64,000 nt of DNA from Prasinococcaceae sp. CCMP 1430 (taxonomy: Eukaryota; Plantae; Prasinodermophyta), in contig RQSC01000116.1 in assembly GCA_013416795.1 (NCBI GenBank), forward strand, positions 70,363 through 134,362. Direction: 5' to 3'. This document shows positions 1 to 64,000 of this stretch, piece after piece. Both the position numbers and the translations under genes were made by a program. Below the pieces are notes generated by a model that was not told the DNA's origin, made no database searches, and saw only the letters and a program-made list of their open reading frames with translations. Each line of letters begins with the position of its first letter. The first letter of the stretch is position 1.

Positions 1-1
1 C

Positions 2-619
2 GTGAGCGAGACCGAGGGCGTGCAGCTGGATTACTTGTACGAGCAGCTTGGCTGGCCGCTGTACAAGAAGTACGGCCATGCGTACGGCGCCTTCCAGCAG
101 ATCGTGACCGACCCCACCGTGCTGGATGGGCTGACGCGCGTGGATGAGGAGGGCAACGAGGTGGCGTGCGAGCAGCTCGAGGCCAACGTGCGCACTGCGC
201 TGCTCAAGGGAATCAAACGCCGCATGACCCCGCAGCCGCTCAAGATCCGCGCGGATCTGGACATCACGTGCTTCGACTTCGATGGCGTACTCCGCATTCA
301 GGACGCGATGCGGGCCGGTGAGGCCGCGAGCACCGAGGAGTGCCAGGTGAAGTGCAAGCTGGTGGCGCCGCCACTGTACGTGCTCGCCACGTCCACCCTC
401 AACAAGGAGGAGGGCATCACTGCGCTGGAGAAGGGCATCGAGGCGATGCAGGCCGTCGAGGGTGTGCGGCTCATCGTCAAGGAGGCGCCGCGCGCAATTT
501 CCGAGCGCGACGACCGGCTGCTCGCCAAGCAGCTCGAGGATCTGGCCAACCAAAACCAGGAGCAGGACGGCGACGAGGACGAGGAGGAGGAGGGCATGGG
601 CTCGCTGCCGGATGTGTAG
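2..619 (+). CDS. EIF2S1: Translation initiation factor eIF2 alpha subunit, C-terminal part (5' end outside window)
   Basis: Motifs LYxxxGWPLYKKYGHAY, RRMTPQPLKIRADLDITCF and KLVAPPLYV, with an acidic C-tail; TGTAA at 648-652. Confidence 0.93.
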   Translation: MSETEGVQLDYLYEQLGWPLYKKYGHAYGAFQQIVTDPTVLDGLTRVDEEGNEVACEQLEANVRTALLKGIKRRMTPQPLKIRADLDITCFDFDGVLRIQDAMRAGEAASTEECQVKCKLVAPPLYVLATSTLNKEEGITALEKGIEAMQAVEGVRLIVKEAPRAISERDDRLLAKQLEDLANQNQEQDGDEDEEEEGMGSLPDV

Positions 620-647
620 GCGGCGCGCCGTGCACAAACACACACAT

Positions 648-652
648 TGTAA
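648..652 (+). promoter_or_regulatory. TGTAA polyadenylation signal (also at + 31060, + 53259 and - 3743, 6597, 17307, 25204, 38457, 45919)
   Basis: TGTAA lies 10-140 nt downstream of the stop codon of at least nine genes, on the sense strand; this is the known chlorophyte poly(A) signal. Confidence 0.75.
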
Positions 653-802
653 TTCGAACGAGCCACGCGCGGCCATCGACAAGTGCTGACGCGCGGCTCC
701 AATGGGCGCGAGCTGACCTGGCCGTCTCGGCACTGTTGCGCGTGGTGTGTCATATTATTAGGGGTGCCGCGAAGCGCTGAGCTCTTGCCGCAACGGCGCT
801 GC

Positions 803-3532
803 TCACTTGGCTGGCGCCGCCTCCGCGTCGGCGTCGGCGTCGGGCGCGCGGAGGTGCGGCAGCTGCGCGGTCCACGCCTGCAGCTCCTCACGTTCCTCCT
901 CGGTGACGGGCTCGTACTTGGCGAGGTGCGCGATAAACTCGCTCACACACAGCGGCTTCTCCCGCAAGCGCGAGATGCGGCGCGGCGTGAGGACGGCGCG
1001 AATGACGTTCTGGATGGTGCCTGGCGTGTGGTTGGTGCTGATGTGCGCCAGCGTGGAGATGTCGAAGGCGTGATCGAGGCGGCCGCCGTGCTTGACCAAT
1101 AAGCTCTCGTATAACGACTGGACGCTCCCGTAGTCGGGGACGGGCGTGTATATGACCTTGTCGAAGAAGTCCATGAAGGCCTTGTTGTCCTTGACCGCCT
1201 TGCCTTTGGGCTTCGGGCCCAGGATGAGCTGTGGCTTGTTAGAGTTGCCCACGATGACCACTTGCTCACCCGGGCTCAGCGATTTGTACTCCTTGAGAAG
1301 CTCCTTCTTGATGCGCCCAGGCGCCTCCTTTGTGCCGAACTCCTTCACCATCTTCTTGTCGCTCACGAAGACCTTCTCTGCCTCGTCGATGTAGATGATG
1401 GCCGGCGCCATGGTGCGCGCGACCTTGAACACCATGTGTATGAGCAGGTTGACGGCCTTGCCAGGGTACTTGGTGTCGGTGTTGCGCGGTGACAGGTTGA
1501 AAAATGTGGCGCCCGTGGCCGCAGCGGCCGCATGTGTGAGCAAGGTCTTGCCCGAGGCTGACGTGCCATACAGCAGCACCGCCTTCGTGGGTGGCGCCTT
1601 GCGGTGCACCTCCTTGGATCCCAGCGGCAGCACGACGTACTCGGTCACCTGCTGGCGCACCTGCGCCATTGAGGGCTGCGGGGTCGCGTTGGCGCTCTCC
1701 AGCGTCGCGCCCAGGTAGTTGAACGCGCCCACGTAGTCGGCGATCTCATGCTGCGGGTAGGGCTGGATGATGTTGTTCATCACAAGCTCTGAGTACAGAC
1801 TCTCAATGGAGCGGTCTGCGGTGGGGTCCTTCTTTCCCTTGCCTTTCTTGCCCTTCTTGCCCTTGTCCTGCTTCCCCTTCTTCCCCTTCTTTCCCTTCTT
1901 TCCTTTCTTGCCCTTTCCTTTCTTCTTCTTGCCCTTCTTGCCCAGTTTGACGGCGCGCTCGGCCTCAACCATCTCCTTGAGGTTCTGCAGCAGCACGATC
2001 ATCTCCCGATCGACCTCTTGGCGAATCTCCTCGAGCACTACCGGCCGCAAGTCGTCCTTGACCAGCTCGGCGTCGTACTTCTGGAAAAAATTGGCGCTGT
2101 CGTCCTTTCCCTGCCATGTTCCCAGGTACTCGGCGACAGCGTCATGAATGTCCTGCAGAAATATGTTGGGTAGCGCCTCCTCGTCGCTCGCGTCCTCCTC
2201 CTCTGTGTCCTTCTTGCCGGCTTTGCCGCCCTTGCCTTTGGCACCCTTGCCTTTGGCGCCCTTGCCCTTGGCGCCCTTGCCCTTGGCGTCCTTGCCTTTG
2301 GCGCCCTTGCCCTTGGCATCCTTGCCCTTGGCATCCTTGCCCTTGGCGTCCTTGCCCTTGGCGTCGGCCTTCGCATCCCCTCCTTCCGTGTCCTCCGGCT
2401 CCTCCTTGGGTGGCGGATTCAGAATGAGTTTGGAGCCGCCCTCGTCTTGGCTAGGGAAGTCCGGGTAGTTACCCGACTCGGGGTTGCGATTCTCCACGAA
2501 CCACGTGTTGATCTTGTCCTGGATCGTCTCGCGCATCTCCTGCCCCTCGACGTCGCGCACCTTGGCCTTGAGCGTCACAATCGCGTTCTCGTACTCGGTG
2601 AAGTTGTCAGCTTGCACAAGGCGGCGCCGTTCGAGGTTCTTGTGCACCTTGAGCACCGGGTCGACCGCGGCGTCTCGCGACGGCTTGCGCATGCCAATGA
2701 ACACCAGCTCTGAGTGCATGGCCTGGCGCATGCGCAGGCGCGCGAGCCAGCCGCGAACGGCCGCCTGAACGCGCACGGCGGCCTCTGCGCGGCTCATTGG
2801 CTCCACGCCCATTCGTTGGAGCCGCAGCTCGTGCGCTTGCTGCTCCTTGATGGAGCGCATCACGCGCGCGCGCTCCCGCCCCTGCCGGCCGCGCTCGTTG
2901 ACCTGGATGACGCGGATGGCCTCGTCCTCGTCGAGTGGAAGGAGGACAGGCGGCCCGTGCTCCTCAGGCACGCTCACCTGGAACTTTTCTATGAGCGCCC
3001 CGAGGAACTTTTTGCGCTCGCCCAGCTCCTTTGAGCGGTCCTCGGTGAAGAACTTCGGCACCGTGACCTCGAGCACGTCGGGTGTCAACTTGAGGTCCAC
3101 CAGGATGCTGTCGAGGTGCACCACGTCGTTGCCACCGTTGAGCTTGACCATCGCAGCGCGCACCTCGAGCACACGGCCCATGCACGCCTCCAGCGCCTTC
3201 TTCACCGTAAAACGCTTCTGCGGGTGCACCATTTGGTCGTAGCACTCGCTCAGCTTGCTGAAGGTCTGGAGGTACTTGATGTAGAGGCAGCTGTACGCAG
3301 CGAGGTCTGCCGGCGCGAGCGACGGGTCGTCGGGGCTCTCTGCCTCCAGCAGGTCGAGGAGCTCCGTCATCGCCTCGGCCCATTGCGCGTTGAACGTGCT
3401 GCGGGCGGGGCGCCGAGCACGCGCGCGAGCAGAGGGAGCGAACAGCGGGGCGCAGGCATGCGGCCGCGTCAGCGCGGTCCCGCGCCATCGGCCGCGCGAC
3501 GCATTCCCGTTCGGGGCCTGCGGCGGCGACAT
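803..3532 (-). CDS. IQCA1: IQ and AAA domain-containing protein / dynein regulatory complex subunit 11
   Basis: N-terminal YIKYLQ..YDQMVHPQKR motif, IQ motif (VQAAVRGWLAR), Lys-rich linker, degenerate AAA module (LLYGTSASGKT; IIYIDEAEK). The start is tentative; a short 5' intron with acceptor at 3400-3402 is possible. Confidence 0.88.
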   Translation of the reverse strand: MSPPQAPNGNASRGRWRGTALTRPHACAPLFAPSARARARRPARSTFNAQWAEAMTELLDLLEAESPDDPSLAPADLAAYSCLYIKYLQTFSKLSECYDQMVHPQKRFTVKKALEACMGRVLEVRAAMVKLNGGNDVVHLDSILVDLKLTPDVLEVTVPKFFTEDRSKELGERKKFLGALIEKFQVSVPEEHGPPVLLPLDEDEAIRVIQVNERGRQGRERARVMRSIKEQQAHELRLQRMGVEPMSRAEAAVRVQAAVRGWLARLRMRQAMHSELVFIGMRKPSRDAAVDPVLKVHKNLERRRLVQADNFTEYENAIVTLKAKVRDVEGQEMRETIQDKINTWFVENRNPESGNYPDFPSQDEGGSKLILNPPPKEEPEDTEGGDAKADAKGKDAKGKDAKGKDAKGKGAKGKDAKGKGAKGKGAKGKGAKGKGGKAGKKDTEEEDASDEEALPNIFLQDIHDAVAEYLGTWQGKDDSANFFQKYDAELVKDDLRPVVLEEIRQEVDREMIVLLQNLKEMVEAERAVKLGKKGKKKKGKGKKGKKGKKGKKGKQDKGKKGKKGKGKKDPTADRSIESLYSELVMNNIIQPYPQHEIADYVGAFNYLGATLESANATPQPSMAQVRQQVTEYVVLPLGSKEVHRKAPPTKAVLLYGTSASGKTLLTHAAAAATGATFFNLSPRNTDTKYPGKAVNLLIHMVFKVARTMAPAIIYIDEAEKVFVSDKKMVKEFGTKEAPGRIKKELLKEYKSLSPGEQVVIVGNSNKPQLILGPKPKGKAVKDNKAFMDFFDKVIYTPVPDYGSVQSLYESLLVKHGGRLDHAFDISTLAHISTNHTPGTIQNVIRAVLTPRRISRLREKPLCVSEFIAHLAKYEPVTEEEREELQAWTAQLPHLRAPDADADAEAAPAK
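2228..2362 (-). repeat. 15-nt coding tandem repeat, 9 x AKGK(D/G), inside IQCA1
   Basis: Visible cccttgcc(c/t)ttggc units, in frame with the ORF. Confidence 0.9.
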
Positions 3533-3862
3533 ATTCCGGCGGCTTGCAATGCCCAAATGCACGTAACCATCAAAAGCTGCGCTGGGGGTGCGTTTTCGCA
3601 GGCGGCGTGCTGCGCATTCAGACCGCGCTGCGCGCGCCCTGCCTCCCCCGCCCTCCCCCCGGCCGCGCGTACGCGCGCGCCCCGCCCGGGCCGGTTCCGT
3701 GCTCCGCAGCCGCGGCACGGCGCAAGGTGTACAGTATGTAATTTACATGCAGTGGACGCGCGACGGCGAACGAGGCAACGAGAGCGACGACCAGCCAGCC
3801 AGTCCACTGCCCGCACGTGTGGCGAGGGCTCCCGGGCGTCCTCCTCCTCGCCGTCGTCGTCG

Positions 3863-5242
3863 CTACGCCGCCGCGCCGGCGGCCGCCCCGGCGCGCTTCC
3901 AGCGCGCGCATGCCCGGGCGTGGGCGAACAGGAGCGGCACCAGCGCGAGCGTCGCGAGGCGACAGCCTGCTCCGATCCACAGCAACGCGGGCAGGCGGCT
4001 GTAGTCGTCCAGCGTGAGATCGAGCGCGCTCACGATGGGCGCCGTCAGCCAGCCGCCCACCGTGTCGCCCAGGTCCATCATCGCGAGCAGAGCGCCGTAC
4101 ACGGCGCCAGTGGGGGCCGCGTGGGCGCGCGGGCGCGAGGCAGCCCTGGCGCCGCCGCCCTCGCCGCGATCGCCCGCGGAGAGAGCGCCGCCCGCGCTCG
4201 CGGGGCTGCTGTCAGCGTCGTCGCCGGCAGCCGCCACGACGGCCACCGCGGCATCGAGCGCGAGGGAGGGCCTCGGCAAGAAGGCCACCTGCGACAGCAG
4301 GGTCTGCGCGACGTGGATGGCCGCCACCCACCCGAAGGTGCGCGTGGTTGCGCCCGACGGCGTCCCCGCGTACTCATAAGCGAGCGGCAGCGGCAGAAGG
4401 GCGCCCGCTGTCGCCATGAGCGTCGAGACGGCCGCCAGCGTGGGCAGCGACCACCCGCGGCAGCCCGCGCCGACTCCGAACACGAGCGCGGCCAGGAGGG
4501 ACGCAACAGCGCTCAGGGTGCTCAGCGCCTGAATCTTGCAGGGCTCGGCGCCGAACATGGCGAACTCAAACGACCCCCATTGCACGCTTGCCGACGGCGT
4601 GGCCGACGCAAGGAAGACGTACGCGCAAGACGGCAGCAGGAGTGTCGATGCCCCGGCGCCCGTGGAGCAACGCGAGCCCAGCGCGCGCCACGCGCGTTTG
4701 CAAAGGCCGCGCAGCCCTTCCGCGCCACGTCCGCGGCGCTCCGATGCGGCCGAGTCGTCCGCGGCACCGCGCGCGCCCCCGTCGCGGCGCCGCGTGCGCC
4801 GTCTGTGCGCCCATGCCGCCGCTGCCGCCGCCACGAGCACGAGCGTCGACGCGCACGACAGCACCACGGCGACCAATGCCCACGCTGACACCTCCGTGCC
4901 GCCGGACGAGCGCGCGTCCGGTGCGCGCAGACGCACGTGGCCGTGAACCAGCGGCCGCATGCCCAACCAGAGAGCGTTGAGCTGCATGGCGCCCACGAAG
5001 AGCACCAGCGGCAGCGGAGCGCCCAGAGCGCGCGCGGGGCCCGAGGGCGCGCCAGAGAGGGATTGCGGCAGCTGCTTCGGGGACTCGCCGCTGCTGCCGT
5101 GGCTGCCGTCGCCCCTATTCCCTGGCCCCCCGGTGCGCTCCTGGTCCTGCTGCAGCAGTGGCTCGAGGAGGTGTTGGGACTCGGCGCCGTTCGCAGCGCT
5201 CGCGGCGTCCCACCGCCGCGCGGTCGCGCGGTCGCGCGCCAT
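3863..5242 (-). CDS. MFS transporter, folate-biopterin transporter (BT1)-like
   Basis: Multiple hydrophobic helices; C-terminal GAVYGALLAMMDLGDTVGGWLT..LDLTLDDYSRL pattern typical of BT1; TGTAA on the minus strand at 3743-3747. Confidence 0.6.
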   Translation of the reverse strand: MARDRATARRWDAASAANGAESQHLLEPLLQQDQERTGGPGNRGDGSHGSSGESPKQLPQSLSGAPSGPARALGAPLPLVLFVGAMQLNALWLGMRPLVHGHVRLRAPDARSSGGTEVSAWALVAVVLSCASTLVLVAAAAAAWAHRRRTRRRDGGARGAADDSAASERRGRGAEGLRGLCKRAWRALGSRCSTGAGASTLLLPSCAYVFLASATPSASVQWGSFEFAMFGAEPCKIQALSTLSAVASLLAALVFGVGAGCRGWSLPTLAAVSTLMATAGALLPLPLAYEYAGTPSGATTRTFGWVAAIHVAQTLLSQVAFLPRPSLALDAAVAVVAAAGDDADSSPASAGGALSAGDRGEGGGARAASRPRAHAAPTGAVYGALLAMMDLGDTVGGWLTAPIVSALDLTLDDYSRLPALLWIGAGCRLATLALVPLLFAHARACARWKRAGAAAGAAA

Positions 5243-5672
5243 GCTCGCCGCCGCGACCGAGCGCCATGCGGCGCGACCGCGCAGTGGCGCGCCGCCGCCG
5301 CTTTCGGACCGACCGGGCCGGCCCGTCCGCCCGCGCGATTTCTCGCCGAAAATACCCCCAAAATACTCTAAATCAAAAATCAGTCGACCTCGAATGTACA
5401 GTATGGCGCGGCAAATACCCACCTTTTTTTTTGGCTCTCGCTGTCCGCCCGTTGCGCGAGGTCACTCAGCATGTCACGGCCGCTCGCCCGCGGGGCAAAA
5501 CAAAAACAAAAAAAAAAACGTCGGTCGTGCGCGCGCGCGGCGCACGCCGCTCCAGAGTGAGTGCGTTTTGATGGGCGGCAGGGACGGGTGCGGATTCTCT
5601 GCCGGGCCGGATGGTGGCCGCGCCCTTCTGCGCCACACCCGCGCGCGCGCGACGCCCGCCCGCGCCGCAAGC

Positions 5673-6026
5673 ATGTCGGCCGGCCAGGCGGTCAAGGTGT
5701 TCGCGCAGCCCGCGAAGAAGGTCATCCACCACACACACATCTCGGTGACCAAGGTGCGCGCGCGCTGGCCCTGTCGCGCGCGCGAGCTCGCTCGCTCGCT
5801 CGCTCGAGCGCTCTGTGCTTTTTGGGGCGCGGCGACTGACTGCGCGTCTGCCGCCTTCGGCGCCGCGCAGGAGATCGCCATGGGCCTGGGCCTCGGCCTG
5901 ATCGCAGGCCTCGGGTGGAAGCAGTACCACTGGCACTACATGAAGGAGAAGAAGGCGTGGTACGACGGCGTCGCGGCGGGGAAGATCAACCCATTCGCAG
6001 AGGCAGCTGTCGAGATCGAGGAGTGA
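5673..6026 (+). CDS. COX5C: Cytochrome c oxidase subunit 5c (plant type), 78 aa, intron 5754-5870
   Basis: Spliced product ...SVTK|EIAMGLGLGLIAGLGWKQYHW..KAWYD matches the plant COX5C pattern; GT..CTGAC..CAG intron in phase 0. Confidence 0.85.
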   Translation: MSAGQAVKVFAQPAKKVIHHTHISVTKVRARWPCRARELARSLARALCAFWGAATDCASAAFGAAQEIAMGLGLGLIAGLGWKQYHWHYMKEKKAWYDGVAAGKINPFAEAAVEIEE

Positions 6027-6610
6027 GGCCGTCGCTCCGAGTCAGAACAGCGGCGTGTGCTTCCCAACCCTAATGCAGGCTGGGGCGGAGCGGCGGCGGC
6101 GCGCGGCCAGCGCGCGCATGCGCGCGCGCGCGGTGCTCGCGGGCGTCGGGGGAGAGGAGGAATGCGCGCGTGCATCCTGCCTTCCCACCGCCGCCTGCGC
6201 TGGCGCGCGCGCGGAACGCCCCCGCGCTTGCTCGCGCCTGTCTGCGCAATTTTTTCGGGCGGCGCGCCTGCGCTCTGAACTCTTCAATTTTTGTACAACA
6301 ACAACGCCTAGCCGCGGACGGCGGCCTGTTGGCCCGAGGAGGGCGATGAGGCTGGTGGTGTGTGTAGCGGGAACGGGCAGTGGTATGGCGCTCGCGTTGG
6401 TTTGAGGGTGGAGTCAGGAGCCGCGAGCCGCTGGCCGCTGACACTCTCGCTCGCGAAGGGATGGGATGGGATGCGATGGGTCTGGCGCTTCGTCGTCGTG
6501 GTGCACGCGCGACGCGCGGCGGCCCTCAGGCCTTGCGTGGGACACTAGCGCCCGCAGGCGAAAACTCGAATGAATGCGCACCCTGGGCGTGCTTGCTTAC
6601 ACGCAGCGCG

Positions 6611-8180
6611 TTACTGCTGCTTGCACTCGGGCGGCTGCTCAGCGCCCCCCTGAGCGTCCGGCTTGGCGCCCGCTGGCGCGCCAAATGTGACACCGACGGA
6701 CTTGGAGGAGTCGTCCCCCCCGTCTTCGTCGCTGTCCTCGTAGTCCTCGTCGCCATCCTCGTCATCGCCGTGCTCGTCATCGTTCTCGTCGTCGCTGTCG
6801 CTGTCATCTTCGACTGCATCGCCGGTGAACCAGTCAATGGCACAAGGGACAATCTTGTTGCGCAGCGCCAGCCCCATCTCGTAGTCGGTCTCCATGTGAT
6901 CCTGAAGCTCCTCCGCTTCCTCCTCATCCAAGTCGCTCTCATCCTCGGGCATCTCGGGGGGATTGAAGAAGTGGAAGAACGAATCCACCTTGCGTGATCG
7001 AGCGTGTGTGGGCATCGGGGGGCGGGTCAGGCGTGCGCGCAACAGAGCGCGGGAGCGAGAAGCCGACGCACGGGCGCACGGAGGGTCCCACACCGCCGTG
7101 CATGCCGCAGCCGCGCGGCCGTTCGCACCTTCTCCCGCTTGGTCTGGACCTTCCCCTTGGGCCCACCCTTCTTGGACTTCTTCTTCAAGAGCTTGGTGGT
7201 GACGTCCTTGCCCTTCTTCCAGTCGATCTCGGTGCCACGCGCCTCGTCGAGCAGCTGCTCCTCCTCGTCGATCATCACGTACTCCTTCCTGAGCACGGTG
7301 TTGTCGAAGAAGGGATTGTCGCGGAAGTGGAACTCAAGCCAGAAGCCCTCCTCCTCCTCGCCCGTCAGCTTGCCAGTCTTGATGTCCTCGACGTACTCGA
7401 GCACCTCAGCATCGTTGTCCGTGATGGCCGGGCCAATCGCCTCGTGGTGGCGCATCGCCTGCAGCCAGAAGTCGGGGATGCCCTTCTCATCGCTGCTCGA
7501 CGCAGTCAGCGCAGCAGCGAGCGCGCATGGCGCGATCGCATGCGCTGGCGTCAGATACGCGGCGATTTGGCGCGTTGGGGCGGGCGCGTGCTTGCATGCG
7601 TGCATTGAACGCGGCCCGATGAACGTGCGGCGCGCGTGCGCAGATGCACGCACCCATCCTCGTTGTTCTCAACGACGACGCCCTCCGCAGCTGCCGCGGC
7701 CGCAGCGGCGGCCGAGCCGGACTCAGGGCCCGCCTCGACCTCCTCGTCAGTGGGCTCTGCCTTGCCAGTGACAACCTCCTTGCGACGCGTCAGAAGTGGG
7801 TCGTAAAGCTTCGCGTATTTGGCCTCGAGAGCGGCGCGCTCCTCCTGCAGGAGCGGGAGAGAGGGGCGAGGCGGCGGGGCGCGAGCGGGTGAGAAGCGGC
7901 GGGCCTCGGTCAGTTGGTGGGCAGCTCGCGCGGTGCGGCGCGGCCCCGCCTCCAGCGCGCCCCCCAGCTACCGAGCTGCGCCCCTCGCCGGCGCCGGCGT
8001 GCCGCGCGCGCGCTGCCGTACCAGGAACTTCTCGTACAGCTCGTCGCGCTGCGCCTGCAGGCCGCGGAGCGCGCGCACGCGACGTCGGATCGCCGGCGGC
8101 AGCGTGTCAACGAAGCTCACGCCGAGCTCGGAGAGCTTCTTCTGCAGCGCGGCGAGCTGGGCGGCGTCGATGCCCTCCAT
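6611..8180 (-). CDS. NAP1: Nucleosome assembly protein 1 (4 exons)
   Basis: LPPAIRRRVRALRGLQ, EERAALEAKY, KGIPDFWL, LEFHFRDNPFFDN, GTEIDWKKGK, DSFFHFF, C-terminal PPECKQQ (CaaX-like); introns near 8020-7847, 7655-7495 and 7128-6990. Confidence 0.95.
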
Positions 8181-8781
8181 CGCGCCGGTCGCGCGCCGCA
8201 CCGCCGCCCACGTCCCCAGCGCGTGCCCCGCGCGTGCGGTGTGGCGCCGCACCCGCCCACGGCCCCACCCCCCGGCGCCCACAGGCCCGCCGCCGGCAGC
8301 AGCCGCCGCCGTGCCGCCTGCGATTCACAAATGACCCGTCCCGACCCAGGTCTAATCGCTCATTCCATACCCTGTCCTCACGGCGCCGACCCCGGTCTCA
8401 CTTGGATCTTACCGAGGTCAGAGCGGGCCGTGAGCGCGGGCACGCGCCGCACGGCGGCGTCCCGCCAAGCCCAAGGCGCGAGTGCGGTTCGACCCGTGGC
8501 TTGTTGTCTCCTGCCTTCCTTTCGATCCGAGTTGGCGTGCCGTTTTGTCCCACTTGGCCTGGTCAAACAATGCGGTTCCCCGCAGCGCGCGTAGTTGGCA
8601 CGCCCGCGCGCCACAGCGCGTGCGGGGGGCAGGCCGGCGCTGGCGGGCGGCCCCGCCCAGGGGGGCGGGGCCGCGTAGGCGGCAGGGTGGGGTTTGGTTG
8701 GAGGGTCGAAAGACGACGCCACGCTCGGAGAGTGTGGGTTGGCGGTGCGGTGCACTCTGGCAGGGTGGCAAACGCCGCAGG

Positions 8782-10170
8782 ATGTGCGATGCCGGGACTG
8801 ATGGCGGCGCGAGCACGGGCGCGGGCGCTGGCGCGGGACTGGGGGGCGCCGTCGCCGCGCGCGAGGAGCTGCGCTTGCTGCGCGCCGCGCTGCGGGCGCT
8901 ACGCGCCGATGCCGCAGAGGGGCTCGCGTGGGCACGCGCGGCCATCGGCCGCGCGGCGCGCGCAGCTGAGGGTGCTGCGGCGGAGCTGGAGGCTGAGCGG
9001 CGCGACAAGGCCATGCTAAAGCAGAGCCTCGCGGACCGCGACCGGGTCGATGCAGAGCTGCGCGCGGGGATCAAGGCGGCCGAGTCCGCGGCTGATGCAG
9101 CAAGACTCGATGCCGCTCGTGCGCGAGATGCCGCGGCCGCCGCCGCGCGGCAGTGCGCGGCTGCCGAGGCCGGACGCGACGCGGCCGCCAGACGCGCGGA
9201 GCGGCTCGAGTCAGAGGCGGCCACCGCGGCAGAGGAGCGCCGTCGCGAGGCGCTTACCGCCACGCTGGAGCCGCGCGGCGTATCCCGCGAGAAGTACGCC
9301 GAAATGGAGACAGAGCTCGCAGCGAAGGCCGCGCAGCTCGACGCAGCCACGGCAGAGCTCGACGAGGAGAAGGTGCTGCATGCCGGGAGGCTGGCCGAGC
9401 TCCAGGAGGCCTTCCAGGCCAAGATTCGCAACCTGCGGCGGGCCAGCGAGGAAGCCGAGGTCGAGGCAGCGAGGAGCAAGGTGAACGCCGGGACGCCGGG
9501 TGCGCACGTCGACGTTGAGGTCGCGCTTAAGGACGCGGTGGCCAGGGCAGAGGCGGCTGAGAGGTGCGCTGCAGCCGCCGAGGAGCGCGCCGAGCAGGCG
9601 GAGCGAGCAGCAGAAGAACACAGAGAGTTTGCGAAGAGAGTAGAGGCGACCGAGCGCGACGCCATTGCAACGGCGAGTGCGAAGGACAGAGAGCTCCGAG
9701 GCGCACGCGCGGAGATCGAGACTGCTAAGCAGAGTATGGCCGTCGCGGAGGCCGCGCTCGCCGCTGAGCGGCAGCGCGCGGAGCGAGCGGAGGCCGCCGC
9801 GGAGGCGAGTGCTTCAGAAGCTGGCGGCGCCGACCCTGAGGTGCTCGCGGCCGTCGAGGCGATGGAGGCGCAAATGATGCGCTTGTCCTCTATCGTGCGC
9901 GCACGTGACGCCGAGGTGGCTACGCTCAAGGCAACCGTGCACGAAGCGTGCCGCGAGCGCGGCGAAGCGCAGCGCGCATTGCTCGAGGCGCGCCAGCGCG
10001 AGCGTGAGTCCGCCAAGGCGCTCGAGCTCGCGGCACACTCGCAGGCTCATAGCGGCGGTGGTGGGGCCAGCCTGCGCGGAACTGGCTCCGCGCGCAAGAA
10101 GCCGCCTTCGACATTTGGGAGCAACGGTGGCCGGGGAAGGCCGCAGCGACTGGCGCCGCTGGCGCGATGA
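8782..10170 (+). CDS. Long coiled-coil protein of unknown function
   Basis: About 460-aa A/E/R-rich heptad-like ORF with coding-type codon bias; no family motif recognised. Confidence 0.7.
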   Translation: MCDAGTDGGASTGAGAGAGLGGAVAAREELRLLRAALRALRADAAEGLAWARAAIGRAARAAEGAAAELEAERRDKAMLKQSLADRDRVDAELRAGIKAAESAADAARLDAARARDAAAAAARQCAAAEAGRDAAARRAERLESEAATAAEERRREALTATLEPRGVSREKYAEMETELAAKAAQLDAATAELDEEKVLHAGRLAELQEAFQAKIRNLRRASEEAEVEAARSKVNAGTPGAHVDVEVALKDAVARAEAAERCAAAAEERAEQAERAAEEHREFAKRVEATERDAIATASAKDRELRGARAEIETAKQSMAVAEAALAAERQRAERAEAAAEASASEAGGADPEVLAAVEAMEAQMMRLSSIVRARDAEVATLKATVHEACRERGEAQRALLEARQRERESAKALELAAHSQAHSGGGGASLRGTGSARKKPPSTFGSNGGRGRPQRLAPLAR

Positions 10171-10332
10171 CACGAGAGCCGCGCCACTGTGACATAGACT
10201 ATTGTTTTGTAGTGACGAGCCTGAACGTGCGGCCCGCGTAGCGCGCTCGAGCTCGTTGTGTGCCGGAAAGGACGACGGAAAAATGAGCGCTCCTCGTTAC
10301 ACTAGGAGTGGAACAGGAGGGGCAGCCAACGC

Positions 10333-11288
10333 TCAGAGCTTCGCCCGCGACAATCCCGCAAGCCCACCGCCGTCGACGACGAGGCACACTCCCGTGGTCC
10401 ACGCCCCGCCGCGCCCCACGAAGTACAGCACGGCGGCTGCCATGTCCTCCGGCGTACCCACGCGCCCAAGTGGCACGCTCCCGGCGATCTTCTCCTTGCT
10501 GGCATACTTCTCGAGCTGGCCGGACATCTTTGACGGCACGATGCCCGGCGCGAGCGCGTTCACGGTGATGCGCTTCGACGCCAATTCCCCGGCCAGTTTG
10601 GTGGTGAGGTGGTGCACAGCCGCCTGATGCGGGAGGCGGGGCACGCGAGTGTCAGCAGCGCGCGTTGCCAGGGCAGGCGCAGCGCGCTAGAGCACCCCGC
10701 ACGGACGGCCGCCGTGCAATTGTGCTCGCGCATATCTCCAGCCAGCTCGCCGGGTCTCACCTTTGACGCGTCGTAGCTGTACGTTGGCCACAGCTGCGGG
10801 CGGATGCCAGCGACGCTGCCGACGTTGACGACGCGCGCCGGATCCGCGTCCGTTGCGGCGGCCTCAAGCAGCGGCATGCACGCGCGCGTGAGGTTGAAAA
10901 TCGCCTTGACGTTGAGGCTCATCACCTTGTCCCAACCCTCGTCGGGGAACGTATCCATCGGCGCACCCCAGCTCGTGCCAGAGTTGTTCACAAGCACGTG
11001 CAGCTCGCTCGTGTGGAGCCGGAGCCGCTTTGCGAGGTCGACGCATGCGTCATTGGCTGACAGGTCAACGCCACCGAGCGACGTGCACGTGCCAGGCCCC
11101 CTCGCAGTGAGCCCCGCTGCGACCTTGTCGCAGACTGCGGCGGTGCGGCTGCAAATGAAGACTCGCGCCCCGTTGGCGACCAGGCCGGCAGCAACCATCA
11201 GGCCGATGCCGCGCCCGCCACCCGTCACGAGGCACGCCTTGCCGCGGACGCCAAAGAGCGAGGCGACATCGAGCGCCGGGGCCGCCAT
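10333..11288 (-). CDS. Short-chain dehydrogenase/reductase (RhlG-like), intron 10760-10624
   Basis: TGGGRGIG, VNNSG, YDASK catalytic YxxxK spanning the splice, ITVNALAPG, VDGG; spliced length 272 aa. Confidence 0.92.
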
Positions 11289-11774
11289 CACGCGCCCGCC
11301 GCGCCCGTGCCGCCCGGCTCGCGCGGCAGCTCGCCCTCCCCGCCCTTCCAACTCGCCCGGAGCAAGGAGGGGGTGACGGACTTGGCTGGGAGCACGGCGG
11401 AGGGCGAGCGGCAGCGCCCGCCCGCCCGCCACGCGCAGCGCGTGTGGCGCAGCCTGCCAGCAGGAAATGGCCTGGAAAATTGCCTCTGTACCACCAAAGA
11501 GGACGATGCGCACGCTTTTTGATGGAGACCTCAGACACACGCTTCTTCTTTGACCAGGGGAGCAGCGAAGCGAACGGGGCTGTGCGTCCGGCGCGAAAGG
11601 GCACGGCGCACGTGCGGCGCGCACACGCACACAGAGCGCGCGGGGCGGGGCAAGCGCGGGGCAGCAGGCGGCCACGGCCGACCCGCAGCACGCGCAACGC
11701 TCGTGCGAGGCCCCTTGTACTCTCCAGACGCGGCTCTGCACCGCGGAGTGGCCACAGGCGCGCGCGCACGCTCG

Positions 11775-11801
11775 CCCCCCCCCCCCCCCCCCCCCCCCCC
11801 C
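11775..11801. repeat. C27 homopolymer just upstream of the 11832 start codon
   Basis: Seen directly. Confidence 0.9.
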
Positions 11802-11831
11802 AACCCACCCACCCACCCCAGCGTGGCCTCG

Positions 11832-12926
11832 ATGGGCGATTACAAGGCCCAAGGGGCAACTGCCAATGCCAGTGCTGGCGGCGGTGGCACGGGCAGCGCG
11901 GCGCCCGGGAACGGCGGCTGCGCACTGCTGGGCAGCAGCGCGTGGCAAGGCAGCGACGAGTACCCTGCGGGCGCAGGTGCTGGCTGTGGGGGGCATTCCT
12001 CGCGACTAGCAGCCATTTTAGCATCGGTGCTCTCGCAGCACTCGCGTGGCCGCGTGTTGCACGCGGACGCCGAAGTGGGCATAGCCGCATGCGACGTGCA
12101 GGGCGTCCGTAGCGAGAAAGTCTATCCTGCGGTGCAACCCTCGCTGGCACCATGGTCGAGCTCCTGGAACATAGCCACGAGCGCCGTCCGAGCTGTGGCA
12201 CACGCTCTCCGGCCTGGTCTCGCTGCGTGGTCGCTGGAGGTGAAGAACCTGTACGAAGAGGATGACGCAGAGCGCGTGCTCGGCCTCCGTCCAGCCGACG
12301 AGGAGCTGCCTCCTCTTCCGCCGCTCGGGCGTCATCTCGTAGACATCTCACGGGGCATCGGGGAGGCGATCTGTCTTGACTTGGCGACGTTCTCAGTGCG
12401 TGGAACCTTTGAATGGCTCACGAAGAGCCTGCTGTCGCCGCAGCTGGCGTGGAAGATGACCAAGGACGTCTGCAAATCCGCAGCGCGAAAGGCAGCGCGC
12501 ACAGGTGGAGGGCAGCAGCTGCGCGTGGCGCTCGACATCTTGCCCACTGCCGCGCGCGCCCATGTCCTCGCAGTGGCAACGGAGCTCAGTGTGACGCAGT
12601 ATCAGCGATGCGTGATGGGGCTCGTGCTACTGCACTCACGCGGGTACCTGGCGCAAGGACGCGCCGGCCCGCATCTGCGAGTGTGCGCACGGGTCGCACT
12701 GCGCAACGTGTTGGTCGCCGCGGGCAGGCTGGTGGGCTTGACCATAGGCGCAGGCGCTGGCACGTACTTACAGGCGGGGCGCGGCACACTCGTCGGGCAG
12801 ACCCTCGGAGGGTACGTTTTCGCTAATCTCGTCGACATGTTGCTCACTCTCCGTGGGCTACCAAGTTCTGTGCTGCCACCGCCGCCGGGCCCATCGCCTA
12901 AACGCCGCACCAAATCCCGCAGATGA
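11832..12926 (+). CDS. Uncharacterised protein with C-terminal Gly-rich hydrophobic helices
   Basis: Open frame with coding bias; LAWKMTKDVCKSAARK resembles an uncharacterised green-plant family (from memory, unverified). Confidence 0.6.
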   Translation: MGDYKAQGATANASAGGGGTGSAAPGNGGCALLGSSAWQGSDEYPAGAGAGCGGHSSRLAAILASVLSQHSRGRVLHADAEVGIAACDVQGVRSEKVYPAVQPSLAPWSSSWNIATSAVRAVAHALRPGLAAWSLEVKNLYEEDDAERVLGLRPADEELPPLPPLGRHLVDISRGIGEAICLDLATFSVRGTFEWLTKSLLSPQLAWKMTKDVCKSAARKAARTGGGQQLRVALDILPTAARAHVLAVATELSVTQYQRCVMGLVLLHSRGYLAQGRAGPHLRVCARVALRNVLVAAGRLVGLTIGAGAGTYLQAGRGTLVGQTLGGYVFANLVDMLLTLRGLPSSVLPPPPGPSPKRRTKSRR

Positions 12927-13243
12927 TTGCGCAGCTTGCGTCACGCTCACTACTCTGCTCTCTCGCTAGATAAGGCCGGAGCGACATCCCCTCCATCTTG
13001 ACGACGGCTGCTCGCGCGTCAGCAGTCAGGCCGAGCGTGCCAGGCCGCAGCGCGAGCAAGCGGCGCCGCACGTGGTGGCTGCTCATCATGCTCTCCCCCC
13101 AAGAGGTATTTTAGCGGTGAACAAGCTGCTCCTAGCTGCGCGACAGCGCAGGGCATCGCACGTCCCAGCAAGGGTTGCCGTAGCTTGCGCCCCTGGTCAT
13201 CGCCGCGCGAGCGCTGGAACGCCGTGGCGGGCAGCTGCACTCC

Positions 13244-14530
13244 TCACTTGCTCGTGACCTTCGCCTGCGTCCCCGTCATGAAGGGCGTGAGCTCCTCACC
13301 GCCTCGCGGATCCGCCTCGAGAGTGAACGGGTCGATGCGTGGGTCGTGCTCCGTGGCGAGCGCCATGCCCGTGCAGAGGCAGCTGGGGCACATCACCTTG
13401 CCACTCGAGCCGCACTGGCTGCACCTACTCTTGACGCCGTTAGCGTCAACCGTGTAGCCCGTGCCGCCGCACGCGCCGCACGGCAGGTAGCCCGTGCCGC
13501 TGCAGTACACGCAGCGCTCCGACTTCACCTGGTCGACGTTGTATTTCTCGACCAGCAGAAGGGCGGACAGCACGCCCACGGCGCCGCCTGTAAAGCTCGC
13601 GACGATGGGGTCGACCTGGGCGAGCTGGGACGGAAGATGCAGCTGCTGGATCACCTCCTCGTATGATGTGCCACCGACACCGAGGTACACCTCCAGCGTC
13701 GGCGCGACGATGCCGCCGAAGAAGATGAGCGCGATAATGAGCGCACCGAAAATTTTGTAGTAGTCGTCGAGCTTGTCCGCCCCCGTGAGGTCTGGGAAGA
13801 GTGGGATGGCGGAGGCAAAGCTCAGCAGGTCGGACTCGTCGCTGCCGTTCTCCTGCGTCTGGCGGATTTTTTGCTGCACGCGGAGGCGGCGCACTGCGGG
13901 CGCACCAGCAGTCGCGCGAGTGGAGTTGCCGCAGCGGGCGGAACGCAGCAACAAAGCACCTGGGGTCAGCTGCCGCTGCTGCTGAGTCTGACGGCTCCGG
14001 TCGGGGGGGCGCGCCAAGGCCGGGCGCGGCGCATGCCCGCCGGCGCCCCCAGGGCGCTCGCGCGCCCCGGCAGCTACCGACGGGCGCAACGGCTTTTGCG
14101 CGGTCGCACGGGCGGGCGGCGAGGCGCCCGTACCTTCTTCCATGAGCCTGAAAATCTCATTGCGGCGAGACTCGATGTTCGTGTTGAGCTCGTCGCCGGA
14201 CAGCGAGTCGAAGTTGTTGATGATGGAGCCGTCCTCAATGATGCAGAACGGCGCCGCGCCCACGCCAGCGCCCGCCTGCTGGCCGCCGCTCCCGGCGCCG
14301 CTGGCGCCTACCCCCTCTTCGCTGCCGCTCTCGCTCTCACCGCCACCAACGGCACCGCTGCTGCTGCTGGCTGCACCCTTTCCCCCCTCGACGGCTGCCT
14401 CGGCGCCGCTCGCAGGCGTGCACCGCACCGTCACCGCCGCGCGCCGCCGCAGCACGCGGCAGGGTGCGGTGGCTGCTACCGGCGGCCTCGCTCTCTGGCA
14501 AAAGGCCGCGCTCGCTGCTGGTGTACTCAT
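13244..14530 (-). CDS. OR: ORANGE / DnaJ-type zinc-finger plastid chaperone, intron 14133-13894
   Basis: FCIIE..NIESRRNEIFRLMEE|VRRLRVQQ, LAQVDPIVASFTGGAVGV, CxxCxGxG repeats, TEHDPRIDPF; transit-peptide-like N-terminus. Confidence 0.93.
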   Translation of the reverse strand: MSTPAASAAFCQRARPPVAATAPCRVLRRRAAVTVRCTPASGAEAAVEGGKGAASSSSGAVGGGESESGSEEGVGASGAGSGGQQAGAGVGAAPFCIIEDGSIINNFDSLSGDELNTNIESRRNEIFRLMEEGTGASPPARATAQKPLRPSVAAGARERPGGAGGHAPRPALARPPDRSRQTQQQRQLTPGALLLRSARCGNSTRATAGAPAVRRLRVQQKIRQTQENGSDESDLLSFASAIPLFPDLTGADKLDDYYKIFGALIIALIFFGGIVAPTLEVYLGVGGTSYEEVIQQLHLPSQLAQVDPIVASFTGGAVGVLSALLLVEKYNVDQVKSERCVYCSGTGYLPCGACGGTGYTVDANGVKSRCSQCGSSGKVMCPSCLCTGMALATEHDPRIDPFTLEADPRGGEELTPFMTGTQAKVTSK

Positions 14531-14540
14531 CGCCATCAAC

Positions 14541-14735
14541 ATGGCCAAGACGCTCATCCTCGCCTCCCTTAACCTGGCCGTGTTCCTCGGGCTGGTGTAC
14601 CTTTTCTTCTTCGCAGACACCGAGGAGCTCGTACGCAGCGCGCGCGAGTCCACCGAGAGCGCCCTTGAAGACCCGATGGGCACAGCGCAGGCCATCTTTG
14701 ACAAGTATCGCATGCGTGAGGAGGAGGAGGAATGA
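14541..14735 (+). CDS. Small membrane protein (at least 64 aa; may start further upstream), antisense and overlapping to the OR 5' end
   Basis: Strong C/G-ending codon bias, hydrophobic helix LILASLNLAVFLGLVYLFFF, acidic tail; the frame is open back to 14142. Confidence 0.6.
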   Translation: MAKTLILASLNLAVFLGLVYLFFFADTEELVRSARESTESALEDPMGTAQAIFDKYRMREEEEE

Positions 14736-15009
14736 CGAGCGCGCGATGGCTGAGGGCGCTGGCGCTGGCCGCTAGGCGGACACGCGCAAGGTATTGTACA
14801 CTTTTGTCATATTAGCCCCGATCGCAAGTGTGGCCTTTCGGAGGGTGGCTGCCCGCACGTATGTGCTAGCAGCCGGGCGGCGCCGCCGTCTGCGCGGCGC
14901 CGAGCATCCTGTCCCGGACCGCCATGCGCGCTCGCAATCCTGCTCCTGGCAGGCCAAGCGATTCGACGTGTTCCATCGGCCAGGAGAGCGCGTCGGGGCA
15001 GGCCGCCCA

Positions 15010-16760
15010 CTACTTGGCAGCGCGGAGCTGAATTGCGAACTCCTTGTCCTCCGGGAGCTGGTACCGCTCGACAGTGCTAAGCAGCCACTCCTCCATCACG
15101 GCGATTGCGTCCTGAGACATCTTGGCTGGACGCGGCATATGCTTCATCATCGGACCACCGACGAGCACGTGCGCGCGCGCGACCGATGTGACAACTTCAC
15201 CGCCGACCATTCCCACGAGCTTGCTCAGCTGCGCCTTCGGCCGCTGCACATTCGCTGCGATGCACACCTTGAGCCCTTGCAGGGGATTCGGCTGACGATC
15301 CTTGTGAGGCGCGAGTCGCGCGGCGCGAGAGCGCGCAGCACCAGGGAAGCGGGCGTTCTCGTAGCACACCTGCGGGGGGTGGGCGCCGGGGGGGGAGGCA
15401 CGGGGCGGGTCAGCACTGCGTCTGGTGGCGCGCTGCTGGGGGCCGTGCGCGCACGCGCACGCACCGGATCCAGCCATTTTCCCGCTTTGACCGAGTCTAT
15501 CGCCCACTCTGGCGTCAGCAGGAACGCGCCACGTGCGATGCCCGCCAGCACTTTGAGCGTGCGCCTGCCCTCGGCGCCCACCACCACGTGCGTGGGCGCC
15601 AGAGAGGACGACGCGTCCTGGGCCAGGAAGGTCACGCGCGGTCGAAGCTCGCGTACCGCCGCCTCCACCGCCGCGAGCTCCTTGGAGGCGCATCCGGTCG
15701 TGCATACCACGATGTTTTTGGCGTTGTCCAACGGCATCGCCATCGGGCTCGCGAGGCGATATTGCGGCTTGGGAATGCCCGCGCCGCAGTCAGGAGGCGG
15801 CGTCTGCGCCTCGGCGTCCGAGTCAGCCACGACCGGTGGTGTGGACACCGACGCCATCGGGTTGGCGTTCTCTTCGGCGCTGGTATCGCGCTCCTTATCG
15901 ACTGACGAAGGCATCAGGGAGAGCGTTTGTGCGGCCTCCTGGCTGTTGCTCGGATCGGCCACACCTGGGAGCGAAGGCATGGGCGTGGCTGCGGCCCCGG
16001 CCGTCGCCCCCGCAGTCGCGGCCGAGCCCAGCACGCCCCTTGGCGTCGCCGCCGCCACCGAGCGTGGGGTCACCGAGGTGCCTCGCGCCTTCTTCGTTGT
16101 TGCGGGGGTGGTGTGAACCCCGACTCCCTCGACTAAGAAGCGCGCGCGCTTGCGCGAGGACTTGCTCGCAGTCGGCGGCAGGCGCTCGAGCGTTTCCAGC
16201 GCCGCGGCCGTCTCCTCCGTTTCCGTCATCGCCATACGCTGACTGCAAGAGTACAGCGGGTTATCCAGATCGAAGGTGACGACATTGTTCGGATCTGGTC
16301 GCATGCGATCGTGCAGGCGCTGCTTCTTCTTCGATGTCCCAGGTCCTGCGGACGCGGGCGTGCGCGCGAGCGCCGCCTGGGCGGGGAACGCCGAGAACAT
16401 CAGGCCGCTGGCACCCGCCCGGCTGGATGCGCCCGCTCCGGCTCCACCGGCGCCCGCGATGGCGTCGAGATCGACGGTGTAAATCTTCTCGAGAGCGCGA
16501 AAACCGAGCTTGGAGCTCTCCTCGACCCACCGCGCGTCGACCACCGCCACCCCCGCAGGCATCCCGCTCAGCCTTCCGCGCATGCGGCTCGCTTCGCTTG
16601 CCACCGTGCCGCCGAGGATCACGTGGCTGATCGAGGGCGTGAGCGTTCGCTGCACCTTCGCACCGAGAGCCGCTGCGCGTGACGCCACTGCCCGCGACGC
16701 ATCGCCTCCCGACCCCGACACCGACACGAACACCGTCGTGCCGGCGAGCGGCTGCGCCAT
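15010..16760 (-). CDS. BRCT-repeat protein, microcephalin (MCPH1)-like layout, intron 15464-15370
   Basis: N-terminal BRCT (LGAKVQRTLTPSISHVI..VDARWVEES) and tandem C-terminal BRCTs (PTHVV..RTLKVLAGIARG..PEW; EEWLLSTV). Confidence 0.75.
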
Positions 16761-17372
16761 CGTCCACGCGTCTCCTCTCTCTCTGTCTGTCGCCTGCGCA
16801 CGCGCCTCGCGCCGCGCTCGCGGAGGGACAGCGAGGCAGTGATGTGCGGTCAACCCCCGCGCCCTGCTCACGCGCGATGGCTCGCGAGATGGGACGGGGG
16901 ATGTCCCCGCCAAGCTCCGCCCCGCCCCGCCCCGCCGCCGCGCTGTGGCGCGCGGGCGCGCGCGGCCGCGAGCAGAGGCGCGCTCGAACGCGCCGCCTCC
17001 GCCGCGTTCGCGCGCGCGCGGCGCGTCGACGTTCACCTGGATCGCCGCCTGGGCGAACGCGTGCGCTGCCCTGCCCCTGAAGGGAGCGCGCCCCTGCTCG
17101 AAGCCCGCCCCAGATCCAAATCTCGTGCGCGCGGTTTTGACCTTTGTTACGCGAGGGCAAACAACGGCAGCAGCGGTTTCAACGGGTCGATCGTGTGCAC
17201 GCGTGCGATGTGATGTACCCCGCGGATTCTTCGACGTTCGAAGGTGTTTTGACGTATGATGGAAAACCTTCAAATAATACCTAACTCGCAACGACCGCGA
17301 ATGTGATTACAAAACCGGAACGCTACGTGCGTACGGGCTGTCCCTTCGCCGCGCCCGCTCGAGGCCGGACGT

Positions 17373-18924
17373 CTACTCGATGTCTGCGAAGAAGCTCTTG
17401 ACGGCCCGCTGCTTGCTGTTGGCTTTGCCCTTGGACGCGCGCAGTGACGCGGCCCCGCCTTTTCGCCGCTTGCCCTTCTTCTTACGGCCGGGTGGCTCGT
17501 CGCTGTCGCTGTCGCTGTCGCTGTCGTCGCCACCGGCTGCATCGTGGCCGGCGTCATCATCGTCCTCGCCCTCCTGTCCCTCGTACAGGTAGCCCACATC
17601 CCAGATCTACGCGCGGCGCGCGCGAAAATTCGCATTGCGTGCGACGCGTCAGTGGGGCTGCTGCACAGCTCTGTCTAGACCCGCACTCGCCCATCCGCGC
17701 CAAAGCACGCGCGCGGACCGCGCGGACGCTGGCCTCAGCGAGCGCTCACACGAGCGTGCTGACCGTTTCCTCGCGCACCTTGATGACCGAATCGTGGCAC
17801 GCGCTAGCCAGCAGCCTCTTTCCCGGGTGCAGGTCAATGCGCTCGGTTGAGAATTTTGAGTGCTCGCCTATGACGCCGAGCAGTTTGTTGGGTTGCACGC
17901 TCACCACGCGCAGGACGCCGTCGCCACTGGCGGTGATCAGAGTGTCCTCGTCGAGAGCGCGCAGCGCCGCGACGCTCTCCGGATGCCCCGGGAAGCGGTC
18001 GGTGCTGTCCTCGAGATGGCCCCAGCTGTAGATGCTCAACACACCCTCCGTCGAGCCAGTCACCACCTTCTTCCCCTGCTTGAGCACGCACACTGACAGC
18101 AGCTCATCTTCCTGGTTGTCGCTGCGGTGCTCGAGCTTGCCGCGGCGAAGGTCGTAGCCCGACAGCGTTCCGTCGCCGCTGGTCGCCAGCAGCATCTGCT
18201 TGTCTGCCACGTACGTGAGGTCTGAGATGAAGTCTTCGTGAGCATCGAAAGAGTGTACGGGTTTCGATGACGAGCCTGAGGATGCGCACACGCGAGAATC
18301 CCACACTTTGATTTCGCCCTCGTCGTCGCCTGACGCGAAGGTGCCGCCGCCGTCAACACTGAGCTCGAGCGCAGCGAGCGCCGAAATTGGAGCGTCATGC
18401 GCGCCGCCAATCCTCCACAGCGGCACTGGACGCTTCTTCTTCACGTCCTGCCCCTGATGCCGCACGCTCCCCGCCGCACCCACGCCCTTGGCCCGCTTGG
18501 GTGCACGCTCTGCCTCCTCTTCATCGCTCTCGTCCTGGTCGCTCTCCTCGCCGTCGTCCTCGCTGCCGTCGTCCTCGCTGCCATCGTCCTCGCTGTCGTC
18601 CTGTGAGCTCTCGTCCCCCAATCCAGCCGCATCGCCCATCCCCGCGGCGCGTTCGACGTCCCAGCACGCAAGCGAGCAGTCGCCTGAGCCCGTGAGCAGC
18701 TGCCTGCACCGCCCACTGCCGCCGCGCCGCCCGAGCCACAGCACGTTGCGCACGCTCTCGCCGTGCGCTGCGAACGAGCCCACGCGGCCGCCCGTGTACG
18801 GGTCGAGCAGAGCCACGCGGCCGCTAACGAGGCCTGCGGCGAGGATCTCGCCGTCGGGGCTGAACGCAATGTCGAACGGCGCCGAGCGCGTCCGGGCACA
18901 TGCGAGTGCGTCGCCGTCCGCCAT
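17373..18924 (-). CDS. WDR55: WD40 protein WDR55/JIP5-like, one intron near 17770-17605
   Basis: FDIAFSP, ASGDDEGEIKVWD, ATSGDGTL, DRFPGHPESV, acidic/basic tail ending SFFADIE; TGTAA on the minus strand at 17307-17311. Confidence 0.85.
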
Positions 18925-19556
18925 GAGGAGGCTGTGGCGTGTGCGCCCTCCCTCCCTGCCGCGTTGGCTGCCGGGAAGGGGGGGGGGAGTGGTAGCAGAG
19001 CGCCTGCGCCTTCAACCCCCCCCCTTCCCTCTCGCCCTGCTTCTCTTCACCTGCCCTCGGCCCCGCTCGCCAACCTCCCTCGCGCGCCATGCGCGCGCTA
19101 TGACCGCCCGGACCCCACGTCTCAGTGGCAGGCGCACGGCGCCGTCGCCAGCGCTGTGGGCAACCACACAGCCGCCACGCCAGCTTTTTCCCCCCGGACA
19201 ATCTTTTTCCTTTTGAGGAAAAAAGTTGCAAAATCGCAAAAAAAAACGATAGCAGATGCAATAATAAGCACAAAGAAGACCCATTTAGCCACGGGAGAGT
19301 TTCTTTTGCGTCAGGCGCTGAGCTGAACTCGCGCCACGCGGGCGCCCCCGCGCACTGCGCGGCCACGCGGGCGGACGCGGCGATGGCATGGCGCCTGTGC
19401 CACACTTCCCTCCCTGCCTCCCACCCTCTTCCACCTTTTACACTCCCCCTGTGGCGTAGAGTGGCGTGGGGCGGTTTGGGTGAGGTCGGGGTGGGGTAGG
19501 GGGTCGGAGAGTCGCTGTGCTGTTGCGGCCCGGCTGGTGCGCGGACACGAGGTGCG

Positions 19557-20276
19557 ATGGTGCAGCAGCAGGGGGGCGGAGAACTGGCGCTGCTGGCGCT
19601 GCCGGCGGACGCGCTGGCGCACGTCGCGTTGATGCTGGACACTCGGTCAGCGCTGGCGCTGGCGCGTGCCTGCCGCACGGGGAGGGCGCTGCTGCCGCGG
19701 CCGGCGTCCACGCCGTGGTGCTGCGGAGCGTGTAGCGCGGCGCGCACAGCGGCAAACGCGGACGCTCCGCGCCAAGGTCAAGGGGACGCCTGGTGCCTGC
19801 TGTATCCCGCGAAACGCGAGGCGACTGCTCTCAGCATTGCCGACGCGCTCGCAGCGCGCGGCGCAGCGCTGCGGCCGGCGGCCTTTGCGAGGGTTTGCGC
19901 GGACGCCGAGCACGAGGACCTCGCCTGCGCCGTCGCGAGCTCCTCGCTCGTCATCTCCATCGACCGAGGGCGGGCCAGCCTGCGATCGGTGTGCCGCGGC
20001 CTGGGCATCCACACACCCATCGTTGGCCTCATTTCAGACAAGCTGCAGCATTTGGAGAGCGCCGATGCGTTAGTGGACCGCGTGCTCTTGCCCACGCTGT
20101 CGACGATGGGCGCATTGCCACTAATGTACGAGTCGCCACCGAAGGGCTACGAGTGGTGCTTCCAGAGCGAGAGCGGCAGGACGGCGGCTGGCCACCGCGG
20201 AGGCAGGGGCGGGGTCCTCTTCAGTGGGGAGTGCGATCGCGCCCGCTATGGCTCCGAGCTACACTCGTACAGATAG
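19557..20276 (+). CDS. Putative F-box-like protein
   Basis: N-terminal LLALPADALAHVALML..ALARACR resembles an F-box; the rest is unrecognised. Confidence 0.5.
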   Translation: MVQQQGGGELALLALPADALAHVALMLDTRSALALARACRTGRALLPRPASTPWCCGACSAARTAANADAPRQGQGDAWCLLYPAKREATALSIADALAARGAALRPAAFARVCADAEHEDLACAVASSSLVISIDRGRASLRSVCRGLGIHTPIVGLISDKLQHLESADALVDRVLLPTLSTMGALPLMYESPPKGYEWCFQSESGRTAAGHRGGRGGVLFSGECDRARYGSELHSYR

Positions 20277-20648
20277 CTGCGCGGCTGTGCGGCTCGGCCA
20301 GAACGAGCGGTGTCACAAAATAAAGCTCGGCGAATTATGTGGATGGCGGGTGTTTCATGTGCACCGCGCCTCGCTTCGCCTCGCCTCGCCTTACATCGCC
20401 TTTCCTGGTTTCGGCGGCGCGTTGCCTCGCTCTTGGTCGATATAGGCACCACGTCGACGGGCGGGAAGGGGCGGGCGCGCACAGACGGTCACGTCCATGC
20501 CCCGCCGCCTCCCACACTCCTAGCCCCCCGCTGCACGCGCGCGCGCGCGCGCGCGCGCTGCTGCTTACTGCTGCTGCTGCTGCCGCTCGCCTCGGCCGCC
20601 AATGCGCTCGCCTCCTGCGAACTGCCTGGCGCGTCCTCGGCCGAGCTC

Positions 20649-21749
20649 TCACTGCTTCATGGCGACGCTCGACGCGTCGCTGACGCCGTTAGACTCCACC
20701 TCCACCTCCACGGAGGCGCCAACGCTCATGCCAGCGACGGCGGCGGCGTGCGACTCGGGCGTGGCGGTGTGCGGGTCTTCCGGCAGCGGCAGCGGCGTGC
20801 CGTCCGCGGTCTCGGTGTTGAACATGCCCAGGGCGCGGAACTTGTTGTAGCGGTGTTCGAGCAGCTCCTCGGTGGACAGGCCCGAGAACTCATCGATCGC
20901 CTTGAGGAGCTCCTCCTTCACCGCGCCGAACGCCTCGATGGGGTCGGCGTGCGCGCCGCCCTCGGGCTCGGGCACGACGCCATCGCACACGCCGATGTTC
21001 GTCAGCTCCGTGCTGGTGATCTTGAGCGCCTCGGTGGCCTTGGGCGTGGCCTCCGGGGTCTTCCACAGGATGGCCGCGCACGCCTCCGGCGACGCCACGT
21101 AGTACACCGAGTGCTCCATCATGAGCATCTTGTCGCAGATGCCGATGGCGAGCGCGCCGCCCGACCCGCCCTCGCCGATCACCAGCGAGATGATGGGCAC
21201 CTTGAGGCCGAAGGACTCGCGCAGGTTGTACGCGATGGCCTCGCCCTGGCCCATCTCCTCGGCCTTGACGCCCGCGTAGGCGCCGGGCGTGTCCACGAAA
21301 GTGAGGATGGGGAAGCCGAAGCGCTCCGCGTGCCGCATGAGGCGCAGCGCCTTGCGGTAGCCCGCGGGCGTGGGCATGCCAAAGTTGCGCTCGATGTTCT
21401 CCTTGGTGTTCCTCCCCTTCTGGTGCCCGATGAACATGAACGTGCGCCCCTCCATGGTGCCCACGCCGCACACCAGCGCGGGGTCGTCGTACCCGCCGCG
21501 GTCGCCGTGCAGCTCGACCCACTTGTCGGTGATGTTGAGCGCGATGTCCAGGAAGGTCGGGCGGTTCGGGTGGCGCGCGACCTGCAGCTGCTGCACGGGC
21601 GTGAGGCGCGAGTACGTCTCGCGGCGCAGCTCGGACGCGCGCGCCTCGAGCTCGCCAATCTGTTCGCGCACGTCCACTCCGTTCTCCTCGGCCACGCGGC
21701 GCACCTCCTCGATGCGGTTGTCGAGCTCCACGAGGGGTTTCTCGAACTC
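20649..21749 (-). CDS. accA: Plastid heteromeric acetyl-CoA carboxylase, carboxyltransferase alpha subunit (main exon; first exon unresolved at N 21817)
   Basis: EFEKPL, ARHPNRPT, ELHGDR, GHQKGR, FVDTPGAY, IGEGGSGGALAI, YYVASPEACAAILWK; CTGAC branch and CAG acceptor at 21750-21752. Confidence 0.95.
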   Translation of the reverse strand, partial: EFEKPLVELDNRIEEVRRVAEENGVDVREQIGELEARASELRRETYSRLTPVQQLQVARHPNRPTFLDIALNITDKWVELHGDRGGYDDPALVCGVGTMEGRTFMFIGHQKGRNTKENIERNFGMPTPAGYRKALRLMRHAERFGFPILTFVDTPGAYAGVKAEEMGQGEAIAYNLRESFGLKVPIISLVIGEGGSGGALAIGICDKMLMMEHSVYYVASPEACAAILWKTPEATPKATEALKITSTELTNIGVCDGVVPEPEGGAHADPIEAFGAVKEELLKAIDEFSGLSTEELLEHRYNKFRALGMFNTETADGTPLPLPEDPHTATPESHAAAVAGMSVGASVEVEVESNGVSDASSVAMKQ

Positions 21750-21817
21750 CTGCGTGTCGCGCCGGCGCGCGTCAGAGGCGGCAGGCGAGCGGCGGCGGCG
21801 CGCGGCGCGCGCCGGGN

Positions 21818-22226
21818 GCGCCGACGAAGCCTGGCCGCCGGCACCGGCGTCACCGGTGACGTGGCCGTGCACGCCGGGCAGCACCGCGAAGGATTCGCCC
21901 GCCACGCCGGTGCTCGCGACCACCGCCCCGGGCGGCGCGCCGCCCAGCGCCAGCAGGGCCGCCTGAAGGGCGACGCTCGCGGCACCGGCGCCGGCGTCGT
22001 CCTCGCCGCCGGCCCCCGCGGCGACCAGCCCGTCAAGCCTGGCCATGTCCACCACGCGCCCGTCGGGGAGCCGCGCGAGCGCGTGCCGCCCGCCGCCTGC
22101 GGCGAGGCCGCCGCCCCGGTCGCCGCGCGGGAGCGCCGACCAGCGCGCGAGCCCCTCGTCGCCCGCCCCGACCATTCCAGCGCCGCGCCGCGCCGCGCGC
22201 TGCGCAGCATCCGTCCGCTCAACCAT
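21818..22226 (-). CDS. Unassigned coding segment upstream of accA, in the same frame, ending at an N
   Basis: Very high GC3 in this frame; the complementary frame has a stop at 21964; acidic content is unlike a transit peptide. Confidence 0.4.
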
Positions 22227-22781
22227 CACGATATTTAGCATCTTTTTTACTCCAATGGATTCGCTCCATCGCACATTACGCGTGGATTCCGCGGAATCCC
22301 CGCCGTCAGGTTTCGCGGAGATGATCCCGAAATACCATCACGACGAGAATTCGCGTCTTGGAGATGCACCGTAGCACATCAAAAGACGGAGTTGAAATGC
22401 GCACGTGTGTGGCGCGGCGCGGCCCCCCTCCCCCCTCTTCCCCGCCAGCGAGATCTCCTCTGGCGCTCGCGGCGGCCGCCGTGCGGGCGCGCGCGGCCCG
22501 CGCGCACGTTCTTCCGGGGCGCCAATTCCGCCTTGGAACCGCCGCGTCGCGCCACCGGAACGCACGCGCGCCCGCCCGGCGAAACCGCAACGAAACCGCC
22601 CCGAAATCCGAACCGGAAACGCGGGCGCTTTTCGGCCGCGCGGCGGCCCCGCGCGCGATTTCGCGCCTGGCGCGGAAAGGCCGATCCGGCAAGGCGACTC
22701 ACCATCATCGAGTGAACAGTATGTACGGTAATGTAGTCGCGACGCTGTGTGCCAGGTGTGCCATGCCGGTGCGGCTCTCTG

Positions 22782-24695
22782 ATGGTAGGGTTCCTAATCT
22801 CTGGCGACGAGAGGAGAAAGCGCGCGCGCGCGGCGCCGTGTCGGAACCCAAACCCAAACCCAAACCCAAACCCAAACCCAAATGCACGGGGCGCGCGGGC
22901 GCGGGCGGAGGGGCGCGCGCGCGGGCCCGACGCCGCGGCGGACGGCATCGTGAGCCCAGCAGCGTTCGCGGCCGTCGCGGGGGCGCTGGTGGTGGTCAGC
23001 GCGCTGCTCGTTGCGCTGCTCGCACAGCGCTGGCTCGCGAGCGGCGCCGGCTCGGCCGGCGCAAACGCAGCCAAGGCGGCGCCCGAGGTGGCGCCCGAGG
23101 CGGCACCCGCGTGCAAGAAGCAGCGAAGCGCACAAGAAGATGATCCCGCGCAACGAGTGGGGCGCGCGAGGTCGGACTGCAGCGCCTCGGAAGATCAGGC
23201 CAGCGCCGGTCGGCCCTCGCGAACGAGCTCTGCGACGTCCTCAAGCGGCGGCGACGACGCAGGCGGAGCGGACCCTGCCGCCCGCCCCGAAACGACCGCC
23301 CAGAGCCAGCCCAAGGGGTTGTCTTCTTCGCAACAGCGCAGGCGCAGGAGGAAGGCCGCGCGAGAGGCGGCGGCGAGCGAGTGCGCGACCGCGGCTGAGA
23401 TCACGGCCACAGCCGAGGTCACCGCGCTCTCGGCCGCGCCCGCCACCGATCTACCCGTCTCTTCGATCGTCGAGACGACGCGCTCTACCCAGGAGCCCAT
23501 CGTCGCACAGGCCTCCGACTCCGACTCGATTGACCTCCCGACGCCGGCGGACTTCGTACGCTCGGCCGATGTCGTCGCAGCTAGAGTTGCCGCCGTAGGA
23601 CCCGCGTCCGCCATCGCGCACGCGGCCACGCCCACCATCGGCGCCACCACTGGCACCGAGGGAAAGCTCTCCAACAGCGGCCAGGTGAACTCGCTATCGG
23701 GGGCGGACGCCCGCAATGATCAGCCAGACGTGCCGATGGTCGGGCCTGCGCGCTCGGGAACCGCGCCCGAGTCGAGCAGGCGCCCAAAGAGCGCATTCAA
23801 CTACTCCAAGAAGTACGCGGCGGCTGCGGCCACAGCAAAGCGCGCGCAGGCGAAGAAGCGTGCCTCGAGCATCGGTGATCCATCCGCCGCGGTGATGGCA
23901 GCGCCCGCGGCCAAGGCGGTCGCGATGCCCTCGACGGGCACGGTGGCGGCCGCCGCGCAGCAACAGATGCGCGCCCGGCTCGTGCAACAGGTCGCCCAGA
24001 CTGCACAGGCCAACACCGCGGGACGAGTCAGTGTGCCTGCGCGCGCGCAGGCTCTCGCACGGACTGGCGTCTCCCAGGTCGCTTTGCCCACCGCTGCCGT
24101 GGCGGCGCCGGTCGCGCCCGCGGGGATTGCGTCGCATCGTCCCGCTACTGCAAGTGGCAGAGTTGGCTGGGGCGATGCGAGGCGCGCGGATGCCCAGCAA
24201 GCGTCGAGGAGCTCGACGTACGCCCCCGCACAGGGTGCATCCCACACGCAGCAAGTGACGACGTCTGTGCCTGCCAGCATGCCCATGTCGAACACTGCGC
24301 TTCCAGGGCCGCCTGCGCCCCAGCCATCGGCGAAGGGGAGCCACGGCAGCACCGGCGCAGCGAGCGGCGGCATAGATAGAGTGGCGTTTGACGAAGGTCA
24401 CACGGCCGCCTTCAGTTTCGGAGGGTTCTTCGCGGGCATAGCCGGGCTCGCCACGAGTGATGCGGATGCCATCAGTGGCTCGTCCTCGCAGGGAGAGGGC
24501 GACAGGCGTGGGAGGCGCCACTCGGCGCCCAAGTCAGCGGAGTGGATCGACTCACAGGTGTGGGGATCCCCGCGCGCGAGAAATGCAGCTGCCAACGCGG
24601 GCCAGGCGAGTGGAAAGCAACTGTTTGCTGCCGCTCAGTCTGGCGATAGCTTCGACCGCCACGCCGAGGCTCTCCTACCGAGCAACCTGCTGTAG
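22782..24695 (+). CDS. Single-pass membrane protein with a long low-complexity A/S/P tail (start uncertain)
   Basis: Hydrophobic helix AAFAAVAGALVVVSALLVALLA followed by a disordered-type sequence; 648-codon open frame. Confidence 0.6.
   Translation: MVGFLISGDERRKRARAAPCRNPNPNPNPNPNPNARGARARAEGRARGPDAAADGIVSPAAFAAVAGALVVVSALLVALLAQRWLASGAGSAGANAAKAAPEVAPEAAPACKKQRSAQEDDPAQRVGRARSDCSASEDQASAGRPSRTSSATSSSGGDDAGGADPAARPETTAQSQPKGLSSSQQRRRRRKAAREAAASECATAAEITATAEVTALSAAPATDLPVSSIVETTRSTQEPIVAQASDSDSIDLPTPADFVRSADVVAARVAAVGPASAIAHAATPTIGATTGTEGKLSNSGQVNSLSGADARNDQPDVPMVGPARSGTAPESSRRPKSAFNYSKKYAAAAATAKRAQAKKRASSIGDPSAAVMAAPAAKAVAMPSTGTVAAAAQQQMRARLVQQVAQTAQANTAGRVSVPARAQALARTGVSQVALPTAAVAAPVAPAGIASHRPATASGRVGWGDARRADAQQASRSSTYAPAQGASHTQQVTTSVPASMPMSNTALPGPPAPQPSAKGSHGSTGAASGGIDRVAFDEGHTAAFSFGGFFAGIAGLATSDADAISGSSSQGEGDRRGRRHSAPKSAEWIDSQVWGSPRARNAAANAGQASGKQLFAAAQSGDSFDRHAEALLPSNLL
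22845..22882. repeat. (AACCCA)6 telomere-like hexamer microsatellite
   Basis: Six perfect copies plus AA, seen directly. Confidence 0.95.
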
Positions 24696-25290
24696 TCGCC
24701 CTACCATGCCGACGCGCCCGCCCGCTGCATTTGCAGCGCGCAGGGCGATACCACCACCGTTCCGCCGCCCTCGGCCCAGACTTGACAACCAGCTCACATC
24801 GACCCAGGCCCCTTTGATACCCAACTCTCGGATGCAGCCGTCCGCCACCAGCGACGCACATCCCTGCCTGATCCCACATACTGTCCTCAAAGGAACCCCA
24901 CCAAAGCCCTCACACACACAAATTCACTTCCCCTCCCCTCCCACCCGTACCCCCTACCCCGTTCCCTCATTCCCTTTTCGCCGCTGTCGCGCAGCGCGCG
25001 GCCGCCCCTCGCTCGTGCTGGGCTCCATCCAAGCGCGCGACCGACGGCCGACCGCACCCCAAGACGCTATCTGTTAATCGCAATCTGTTTCTTCTGGTTG
25101 CCCACGCTGAGCATGCTGAGCGCGGCGCGTGCGCGAGATGTTGGTTGAGCGAGCCGCCCATTCATCTTCCCAGCTGAACACGCGCATGCACCCCGCGTAT
25201 GCGTTACAGCGCTTGTGCGCGCATGTGTGAATGCGCACGCGGGTGCGAGTGCTCGGGGTCGTTTATTACTGCCGTGCGCGTCACGACTCG

Positions 25291-26969
25291 TCAGGCTCTG
25301 CCGAGCACCGCCTTCGAGGCCTCCACAAGCCGGCTGTTGCCGGCGGCGGCGTTTCCCACTCCTGCCGCCATGCCCGCGATGGCCACCGTGCCGCCCACGA
25401 TGGCGCACACGCTGGTAAGAAATTCAGCGAGGCTCGAGCGGCTGTCGACCACGTGCACGCGAATGGGCCAGATTTCATAGTGGAAGTACACGCCGGCCTT
25501 CTTGCCGTCGCCACCACCCATCAAGGCCGCAACGGACGACCCCCCCGTCGATGTGGTCTCGGTGTAGCTGTACTGGTTAGTGTGCGTGTCGCGGCCACCG
25601 CGGTGGTACGTGGTTGGCACGACTTTGAGGAACTGTACGGCTCGCGCCGGCGTCGGCGGCGCGGCCAGTCCTGTCAGCGCTGCACACGCACTTTCATGGG
25701 CGAGAGAGCAGGGGGAACGCCAGGTCAAAGCGCACGCATGCTGCGTGGGCAGCGCGTGCAAAACATAGAGCCGATACTTTGGGGAGGCGCTGACATGCAC
25801 TGGGCGTCACGTACATACTGCGTCGCCAGGCCGCTGGCTGCGTGCACGCGCCGTGCGCCGCTCAGCGGCTCGACCTTGCCCGGGTACGCCGCGCCAAAGC
25901 TCAGCCCATGGATGGTGTGGCTCATGTTGAAACCTGCCGGATCGAGCTGCATCTGCACGATCTGGCCGTTCGACAGCGAGAGCGTGCGCCCGGGATTCAC
26001 CTGTATGTGGCCCGACAGCTTGGAGACCTCCATGTAGCCCTCCATGTGGCAGCCCACGACCGAACCGCCCTCGCGCTTCATGCGATCCACGTCGGCCTGC
26101 ACCTTGCCCATCGACTCGAGCAGCTCGCCCATGAAGTCGACTTGCAGCATGCTTTGGCGAATCTCGAGGGCCGAGCCGCCCCCGCCGCCGCCCAGGTCGC
26201 GCGCGAGCAGCCGCCGGCTGCCCGCTGCGCCAAGCGCCACCTCCTCCCCTTCGGTGCCGTCGTCTTCTCTCCCGCCGCCCCCGCCGCTGCTGCTGCCGCC
26301 GCCACCTGCGAGCTTCGCCGCCGCGCGTGCCGCGTGCTCGCGCTCCTCGTCGGCGGGCGAGCGGCCACCCCCCCCACCTCCGCCGGCCTTGCCACCCCTG
26401 TTCCAGTGGAAGGCCTCGCGCATGAATTCCGCGATTGTCGAGTGACCGGGCGTCGCGTGCGCGCCAGGTGTCGAGCCAGCCCCTCCTCCCTCCGTGCCGC
26501 CGCCGCCGGCCCTACCGCCCTCGGCCGCGTCACCGCCGCTGACGCCCCCGCCGTCGCCCCCGCCACGCTCGTTGGCCCTCCCCCTCTGCGCGTCGCCGAC
26601 CCTTCTACTGGCGGTGTCGACGTCCCACTTGTGCACGTGGCTAGCCATGAGGTCGAGTACGAAGTCGCCGCTTGAGTCGAGCGCCTCGAGAGACACCAGC
26701 TCGCACGGCACGGCGTGGAAGGTCACGTTGAGCTCGACGTGCAGCTTCTCGGCCCATGCGTCGCGCCCCGAGTCGACGGTGAGCGACGTGCGCTGCGTGC
26801 GCGAGAGGTGGTAGTGCGCCTCGGAGAGGAAGAGCGCTCCGCACGCGAGCGCGCACGCGAGCGTCACCGCGCCGCCCAGCCGCGTGCGCACGACAAAGTC
26901 GTCGCCCACCTTGGGGAAGGCGTCGAGGGAGCGCGCGACCGACCGCGCCGACGCCGCGAGGGACGCCAT
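25291..26969 (-). CDS. ERGIC3: ER-Golgi intermediate compartment protein (ERGIC3/Erv46 family), intron 25814-25633
   Basis: LDAFPK..RTRLGGAVT, LNVTFHAVPC, GCHMEGYMEVSK, FNMSHTIHGLSFG, QY|FLKVVPT, GVYFHYEIWPI, EFLTSVCAIVGG. Confidence 0.88.
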
Positions 26970-27153
26970 CGCCCGCGCGGCGCGCGCAGCCGCGCGTGAT
27001 CGACGCCGCAGGGCGCGCGCGCCGTGTGGCGCGGCATGAAGGAGAGCAGGCCCTCGCTGGCGCAGCCGAAGGGGAAAAAAAAAAAAAAAGCTCGGTGCGC
27101 CGGCCGCTGCTGCAGGGGCGCAGGCAGCGGCACGGTGGGTGTGAGGGTGGGTN

Positions 27154-30100
27154 CCGCTGCGCCGCCGACACGGACGCATGCGCCGACGCCAGCGCAGCAG
27201 CGGCGGCCGGGGGCGCGCGACGAGCGAGCAGCACTGCAGCAGCTCAGGAGAGAGGCATGGGAGCGCCACCAGGCGCGGCGAGCAGCAGCGGGCGAGCACT
27301 CGCAGGAGCAACAAGGGGAGGGGCAGGAGCAGCACGAAGAGCAGTGGCAGCGGCGGAGACCGCGGCGGCGGCAGCCGCCACCCGGCGAACCCTCAGCGCG
27401 CCATGCCAAGGGTCATTCGCGGGGCGCTCTGTACCCGCGCATCGCAAGGGAGGCCGCCACCGCTCATGAAGTCGACGCCGACCACCTCGGCAGCGAAAGT
27501 GGCGGTGCCGATGGCGGCAGCGTGCGAAATGCACACAGCACGCGCGGCTCTCGCGGCCAGGGCTACGCGCGTGGCTTCGAGCCGCGCGGACGCACTCGGG
27601 GTGCCGCGCACAGTCGCGCCAGCTGCAGCTCTCCCGACGGCCAGTACAGTGCGTCTCTTTCGTCAGCGCGCGCGTGCAGCGCTGCACGCCGAGCGATGCA
27701 GCCGGGGGGTGCTGGGACACTGCTCGACGGGTGGCTCGGCGGTGAGGACGCACGCGTGTCGCTCGATGCTCGTGGTGGGAGTGAGGATGAAAACGACGAC
27801 ACGGCCTTCCTGTCGTCGCTCGCAGACGCGCCCAATGCGCGCCCGCGCGTGAGTGCGCGCCGCGAGCTCAACCGGCGTTTCCGTGAGACACGCCGCTCAG
27901 AGTGGGCGCGTCGCCGCGCAGCGGAGCTGCTCTTTGAGCCCGATGCATTTGACCGCGGCATGCGCGCACTGCAGCGGCTCGCCACGCGAGCGCCCTCGCG
28001 CCCGCTGCTCGAGGCTCTTCTGGGCGCGTGCAACATGCCCTGGCCGGCGATCGATGAGGTCGGGCAGCGCGCAGGTGGTCAGAAGTGGCGCACGGAGTAT
28101 CCACGTGGGGACGATGAGGTGAGCGCGCGCTCCCGCTGCGACCATAGCGCGACCGCGCGCGGAGTAGCGTATCTGTGGCATCTGACGCATCCCCTTCGCA
28201 CTACTAACGTGCACTCGCAGGACGAGTGGCACAGTGTTGATGATGGCCTGCGCGAGATACCGCTCTGGGAGTTGAGGAGCATGGGAGCAGCCCAGCTCGC
28301 CGCAGCAGCGCGCGCAAGAAACGTGCACGTCCATGGACTCGTCCCGCCGGACAGCGCCGCCGGAGGCGAGGCGCCGATCCCGCCTCCGGGCGTCGACGAG
28401 CTCGTGGAGGCGCTTACGCCAGCGCTCGCGCGCGAGAGGCAGGATGAGGCAGACATGGCAAACTCACGACGCTCTGAAGTCATCGGCGTGGAATGGCTGC
28501 CACGCTCGGAGGCGCACGAGGTCATCTTCGCGCTCTTTGTGGAGTGGGCAGCGCGGCCGGCTGCGGATGGTGGCGGCGCGGGTGCGGGCATTGCGCACGA
28601 AAGCGACGACGCACGCGATTTGGACCTGCTTGAGGGAAGCAGCGGGGACGCGCACGCGGGCCTCGACAGTCTCTTCACGTCCGACGAGGGCGAGCGGGGG
28701 CGCGCGAGCGAACGAGCTAACCGCAAACTCGGCAAGCGGAGCAACGCGAGCACGCGTGGGGCGGGGAAGGCCGCTGGGCGCAGCCTTGCGGCGGTGTCGC
28801 CTACTTACCTTGCTCTGGCCGAGAGCGCCGACATGCGCGCCCCGCACGAGTGGTTCCCGCTCGCGCGGGGCATGCGCCGGCGCGTAGTGTACCACGCGGG
28901 CCCGACGAACAGCGGCAAGACGCACGACGCGCTTCAGCGCTTGGCTGGTGCAGAGAGCGGCGTGTACAGTGGCCCGCTTCGCCTGCTGGCGATGGAAGTC
29001 TTCGAGAGGCTCAATGCCGCCGGCGCGTACTGCTCGTTGCGCACGGGCCAGGAAAAGACCCTGGTACCGTTCGCGAGACACGAGAGTGTGACGGCAGAGA
29101 TGCTACGCCTCGACCGCGTGGTCGACGTGGCTGTGGTGGACGAAGTGCAGCTCATGGGCGACGCTGAGCGCGGCTGGGCGTGGACGCGCGCTGTGTGCGG
29201 CCTCCCGGCGGCTGAGCTCCACCTGTGTGGCGATCCCTCGGCCCTGCCGCGCGTTCGTGAGATCTGCGAAGCAACGGGCGACGAGCTCACAGTGGTCGAG
29301 CACACCCGTCACACGCCCCTGGCGCTGGAGCCGGGTTCTCTCGAGGGCGACCTCAGGCGCGTGCAGAAGGGCGACGCTGTGGTGACCTTCTCGCGGCGGG
29401 ACATATTCGACACCAAGGCGCTCATCGAAGCACACACGGGCCTCAAGTGCGCGGTGGTGTACGGCAACCTGCCGCCCGAGATGCGCTCGCAGCAGGCGCG
29501 CCTTTTTAACGAGCCAGAAGGCGGCGCTGACGTGCTGGTGGCTTCGGACGCCATCGGCATGGGCCTCAACCTCAACATACGACGGGTGGTCTTTCTCACC
29601 GCCTCAAAGTACAACGCGGCTGCCAGGAAGGTGCGGGCGCGCGCGTGCATGCGAGAGCACGAGCATGCGATGGAGCGAGCGTGCTTGCATTCATATGCGT
29701 GTACGTGCACTGACTGAGCCTCGCCGACGATGCAGGCGGAGCCACTGAGCACCAGCCTCGTGAAGCAGATTGCCGGGCGTGCAGGGCGGCGTGGTACTGC
29801 GTGGGAACACGGCCGCGTCACCGTGCTCAAGCCGCAGGACCGCGCCTTCATCGAGGAGTGTTTGGCCACCGAACTGCCTCAGCTGGACAAGGCAGGCCTG
29901 CACCCCTCGTGGGAACAATTCGAAGAATTCGCGCGTCGATTGTGCGCCGGTCGCGCGCGCATGATGCGTGAGGGACTTGACGATCCCGACGTGGTTGACC
30001 CCAAAGCGCTTCGTCGTGCTGGCTCAGAGGCGGATCTGAGCGTTGAGGGGACGGCCTCTCACGCCGACGGAGATGACGTGCCGTTCCCGCGGCTGCTCGA

Positions 30101-31048
30101 CCATTTCCAACAGAGCGCGCGCGTGGACGGCTCGACGTACTTCCTGTCCAACTTCGCGACTATTCGCGCGCTCGCGCAGCGCCTGGAGGCCGTGTCGGGG
30201 CTGTCACTTGAGGCGCGCTTTTCATTCTGTTTCGCGCCGGTGGCACTGAACATGGCTCCTGTGATGGCGTCGTGGATGGGCATGGCACGCGCACTGGCGA
30301 CCGACGGACGCGTGCTGCTGGAGCACGCCGAATGCCATGCGCTCGGTGCCCCTGGGGAGGTGCCCAAGACTCATCTCGAGCTGCACGCATTGGAGGCCAT
30401 GCACCAAAAGGTGCGTCGCTGCTGCGCTCGACAGCACTCGCGCGCGCGCTGTTGCACCTCTTTCTGCGCGCTTCCTGCTGCTCTCTACTGACGTCTCTTG
30501 CCTGCATCGCCCACTCGCTTTTCTGCCTGCGCGCCAACGCTCGTGCGCAGCTCTCCCTGTACCGCTGGTTGAACATCCGCTTTGGCGAGAGCGCCTTTCC
30601 CCAGCGCCTCGAGGCAGACATGCTCGCGAGCGACGTCGAAGGAAAGATGGCGGCGGGACTCGCCGAGCTCACTGAGCGTAACATGCGCGAGAGGTCGAAG
30701 TTTCAGGAGCACGTGCAGGGGCTCGGCGAGTGGACCAATCCCGAGCTTGAGGCGGAGCTTATCAAAAGAGGTGCCAAGGTGAGCACACGAAGCGTCATGA
30801 TAAACCGCCTGGCGAAGCTTCTCGCGCGCGATAGGGTCGACGCCGATGACAAGGACCATGACGATGCTGTAGAGGACGCTGGTGCCGGCATCGATGCGGT
30901 GAATCGCGGCAACGGCGACGATGACGCTGGCGTGCGCGGTGCAGGAGGCGGCGGGCGGGCTGGAAGGCGGGGTAGCGAGCGAGCGCGCAGCCGCACAGTC
31001 CGTGGCACCAAGCGGGACGACAGGGCAGCCCTGAGGCGCCAGCAGTGA
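27154..31048 (+). CDS. SUV3: SUV3-like mitochondrial RNA helicase with long N- and C-terminal extensions; introns about 29631-29735 and 30411-30551; 5' end interrupted by N at 27153
   Basis: [75 protein letters not shown]. Confidence 0.92.
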
Positions 31049-31223
31049 GGAGAAAGCGGTGTAACATATGATTTGTACCTTGTCAATCCATAGCTGTGGT
31101 AGTTGTATCCCTTGTGGGACCACGTCGCTCGGAGGCGCGAGCGTGCATCGCGGCGTGTGGGCGCGCGTGCACCCACATCCCGCCTTCATCATTACTGAGG
31201 ACGCACGCCCGCCCCTCGTGCCG

Positions 31224-32342
31224 TCAAAACCCTTGGAAGACCCTGCCCGCGCCGCTGGACGCCGTGACCTCGCGCATGAACGCCCCCCACACATCGGCAT
31301 CGAATCGACCGTTCTTCGCGCTCGCGCGAGCGTCTGTTGCGGGCACGTCACGAGCGTCGCGCTCTGCGTCGCACTTAGCCGCCACCACCAATGTTGGCAC
31401 CGGCAGCTGCGGCAGCACACCACCACCGCCGCCGCCACCACCGCCGCCGTCCTCTGCCGAAGGCAAAGGGTGTGCGACGAGTGGGCTGCCCGAGGGGTTT
31501 ACGGGCGTGGCACTGCGTGCGGGCAAGCGTGAGAACGAGCCAGCGTGTCGGCGTGTGAGGGGTGCGTGTGCACGTGCGGCCTGTGGTCAGTCACATGTGC
31601 GCGCCAACGCGCGCGCCGGTGGTGGAGCTGCTTTGTGCATGCACAGAGGCGACCCGAGCAGATCCGCGTCGGTAGCGTCGTTCCTCGCACCTGCTACCGC
31701 CCATGTCGCCCGCCAGCATCTGCTCGAGCTCGCTCGCATACGCGTGCTCGTGCATGTCGCTACCGTTATTGGGAGTCGACGCCGGTGGGTGCACGGCGCC
31801 GCCGCGGTCGAAGGAGGCGTGGCGCGCGATGTCGGACGCCCATTCGCGTAGTGCGCCGCGAGTTCGCGGACGCTGCCAACCCCCAACGGTGGGCCGATGA
31901 TGGTGTGAGCCCGTGTCAGAACCACGCACGTGCATGCCTGATGGCGCAGGCCGATGGTCAGTCTCTGCGGCGCGCCACGCACCTTGGCGTCCCACACATA
32001 GACCACTCCTGCGACCCGCTCGTAGAATGTCTTCCTCAGCTGCGCGCGAGAGCGGTCGCCACCGACGTCCCACAGCTCGATGATGGCGGGCGCATCGCCA
32101 CTCTCCGCCGCCACCGCCGCGTCGTTGCCACCGATGGCCACGCAGCGCACGCTCGCGCCCACCGTGCGCGTGAGGTCCGACAGCGCCACCGCGTGCCCCC
32201 CTCCACCCCCGCCCGTCGCGATGGTTTCCACGAACGCCGTCTTGCCGACGCCTTCGTCACCCACCACCAGCACACGAGCGGCCGCCGCGCCACCGCCCAC
32301 GGCAGCGGGCGCCGCGCGCGCCCCGCGCCTCGCAAGCGCCAT
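31224..32342 (-). CDS. RABL3: Rab-like small GTPase, RABL3/LIP1 type (2 introns)
   Basis: VLVVGDEGVGKT, RTVG, IELWDVGG, RKTFY, exon 2 ALREWASDIA, exon 3 VPTLVVAAKCD. Confidence 0.72.
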
Positions 32343-33239
32343 CAGCGGCGGCGTGCGAGCACGCACAGGAGGCAGTGGGGGGCAGCGGCCACTGGAAGCG
32401 CCCGCGCAGCACTCGCAGGCGCGGGCGTGGCGGACGGGCGGGCCAGCGGGCCACCCGCCGGCCGGCCCGTACGACTGAGACCGCGCGCGGGGGCGCGCCG
32501 GCGCGCTCCCAATCGGGTAGCAGAAGGGGGGGGGGGGGGCTGCGAGGGGAAGGGGAGCGAGCGCCGCGAGCCCACCCTCTGGCGCCGCAGCAGCTCCGAG
32601 GAGTCGCGCAGCGCACCGCTGCGCATGCGAGCGTCCGCTGTAAGATAGTGATTTGAATCCGCATATCGTGTAACCACGGGAGCCTGCTCCCGACGATTGA
32701 CATTTCGGGGGCTTTTCTCTTTGCCTTTGACCTGTGAGGGGAAAGCGGGTTCGTTTTGATGTGCGTTTCCTCCCACGCGCGAGTTAGCAGTCGGCGTGTC
32801 GGAGGAAGTTTGCGGCGGCGGGCTGCGCCGCGCGGCCCGTGGTGAGGACGTCGGCAAGCGCTGCGCGCCACTCGTCTGCCGGGCGGCCGCAGGGAGGGGG
32901 GCGAGCGGCGAGGCGCAGCATTCATGGGAGGCTACGAGGGACGGGGGGGAGGCTGCAAACTCTGCCGGCGGCGGGCGGTCACCGCATGTGAGAGCGCGCC
33001 CCGGCGTGTGTGGAGATGATCGGGCGGCGAAGTGGCGCGCGGCCAGTGTTGACAGCGGCCGGGCTGCGAGGGGCTCGGGGGGGTGCATGCGGCGGGCCGC
33101 ATCGACTTCGAGAGCCGCCGGGTACTGCTTTCCCTGGAGCGCGCGTCATAGCGCACGTGCTGTGCGCGCGCTGCCTTGACCAGCAGCGGGGCCTGGCCAG
33201 CCCTGTGGCCTGGGTGGCTCGCCGTGGCGACGTAACAAC

Positions 33240-36003
33240 ATGGCTGCGGCTGGCCTCTGCTCCCGCTGGCTGGGGCTGGTGGTGGTGGCGCTCGGCTGCG
33301 CTCACGTACCCTTCGCGACGGGCAGCCACCTGGCTGAGGCGAGCAGCAAAGACTCGCTCCTCGCGCTGCTGCGCGCTGGGGAAGTCTTTTGCGTTGGCCC
33401 CACCACTTTGGAGCTGCACCCTGACGTAGGCGGCGAAGCAGCCGGCGTTGACTTGGATTTCGGCGACGAGGAGGTCGTCGCGCTGAGCCTGCATGCCCCG
33501 CGCCCGCGTCGTTCGCTGCACGAACATCACGCTCACACGGGCCGCCACGCGAGCCCGCATGTGAATGTCACGCTCGCGATGCGATGCGACATTCCTCCCG
33601 TGCCCTCCGCCGCACGCGGTGCTCGCGAGTATGCTGCCGCCGAGAATGTCTCGCGAGGGGATGACGAGAGTGTGTATGCGCCAATCGCGCGTGATGTCAA
33701 ACTCGTCCTCGGCGGCGAGGGTGTCGTCGAGGCGGATGACGCGCGTCGGCGGCGCGACATTCTCCCGCGCGGGTCCTTTCACGGACAGGACAGCGCGCAC
33801 GTGGGCGCAACGTCCGCGCTGCTCACCGTCGGCGCGGACGGACGAAGCGTGCACGGGCTCATCTTCCCACACTCGACGGAGCTCTCGTCATCCGTGGTGT
33901 CTGCGGCGGCTGTCAACGGCAGCCAGAGCGGCGCTCCTCCGCCCCGTTGCGAGCTCTACATCGAGCCGCTCCACCGCTTTCTGCTTGCGACGACCGCAGG
34001 CCAGGACGATTCGGTTCCCGCAGGATTGGACGATGCTGGTCCCGATGTGTACGATCCCGACATTGCATCCGAGGCGCTTGCCGACACTGGCAGCGACGTG
34101 CGCTGTCCAGTTGGCGAAGTCCCGCACGTCATCTATTGCGCCCATCACCTTCTCGAGGTACGTGAGGCGACGTGTCGGCAATCGTGGACCAGTGGTCTTG
34201 GATATCAGTGGCCCCTCTGGCACTTCTTCTCGCAGCTATCTCGCACGTGAAAGTGCATGTCGACATTAGTTGTTGCTGACCTGAGCGGGCGCCCCGCCTG
34301 TCTTGGCGCGTGCTGTGAGTGCGATAGGAGACAGGGCCGATCGATGACCACGAAGTCAGCGGGGCACCCTCGTCGTTCTCGGCGGCAGTGCGCAAAGCAT
34401 CCCGCGAGTATGCTGCTAGTTCGCCCTCGACGACGAGGGGGTTACTGCAGGATTTGAGGCCTGGAGATGTCGACAGCAACCTTGCCAACGATTTCCTCTA
34501 CCCCGACGGTCCCTTGGAGCCAATTCTCGAAATAGACGATGAAGAGCAGAGAGAGCTGGACGCGTACTTCGCCATCGCATCCGAGCGGGAAAAGCGGACA
34601 AACTTTGGCACGGAGAATCTCGGCGATGCCGATGGGACATATTATTCGTACTACAGCGACGATGAGGACGGAGAGGAGGACGTGTCAGCGCAGCAGTACG
34701 AGTCGTACGACGCTCCGGGGATGTCGGGAACTGCTGCGGTGTCGTCGTCGACGTTAAAGGCGTCCCCCAAAATCAACAACTACAACAACCCGTGCCGTCG
34801 CATCGGAGTCCTCATCGACACGGACTGGGCCTATGCCGGGGTGACTGGTGGCGCAGACAAGCAGGTCAGCCAGATCAACGCCGTCTTCCAGGTGGTCAAT
34901 TTCCTCACGATGCGCCACAGCGGCCTCAAAGTGCACTTTCGCATTTATGGCATCGTGCTGCGCCGCCCCTTCCCCAATTGCGGTTCGTGTGCGACCATCC
35001 CCGACGTGCCAGCGGGTTCGTGCCTTGCTGCGTCCAAGGGGACGGACGCGTGTGGCGACGCGCTCATCAATTCCTTCCGCAACCAGTGGAGGGGCGATGG
35101 CTGCGGCGGCAACGGGGGGAAGCTTTGGGTGCTGCGTCAACTTTACAACAATTTGCCGCTCTGGAAGCAGGTGCGGCTGAGCGGCGTTCCCGCATTCTCC
35201 TTCCCTCTCTCGCGTGCGCAGAAGTCACGCTGACACCCGCTGCGTCGAACGGCGGCGGCCACGGCATTTCGCGCCTCGAACTCCCTCGATGCGCTCCGGC
35301 TGCTCGGCGTTTCGCCCCGACCACCCGCGCCTCTCCCGATCAGGGCATGATCGGCTTGTTTACCGGACGCGCCGAATCTTGTGGCGGCGGGCCCGCTGGA
35401 ATTGCGTACGTGAACGGCATATGCACTGGGGGATTCAAGTTCGGTGCGATGCGCGGTGACCTGCCGAGCTTGGGCATGATGGCTGCGCTCGTCACCCACG
35501 AGTTCGGCCACCTGATGGACGGCAGGCACACGCAGGACCTCTCAGGCTGCAGTACACCCGAAGGGCCGAAGTGGATCATGAGCCAAACGCTCGGCAGCCC
35601 GCCAGATCATCGCATCTGCTGGGAGAACGTGCAGCGGATGGAGGTTGCCACTCGCCGGAGTTGCGTGTTGCGCAATGCGGACTGCATCAACTGCAGGTAC
35701 ACGGCGCCAAACGCCCACACGCTCATGCCAAACGGGCTGCCGAGGTGGATCGGCATGAGCGAAGCGCAGCGAGCGCAGTACCGGCAGGGTGTCTGCTGGT
35801 GGACATGGGTCAAAGGCAAGAAACTCCCAACGTACGCTGCTAACAACAACGCCTTGGAGTTTGCTGCCGCCTCTGGAAACGCCGCGGCGGTGCGGTTCGC
35901 GCGAAACGCCGCGCCTGCGCGGCGCGGCGCGCCAGCTGGCACCAACGCGTCGGTGTCATCGGAGGCGACCAATGCAACCGATGGAACGAGCGGCGCGCCG
36001 TAA
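33240..36003 (+). CDS. Secreted M12B (reprolysin/ADAM-type) zinc metallopeptidase; introns about 34158-34389 and 35170-35343
   Basis: Signal peptide; prodomain VHGLI..ELYIEPL; CRRIGVLIDTD; GIAYVNGIC; zinc motif HEFGHLMDGRH; Met-turn WIMS. Confidence 0.82.
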
Positions 36004-36425
36004 GACGCTCTCGAGGCGAGGATCGGCAGCGCTGAATGGTACTACTTCTGAAGCATGTTGGTAGACATCAACAACCAGCGTCATCATTTAAAGCAGTCAC
36101 TTGAAAGGCACGGCCGACAGCCGCCTCGCGCGTGCCGCCGCTCCCAGCCCTCTCACGGCGCCCGCGGCGATGCGCCCAGGCGCCGCGCGCACTCCATAGT
36201 GGCGCATGCGCGCGCTCGAGCGCGCGGTGATTTCTCCCGGCTGATGGCTGGGAGCAATGGGTGCGCCGAAAAGTTTGCACGGAATATGCACGCAGCTGTA
36301 GCGGCCTGCCGACACAAGCGCGGCGCGTCTCGGCGTGACGCCACACAGATGTGCGTGGGGCGCCCAACTCGCCGCCGGCCGCCGCGAAGATCTCTGCCAC
36401 CTGCCGTTCGCGCGCGCCGCCGCCC

Positions 36426-38363
36426 ATGGGCAAGTCCGAGGTCGGCAGTGGGGCCAGCGCGCCGACGGCAGCTGAGGCTGCCCACGGTGCAAGTAGTAGC
36501 GCCACGACGCGAAAAGATGGCTGGCTTCCAGCGCCGCCCGCGCCGCCGCCTTTCCTGCAGCGGCTGTGCTGCTGCTGCTGCCCGACGACTGGGCAGCCGC
36601 ACGGCGGTGGCGAGGTTACGGCGCGGGTATGGTGCGGCGCATCTTCGCCCGGCTTCGTATATCCAGAGCAGCGCGCAGGCGCACCCAAGGAGGGTGCCGC
36701 CGCCGCCGTCTGCATGGCCGGCGGCGGCGTACGCGCCGCGACTTGCGCACTGGGCTACCTCCGCGGCCTGCAAACCGCCGGCGTGATGGAGCATTACGTC
36801 ACGCACCTGGTCACGAATAGCGGGGCGTCATGGTGTAGCATCCCCTACTCATTTCAAGCGCAGTGCAGCACGGACGCTTTTCTCGGCCCAGTCCTGCCAC
36901 CCGAAGAACTGAGCCTGTCGTCAGCGCGCGAGGACGGCAGTCGCGAGGGCGGCTTCGCGGCCACCATCAGCCGCGCACGCATCCTGCGCGCGTACTGTTG
37001 CGGCGTTACCAAGGATGCTGCTGCGTTTGATTGTTGCCGCGAGCGTGACGCGATGCACGTGCGGGCCTGGTCGAGGGCCATCGGCGAGGCATTTCTCGAA
37101 CCACACGGCCTGGGCGGTCCAGAGGCGGGCTATTGCGTCGGCGGGGCCGAACGGCGGACGAAGGAGGCCACCGGCTGTGCCAATGTCCATGCGTGGAGAG
37201 GGGGGGAGAGACCTTTCCCCGTCTGCGTAGCGTGCGCCCAGCCCAAAATGGACAGGTTCCACAGTCGCCCTCTCGAATTCACCCCCATGTACACAGCCGT
37301 GCCCGCCAGCTTTGTGGCTCGCACGCACTTTGGGCGGCACGAAGTCACACTGGGCGGCGTGTGTGTGGAGCCATACGGCATCAACGGCGAGCCCAAGCCA
37401 GAGGCAGTGCAGGCGCTCAGGGACGGCGCCTCGGCTCGGGAGTCCGTGGAGGTGGCGCTGCGCAGCGAATGGACGGTGCCACTCGAGCAAGTGGCCGGCG
37501 TGTCGAGCGGCTTCATCGCGCAGACCATGATTGACAGCCAGCGGGAAGGTCTGTGGGAATGTTTGGGGAACGACGAGCTGTGCCTTTGGAGCCCCACCGA
37601 CGGCGCCACGGCTGAGTTTCCTGTCGGCGACGGTGGTGGGTGCGACAATCTGGGCATCCTCGGCGCTCTCCGACGCGGGGCCACGCGGATCGTGGCCTGC
37701 TACAACTTCAGCCGGCCGTTTGTGCTTCCATCCGCAGACACCAAGCAGATGTCAGGATCCCGTTCGCGTCAAGAGAGCGAGGACGAAGTAGTGCGGGCGT
37801 ACGCCGGTGACGCGGGCTTTCGTCTCTTTTGCCGGCATTATACCAGCTTTGCGCGCCTGTGGGGTGCGTCTCTTGCGGTGCCTAACTGGGGCAAAGTGTC
37901 CCGCGCGCTCCGTCCGTGGGCTCAGAAGACCAAAATGCAGCTCAAGGACTTCAACGATCATTGCCAGGTCTTTTCGAGCAACAGCTTCAGACCTTTTGTC
38001 GGCGAGATAGAGGATAGGGCAGCACGAGGAGAGCCGATCATCGTGCGCCGCAAATTCGACGTCCTTCCCAATGCCTCCGTTGGAGTACCGGGTGGCCACG
38101 CGGTGGAGCTCCTCTTCATTGCTGTGAGCGACGTCGCCAAGTGGCGGCAGTCGCTTCCGCCGGAGACGTCCGCTTGGTTATCTGCCAACTACGGCACCGC
38201 GAAGCAGGGTGTTTTTCCGTACCTGAACACAATGCAGCTCAAATACGAGCCAGAGCTGGCTTCGCTGCTCTCGCAGCTCGCGACTTGGGTCATCGGCGAG
38301 GCGAGCAGAGACATCGAGGACCTCTTCCAGCCGTACCAAGAGCTCGTCCAGCGTGCATTGTGA
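36426..38363 (+). CDS. Patatin/cPLA2-superfamily lipid hydrolase
   Basis: Oxyanion GGGVRA, nucleophile elbow TNSGASW, catalytic DGGGCDN. Confidence 0.75.
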   Translation: MGKSEVGSGASAPTAAEAAHGASSSATTRKDGWLPAPPAPPPFLQRLCCCCCPTTGQPHGGGEVTARVWCGASSPGFVYPEQRAGAPKEGAAAAVCMAGGGVRAATCALGYLRGLQTAGVMEHYVTHLVTNSGASWCSIPYSFQAQCSTDAFLGPVLPPEELSLSSAREDGSREGGFAATISRARILRAYCCGVTKDAAAFDCCRERDAMHVRAWSRAIGEAFLEPHGLGGPEAGYCVGGAERRTKEATGCANVHAWRGGERPFPVCVACAQPKMDRFHSRPLEFTPMYTAVPASFVARTHFGRHEVTLGGVCVEPYGINGEPKPEAVQALRDGASARESVEVALRSEWTVPLEQVAGVSSGFIAQTMIDSQREGLWECLGNDELCLWSPTDGATAEFPVGDGGGCDNLGILGALRRGATRIVACYNFSRPFVLPSADTKQMSGSRSRQESEDEVVRAYAGDAGFRLFCRHYTSFARLWGASLAVPNWGKVSRALRPWAQKTKMQLKDFNDHCQVFSSNSFRPFVGEIEDRAARGEPIIVRRKFDVLPNASVGVPGGHAVELLFIAVSDVAKWRQSLPPETSAWLSANYGTAKQGVFPYLNTMQLKYEPELASLLSQLATWVIGEASRDIEDLFQPYQELVQRAL

Positions 38364-38476
38364 GCGCCGACCGAACGGTTCGCAGCAGACGAGCACGGAA
38401 ATCGTATCAAGGTGAGCCGGCCTGCTGAGCAGCGGTCGCCCAGAAACTATATACGTTTACATGCAGCAGTCCTCGC

Positions 38477-39766
38477 TCACTCCTGTCCATAGAGGGAGTT
38501 GCGCATGCGCTCGCCGCGCCCGTCTCGAATCTGTCGAAGGCGCGAAGGAGGGTGGCGCGCAGCGCGGGGATATCGGCAGGGCGAGCGGGTCCGCGCACAG
38601 GCACAAGCGCGCGCAATCCAGACAGCACGCAGCCGCCACGCACTCGCGGCGCGAACCCACGGGCCTGCGCAGCTGACCCGCTCGTGTGAGCTCGTTCACC
38701 CCCTCCGCCTTGTATGCACGCGCGCCACGCACAGCGTTGTCGCGCGTGATCTGCTCCTTCGCGACGCCCACGAATTCGCCTGGCCCACGTCGGGGTGCTC
38801 CCTTGGATGTGTCGAGAATCTCGATATCGAACAAGAGGGTCTTGTCCATTAGGCCAGTGTCTTTGAGCACAAAATCAAGCGCCCTGCGCCCGGTGAACGT
38901 GCTTGGCACCGGCTGCGAGCCCCCGAATATGCCGCGCGGCCACACGACGACCGTGTACAGTGGCGCAGGTGTCAGACGTACGGCCAGGCGCGCGCGTCGG
39001 GACGGCAGCGCAAGCACGGGCGCAGCAGGAGCGTTCAGTGCGCGCCCACTCCGCCCACTCGGCCACGCGCGCTCGCCCACCGCGCACGCACCCCAACGCC
39101 GAGGTCAAAGCTCTGCGTGCCGTCGCCCCGGGGCGTCTCCGGATAGTTGAGAGGCCCCGGCGGCACGATGATGCGCCGGATGGCTCCCACGCGGGCGCCG
39201 CTGAGCACGGCCTCGTTGAAGGCGCCGATCACCTGGCCGGAGCCAGCCACAAAGCGCAGGTACTCGAAGTCGTCGCGATCGAAGGCGCCGCCCTTGGAAA
39301 GGTTCTTCGCCTCAATAATCCTCCCGTAATAGCCTATTGTGTAGCCGTCCCAGTCCACCACGACTTCATCCCCCTCCTTTACCTCCTGCCCGAGTCCGAC
39401 GCGCAGCTCTTGGTACTGCAGGCCACTTGGAAGCTGCACGTAATCCGAGTAGCGCGTGGCGCTCTTGCCGTAGTCCTTGCCCGCGAGGCCGGGCATCGAC
39501 ATCACCCCGTCTGCGGAGGCCCCATCGCCCCCGCTGGGCGGAACGTAGCCCCGCACGACCGCGCGAGCGCCGCCGGCCGGCGCCGCGAGCGCCGCCGCCG
39601 CAGAGCGCGGCCGCGCGCGGCCACACAGCTGCCGCTGCGGTCGCCATGCGCGCGCTCCGCCCGGCCGCCAGGGGAGAAGGGGGGGAGGGGGTCGCGCGGG
39701 GCCGCGCCGCGTGTGGCCCCACTCCGCGGCGGCAGCACGTGCGGTGAAAGCGGCGGCAGAGGCCAC
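38477..39766 (-). CDS. FKBP19: Thylakoid-lumen FKBP-type PPIase, FKBP19-like (start codon unresolved; 2 introns)
   Basis: MPGLAGKDYGK, SGLQYQELRVG, VVVDWDGYTIGYYGRI, TFTGRRALDFVL, DKTLLFDIE; last exon IRDGRGERMRNSLYGQE* at 38530-38477 followed by TGTAA. Confidence 0.88.
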
Positions 39767-39901
39767 ACACCAAACCTTATCCTATCCACGGATGGAGTGC
39801 GAAATGACCTGCATCCAATCTACTTTTGTGAAATGATGAGCTCTTTGGCTAGGCCGGGTGGCTAGCGAGCCAGTTGGCGCGTGTTGGAGCAACGCGAGGG
39901 C

Positions 39902-40858
39902 ATGCGTGTCGACGGGCTCGGCGGCGGACCGCGGACGTGCCACAGCCACCGCCCCTCCTCGCCCACCCTCAGCCCCCGCCCTCCCGAAGCCGCCCGCGCG
40001 GGGGCGTGCGTGCGCGCGCGCACGCGCGCGGGCTCGGGTTCCGGCGGGCGGGCCTTGGTCGGCCGAGCGGTCGTTCGCGGAGCGGTCCAGCTTGGCGCAC
40101 CGGCTGGGAGGGGGGAGGGGGGGGGGGAACGCGCGTTGCACCGCGGCGCCGCGCAGCGCCGCGGGCGGCGACAGCAGCTGCTGCGGCTGCGGCAGCGGCG
40201 CCGTTGCTTGCCGAGCCAGTGTTTGGTGCCGCGACGCTGGCCGTGATGCCGCTGTACACGCTCATGCTCGCCGCCCCGCGCTGGGCTCTCACGCGCTCGC
40301 TGATGAGCGGTGTACTGCCGTTTGCGCTGATGGGTGCTGCGTACGCCGCGCTCGTCGTCGAGATGGCACTCAACGGCAGCGTGCTCGCCAACATGAGCTG
40401 GTGGGGGTTGAAGGGTGCGCTCGCGCACGCATCCACGCGCTCGCTGGCGCACCCACACGGTCGCCCACACTTGCGCAAGCGTGGTCTCTGATGCGTGCGC
40501 GTACCCACGCGCGGCAACGCACGCCAACGCGCTGACGCGTGCCCTCGCCGCCGCCCTCCCACGCCACCCGCCCGCCCCTCAACGCACGTTGCGGTCAGGC
40601 CTCGCGTCCAACATGTCGGCCCCCCTCAGCCTTTCGGCGACTTGGGTGCACCTGCTCACGCTCGACCTGTTCGTCGCGCGCGCCGTCTACCTCGACGGTC
40701 TCGCGCGAGGCGTGCCCACGCGCCACAGCCTGGTACTGTGCATGATGTTCGGGCCGCTGGGCTACCTGCTGCACTACGCTACGGTCGCGCTCGCGCGGGC
40801 ACTGCGGCGGCGCCGGGAAGTTGCACCGGTGGTGGGCGGGGCCGAGGGCGCGCGGTAG
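39902..40858 (+). CDS. ABA4: ABA4 / DUF4281 (neoxanthin synthesis) membrane protein; intron 40415-40598; 5' frame uncertain at the poly-G near 40108-40128
   Basis: VMPLYTLMLAAPRW, WVHLLTLDLFVARAVYLDG, TRHSLVLCMMFGPLG. Confidence 0.85.
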
Positions 40859-41472
40859 AAAGGCCCGCGCCGGCCGAGGCCGGCGCCTCCTCATGCGCGC
40901 GCAGTAACTCGCTCGAGCGCTCCAGTGCTCGCTCGCACGCACGCTCGCACGCTCGCACGCGGCGGCGCCTGCTCACCCCCGGCCGCCGCAAGTCCCACCG
41001 TGAGATGCTTGCCCGCGCGCGCACTCGCGCCGGCGCATCGCATCACTTTTGGGTTTCGCATGGAGGGTTAAAATCTGGAGAGCAAACCCTACAAGCTTCG
41101 AAACCGTATCCAGCATCCCGCACTTCCAAGAAAGCTGGAGAACACCGAAACCTGAACCTGCTGGGAAAGAAAGATGAAAAGCTCGCGTTCCCCAACCGAA
41201 AGCGCCAAAGCGGGAACAAATATCTGAAGCGAGCTCGGCGCACCGGCGCGCGCGGGGGCGAGCGAGGGCCGGGGCGGACGGCGCGGGGTGCTATGGGTGC
41301 CATGCGCGGGCGCGGGCGGGCCTCGGGGGAGGCGGCGGCGGAGGGATCGTAGCTGCCGGAGGTGCGCCACTCCGCGCGCAGCCGCGCGAAGGGTGGGGTG
41401 GGGTGAGGTGGGGCGCGGGCCGGCGCGCGCGCGTCGTGTCGCACCCGGCCGATCGAGGCGGCAGCAGGCGCG

Positions 41473-42216
41473 ATGAGCAACGAAGAACTTGCGCACGAGA
41501 AGGCGATGGACTGCGCGGGGCCGTCGGTCTCCGGCGCTCCGGGAAGTGCAATCATCGTGAAGGCGCCACAGGCGTCCGCTCTGCGGGCATCAGCGCCGGC
41601 CACGACGCGACCAGTGCCGCAAGTACAGATGGCAGGGCCTGCGCCGCAGCTCGTTGCTGTGCCTTCATTCGCCTACGTCACGCCGGCGGTGCATCCTGTG
41701 ATAATGGCGAATCCTGTTGTGCCGGCGGTGACGGCCTCTGTGATCACCCGCCTCCAAGAGCGCCCGACTGAGCATGACGCGCACACCCGCCGGTACGCGA
41801 CGATCCACCTGTGCGTCGAGGCAGTCGCCCTGGGTGCTACCTGCGGCCTGCCCATGCTGGACGTCCCAGCGCTTCTCGCTCTCATAGGCGCGAGCATCGT
41901 GGCGTGCAGGGGCTGCTCGTACACGACTACGAAAGATGCCATCGGCAAAAATGCCTCAAGCTCGTACATTTGGCTGAGCGCGACGTCGCTCGGGCTCAGC
42001 GCATTTCACATCACTTTGCTCGCGTGGCTCGCGACAGACCCGCGCAACGAGGAGGGCGCGTGGGGGGACAGGGCGCTCGCATGCTTTTTGCTGGCGTTGG
42101 CATGCATTCTCGTCGTCATGCGCGCGGCCGCCGTCTTTGTAGCGTCGAGACTGCGCCACGCACAGGGAAAGGAGACGGATAGGGTGAGCGCGGGCGCGCG
42201 CATTGCGGATGTCTAG
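41473..42216 (+). CDS. Unknown protein: Pro/Val-rich N-terminus and about four TM helices
   Basis: 247-aa ATG ORF with four hydrophobic segments. Confidence 0.6.
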   Translation: MSNEELAHEKAMDCAGPSVSGAPGSAIIVKAPQASALRASAPATTRPVPQVQMAGPAPQLVAVPSFAYVTPAVHPVIMANPVVPAVTASVITRLQERPTEHDAHTRRYATIHLCVEAVALGATCGLPMLDVPALLALIGASIVACRGCSYTTTKDAIGKNASSSYIWLSATSLGLSAFHITLLAWLATDPRNEEGAWGDRALACFLLALACILVVMRAAAVFVASRLRHAQGKETDRVSAGARIADV

Positions 42217-42402
42217 ATGACCTCGCCACACCGGCGCGAGCGAGCACACAAGCTCAGGCCAGGCACGGGCGCCGCCGGGCGTGCAAATCAAGTAGTATAG
42301 TAAGCTCTCCGGAGAGAGCGTTTGTACATACAGGGTCCTTCCGCGCGGCTGCCTCGCGAGGAGGGATAAGTGGTACAGCGGGGCGCACGCCACGGCTGGT
42401 GC

Positions 42403-44267
42403 TCAGCGCCGCCTGAATTTCTTGCCCTCACCCATGAGCTCGGCGTGCGCCTCCTCGTCATCCACACCACCACCGCGCACACCACCCATCGCGCGGCCTT
42501 TCTTGCGCTTCTTTGCGTCGCCCTCGCGCATGGTCTGTGCAGCCAGCCTGCCCGCGTCCTCCACGCGCGCGCGGAAGAGCATCACCTCCTCCTCGGTATG
42601 CTCAAACAGTTCCATCTTCTTGCCAGTGAGCGCCTCGATGCGCTGCAGTAGCTCCACGTCGTACTGCGTCACGAAGGCGACCGCGCGACCGCTTCGACCT
42701 GCGCGCGCTGTGCGTCCAACGCGGTGCACAAAATCCTTGGGGTTGGGCGGGATGTCGACGTTGAGCACCACGTCCACGGCAGGTATATCCAGGCCGCGCG
42801 CAGCAACGTCTGCGGATGCGCGCACGGATGCGATGGACGCATGCGCGGGATCGCAGAGCGCCGTGGAGCGTCAGCCATGGCACGCTCCCAAGGATCCACC
42901 GCAACTGCGCTCGCTCGTCGGCGCAGGCGCGCAGGCGCGCGCTTCGGCGGGTTGCTGTCCCCGGCGGCGCCACGCGTACTGGCCTCCTGTGGGCCGCCGC
43001 GGCACGCGCATCGGGGCGCGTCGCGAGGACGCGTCGCTTTCACCTGAGCATTTGATCCAGTCGCGTCATTGCATGACTCAGCACCGGCGTCCACTGCAGG
43101 ACTCGCTCCGCCCTCCTTCAACCCACCCCGCGAGGAGCCGGGCGTGTGCTCCCGCAGAGGGGCGAGTGAAGGGTTGCGAAGCTGCAACATAAACCTGGGC
43201 GCGGGCGCAGGCACGCAAGCGCAGACGCAACATTCGCACCCAGCCTGGCACGCGGGCGCGGGACCCCCATCCCCCCATCGCTCATCCCAACCAAGCCACG
43301 GGCAGCCGCCTGAGGCTACGCGCGCGCTCTGCGCACCTGTGGCCACGAGGATGGGCCTCTCGCCCGCCTTGAACATGGTGAGCGCCCCGAGGCGCTTGGG
43401 CTGCGACATCTGCCCGTGGATGGGCACCGCACCGAACCCCAGATTGCGCAGCAGCAGCGCTATACGCCTCGCGGACTCGCACGTGCGCACGAAGAGGATG
43501 GCCGTCGAGCCCGCGAGCTCGTTGAGCACGTAAGCCAGGTAGACGTCCTTGTGCATGGCGGGCAGGAAGAGGTATTGCTGGCGCAGGGTGTCGACTGTCT
43601 GGTACTTTGAGCTCACCTCAACCTTGACGGGCTCGCGCAGGCACGCACGCTGCAGCTTGGCCACCTTGGACGTCATGGTCGCGCTGAAGAGCAGCGTGTG
43701 GCGTTCGCGCGGAATGACGCGCACGAGCTCGTCAATCTCGGCCTCGAAGTCCATGTTGAGCAGGCGGTCGGCCTCATCGAGCACGAGCCACTTCAGATTG
43801 CGAAGGTTGAAGCCCTTGGTGTTCTTGAGGTGGTCCACGAGGCGGCCAGGCGTGCCGACGATGATGTGCGGCCGCTTGGCGAGCGCGACCGCCTGAGCCA
43901 TCATGTCGACGCCGCCGACCACCGTCGCGCAGCGCACGCCAATACAGCCGCCGAGGGCCTCAAATTGCTCAGCAATTTGGATGGCTAGTTCTCGCGTGGG
44001 CGAAAGCACCGCCGCATATAGCCTCTGCGGGCTCTCAAGCAGTGCCTGTAGCACAGGCAGCGCGAACGCGCCCGTCTTGCCTGAGCCCGTCTGCGCAAGA
44101 GCGATGACGTCCTTGCGCTCGAGCGTGTGCGGCAGCGACGCCGCCTGGATGGGCGATGGAGCGGGCCAGCCCAGGTCAGCGGCCGCCGACGCCAATTCCT
44201 CGCACACGCCCACCTCTTTGAATGCAGCGACCGCCTTCTCCGCCGCCTTGCCACTCAGCGGCGCCAT
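42403..44267 (-). CDS. DDX47: DEAD-box RNA helicase DDX47/RRP3, intron 43336-42810
   Basis: [25 protein letters not shown]|[18 protein letters not shown]. Confidence 0.95.
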
Positions 44268-44944
44268 CGCCGTGCGCGTCCGCGCCCCCTGCGCCTGTGG
44301 TTGCGCCACCCTCCCTCTTGCCCTCGCGCCCAAGCGCGCCCGCGCGTGCCTGCGCCTGCCAGCCGGTCGCCGGCGCTCAGGTCGCGCCGGCCTTCCCGAG
44401 GCTCACACCTTCCAGCGCGCCCCGGCACAGGCGGCGGCGTCCGCTGTGTTTGCGCTGCAGCGCCGGCCGCACTAGTGCCTCCCGCGCGTGGGCGCGCCGC
44501 GATGGCTCGCGCTCCTCCTCGTCGCACGTGTGTGGCGCGACGCCGCGCGCACCCGCGCTGGCAGCCGCCGGCGCGGCGGCTGGCGGGCTGCGGCCGAGGA
44601 AAAAAAGGACCTCGACTAAAAAATGAATCCATTGTGACGTGGGCTCTCCCGTGGGACATATGTGGCGCGGCTTGTGCATTTGGACAAAAGTGCGTCGCGA
44701 CAGACAAAAGGCGCAATTTCGGGCATGAAAACGCGTCGAAAAGGGGGAGAAGAAAAAAGGCGGCGGCGGGCCTCCTCTGCCTGACCTGACCGCGACCGTC
44801 GGGAGCACGCTGTACAAGCTACAGCGTGAGGGGGGGAGGGACAGCGCGCGAGCATCGCCATCGCCACAGCGCGCGCGCCTGTCGCGCCTGCCCCTCCTGT
44901 GCCTGCTGCCTCCGAAGCGCGCGCACGTCGCGTCGCTGATCGCC

Positions 44945-45905
44945 ATGGGTCTCTTCACGGCGCTGGCGGGCGGCCGCGCGCCGTCGCGCCCGCAGATGTA
45001 CACGGGCTACGCGCTGCTCGTGCTGCTGCTTCTGCAGGTGCCGTGGTTCGCCGTTCAGCGGCCGTCGGGGGGTGTCGCCGAGGTGCGGCATGCGCCTGCG
45101 CGCGCGCACCCGCCGTTATCCATTTTACCCTCCCATCGTGTGCGCACCAGCACACCGCGCCCCCCTCCCCCCGCGCGCGCGCGACGAGAGGGCACGCGTG
45201 ACAGCGCCGCAGAGCTCAGCTGCTCCGCCGGGCCGTCCTCTTTCTCGCACGCGCGTGCCTCGAGCCAACGGGTACTCGTTCGCGGGTGCTGACGTAAGCT
45301 GCTGCGCCGCGCTGCAGTTTTCGCCGATGCGGATCGCGCTTGGCGAGCTGCTCGACCCTGAAGTGGGTGCAGTGTCTGAGACCTCGCGCGCAGGCCTGCA
45401 GGCGCTCGCGTACCCCGCAGCCGTCGGGCGCGCGGTCGTGCGTGGCATGCGCGGGCGCCGCATGCCCCGCATCCCCAAGTACAACGCTGATTTGCTCACC
45501 AGCTACAAAACCTCCAAGGTGCGCGACGTGATCCGCGGTGCGCTCGCCTCATCGGAAGCTGTCGCTGGAGAGAAGGAGGAGAACAAGCGCTGGACAGAGC
45601 TGCTGTGCGGCTGCTTCCTCGCGCTGTGCGGGGGCATCACGGCGCCGCTTCACCCGCCCAAGCTGTGCTTTTTCGGCGCAGCGCTGGTGGCATTCGTCGT
45701 GTACAAAAGCGGCGGCGCGCTCACGCCCACACCGGGCCTCGCCAGCTGCTTGCTGCTTGGCCTCGTCTGCATCATGCCCAGGCCCGCTCCGCGCCGCCTG
45801 CCAGCGAGAGCGCAGACGCAGGCGCAGGGGCAGGCAGCGCACGCGAAGAAGGCCGGCGGCGGCTCCGCGAAGAAGGCCAAGCGGAAGGCAAGGAAGGACG
45901 CGTAA
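44945..45905 (+). CDS. Uncharacterised multi-pass membrane protein, intron 45083-45317
   Basis: Phase-0 GT..CTGAC..CAG intron joins two coding-biased exons; several TM helices; basic tail. Confidence 0.7.
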
Positions 45906-45944
45906 GGAAGCCGAATGTTTACATGCGGACCGTTCACATCGCGC

Positions 45945-47324
45945 TCAGAAGGGGGTGGGAACCGAGATGCTCACGAGGCCCTCGTCGGGTTTCCTGAACT
46001 TGCGCGTGGTGGGCGTCAGGCGAAACGACGCGGTGGCCGCACGCGCGAGGTCGCCACCGCCTGCGTCCCACACGCGCTCCGGCAATGTGAACTTCACAGA
46101 GTAGAAGTAGCCACCACGGAGCGCGGTGGCACTCGCGCACTTTGTCACCTGCGAGGCCGCGCGCGCGTCAGCACGGACGTATACGCGTACCCCCAGGCCG
46201 CGTGCGGTGGCGAGCTCTGCAGCGAGCACGCAGCAGGGCGTGCACGGCTGGCATGCCTGCACTGACAAGCGTCAAAGTTCACGTTTGCGCGCGGGTCATG
46301 CTCACGCACCTCGTCCCCGCCCTTCGGCTGCTGCTGACGCGGCGCGCCGATGCGCGAGGTCTCGTACAGGTAGTATGTCACGCCATCCTCGCCTTCCACC
46401 GTAGTGCTCTTCAGGGGTGCACATTCAAGGCGCATGGGTGTCAGCAACGCACGGAGCCGCGCACGCCCGTCTTTTTGCATACGCATGCTCGCGCGGACGC
46501 ACCGCGTCGATGTCCTCAAGGTTGTACCTCTCGCCCGTGGCGATGCGCCCCACGGAGCGGTCGGTGAGCACCGCGTTGGCCACGTCGCGCGCGCTCCACT
46601 CGGCCTCGTCCTTGCCGCCCACGAAGCGCGCCCCCTTGAGGGGAGTCACCTGCGCTCGCGCGTGCGCGTGAGCGTACAAGCACGAGGAGAGCCGGCGGAG
46701 TGTCAGCGCCTTGTCGGGGTGTCGCGACTCGCCGCTGGGTGGTGATTGGGCGACGCGCTCGCTCTAGCACTCCGCTGCTCCTCAACCCTTCGGCCCACCT
46801 CCAGCAGAGCTCGCACGCAAAAGACTCACCGCCACGGAGATCACCGCCGAGCCTTGCAGCGAGATCTGCTCGAAAACAATCTTGGCGCGCCCGTCCGGTG
46901 CGAGCGGCGGCGCATCAGCGTACGCGCGCGGCCGCCGGGCGACGAACCAAGGCACGCGCTGCGAGCACGTGCGCACACCAGGCATCGCATCGCGAGCGCA
47001 GCACCAGCGCTCGTGTCAGCTCCCCGTCACATTTGCACCGGCACAAGCATCACAGGCTATGCTCACGACGAGGCAACGGTGGGCGTGACTGCAGCACCCC
47101 GGGCTGGGCGGGGCACGCTGTGGGAGCTGCCTGAGGCCTCCGGCGCCACGCACCTCTCCCGTGGTCGTCGTCGTAGGGTAGGCGAACTCGTAGGCGTTGA
47201 TCTCGTCTGCGACGACACCGAACTCGGAGGCGGCACGCGCATCACGCGGCGCCACCAGCGCGCCGCCGAGGGAGAGCGCCGCCGCCGCGCCGCCGAACAG
47301 CGCGGCGCGCCTGCCGCCGTCCGC
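45945..47324 (-). CDS. PsbP domain-containing thylakoid-lumen protein (PPD7-like); several introns; 5' end in the N gap
   Basis: Twin-Arg lumen signal RRAALF..ARA, YEFAYP, RAYADAPPLAPDGRAKIVFE, WSARDVANAVL, YYLYE, SFRLTP. Confidence 0.75.
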
Positions 47325-47475
47325 NNNNNNNNNNNNNNNNNNNNNNNNNNNNNNNNNNNNNNNNNNNNNNNNNNNNNNNNNNNNNNNNNNNNNNNNNNNN
47401 NNNNNNNNNNNNNNNNNNNNNNNNNNNNNNNNNNNNNNNNNNNNNNNNNNNNNNNNNNNNNNNNNNNNNNNNNNN
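47325..47475. other. Assembly gap (151 N)
   Basis: Run of N. Confidence 1.
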
Positions 47476-47573
47476 GGGCGGCCGCGCCACACGCAGCGCA
47501 CGCCCCGCCGCGCCCCGCCGCGCCCCGCAGCGTCTCCGCACGACTGAGCGGGCGACGCTCGCGACCGGCCGCT

Positions 47574-49810
47574 ATGGCGCGCAAGGACGGCACGCCGGCC
47601 ATGCGCGCGCGCACGGAGTACGCGTACTCGACCGAGGTGTACGGAACGCTGCAGCGCATGCTGGCAAAGCTCCTCGAGGCTATGCCGGAGAAGCCGCTGC
47701 ACTACATGGTCGACTTTCTCAGTGAGGAGATCAAACGCGCCGAGCGCGTAGCCGCGCCCGCGCCCGAGCCCGAGCCCGAGCCCGCGCCCGAGCCCGAGCC
47801 TGCAGCGCCGCCGGCCTCCGCCGCCCCCGAGCCTGCGGATGAGGAGGCTGAAGAGGTCGAGGCCGCGCCGGCCAAGATTGAGGGCAAGAACATCATCTTC
47901 GTGCTCGGCGGTCCGGGTTCGGGCAAAGGCACGCAGTGCGAGCGCATCGTGGCAGATTTCGGTTTTGATCACTTCTCGGCAGGTGACCTGCTGCGCGCAG
48001 AGGTCACGTCCGGCAGTGAGGTCGGCATCATGTGTGCCAACCTAATGAAGGAGGGCAAGCTGGTGCCCGCGTCCGTCACCATGGGTCTGTTGCGCAAGTC
48101 CATCGAGGCGAGCACCGCCAGCGCCATCCTCGTCGACGGTTTTCCGCGCGCCCTCGATCAGAGCACCGTCTTCGAGAAGACCATTTGTGACAGCAAGGTG
48201 TGTGCGCATGCGGGCGCGTGCGCGTTCGAGAACTCCATCCGCGCCCGCTCCAAGGCACCTACGGTGTCGTGCAGAAGCTGCGCCCGCTCCGCTCCTGCAT
48301 GCTCTTGCGGTAGCATCCTGACTTCCTCACTCTGCGCTCAAACAAACGCTTGCGTGTGCGTCTGCGCTCGCGAACGCGCATCCGGCAGTTCACCCTCTAT
48401 TTCGATTGCCCCGAGGAGACCATGACGGAGCGCCTGCTCAAACGCGCCGAGACCTCGGGCCGTGCGGACGACAACACTGAGACCATCAAGAAGCGTTTCG
48501 GCACCTTCCAGTTGGTGTCGCTGCCGGTGGTGGAACATTACGAGAAACAGAACAAGGTGCACAAGATCTCGTCGGTGCCCGCGCCCGACGATGTGTACGC
48601 CGATGTGAAGGAGGTACTCGTAGGCGCGGGCTTCGCACCCAAGCCGTCACCGGGTCACTCTACCCTCAACAAGGACTTCATGGACGAGGCGGAGGCCGCC
48701 GAGGGGGCTGCGGAAGCCGTATCTGCACAGGAGGAGGCTGCGGATCCCGCTGCCGAGCCCGCGGCTGAGACTGGGGCGGAGGCGCCGGCAGAGGAGGCGG
48801 CACCTGCGGAGGTTGAGGTCGCGGCAGCGCCAGCAGAGGCCGAGGCCGAGCCGGCGCCCGCTGAGGAGGCCGCGCCGGATGCCGTGGAGCCAGCTGTCGA
48901 GGAGGCCGCACCTGGTGCTGAGGAGCCCGCTACTGAGGACGCCGCGCCCGCTGCTGAGGACGCCGCGCCCGCCGAGGAGGCCGCGCCCGCCGAGGAGGCC
49001 GCGCCTGCCGAGGAGGCCACGCCCGATGCCGGGGAGCCTGCTGCAAAGGAGGCCGTACCCGCCGCTGAGGACGTCGTCACCGATGAGGCGACACCCGCCG
49101 AGGAGACTGCGCCCGCTGCTGGTGAGGGCACACCCGCTGAGGATCCCGCTGCTGAGGAGGCTGCCCCCGCTACTGAAGAGCCCGCTGCTGAGGAGGCTGC
49201 CCCCGCTACTGAAGAGCCCGCTGCTGAGGAGGCTGCCCCCGCTACTGAAGAGCCCGCTGCTGAGGAGGCTGCCCCCGCTACTGAAGAGCCCGCTGCTGAG
49301 GAGGCTGCTCCCGCTGCTGAGGAGCCCGCTGCCGAGGAGGCTGCTCCCGCTGCTGAGGAGCCCGCCGCCGAGGAGGCTGCTCCCGCTGCTGAGGAGCCCG
49401 CCGCCGAGGAGGCTGCCCCCGCTGCTGAGGAGCCCGCCGCCGAGGAGGCTGCTCCCGCTGCTGAGGAGCCCGCCGCCGAGGAGGCTGCCCCCGCTGCTGA
49501 GGAGCCCGCCGCCGAGGAGGCTGCTCCCGCTGCTGAGGAGCCCGCCGCCGAGGAGGCTGCTCCTGCTGAGGAGGACGCGCCTGCTGTCGACGAGGCCGTG
49601 CCTGCTGCTGAGGAGGCTGCTGCCGAGGAGCCCGCTCCCGCCGCGGAAGAGCCTGAAGCCGGGACCCCCGAGCCCGATGCCGCCGCTGAGGAGGCGCCAG
49701 CCCCCGAGGCCGCGGCCGCACCTACTGAGCCCGTCGCCGAGGCCGAGGCCGAGGCTGCCCCCTCTGAAGTCGAGGCCGAGGCCGTGCCTGCTGAGGCTGC
49801 TGTTGAGTAA
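47574..49810 (+). CDS. Adenylate/UMP-CMP kinase with an N-terminal Dpy-30/RIIa-like docking domain and an acidic repeat tail; intron 48198-48388; about 681 aa
   Basis: IIFVLGGPGSGKGTQC, SAGDLLR, LVDGFPR, GRADDN; N-terminal LQRMLAKLLEAMPEKPLHYMVDFL. Confidence 0.9.
49145..49573 (+). repeat. 36-nt coding minisatellite, 11 full + 1 partial PAAEEAAPA(T/A)EE units
   Basis: Direct repeats counted from the sequence; the first 4 units encode T, the next 7 encode A. Confidence 0.95.
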
Positions 49811-50484
49811 AGCGCGCGCTGGTAGCGCCGGCTAGTGTAGCTAGTGGGCAGGCCCCGGGGGAAGAGAGGGAAGGGGCAGGCGCCTCGCGCGGGACGTGCG
49901 CGCCATGTACACATAGATAGTAATATTAACGCACGTGGATAGCACTGAGACGGCCGAGCCCCGCGCCTGAAGCGCACGGGCGCGGCGCCCCCAGCGGGCG
50001 GAACAGGTGCGCGTCTCCAACACATCTCAATCGCTCCTCCACGGAGAGCATACAGTACTATTTCGTCACATCAAATTACAATGCGGGGGTGGGGAAGGGG
50101 GAAAAGTAACGAACGAGCTGGGGCAGGGCTGAGGAATCAGGGAAACAATCAGTTCGTCGCCGAAAGCGGCACCGGCGGTGCGCGCTGCCGCGCGCTCGGG
50201 GAACCGGCGCATGCCAGTGCGGGCGTACTCAGGCGCGGGCGGCGATTCCCCACTTCCCCCTGTGATGCCCCCTCGCTCCTTGCATCCACTCTCTCTCCCG
50301 GCCGTGCCCGCCGCCCCGCGCCAGAACGCGCGCGCCGGGCGGGCTGCGCGCCGCGGGCGGGCTCGGCCCGCACGCGAGTGCGAGCGAGCGGTGTGAGTGC
50401 TGTTGTGGGCGGGCGGGTGGGTGAGTGCGGGGCTGCAAGGCGCTGGAGCCGGTTGAAGTGGCGCCGGCTCGCGCTCGAGGCGTC

Positions 50485-53119
50485 ATGCCCGGTCTTGTGA
50501 CGCTGCGCGCCGACCCCGCCCTTGCGCCGCGCGCGCGTGGCACCGGCGGCGGAGCGCCTATGCGCTCGATGGCCGTACAGCTCGAGGTCGCGCTGCGCGA
50601 GCGGCTAGCGGCCGTTGGGGCGCCACCCATCACAGAAGACGACGTCGACAGGTGCGCGCCCGAGCATGGGTGCATCCAGCGTAGGCGCTCGTACCATCAT
50701 ACACACAGGCATGCACTGCACCCAAGCAGACCTCGCGTGCGTGGGTACCGCTACCCCTCGTACGCGCGCATCACATGCTAGCGTACACAAGCGCGCTGAC
50801 TCCCTTGGCCATCCACCCACCCGGGCCCGCATGCGATTGTGCGGTCACGCGACTGCCCGCACCGACACCGTCGTGAAGCGCACCCGACGAGCAACGCCTG
50901 AGCGTGCACGTGGCCGCCCTCGATGCTGCACTCGACTCGGGCGCCCTCGGCGCGGCCGAGCGGCTCGTCCGCGCGTGTGCGGGCGAGTACAAGCGCGCGG
51001 TTTACTCGGTGCGTGACTGCGGTTGCGCATCCCGCGCCACTCGCGGCGCTCTCGCGCGTTCGGGCACGTGATCGCACGCGACCATGCGCGCGTGCGCGCG
51101 TACGCACTAATCCCGATCTCAATCCTTACCAGCACTTTGATCTGACGAGCGCACGAGCGTACCCGTCCGCTCTCGAACGCGCGCGCGAAGGACGCCCGAA
51201 CGCTCGCACCAATGGCGCCGGGCGAGATGGATGCACTTGTGGAGCGCGTGCCGTACTTTGTAGAGCTCCGCCACGAGAGACAGCGCGCGCGCGCGCTCGG
51301 AGACGACCTTTCGGCATCGCGCGACGAAGTGGGCGCGCTGCGCGGTGAACTTGCCGCGCTCACGCAGGCACGGGCAGGTGACGTCGCCGCGATTGCCGCC
51401 GCTGAGGCTTCGGCCGTGCGGCTTCGCGAGGAGCTTACCAAAGTGCGTGCGGAGCTCTCCGAAGCGCGTGCTTCCGCTGAAGAAGCGCGCAGGGGCGCGG
51501 TGCGCGCTCTAGATGCTGCGCAGTCAGCCACGCGTGCCGCGAATAGCGCCGCGTCTGCTGCTCAGGCGCGCGTCGCCGAGCTCGCGCGGGACCACCACGA
51601 GCAGGCGCGCGCGCGAGAGGTCTTCGTCGGCCTGCAGAGCGCTGCGGATACCGCTCGTGGTGCTCTCGATCCAGCTCTTGCCTCCTCCGCCCATGCTACC
51701 ACTGGCGCTTATCCGACTGCTCCCACCGATGCCCGCGGCGCTGACGTCGTTGCGAGATTCGCCGAGCTTGTTCCCGAGGCCGAAGTTGAGTCGGGTCTTG
51801 CCGAGACGGTGCGGTTGGCACGCCAGCTCCTGGTCCTACGCGACGCATGCGTGGACGACTACGACAGTGTGGTTGCACTAGATTACGCCAGCGCGGGCTT
51901 CGGCACCGAGGCGAGCGTTCCATATGAGGGCCCTCGCGCGGCCTTCGTTGAGCAGATGCGCGAGCTAGAGGAGGAACTCCTGCAGCTCGTTGCGCGCGCT
52001 AAAGTGCAGTGGCTCGAGGCGCGCAGCAGCGAAGGGAGTGCGCGAGAGGGCAGCGATAGCACTGGACACGGCGGACGAAACGTACGCACCGAAGCTTCGG
52101 GCGCGACAGTTGAGCGTGCGGTGGCGTCGCTCATTGCGGCGCCCACATCCACTCAGGCGCAGGGCGTGGGCCTTCCTGATGCTCGCGGGGATTTGCTGTG
52201 GGAGTGCTACCGCGAGCACTGCGAGCTAGCGGGCCTGCAGCGCGAGCACGTGCCGCTGCGGCCGCTGCATGTGCCGCTGTGCCGCCTCCTACAGATACTT
52301 GAAGGCGTCTTTGCGCACATGGCGCAGCGCAACGCGTGGGCCGCACGCGCGGGCGCGAAGCACGCGGGCACGAAAGAAAACAGCACAGCCAGCGAGCGGA
52401 CGAGTCCGCGCACAGGGAGCGAGGTCGAGGATGCACGCGGCGAGCGCCTTCTGCCGGGACGCGCGCTCTTCATGTACCTCGAGGAGCGCTACGTGGTCGG
52501 CGGCGTGGTGACTCTGGTGGCGCACGGCGTGCTGGCAGCGGTCGCGCGTCACGCACGCGCTCACGCCGTCGTGCGTCTTTTCGCGGGCGTGCTGACAGGC
52601 GAGGTGCACGAGGCAGCGCTCAGGCATACCATTGCGTGGAGGAAAGTGCTCGCGCAGGGCAGCGGCGGAGGTCATGAAAACGACGGCAACACGGATGGCA
52701 TAAATAGTGTGGCAGACTTCGGGGCGGCGCTGGCAGTGCTCTACGCCGGCGCGCGCGAGGACGACCTGCAGGACATCTTGAGCGCCTTCGCCACGCGCGT
52801 CGCCAACACCACCTCCACACCCACAACCGCGCTCGCGGTGGAGCTCCTCACGGAGCGCTTGCTCGCGAGCAACGAGGTGCGCCACCAAAAATTCGTGCGC
52901 ATCCTCAGCTGGAAAACCCCCGCGGGTCGCAGTTCTGTCGGTCGACAGGCCTTCATGCGCGTTGCTTTGCCACTCTTCCCGCATCGTGCGCCCGAGGAAG
53001 TGGCGAGCGCCTTCGCAGAGGCGGCCGCCGGCGAGTCGGGCTCGCTCGGCAGCGGTGCCGTGTCAATTGACGCGCTGGCGCACGTGCTATCGGTCATGGA
53101 GGCCGAGATGCTGCTGTGA
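50485..53119 (+). CDS. Coiled-coil protein, tentatively TSNAXIP1-like; small 5' exons plus a large exon from about 51212
   Basis: Exon at 50883-51008 (PDEQRLSVHVAALD..CAGEYK) recalls the TSNAXIP1 N-domain; long coiled coil; FMYLEERY..RLFAGVLTGEV region. Confidence 0.5.
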
Positions 53120-53337
53120 TCCATTGGCACACTCGCGCGGGCCTGGCGGCGCCCCTCAACCAGCGCGCGGCATGTCTGCGTGCGCGTGCGCGCTAACGGA
53201 CGGACACGGGCCTTGGAGCCCCCGCTCTGCCCCCCTTCAGCGACCGCGCGCGCGCGCTTGTAAAGCCCCCACATTCGCTATATTACGCCATCCATGCTTG
53301 CAGCCGGCGCGCCCCGCGTGCTTGCTTGCCCCGTCCT

Positions 53338-54989
53338 CTAAGCCCCACCAACGCTCTCGATCACGTTGAAGGCCGTCCCAGCGGTGAGGAGGACGACGCC
53401 CACGGCGACACACAACGCCGGCAGCATGAGTGCGAAGAAGAGACCGCCCGAGCTGAGTGGCGGCGTGCGCTCCCATAGCAGCTTGTAGTGTGCCGCGCCG
53501 GGTAAAACGTAGATGAGCGCGCTGGCGCACACGCTCGAGGTGATGCCGATAACCAGATGAAGGGAGTCTGTGACCGACGCCAGGGCGAGTGAGCCGAGGA
53601 CGAGCGCGAGAGTGGTCCCGTAAAAGGCGAGCGACCGCCCGTCTTGCTCCATGGCGCCCGCACGGAGCAGCACCGAGCGCGCCACGAGGAAGCGTAGAGG
53701 CAGCGCGAGGCACAGCTGCAGCGCGAGCGCGCCCCGCGCCACGAGCACGACGGGGGTGTGCGCCAGCGAGTCAAGCACGTTGTCGGCTATGTCTCCACCG
53801 CACAGCGACAGGTAGCCAACCACCATGATGACGAAGTAGTTGGCGAGCACCCCCACTTTGGAAAGCGCGATCAGGGTGCGCACGCGAGCGCGCGTGGGCG
53901 CGCGCAACGAGGCGCGCACGGGCACGAACGACCACGCCGAGTTGAGTGCGAAGGCGAACAATGGCACGGCGCCCATGTATGCCCCCGGAGACTCCGGCCA
54001 CATCCGCAGCGCGCCGGTGTCGCCACCGCATACCTCGAGCGCGCCGCCAGGCGACCATTTAGCGCTGACGACCACCACGAACGTGATGAAGAGCGCGGCC
54101 ACCGATCCAAGCGTGCTCACAGGCTTGAGGAACGACAGGCTTCGCAAACAACTCAGTGGCAGCACAAGAAGGCACGTCACCACAGCGAGAAGCACTCGCC
54201 GGTCGGCCTCCCACAGGGGGTGGCCGTTCGGTAGCAACGCGTTCAACAGCAGGCGCAGCTCCTCGCTAGCGATGAGCATAAAGGCGACCGCGCCGCCGAA
54301 GGCGTACACGGCAAGCATGAGATCGGCCGCCTCGCGCGCTCGAGCGCCCAGCGTCGCCTCGACGAGCTGCGCACGCGCGCGCGTGGGCGCACGCACGCCA
54401 GCATCCGTTGGGGTGAGTTTGCGAGGCGTTGGTTGTCAGTCGGCAACCGGCGCGTCAGAGGGTCTTGGCGGGCTGAGCAAGCACGCGCTGGCATGCGCGG
54501 GCGCCATCGCTCACCTCGCCGTACGTGCGTGCGCGCGTCCCCCGCGCAGCCGCGTCGAGCGCGTGCAGCGTGTACGCGCCGAGAACGCCGAGTGCGCCGA
54601 GCGTCACGCAGCCGCCAGCGAGACCTACGGTGCTGAGTGCGTACGGGAGCGTCAACTGGCCGGCGCCGAGCATGCTCATGCACACGTTGGCCACCGCACC
54701 GGGGAGAGAGTCGCCCCGCGCCTGCGAGTCCGCGTGAGCGCGCGTGTGCGAGAGGCGCGGAGGTGGCGCGCGGGCAGTGTCAGAGCTGGATTCGGTCGCG
54801 CCGGCTGCTCTCTGCCCCCGTCACTCCCTCCCTTCTCTTCTCCCTCTGTCTATGGCGCGCGCGCACCTCCTCCTCTTGCACGCCGGCGCCATCGCCGCCC
54901 GGCGCGAGCAGCGGCGTTGTCTCCGCGCCGCCGCGTGCTTCCGGCGCCACGCCGTTCTCTTCGTCGCGCGCGCCGCCCGCACGCGCCAT
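53338..54989 (-). CDS. Amino acid/auxin permease (AAAP/SLC38-like) transporter, 2 introns
   Basis: ETTPLL sorting-type motif, NVCMSMLGAGQLTLPYA, TYGE|LVEATLG, LPLSCLRSLSFL, AVPLFAFA, YVLPG. Confidence 0.88.
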
Positions 54990-55200
54990 ATCGCCAACGC
55001 CGTGAGGCGAGGCGTGAGGCGCGAGGCCTGTGGCACCACACGTTGGCGCGCCCTCCCCCCCTCCCTCCCCCTTCCTTCCCTCCCCTGCCCGGCCCCAACG
55101 CGACGAATGCTTGAACCCTTCACAGTGCTCGCCCGTGGGTTATTGAAACGTAAAATATAGGACTTAATCACATCAAAGGTACGTCATGAATTCATGACCC

Positions 55201-56787
55201 TCACGCCTCCACGGCCTGCAACAGCAGGGCGTCGAGCTCGCCGCCGTCATCCGAGGTGGCGGCAGGGGACCCGTGGGCGTCCTCGACAGTGACGTGTGCT
55301 TCGAGCACGAGGGCACCGTCGTTGGCGTCGGCAAAGATGCGCGCGGTCGAGTGCGACAGATATTCTGGGAAGCCCCAGTCCTTGCCCTCGGTGAAAACGT
55401 GCTCGCTGGTGAGCACGTGCGACGTCGGAGCCTCGATGCGCAAGAAACCGTTGGCGGCGGGATCATTCGGAGGCCCGTCGCTGCCGCTGCTGCCACCGGC
55501 ACCGTTGCCCGCGCTGCGCGCACCACCGTGGGCGCATTGTACAGGCGCAGCGTGCGAGTCGGGCCCGCCGTCCTCGCCGACCGCGAGATCGCTCTTGACA
55601 GGGAGGCAACCCAGGCGCGAGACGCGTGCAGCGTAGCACTTGCCGCAGAGGTCAAAGTCAGACATGGCAGTGCCCTTGTAGCGCTCGGTGAGGGGGTACT
55701 CCCCGCAGTCGTCGCATGTGGATAGCAGGTGGTACTGCTGCGAAAGCTCAGGCTCCGCGTTGCCGGCCGCGGTGAGCGGCGCGTTGTGGCATACCGCCAG
55801 CGAGAAGAAAGCGCGCACCGGCTTCGCAGCGCCTGCTGCGCGTCTGCGCTCGAATCTGCGCTTGCTCGCGCGCTTGCCCTTGCTCCCGCCCTCGCCCGCG
55901 CCCTCGGTCGCGGGCACCTCTCCGCCGCCGCCGTCAGCAGGTGCCAACCGTTCGAGGAAGAGGGAGATGCAGCTTTCGCCCTGGTCGTCATCTTCCATGA
56001 GCGCGGAGCCCGGGCGCGGTGTCGCGTTGGGATAGAGCACGAGCCGCCAGCGATGGCCGCCCGCGACGAACGGCGGGCTGTGCAGCCGCCTGGGAGCGCC
56101 CTCGGCCTGGATGCGCGCCCCGAAGAAGTCGGGTATGCGCCACTTGAAGCACGAGAGGAAGAACATGAGCGCGCCCGTAACGCGATACCCGCGGTGCACC
56201 CAGTCGCGAGGCGCGATTTGCGCGAGCCGAGGACGGCTGAGCCGCGCCACCCACAGCACGCTGAGCGCGCGCTCGTGCTGCAGCAGCCGCTGCCGCGAGC
56301 CGGTGTGCCACATGCACGCGCACGCAAGTTCGGGCAGGAAGAACTTTGCAGCTGCGGCCGCGCCCTCGATCTGCGCGGCGCGCGCCTCAGCCTCCTCGTG
56401 GCGGTGGTCGCGCGTGCTGCACGCGTGGGCGCCGCTCAGGATGCGCTGCGTCGTCTCGTCGTCGTGCCACACGCGGTCGTCGTTCTCTCCCCCGCAGAGC
56501 TCCTGCCAGAACGCAATGAGCTCGCGCATGCCATCCACGGGGCGCAGAGCAGCCGCGAGCAGCCTGCCGGAGCCCTCGGATGTCTCCTCGCTCCACGCGC
56601 CGCCCGGCAGTAGCGCTGCGCCAGCCACATCGCCGCCGCACCGCAGGAACGCTCGCACAGCGCGCGCCGCCGAGTTGGAGCACAGCGCAAGCCGCGCGAG
56701 GTCGGGGGGATCGAGGAACGAGCACACCGCGAGCGCCACCGGCCCTGCTTCGAGCATGACATCGCCCCAGCTCTGTGTGACGACCAT
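55201..56787 (-). CDS. F-box-like + MATH domain protein with a ZZ-type zinc finger inserted in MATH
   Basis: VCSFLDPPDLARLALCS; FKWRIPDF..SPPFVAGGHRWRLVLYP..ISLFL; CDDC..RYK..DFDLCGKC; KDWGFPEYL..LVLEAHV. Confidence 0.8.
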   Translation of the reverse strand: MVVTQSWGDVMLEAGPVALAVCSFLDPPDLARLALCSNSAARAVRAFLRCGGDVAGAALLPGGAWSEETSEGSGRLLAAALRPVDGMRELIAFWQELCGGENDDRVWHDDETTQRILSGAHACSTRDHRHEEAEARAAQIEGAAAAAKFFLPELACACMWHTGSRQRLLQHERALSVLWVARLSRPRLAQIAPRDWVHRGYRVTGALMFFLSCFKWRIPDFFGARIQAEGAPRRLHSPPFVAGGHRWRLVLYPNATPRPGSALMEDDDQGESCISLFLERLAPADGGGGEVPATEGAGEGGSKGKRASKRRFERRRAAGAAKPVRAFFSLAVCHNAPLTAAGNAEPELSQQYHLLSTCDDCGEYPLTERYKGTAMSDFDLCGKCYAARVSRLGCLPVKSDLAVGEDGGPDSHAAPVQCAHGGARSAGNGAGGSSGSDGPPNDPAANGFLRIEAPTSHVLTSEHVFTEGKDWGFPEYLSHSTARIFADANDGALVLEAHVTVEDAHGSPAATSDDGGELDALLLQAVEA

Positions 56788-57906
56788 GCGCTGGGTGGGC
56801 CACGCTGCGGCTGCATCGCCGCCGCACGCCGCCGTGCTCGCCGCTGCACTGCTGCGCGCGCCGGCGCTCACCGATTACAACAACACCGAGAACTCGACTC
56901 CAGCCTGCTGTCGGCGGTCGCCGTGAAACACACCCTCTTTTACACACCCACCCACCCCGCCACGCGCCGCTCGACGGTGCGGCAGCCGCCGCCTCCGCCC
57001 GTCGTCGCTGTGGCGCCCCGCGCGCATCGCCCGCGCTGCACGCGCCTGCGCTGGAAAGATTTTTTTGCGCGCCTCGCACCGGCCTCGCCTCTCGCTCGCC
57101 TCATCACACGTCACCGTCGTCGCGCGCGCGCGGATTCCGACTCGTATCGGCGCACGCATCCACTCTGCGCGCGGGCCGTTTTTCCCCCCGCCCCGACAAC
57201 CGCGGGAGCGCGAACGAAACGGAACCGCGCGGCCCGCGCCGGACGGGACCGAGCGCATGCCGGCCGGCAGCGCGAATCCGCGGAACGCCCGCGCGCCAAA
57301 CGCGATTCGTCCGCGGATTTCGCCCGACGCCGACGTGGCGCGCGCCACTCATCGCGCCCGGCGTTCGCGCGGGATTTTTGTTCGGCGTCGCAGATCAAAT
57401 CCCCTGCGCGCGAGGACGCCGCGACGCCCGCCCGCCGGGCGGCGAACGGTTTCCTACCTATCGATGAATGAGCGCTCGGTCAGTCGGCGGCGATGGCACG
57501 GACGCGAGATCTTTCCCGCGCGTGCGCAAAAAAAAAAAAAAGGCCCAGAAGGATTTCGTAGCGGTTTGCTCTGCGCAGGGTTCAGGATTCGGACTGAAGG
57601 GGAGTATGATGGTACTCTGACCTGAGCCTTTGAGGCCGCGCTGGAGGCAGGTTCGGGTTTTCATTATATGCTGCCAATTTGATGTGCTTCCCGCGGTTTC
57701 TCTGGGTGAACGCAGTGCGTGCACCCTGGGCGGCGGCGGTTTTCGTGGTCCGGTCCGAGAATTCGAACGGCTCGTGTTCGTAACGAAACGGGAAACGGGA
57801 TCCGGGCGCGAAGCCGCTGCGGACGGCCTGTGGGCGGGCGGGGGAAGAGGGGGGCGCCTGCCTCTCCAGTCCTCATCCGGACAGGACGGCCCCTCGGCGC
57901 GCCTCA

Positions 57907-59893
57907 TCAAGGATACCTCCACTTGTAGCCTGGATCCTTGGTCTCGTCCTTGATGGAATCGAACTGGCCCGCGCGCTCGGCGGCCTCGAAGTGCTCGACG
58001 ATGTCGTCACGCACGCGCGCGAACGCCTCGTCCTGCGAGAGGCGCCCGAACCACTCGGCCAGCTTTGGGAAATGCTCGCGCTCCTCGAATACGCGCGGCC
58101 AGTCGAACACGCGCGGAAGCATGAAGTACATGAAGACGGCCGTCGGGTACCACGTGAAGTCGGCCAACGTGAGCGCCGCGCCCGCCAGGTAGGGGCCTCG
58201 GACCTGCTCCTCGAGCCACTGCAGCTGCTTCCAAATCTCGCGGAGCTTGGCCGCGCGGGTGGCCCTAAACGAGCGGCGCGCGCGCGCCGGCGTTGACGCG
58301 GGCGCGTGAGCACGAGTGTGCGAGCACATGCACGGCGTCGCGCGGCGCAAGGAAGTCGCCGCCCATCCGCGGGCGCGAAGAGCCGCGCGCGCACGCGCGC
58401 GCGCGCGAGCCGCACCTGTCCATCGCACGCCACGGCGGGCAGAACGGTGTCTCGTACGGCGCCAGATACATGGCGCCCTGCGTGTGTGAGAACCCCGGCT
58501 GCGTGGAGTTCGGGCTCGCTATGTACGTGTCGTGAATGCGAATGAGCAGGCGCACCAACGCGCGCTCTTCCGCTGCGCCGGGCGTGAAGCTCTCGGCGGC
58601 GCCCTGTCCCGCGAATTTGTCCTCGAGGTAGTCGAGGATCACCGCGGACTCGATGAGCGGACCCCCGTAGGCGTCGAGCAGTGCCGGCACCTTTCGCAGC
58701 GGGTTGATCCTCCCGAACTCCTCCGTCTGCAGGTCGTCGTATTTGACCATGGTGGTCTGCACAGCGCCCTCGGGCAGCCCCTTCTTGCTCAGCCATAGCC
58801 GCACGCGGGCCGCGTTGTTCGAGTGCTTCATGTCGAAGAAGTGCGGCGGGCGCTCGTGCGCAAAGCTCGCCACCGTGCGCACCTCGATTGAGCGGCGCGG
58901 GCGCGCGTCGGCGGGCGCGGTGGGGTCGCTGAACGCGGTGTGGTACGTGAATCTGGTGCCGTCGTGTTCCGCGGCCTCGCGGCTGTCATACACCTTGAAG
59001 ACCAGCGCCTCGTCCGCAGTCATCTGAGGGTAAAAGAACCACTTGTGGTGGTCCCCGTGCTGCAACGCCAGGTTCTCGCCCACGCGCTCCGGAAATACCA
59101 TCTTGTAAGGGATGGCCTCGCTCGCGCGCACGCTGCGCGCGTCGCACATGGCCAGTGGGTCCTGCTGCACCGGCGCATCGGCATCCACGCTGCGCCACAC
59201 GTTGATGAAGGCGTAACGGCCGCGCAGCACCGCCGCCCGCTCCGACGAATCCAGGGCTGCGCCACCGCCGCTCGCGCCGTCCTCGACGCGCCCCAGCTGC
59301 TCCACAATCTGCCGCAGCCTTGCGGGCGCCGAGGCCGCGCTGTAGTCGCAGTGGACGCGCCGCACGGCCGCCGCAGACTTGGAGGCGTCGCCGAGCACGT
59401 TGAGCGACTGCGCCCCGTCGCCACCAGCGCGAGCCTGTGCGGGTCGGCCCTCGCGCAGCGTGTGGTCGAACACAAGCACGCGCTCGCAGCCGGTGGCCGC
59501 CTTGACGAGCGCCTCGACCTCTGGGTAGTACACCGTGCGCACCTTTGCGGGGTCTCTAAAGTCGTCCGGGCCGCACATGGCGCTGCGCTGCGTGCGCAGC
59601 TCGAACCCGCGCGACTCGAGCGTCGCCTCGGGCACCAGAGCGCGCGCATCGCGAACGCGTACTTTGTGTCGCTCGTGCTCGTCGACGAGGTCTGAGGTGT
59701 CGGCGCCGTCAGCAGGCGCAATGTAGCGTCCGACGGCGCGGCCCGAGCCAGCCGGCGGCGGCGGAGCCTGGTAGTCGAGCTCCGCTAGCACGTCGCGCGG
59801 GCCGCCCGCTCCCGGCGAGGACCCGTTCGAGTAGCGCGCCCGCGCCTGCGCCCCCGGGCGTTCGGGCAGATTTTTTTGCGTCGGTGCGCGCAT
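57907..59893 (-). CDS. CmcJ/AsaB/NvfI-type oxygenase domain fused to glutathione S-transferase; intron 58415-58265
   Basis: TLESRGFEL, YYPEVEALVK, VFDHTLR, VHCDYS, INVWR, PLAMCDARSV, HTAF, RRSIEVR; then SNNAAR, NPLRKVPAL, ESAVI, LTLADF. Confidence 0.85.
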
Positions 59894-59920
59894 CGCTGCA
59901 GCGGAAGGGAGGGCGGCGAG

Positions 59921-62173
59921 ATGGGCTCGGCCGGGCTCGCGCGGGAGCAGTGCGCTAGCGTGCACGCGGCGTCGATGGCGCTGGTCGCGCTCGGTGCTGC
60001 CGCGTTCGTGTCCGCGGCGCTGCACAGGGGCGAGCACCCCGCCTGCGGCGGGGTTGGCAATGCGGCGTGCTTCGACTCCTACGAGCTCTCGCGAGCCCAC
60101 AACGCGACCCGGGCAGCGGTGGCTGACGTGAGCGCCCCCCGCGCTGGGGCGGCGCTCGTCTCGGCGGGTGTGGCGCTCACGTACGGCGTCGGTGGTTCGC
60201 TCTCGCACGGCGCCGCGTGGCGACTGTTCCAGCCCCTCAAGGGGGGCGAACGCTTCGTGATGCTGCAAACAGCCGCGTGGCTCTGCTTTGCCGCTGTGCT
60301 GCTTGCTGCCGCCGCGCCGCGAGCTGTCCTGGGGCCGCTGAGTGGCACGATGCACCTCGCGGGGGGCACAGCGGGCCTCGTGTGTGAGGTCCTCATGTTG
60401 GCGAGCGTGCTATGCTTTGACCGCACCAAGGGTGCCATCATCATCGAGCCGAGGCGCGCGCGGCGCGATCGCCGGCTGAAGCTCGTGGCAAGAGCAGCCG
60501 AGGCGAGGCACAGGCGCGTGCTCAGCGCGGACGCGGACGAGGCGCTGCGCACGGGCGGCAGGTTCCCTCGCGCGCGCGCCGTGCTCGTGGCCGCGTGCCA
60601 TTTGCTCGCGGTCGCGGCCGCCGCGCTGCTCGTGTGTGCAGCGCGAGCGAGCGTCGTCCCCGACCCTGGCTTTCGCATGCCGGTGCGGCCGTGGGTGAGT
60701 GCTGGGATGGCCGCGGCCACCATGCTCGTCGCCCTCACGATCACGCACGGCCTCGTCGGCTGGCTGCGCTATCGAGATGGCTGGGCGGGCTTTTTCCAGC
60801 CCTTTGCGGGAGGCGCGCACTACGTGTTGTGCCAGATTCTGGCGTGGACGCTCGCCTCCGTCTGCCTTTGCGCGCTCGCGGCCGGGGCCACGACGGCGAG
60901 GCCGCACTCGGCGCTCATGCTCGCGGCCGCGACGGGGTTGCTCAGCGAGGTGGCGCTGGCTGCCAGCCTCGTGTACTACACGCCGACGCACCGCGGTGAG
61001 CTGCCGAAGCCGGGCGGGGCCCGTGCCCGCCCGCAGCTCGGCCTGGGCGCCGCACTCGCTCGCGCGACGAGGGTGGCGATCGCATGGAGCGCTGTGTGCG
61101 CGTTGTACTCGTCGCCGTACGCCGCCATGTTCGTTTTCATCGGGCCGCTGCTGGTTCTTCCCCCATCGACGTCGCTGCCTCTCGTCGCGGTGATGGCGGC
61201 GACGTACTTTCCGGCCGTACTTATGTCGACGGCGCCGTCGACCGGGGCTCGCGAGTGGCCGTGGCTGCAGGGCGTCATAGGCGGATGCTTCGACGCCGCC
61301 GCCGAGTGCTACTTCGACGGAGTGCACGTCGTGCGCGTGCCGGACGCGCCATTGCAGTCCGGCGCGGGCGCGGATGCGAGCGCCGCCCTCGACCGCGGCG
61401 AAGGGATGGCGGGCGCCCGCCCGCCGGCGCCGATCGGAGAAGCGCCTCTTCCCGACCAAGCCATTTTTGGCTTTCACCCACATGGGCTGTTGCCGGCGAC
61501 GGCGGCATGGTTGAAAATGACGTCAGCGTGGAAGCGAGCGGTCCCGGCGTCTTCGCCGCCCGTCACTCTGGCGGCCTCGCCACCATTCGCTGGACCCATC
61601 CTCCGAGACCTGCTGTGTTGGGGCGGCGTGCGCGAGGTGAGCTCGCCCAGTTTCTCGAGGGCGCTGGATGAAGGCCGGTCGGTGCTGCTGTGTCCCGGTG
61701 GGCAGACCGAGCTCTTGATGCAGAGTGCACGCGACCCCGGCGACGGCTCCACCGAGATGGTTCTGGACGCAAGCCGACAGGGATTCCTGCGCAAGGCCAT
61801 CGAGGCGCAGGTGCCGGTCATACCAACGTTCGTCATCGGCGAGCGCCTCCTTATCCACAACCTCATCGTGGTGCGCTGGCTCCAGAAGCTCGCTTATCGT
61901 GTGATTGGCTTCCCCATCCCTTTCGTCCCCGTCGGCATGGCAGGCGTGCTCCCTTTCCCGCGTCGGACCCGGATGATCGCTCTGGTCGGCGACCCTTTGT
62001 ATCCACCCCCGCCCCCAGCGGACGCTGACAGCTTGGCGGCGGCCATTAAGGTCATGCACACGGCGTACTACGACCGCCTCGAAAGCATGTATGCCGCACA
62101 CGCGCACCTCAACGCGCAGCAGCCCCTCAGGCTGGTGAGAGACAAGGCGTCGCTCGAGGAGGAGCTGCGGTGA
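59921..62173 (+). CDS. DGAT2: DGAT2/MGAT-family acyltransferase with a long multi-TM N-terminal extension
   Basis: FGFHPHG (61475-61486), PILRDLLCWGG, LCPGGQTE, RQGFLRKA, PVIPTFVIGE, VGDP. Confidence 0.85.
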   Translation: MGSAGLAREQCASVHAASMALVALGAAAFVSAALHRGEHPACGGVGNAACFDSYELSRAHNATRAAVADVSAPRAGAALVSAGVALTYGVGGSLSHGAAWRLFQPLKGGERFVMLQTAAWLCFAAVLLAAAAPRAVLGPLSGTMHLAGGTAGLVCEVLMLASVLCFDRTKGAIIIEPRRARRDRRLKLVARAAEARHRRVLSADADEALRTGGRFPRARAVLVAACHLLAVAAAALLVCAARASVVPDPGFRMPVRPWVSAGMAAATMLVALTITHGLVGWLRYRDGWAGFFQPFAGGAHYVLCQILAWTLASVCLCALAAGATTARPHSALMLAAATGLLSEVALAASLVYYTPTHRGELPKPGGARARPQLGLGAALARATRVAIAWSAVCALYSSPYAAMFVFIGPLLVLPPSTSLPLVAVMAATYFPAVLMSTAPSTGAREWPWLQGVIGGCFDAAAECYFDGVHVVRVPDAPLQSGAGADASAALDRGEGMAGARPPAPIGEAPLPDQAIFGFHPHGLLPATAAWLKMTSAWKRAVPASSPPVTLAASPPFAGPILRDLLCWGGVREVSSPSFSRALDEGRSVLLCPGGQTELLMQSARDPGDGSTEMVLDASRQGFLRKAIEAQVPVIPTFVIGERLLIHNLIVVRWLQKLAYRVIGFPIPFVPVGMAGVLPFPRRTRMIALVGDPLYPPPPPADADSLAAAIKVMHTAYYDRLESMYAAHAHLNAQQPLRLVRDKASLEEELR

Positions 62174-62561
62174 CCGGCGGGCGGCGCTCGCCCCCTCCGC
62201 CGCGACGCCCATGTACTGTACATACATTTCAGTGCGCACTTCTGTCTGCTCTGTAGTCCTACAGAGGTCAACTTTAAAATCGTACGCCTCGCCAGGCGGA
62301 TTTGCGCCCGCCTAAAAATCGTTCCAGCGCGCGCCGCTTCGCCAGGGCGCCCAGTTCTACCCGCGCTACTCATAGAGCATTTTCGCACCCCCGCCGCTGC
62401 AGCGAGGCGCCGTCGGCGGCGGGGGGCCAAAATTCAAAAATGCGCGCATAAAATGCAAAATAATGATTTTAATCTAAAAGTTCCCCTTCGGCGCGCGCGC
62501 TGAATGCGCGCAGCGCCGCGGCGCCGTCTGCCAGCGCGCCAGCGGCGTCTGCCAGCGCGCC

Positions 62562-62852
62562 CTAGTACTTGGTGTAGCCGCCGTGCGCCTTCACCACCGC
62601 GCGCAGGCGGTTGGGGAGGCTCTTGAGATGCCTCTCAAGCCTGTCCGCCGGGTAATTCGCCCATTGCTTCAGGCACGCCGCCTTCAGCTCTGCCTGCGTG
62701 CGCGGCGGCTTGCGCATCGCCGCGATGGCCAGCGCCAGCTCGGCCCAGATGTTCTCGATCACGTTCAGATCGTTCGAGTTCGGCGGGAAGCGCAGCCTCG
62801 GCCGCTTCGTCGCGGTGCCCACGGGCTCGGGCCCTGTGATGAGCAGCGTCCC
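62562..62852 (-). mobile_element. Tc1/mariner transposase C-terminal remnant (5'-truncated)
   Basis: PPNSNDLNVIENIW and SLPNRLRAVVKAHGGYTKY* match the Tc1 SPDLNPIENxW / MPxRxxAVxxxxGGxTKY consensus; the frame breaks at a TAA near 62853. Confidence 0.85.
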
Positions 62853-62854
62853 TT

Positions 62855-64000
62855 AGACCCGAGAGCGTGAGATGAGACACGCTCAGAGCGGGAGAGAGAG
62901 AGACGGACACCCGAGAGATGCACTATGCCAACGGCATCAGTACCAAGACGGGCATGCCGAGAGAGAGAGAGAGCACATATCTTCGCCTCTGTTGCCAAAA
63001 GAGGTAACGCGAGCATTCTGATATGAGGCAGCCCCCGACAGTATACGAACAGACTAGGTGTTCGGTCGAGGGTGGTGTGTGATGATATGTAGCTCGCATG
63101 GATGTATTACATAGCAGGAGTGGATCAGAGGGCACCAGTCAGATCTGTCAGTAAAACCTGATGACCTACCCCAGGTCTGAGTGGAAACTACACTGGGTTG
63201 AAACCCCCAGCCGGGTTGAAAGCCCCGGGCGTGAGTGAGTAACTCGGGTCAGACAGCGGGATTGCACCGATAGCAAACCCGGCTGATAATTAAGGTCAGG
63301 GTCTGGGGTATTGAACCCCATCCCCGTCAGCTCTTAAGGGTAGGGTCTAAGGTATGGAACCCCAACACAAACGATGACCTACCTCGCTCACTTTCACGAG
63401 CGGTTCGGTGCCGCCAAGCTCGTCACTGTACAGAGCGCGTTCGACAAGCTGCTATTGATGATGCAGGCAGCACAGGATGTACGAGTTCGGACACGTCGAC
63501 GGCACGGTCAATCCGGCCGACGCGCTCACGAAATCGTTGGGCGGGAGCACCATCGAACACCTATATGGCGTGGTGCAGTCGTGCAACACGCACAGACAGA
63601 GCGGACGCAAGTCGACTGCAGACAGACACAGCAGAGACGACAAGCGTGGCCGAAAGGCCAAGAGAACCAGACACACAAGCATGAGATGAGACATGCAGCT
63701 GTGACCAATACAGACACAAGAGCATGAGACGAGACATGCAGATGTGACAGACCCAGACGCAAAGTGTGTCTGCTCTGTGTGTGCGCTACGTCGTGCTCTG
63801 CTCTGCACGTCTCTCTAGGGAATGACGCGAGATGTGAGAAGAGACACACATGCGATAGATGGGACAAGACCCGAGAGCGTGAGATGAGACACGCTCAGAG
63901 CGGGAGAGAAAGACGGGCATGCCGAGAGAGAGAGAGAGCACATATCTTCGCCTCTGTTGCCAAAAGAGGTAACGCGAGCATTCTGATATGAGGCAGCCCC
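62855..64000 (+). mobile_element. Ty1/copia-like retroelement remnant with a direct repeat (62855-63035 vs 63867-64000) and an RNase H C-terminal fragment (63477-63542)
   Basis: HVDGTVNPADALTKSL fits the copia RNase H ADxxTKxL motif; near-identical direct repeat with a 47-nt indel; lower GC; candidate LTR TGTTG(62990)..CAACA(63367). Confidence 0.72.

Follow-up and report, generated by a model that had tools for sequence, protein, structure and literature searches.

Does a minus-strand reading frame in the 64,000-nucleotide stretch of algal DNA analysed here (the window) encode a genuine two-domain enzyme, and which reactions might its domains carry out together? The original prediction saw an in-frame fusion of a CmcJ/AsaB/NvfI-type oxygenase with a glutathione S-transferase (GST) and assigned it to secondary metabolism, as an enzyme that first oxidises and then glutathionylates its substrate. 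Fusions indicate which enzymes work together, and in this case a GST is joined to a member of an oxygenase family whose known roles are confined to antibiotic and fungal toxin pathways. We find a single nuclear gene of Prasinoderma coloniale with two exons and a predicted bifunctional product of 611 residues, oxygenase plus GST. With moderate confidence, we place this enzyme in a conserved catabolic or detoxifying route for small acids, not in secondary metabolism.

A two-exon gene

On the minus strand, the frame is open from the ATG at 59893 down to 58265. This ATG is the first one in frame; none lies further upstream within the ORF 58265-60355. Exon 1 (58416..59893, minus strand) spans codons 1-492 and two bases of codon 493. 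It encodes the N-terminal extension and the oxygenase domain, followed after the linker by the N-domain of the GST and the first helices of its C-domain. It is followed by an intron of 151 nt (58265..58415, minus strand; GT...AG, phase 2), which splits an Arg codon as AG/G inside the GST helical domain. Exon 2 (57907..58264, minus strand) encodes the remaining GST C-terminal helical domain (118 codons) and ends with the stop codon at 57907-57909; both exons together give the predicted 611 aa. The GST C-domain is in a different frame from exon 1 (ORF 57907-58428, Pfam GST_C_2 and GST_C), and the two frames join only via the intron 58415-58265. The uninterrupted frame first proposed for this locus thus holds through the oxygenase and into the GST N-domain, but the intron inside the GST had been missed.

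This structure is in good agreement with the public EukProt model PRCOL_00000709-RA of P. coloniale (P0002), which is 100% identical to both exons and has exactly the same splice junction. Exon 1 matches at 100% identity over the length of P0002, and exon 2 equals its residues 389-506, again at 100% identity. Searches were run with the exons separately, while P0002, having the same splice, represented the joined product. The motif that spans the splice junction is continuous in 59 homologues.

At the boundary of the two domains, near 58860, there is neither a stop nor a splice signal, and only about six codons (58841..58861, minus strand) form the linker. Nearest relatives have a linker of equal length, and complete transcripts as well as NCBI gene models of other species share the architecture. 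All this supports the fusion as predicted and argues against a gene-model artefact in which two adjacent genes are transcribed separately, a reading that we hold to be highly improbable even though the complete fusion transcripts come from species other than Prasinoderma and the public model PRCOL_00000709 is itself imperfect (its N-terminus is truncated by 105 residues). We infer a fused mRNA in Prasinoderma on the basis of the open frame, the public model and transcripts from other species. The GC content of the window DNA is 68-70%, and long ORFs are frequent in such DNA. At the level of sequence, a chance open frame is nevertheless ruled out for the fusion because of the profile scores given below and the more than 50 orthologous fusions.

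Two domains with conserved active sites

The Fe(II)/2-oxoglutarate oxygenase domain of the CmcJ/NvfI/AsaB family occupies 58862..59788 (minus strand; residues about 36-344). Residues 67-344 of the window protein match NCBIfam model NF041278 with 246.3 bits at a cut-off of 80, which bears out the family assignment. Orthologues appear with Pfam PF27522 in a precomputed listing; our local Pfam copy, which does not hold this model, left the oxygenase domain unmatched. Sequence matches in the PDB are CTB9 (7eus) and NvfI (7de2), with E about 1e-14. The fold was assessed on the orthologue P0004, which is 50% identical to the window protein in the oxygenase domain. Its AF2 model (pLDDT 88.9, pTM 0.76) matches 7de2, 7emz and 7eus with TM 0.77-0.87 and E about 1e-24 (TM 0.85-0.87 on NvfI), so that the modelled orthologue has a double-stranded beta-helix fold like that of NvfI and CTB9.

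The proximal metal ligands are predicted in the HxD motif H181-C182-D183 (59345..59353, minus strand), aligned with V-H-C-D-H of NvfI, and the distal one is H318 within Y-H-T-A-F (58940..58942, minus strand), aligned with the His of A-H-C-A-F in NvfI. The RxS motif R333-R-S335 (58889..58897, minus strand) is aligned with R-E-S-I-D-V-R of NvfI and, as expected for the superfamily, would hold the C5 carboxylate of 2-oxoglutarate. Across 111 homologues, H181 is conserved in 100% and D183 and H318 in 99% each, while R333, S335, E337 and R339 are invariant. Both the HxD...H iron triad, pointed out as HCD and HTAF in the original prediction, and the 2-oxoglutarate motif are hence present and 99-100% conserved, and judged by its residues the domain is predicted to be catalytically intact.

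The closest characterised proteins, the endoperoxidase NvfI of Aspergillus novofumigatus, which forms an endoperoxide (PMC8292354), and the cercosporin dioxygenase CTB9 of Cercospora, are about 23-26% identical to the window oxygenase. They share the family profile, the fold (by the orthologue model), the iron triad and the RxS motif. However, both are single-domain fungal proteins with large meroterpenoid or perylenequinone intermediates as substrates, whereas the window protein has a fused GST, an N-terminal extension and conservation across marine algae. Nearest to the oxygenase among single-domain relatives are uncharacterised proteins from algae, with 48-49% identity, and from bacteria, with about 40-43%.

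The GST part shows the architecture of a soluble (cytosolic-type) GST, with a thioredoxin-like N-domain (58607..58837, minus strand; residues about 353-429) and a helical C-domain. Its identity is well founded: exon 1 scores 45.3 bits with GST_N_3, 43.7 with GST_N_2 and 34.1 with GST_N, and exon 2 scores 33.9 bits with GST_C_2, 33.0 with GST_C and 23.5 with GST_C_3, all over the Pfam cut-offs. The P0004 model matches many GST structures at TM 0.64-0.82. As residues of a putative glutathione site we find S358 at the catalytic position (58820..58822), where the original prediction had noted a Ser, the cis-Pro P403 (58685..58687) and E415-S416 (58646..58651), all on the minus strand. The corresponding motifs H-S-N-N-A-A-R, V-P-A and E-S are at least 90% conserved in 59 GST domains. 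Equally conserved in these 59 sequences is a long motif peculiar to the family, located in the helical domain on the substrate side; it suggests that the GST has one defined substrate.

Among solved GSTs, the zeta class (mouse GSTZ1, 2cz2; also 4px1 and 2v6k) is the best sequence match (E 1e-11 with P0066, a standalone relative). Aligned residues are the catalytic Ser, the following Arg-x-Arg, the cis-Pro and the Glu-Ser; in P0066, the matching Ser falls on the first Ser of the zeta-class S-S-C of mouse GSTZ1. Still, this is resemblance and not membership, as the algal GST has a helical-domain motif of its own, and we rejected an identity as zeta-class isomerase on two counts. With TIGR01262 (cut-off 171), exon 1 of the window scores 32.8 bits, and P0036, P0004, P0116 and P0066 score 31.8-53.3 bits. 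Where the zeta signature reads S-S-C-x-W-R-V-R-I-A-L, the window has H-S-N-N-A-A-R-V-R-L-W-L, so that the first Ser and R-V-R are retained and the second Ser and the Cys are replaced by an invariant Asn-Asn. Since the score is far under the cut-off, maleylacetoacetate isomerase chemistry may serve as an analogy only. In the structure comparison of the P0004 model no class stands out; an uncharacterised Leptospira GST is on top, followed by epsilon, zeta and phi. The ESM Atlas holds only generic GST clusters for P0116 and no match for P0004. Altogether, the domain is best described as a Ser-type GST, predicted to bind glutathione, that lies outside the named classes, with zeta and theta as the nearest.

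The GST domain is also better conserved than the oxygenase, with 55-68% against 40-50% identity. This bears on the idea that the GST is a mere helper, which reduces a hydroperoxide or endoperoxide product of the oxygenase, protects the iron site, or only provides dimerisation or ligand binding. A helper would fit the peroxidase activity that is frequent among Ser-type theta-like GSTs, and the obligate dimerisation of GSTs. The endoperoxide formed by NvfI (PMC8292354) fits as well. Nevertheless, we give it little probability in view of the higher conservation of the GST and the strongly conserved glutathione-site residues and helical motif; a helper would also leave unexplained why other proteins carry a decarboxylase-like tautomerase in its place (see below).

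A recurrent fusion in marine phytoplankton

The same two domains are fused in over 50 protein clusters, which come from green algae, cryptophytes, haptophytes, diatoms and pelagophytes. About 24 clusters have the oxygenase first, as in the window (named members are Pycnococcus, Pelagophyceae CCMP2097, Aureoumbra, Aureococcus and Proteomonas), and about 33 have the GST first (Prymnesium, Phaeocystis and Thalassiosira). All named hosts are marine phytoplankton, and complete MMETSP transcripts exist for each of both domain orders. Linkers measure 6 residues in the orthologues closest to the window gene and 3-15 residues in most others, in either order. Several subclades are common to the oxygenase tree and the GST tree. 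A single origin of the GST-first order was rejected (AU test, p = 2.8e-5). Each part also occurs by itself: algal oxygenases without a fused GST are 48-49% identical, and lone GSTs 62-64%.

The fusion can therefore not be called an undescribed system in the sense of the original prediction, as more than 50 public clusters, spread over five or more algal lineages, contain it. The architecture, a new one made from known families, is uncharacterised though already in public databases, where the proteins are labelled 'hypothetical protein' or 'Glutathione transferase' and listed with PF27522 and GST domains. A literature search combining CmcJ, GST and fusion yielded no paper, and one on the InterPro and PANTHER codes yielded maleidride reviews only. 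Its recurrence in both orders and in five algal groups indicates a conserved metabolic step of marine phytoplankton, so far undescribed.

Ahead of the conserved core, the window protein has an extension of about 35 residues (59789..59893, minus strand) with 6 Arg/Lys and 2 Asp/Glu, a possible organelle presequence of the mitochondrial type. The extensions of the orthologues comprise 20-50 residues and are basic, rich in Ser, Ala and Leu and almost without acidic residues. They stand ahead of whichever domain comes first. Their resemblance to mitochondrial presequences suggests that the step is perhaps a mitochondrial one.

A tautomerase in place of the GST

In 12 clusters (P0061, P0063, P0139-P0148), an N-terminal tautomerase domain is fused to an oxygenase of the same clade, 43-45% identical to that of the window. 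Over its whole length, the tautomerase aligns with malonate semialdehyde decarboxylase (2aag, 3mjz; E about 1e-20). These proteins begin with Met-Pro and retain the residues aligned with Pro1, Asp37 and Arg75 of the decarboxylase. In the oxygenase tree they adjoin a GST-first fusion, and the tautomerase precedes the oxygenase just as the GST does there. They differ in having a Pro1 tautomerase/decarboxylase in the stead of the GST, a domain that is absent from the window gene, and, because the protein begins with Met-Pro, in being without a presequence. The tautomerase-fused forms may therefore differ in their compartment, or in the step or substrate on which they act.

Proposed function

We propose that the two domains catalyse adjacent steps in the conversion of a single small metabolite. 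This is probably a carboxylic acid of the unsaturated or beta-oxo type that is related to malonate semialdehyde. Such a substrate is suggested because the GST partner is exchanged for the tautomerase and because zeta and theta are the GST classes nearest to this Ser-type domain. The oxygenase would hydroxylate or desaturate the small acid. The thiolate of bound glutathione on the GST would act on the substrate or the product of the oxygenase and bring about an isomerisation, a dehalogenation or a transient thiol adduct, with glutathione possibly being a recycled cofactor. A catabolic or detoxifying role is favoured because the protein is conserved in distant algae, the extensions are presequence-like, and oxygenase and GST also occur as separate forms. 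To our knowledge, every characterised oxygenase of this family has a large secondary metabolite as its substrate, which counts against chemistry on a small acid.

A permanent glutathione conjugate in a natural-product pathway appears less likely. In this scheme, a precursor of a secondary metabolite would be activated at one of its carbons by the oxygenase and then permanently linked to glutathione by the GST, giving a C-S bond or a detoxification conjugate. Gliotoxin synthesis offers a precedent, where the P450 GliC oxidises and the GST GliG then adds glutathione. The logic of an oxidase followed by a GST is shared by such pairs in fungal epidithiodiketopiperazine pathways. The likeness is one of logic alone, as their oxidase is a P450 and the enzymes come from separate cluster genes, whereas the algal protein is a fusion with a 2-oxoglutarate-type oxygenase. 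That both domains are intact and tightly linked would suit sequential oxidation and conjugation, and NvfI and CTB9, its characterised relatives, both belong to natural-product pathways. Yet the fusion recurs in five or more distantly related algal lineages, with N-termini that resemble presequences, which is not the pattern of a biosynthetic gene confined to one lineage. Its partner can also be exchanged for a decarboxylase/tautomerase of three-carbon acids. Neither is there a biosynthetic gene among the two nearest ORFs checked, which are a DGAT-like and a MATH/ZZ gene. While the first-proposed order of oxidation before glutathionylation is conceivable, nothing speaks in its favour over small-acid chemistry, to which the tautomerase exchange and the zeta/theta likeness point, and the role in secondary metabolism lacks support. 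We rate permanent conjugation as unlikely.

The reverse order may also be considered. Here, the GST would first add glutathione to a small electrophile, e.g., an acrylate-type Michael acceptor or a halo-acid, and the oxygenase would hydroxylate the carbon beside the sulfur. Collapse of the hemithioacetal would then free glutathione and a 3-oxo acid such as malonate semialdehyde, to be decarboxylated by the tautomerase-fused relatives. We consider this route as a whole quite unlikely. The chemistry mirrors that of taurine dioxygenase, and a single route would account for the GST, the oxygenase and the malonate-semialdehyde-decarboxylase-like partners; the named hosts, all marine phytoplankton, and some bacterial gene neighbourhoods (see below) are consistent with it. 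The evidence is, however, wholly circumstantial, and we know of no such carbon-sulfur reaction in the CmcJ/NvfI oxygenase family. A search for literature linking dimethylsulfoniopropionate, malonate semialdehyde and 2-oxoglutarate enzymes gave no result.

Carried further, the fusion and its tautomerase-fused sister would form an unrecognised phytoplankton route that disposes of acrylate-type or other 3-substituted propionates, such as breakdown products of dimethylsulfoniopropionate, thioethers or halo-acids. The GST would attach glutathione, the oxygenase would hydroxylate the sulfur-adjacent carbon, and the resulting glutathione and malonate semialdehyde would be released, with subsequent decarboxylation of the latter. 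This is a long shot. If true, it would amount to a glutathione-recycling, oxygen-dependent cycle of carbon-sulfur cleavage. More generally, the enzyme would be relevant to marine sulfur or halocarbon cycling if its substrate were a sulfur or halogen compound made in bulk by these algae. With a different substrate, small-acid catabolism or detoxification by the fusion would still give this oxygenase family its first role resembling primary metabolism and would define a new, narrowly specific GST class.

Gene neighbourhoods of bacterial homologues

No general conserved neighbourhood was found in 80 bacterial loci with homologues of the oxygenase. The most frequent neighbours are luciferase-like monooxygenases (13), GSTs (11), short-chain dehydrogenases (10) and TauD-like genes (8). 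Some homologues lie beside genes for carbon-sulfur cleavage and sulfonate use, namely TauD-like dioxygenases, NtaA/DmoA-family monooxygenases, an SsuA-like binding protein and a TauE sulfite exporter. This sulfur-scavenging flavour is a weak hint in favour of a GST acting first, and it is tempered by the fact that most of the 80 loci have no such neighbours.

The 11 GST neighbours belong to loci of the Nostocales type, where the GST gene lies directly upstream of the oxygenase homologue on the same strand (e.g., L027 and L035). As in the algal fusion, a GST and a CmcJ/NvfI-family oxygenase are genomically linked, but as separate genes. The GST is of another type, with SspA-like proteins as the best match, and the oxygenase belongs to a bacterial clade. 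An orthology of the Nostocales and algal GSTs was rejected, with no BLAST match at E below 1e-5, and the pair counts as a single lineage of evidence. Together with this gene order, the more than 50 fusion clusters, the two domain orders and the shared subclades lead us to infer that the two activities are functionally coupled. In two of the Nostocales loci (L045 and L073), GST, CmcJ-like oxygenase and a TauD-like gene form a trio.

An oxygenase-GST fusion encoded by two exons

The fusion of an oxygenase with a glutathione S-transferase (GST), encoded on the minus strand at 57907-59893, is real, and the predicted enzyme is almost certainly bifunctional. The GC content is 62-73% across the window (59% in its last 2 kb) and thus produces long ORFs in every frame, so that an open frame alone is little evidence. 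The frame from the ATG at 59893, with no further in-frame ATG upstream in the ORF, remains open down to 58265. Approximately six residues without a stop separate the oxygenase from the GST N-domain, and the uninterrupted in-frame junction of the original prediction is thus confirmed. The GST C-domain is encoded in another frame (ORF 57907-58428; Pfam GST_C_2, GST_C and GST_C_3). Reading of the DNA places a minus-strand phase-2 intron of 151 nt from 58415 (GT) to 58265 (AG), which splits an Arg codon; the predicted spliced product has 611 residues, numbered here from ATG 59893.

The exons were used as separate search queries, and the Prasinoderma coloniale protein P0002 (EukProt PRCOL_00000709-RA), which assigns the window to that species, served as a substitute for the spliced product. 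P0002 is 100% identical to both exons, with a single residue between the two matches, hence the same splice is used there. It starts 105 residues further downstream, at an internal Met, and the missing stretch (59578-59893, minus strand) carries residues such as R84, G96 and F97, which are 98-99% conserved among 111 homologues. Since these near-invariant oxygenase residues are missing, the public model appears to be truncated at its N-terminus. A 643-aa ENA protein from another assembly, P0001, is 99-100% identical and reads through the intron, as in a prokaryote-style call on genomic DNA. Its first 40 residues differ and are longer, and it has a few substitutions; thus it probably stems from another Prasinoderma strain.

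Features of the two domains

Residues 67-344 reach 246.3 bits against the NCBIfam profile NF041278, "CmcJ/NvfI family oxidoreductase" (cut-off 80), and the oxygenase matches the solved structures of CTB9 (7eus) and NvfI (7de2) with E-values of about 1e-14. Across 111 aligned oxygenase domains, H181, D183, H318, R333, S335, E337 and R339 are conserved at 99-100%. H181-C-D183 corresponds to V-H-C-D-H in NvfI and H318 to the His in its A-H-C-A-F, in agreement with the HxD and distal His proposed earlier as a metal site. The iron ligands of NvfI are residues 135, 137 and 250 of the aligned stretch (PMC8292354). The active-site section of that paper gives the triad as "His135-His137-Asp250", while the aligned NvfI sequence has H-C-D and a distal His; the residue names in this sentence seem to be swapped.

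Residues 353-429, approximately, score above the cut-off for three Pfam GST N-domain models. H-S-N-N-A-A-R, V-P-A, E-S and a long helical-domain motif are kept in at least 90% of 59 GST domains. The Ser that had been noted at the GST catalytic position lies within the first of these motifs, and in P0066, a standalone relative, its counterpart aligns to the leading Ser of S-S-C in mouse GSTZ1, a zeta-class enzyme. Zeta-class membership was rejected, as the score against the maleylacetoacetate isomerase profile TIGR01262 (33-53 bits) is far below the cut-off of 171. In the Pycnococcus orthologue P0004, as modelled by AlphaFold2 (pLDDT 88.9, pTM 0.76), the oxygenase half superposes on NvfI with a TM-score of 0.85-0.87 and on CTB9 with 0.77-0.79. 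The GST half superposes on many GSTs (TM 0.64-0.82), and no GST class stands out in this structural comparison.

Distribution and domain order

A word-based search with exon 1 returned 1448 relatives, the best 120 of which were inspected for architecture; over 50 clusters among them, 480-730 residues in length, contain both domains. Local BLAST of three gene pieces against these proteins sorted the architectures. About 24 clusters show the order oxygenase-GST (Prasinoderma, Pycnococcus provasolii, Pelagophyceae sp. CCMP2097, Aureoumbra lagunensis, Aureococcus anophagefferens and the cryptophyte Proteomonas sulcata), and about 33 the order GST-oxygenase, or GST-first (Prymnesium parvum, Phaeocystis rex and Thalassiosira profunda). 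Linkers mostly comprise 3-15 residues. Several members are MMETSP transcripts flagged as complete ORFs, so that fused mRNAs of either order exist in other species.

Several subclades are common to the oxygenase and GST trees. Strongly supported branches of the GST tree require at least three order changes, and a single GST-first clade was rejected by an AU test (p = 2.8e-5), in which the group was set by architecture and which was run after the tree was seen. There was thus more than one change of order or more than one origin of the fusion. Standalone algal oxygenases (P0054, P0055 and P0058, the last clustering with a Karlodinium protein) are 48-49% identical, and standalone algal GSTs (P0066 and P0116) 62-64%. 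Such fused and split occurrence is a classic sign of two proteins functioning together.

A literature search found no paper on the oxygenase-GST fusion, and databases label it "hypothetical protein" or, automatically, "Glutathione transferase". The proposal of an undescribed system in the window holds to this extent only: the fusion is a new architecture built from known families, neither a new kind of system nor specific to the window.

The GST-first protein P0073 (NCBI MDA8539150.1), whose oxygenase part is shortened, comes from a 14-kb contig in a metagenome bin labelled only "bacterium". Because it clusters with the GST-first proteins of algae, it may represent eukaryotic DNA within a bacterial bin.

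Fusions with a complete N-terminus carry an extension of 20-50 residues, with many Arg, Ser, Ala and Leu residues and hardly any acidic ones, in front of whichever domain stands first; it spans about 35 residues in the window protein and is lacking in the tautomerase-fused forms described below. No hydrophobic signal peptide was found in these extensions. In algae with secondary plastids, this pattern suggests a mitochondrial location.

A tautomerase as second partner

In P0061 and P0063, a tautomerase-superfamily domain (Pfam Tautomerase_2, 85-86 bits) precedes an oxygenase of the same clade. Over its full length it aligns with the malonate semialdehyde decarboxylases of two organisms (2aag and 3mjz; E-values 1e-17 to 1e-21), and it keeps the residues aligned to Asp37 and Arg75. 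The proteins start with Met-Pro, which leaves the catalytic Pro1 available. A search limited to the tautomerase domain yielded 12 tautomerase-oxygenase clusters (433-460 residues), including one complete MMETSP transcript. P0061 and P0063 adjoin the GST-first P0047 in the oxygenase tree (SH-aLRT 92); in this line, the GST thus apparently gave way to an enzyme whose substrate is a three-carbon beta-oxo acid.

Bacterial relatives

Single-domain relatives occur at at least 596 bacterial loci. ORF calling and neighbour clustering on the best 80 of these revealed no general neighbour gene. In 11 loci of the Nostocales type, the oxygenase gene is immediately preceded by a GST gene on the same strand, and in three of the 11 a TauD-like dioxygenase follows directly downstream. 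The set of all three genes spans 7227-9809 in L045 and 7101-9801 in L073; the GST-oxygenase pair alone is found in L011, L016, L027, L035, L036, L040, L050, L070 and L078. In L035, the pair is followed by an MFS transporter, two dehydrogenases and a TauE sulfite exporter. The Nostocales arrangement looks like an uncharacterised operon. Comparison of the Nostocales GST with the algal one led us to reject the two as orthologues. NtaA/DmoA-family flavin monooxygenases, short-chain dehydrogenases and aldo-keto reductases also recur near the oxygenase gene. Single loci contain genes for an SsuA-like binding protein plus a permease, and for a TauE sulfite exporter. These neighbourhoods hint weakly at the scavenging of small molecules, in part organosulfur compounds.

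Predicted function

The original prediction placed the enzyme in secondary metabolism, oxidising a substrate and then glutathionylating it. The breadth across algal lineages, the presequence-like extensions and the split forms argue against a natural-product pathway and for a conserved catabolic or detoxifying step, and we regard oxidation followed by glutathionylation as rather unlikely. The two partner domains are a Ser-type GST, closest to zeta and theta, and a tautomerase resembling malonate semialdehyde decarboxylase; both kinds of enzyme tend to act on small acids that are unsaturated, halogenated or of the beta-oxo type. On balance, we favour a reading in which oxygenase and GST would perform adjacent steps on one such acid, with the glutathione thiolate used catalytically. 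The GST might instead act first; cleavage of the carbon-sulfur bond by the oxygenase would then give back glutathione together with malonate semialdehyde. Such a route would account for all three architectures, but the evidence is circumstantial and we consider it improbable.

Neighbouring genes

The final third of a long plus-strand ORF at 59876-62173 carries a DAGAT (diacylglycerol acyltransferase) domain (residues 530-745; 59.5 bits in Pfam). The ORF is arranged head to head with the fusion gene and its mechanical start overlaps ATG 59893; thus the 5' ends are very close or overlapping. Downstream on the same strand as the fusion gene, the neighbour at 55201-56871 (minus strand) shows weak matches to MATH (31.5 bits, narrowly below the cut-off) and a ZZ zinc finger (27 bits).
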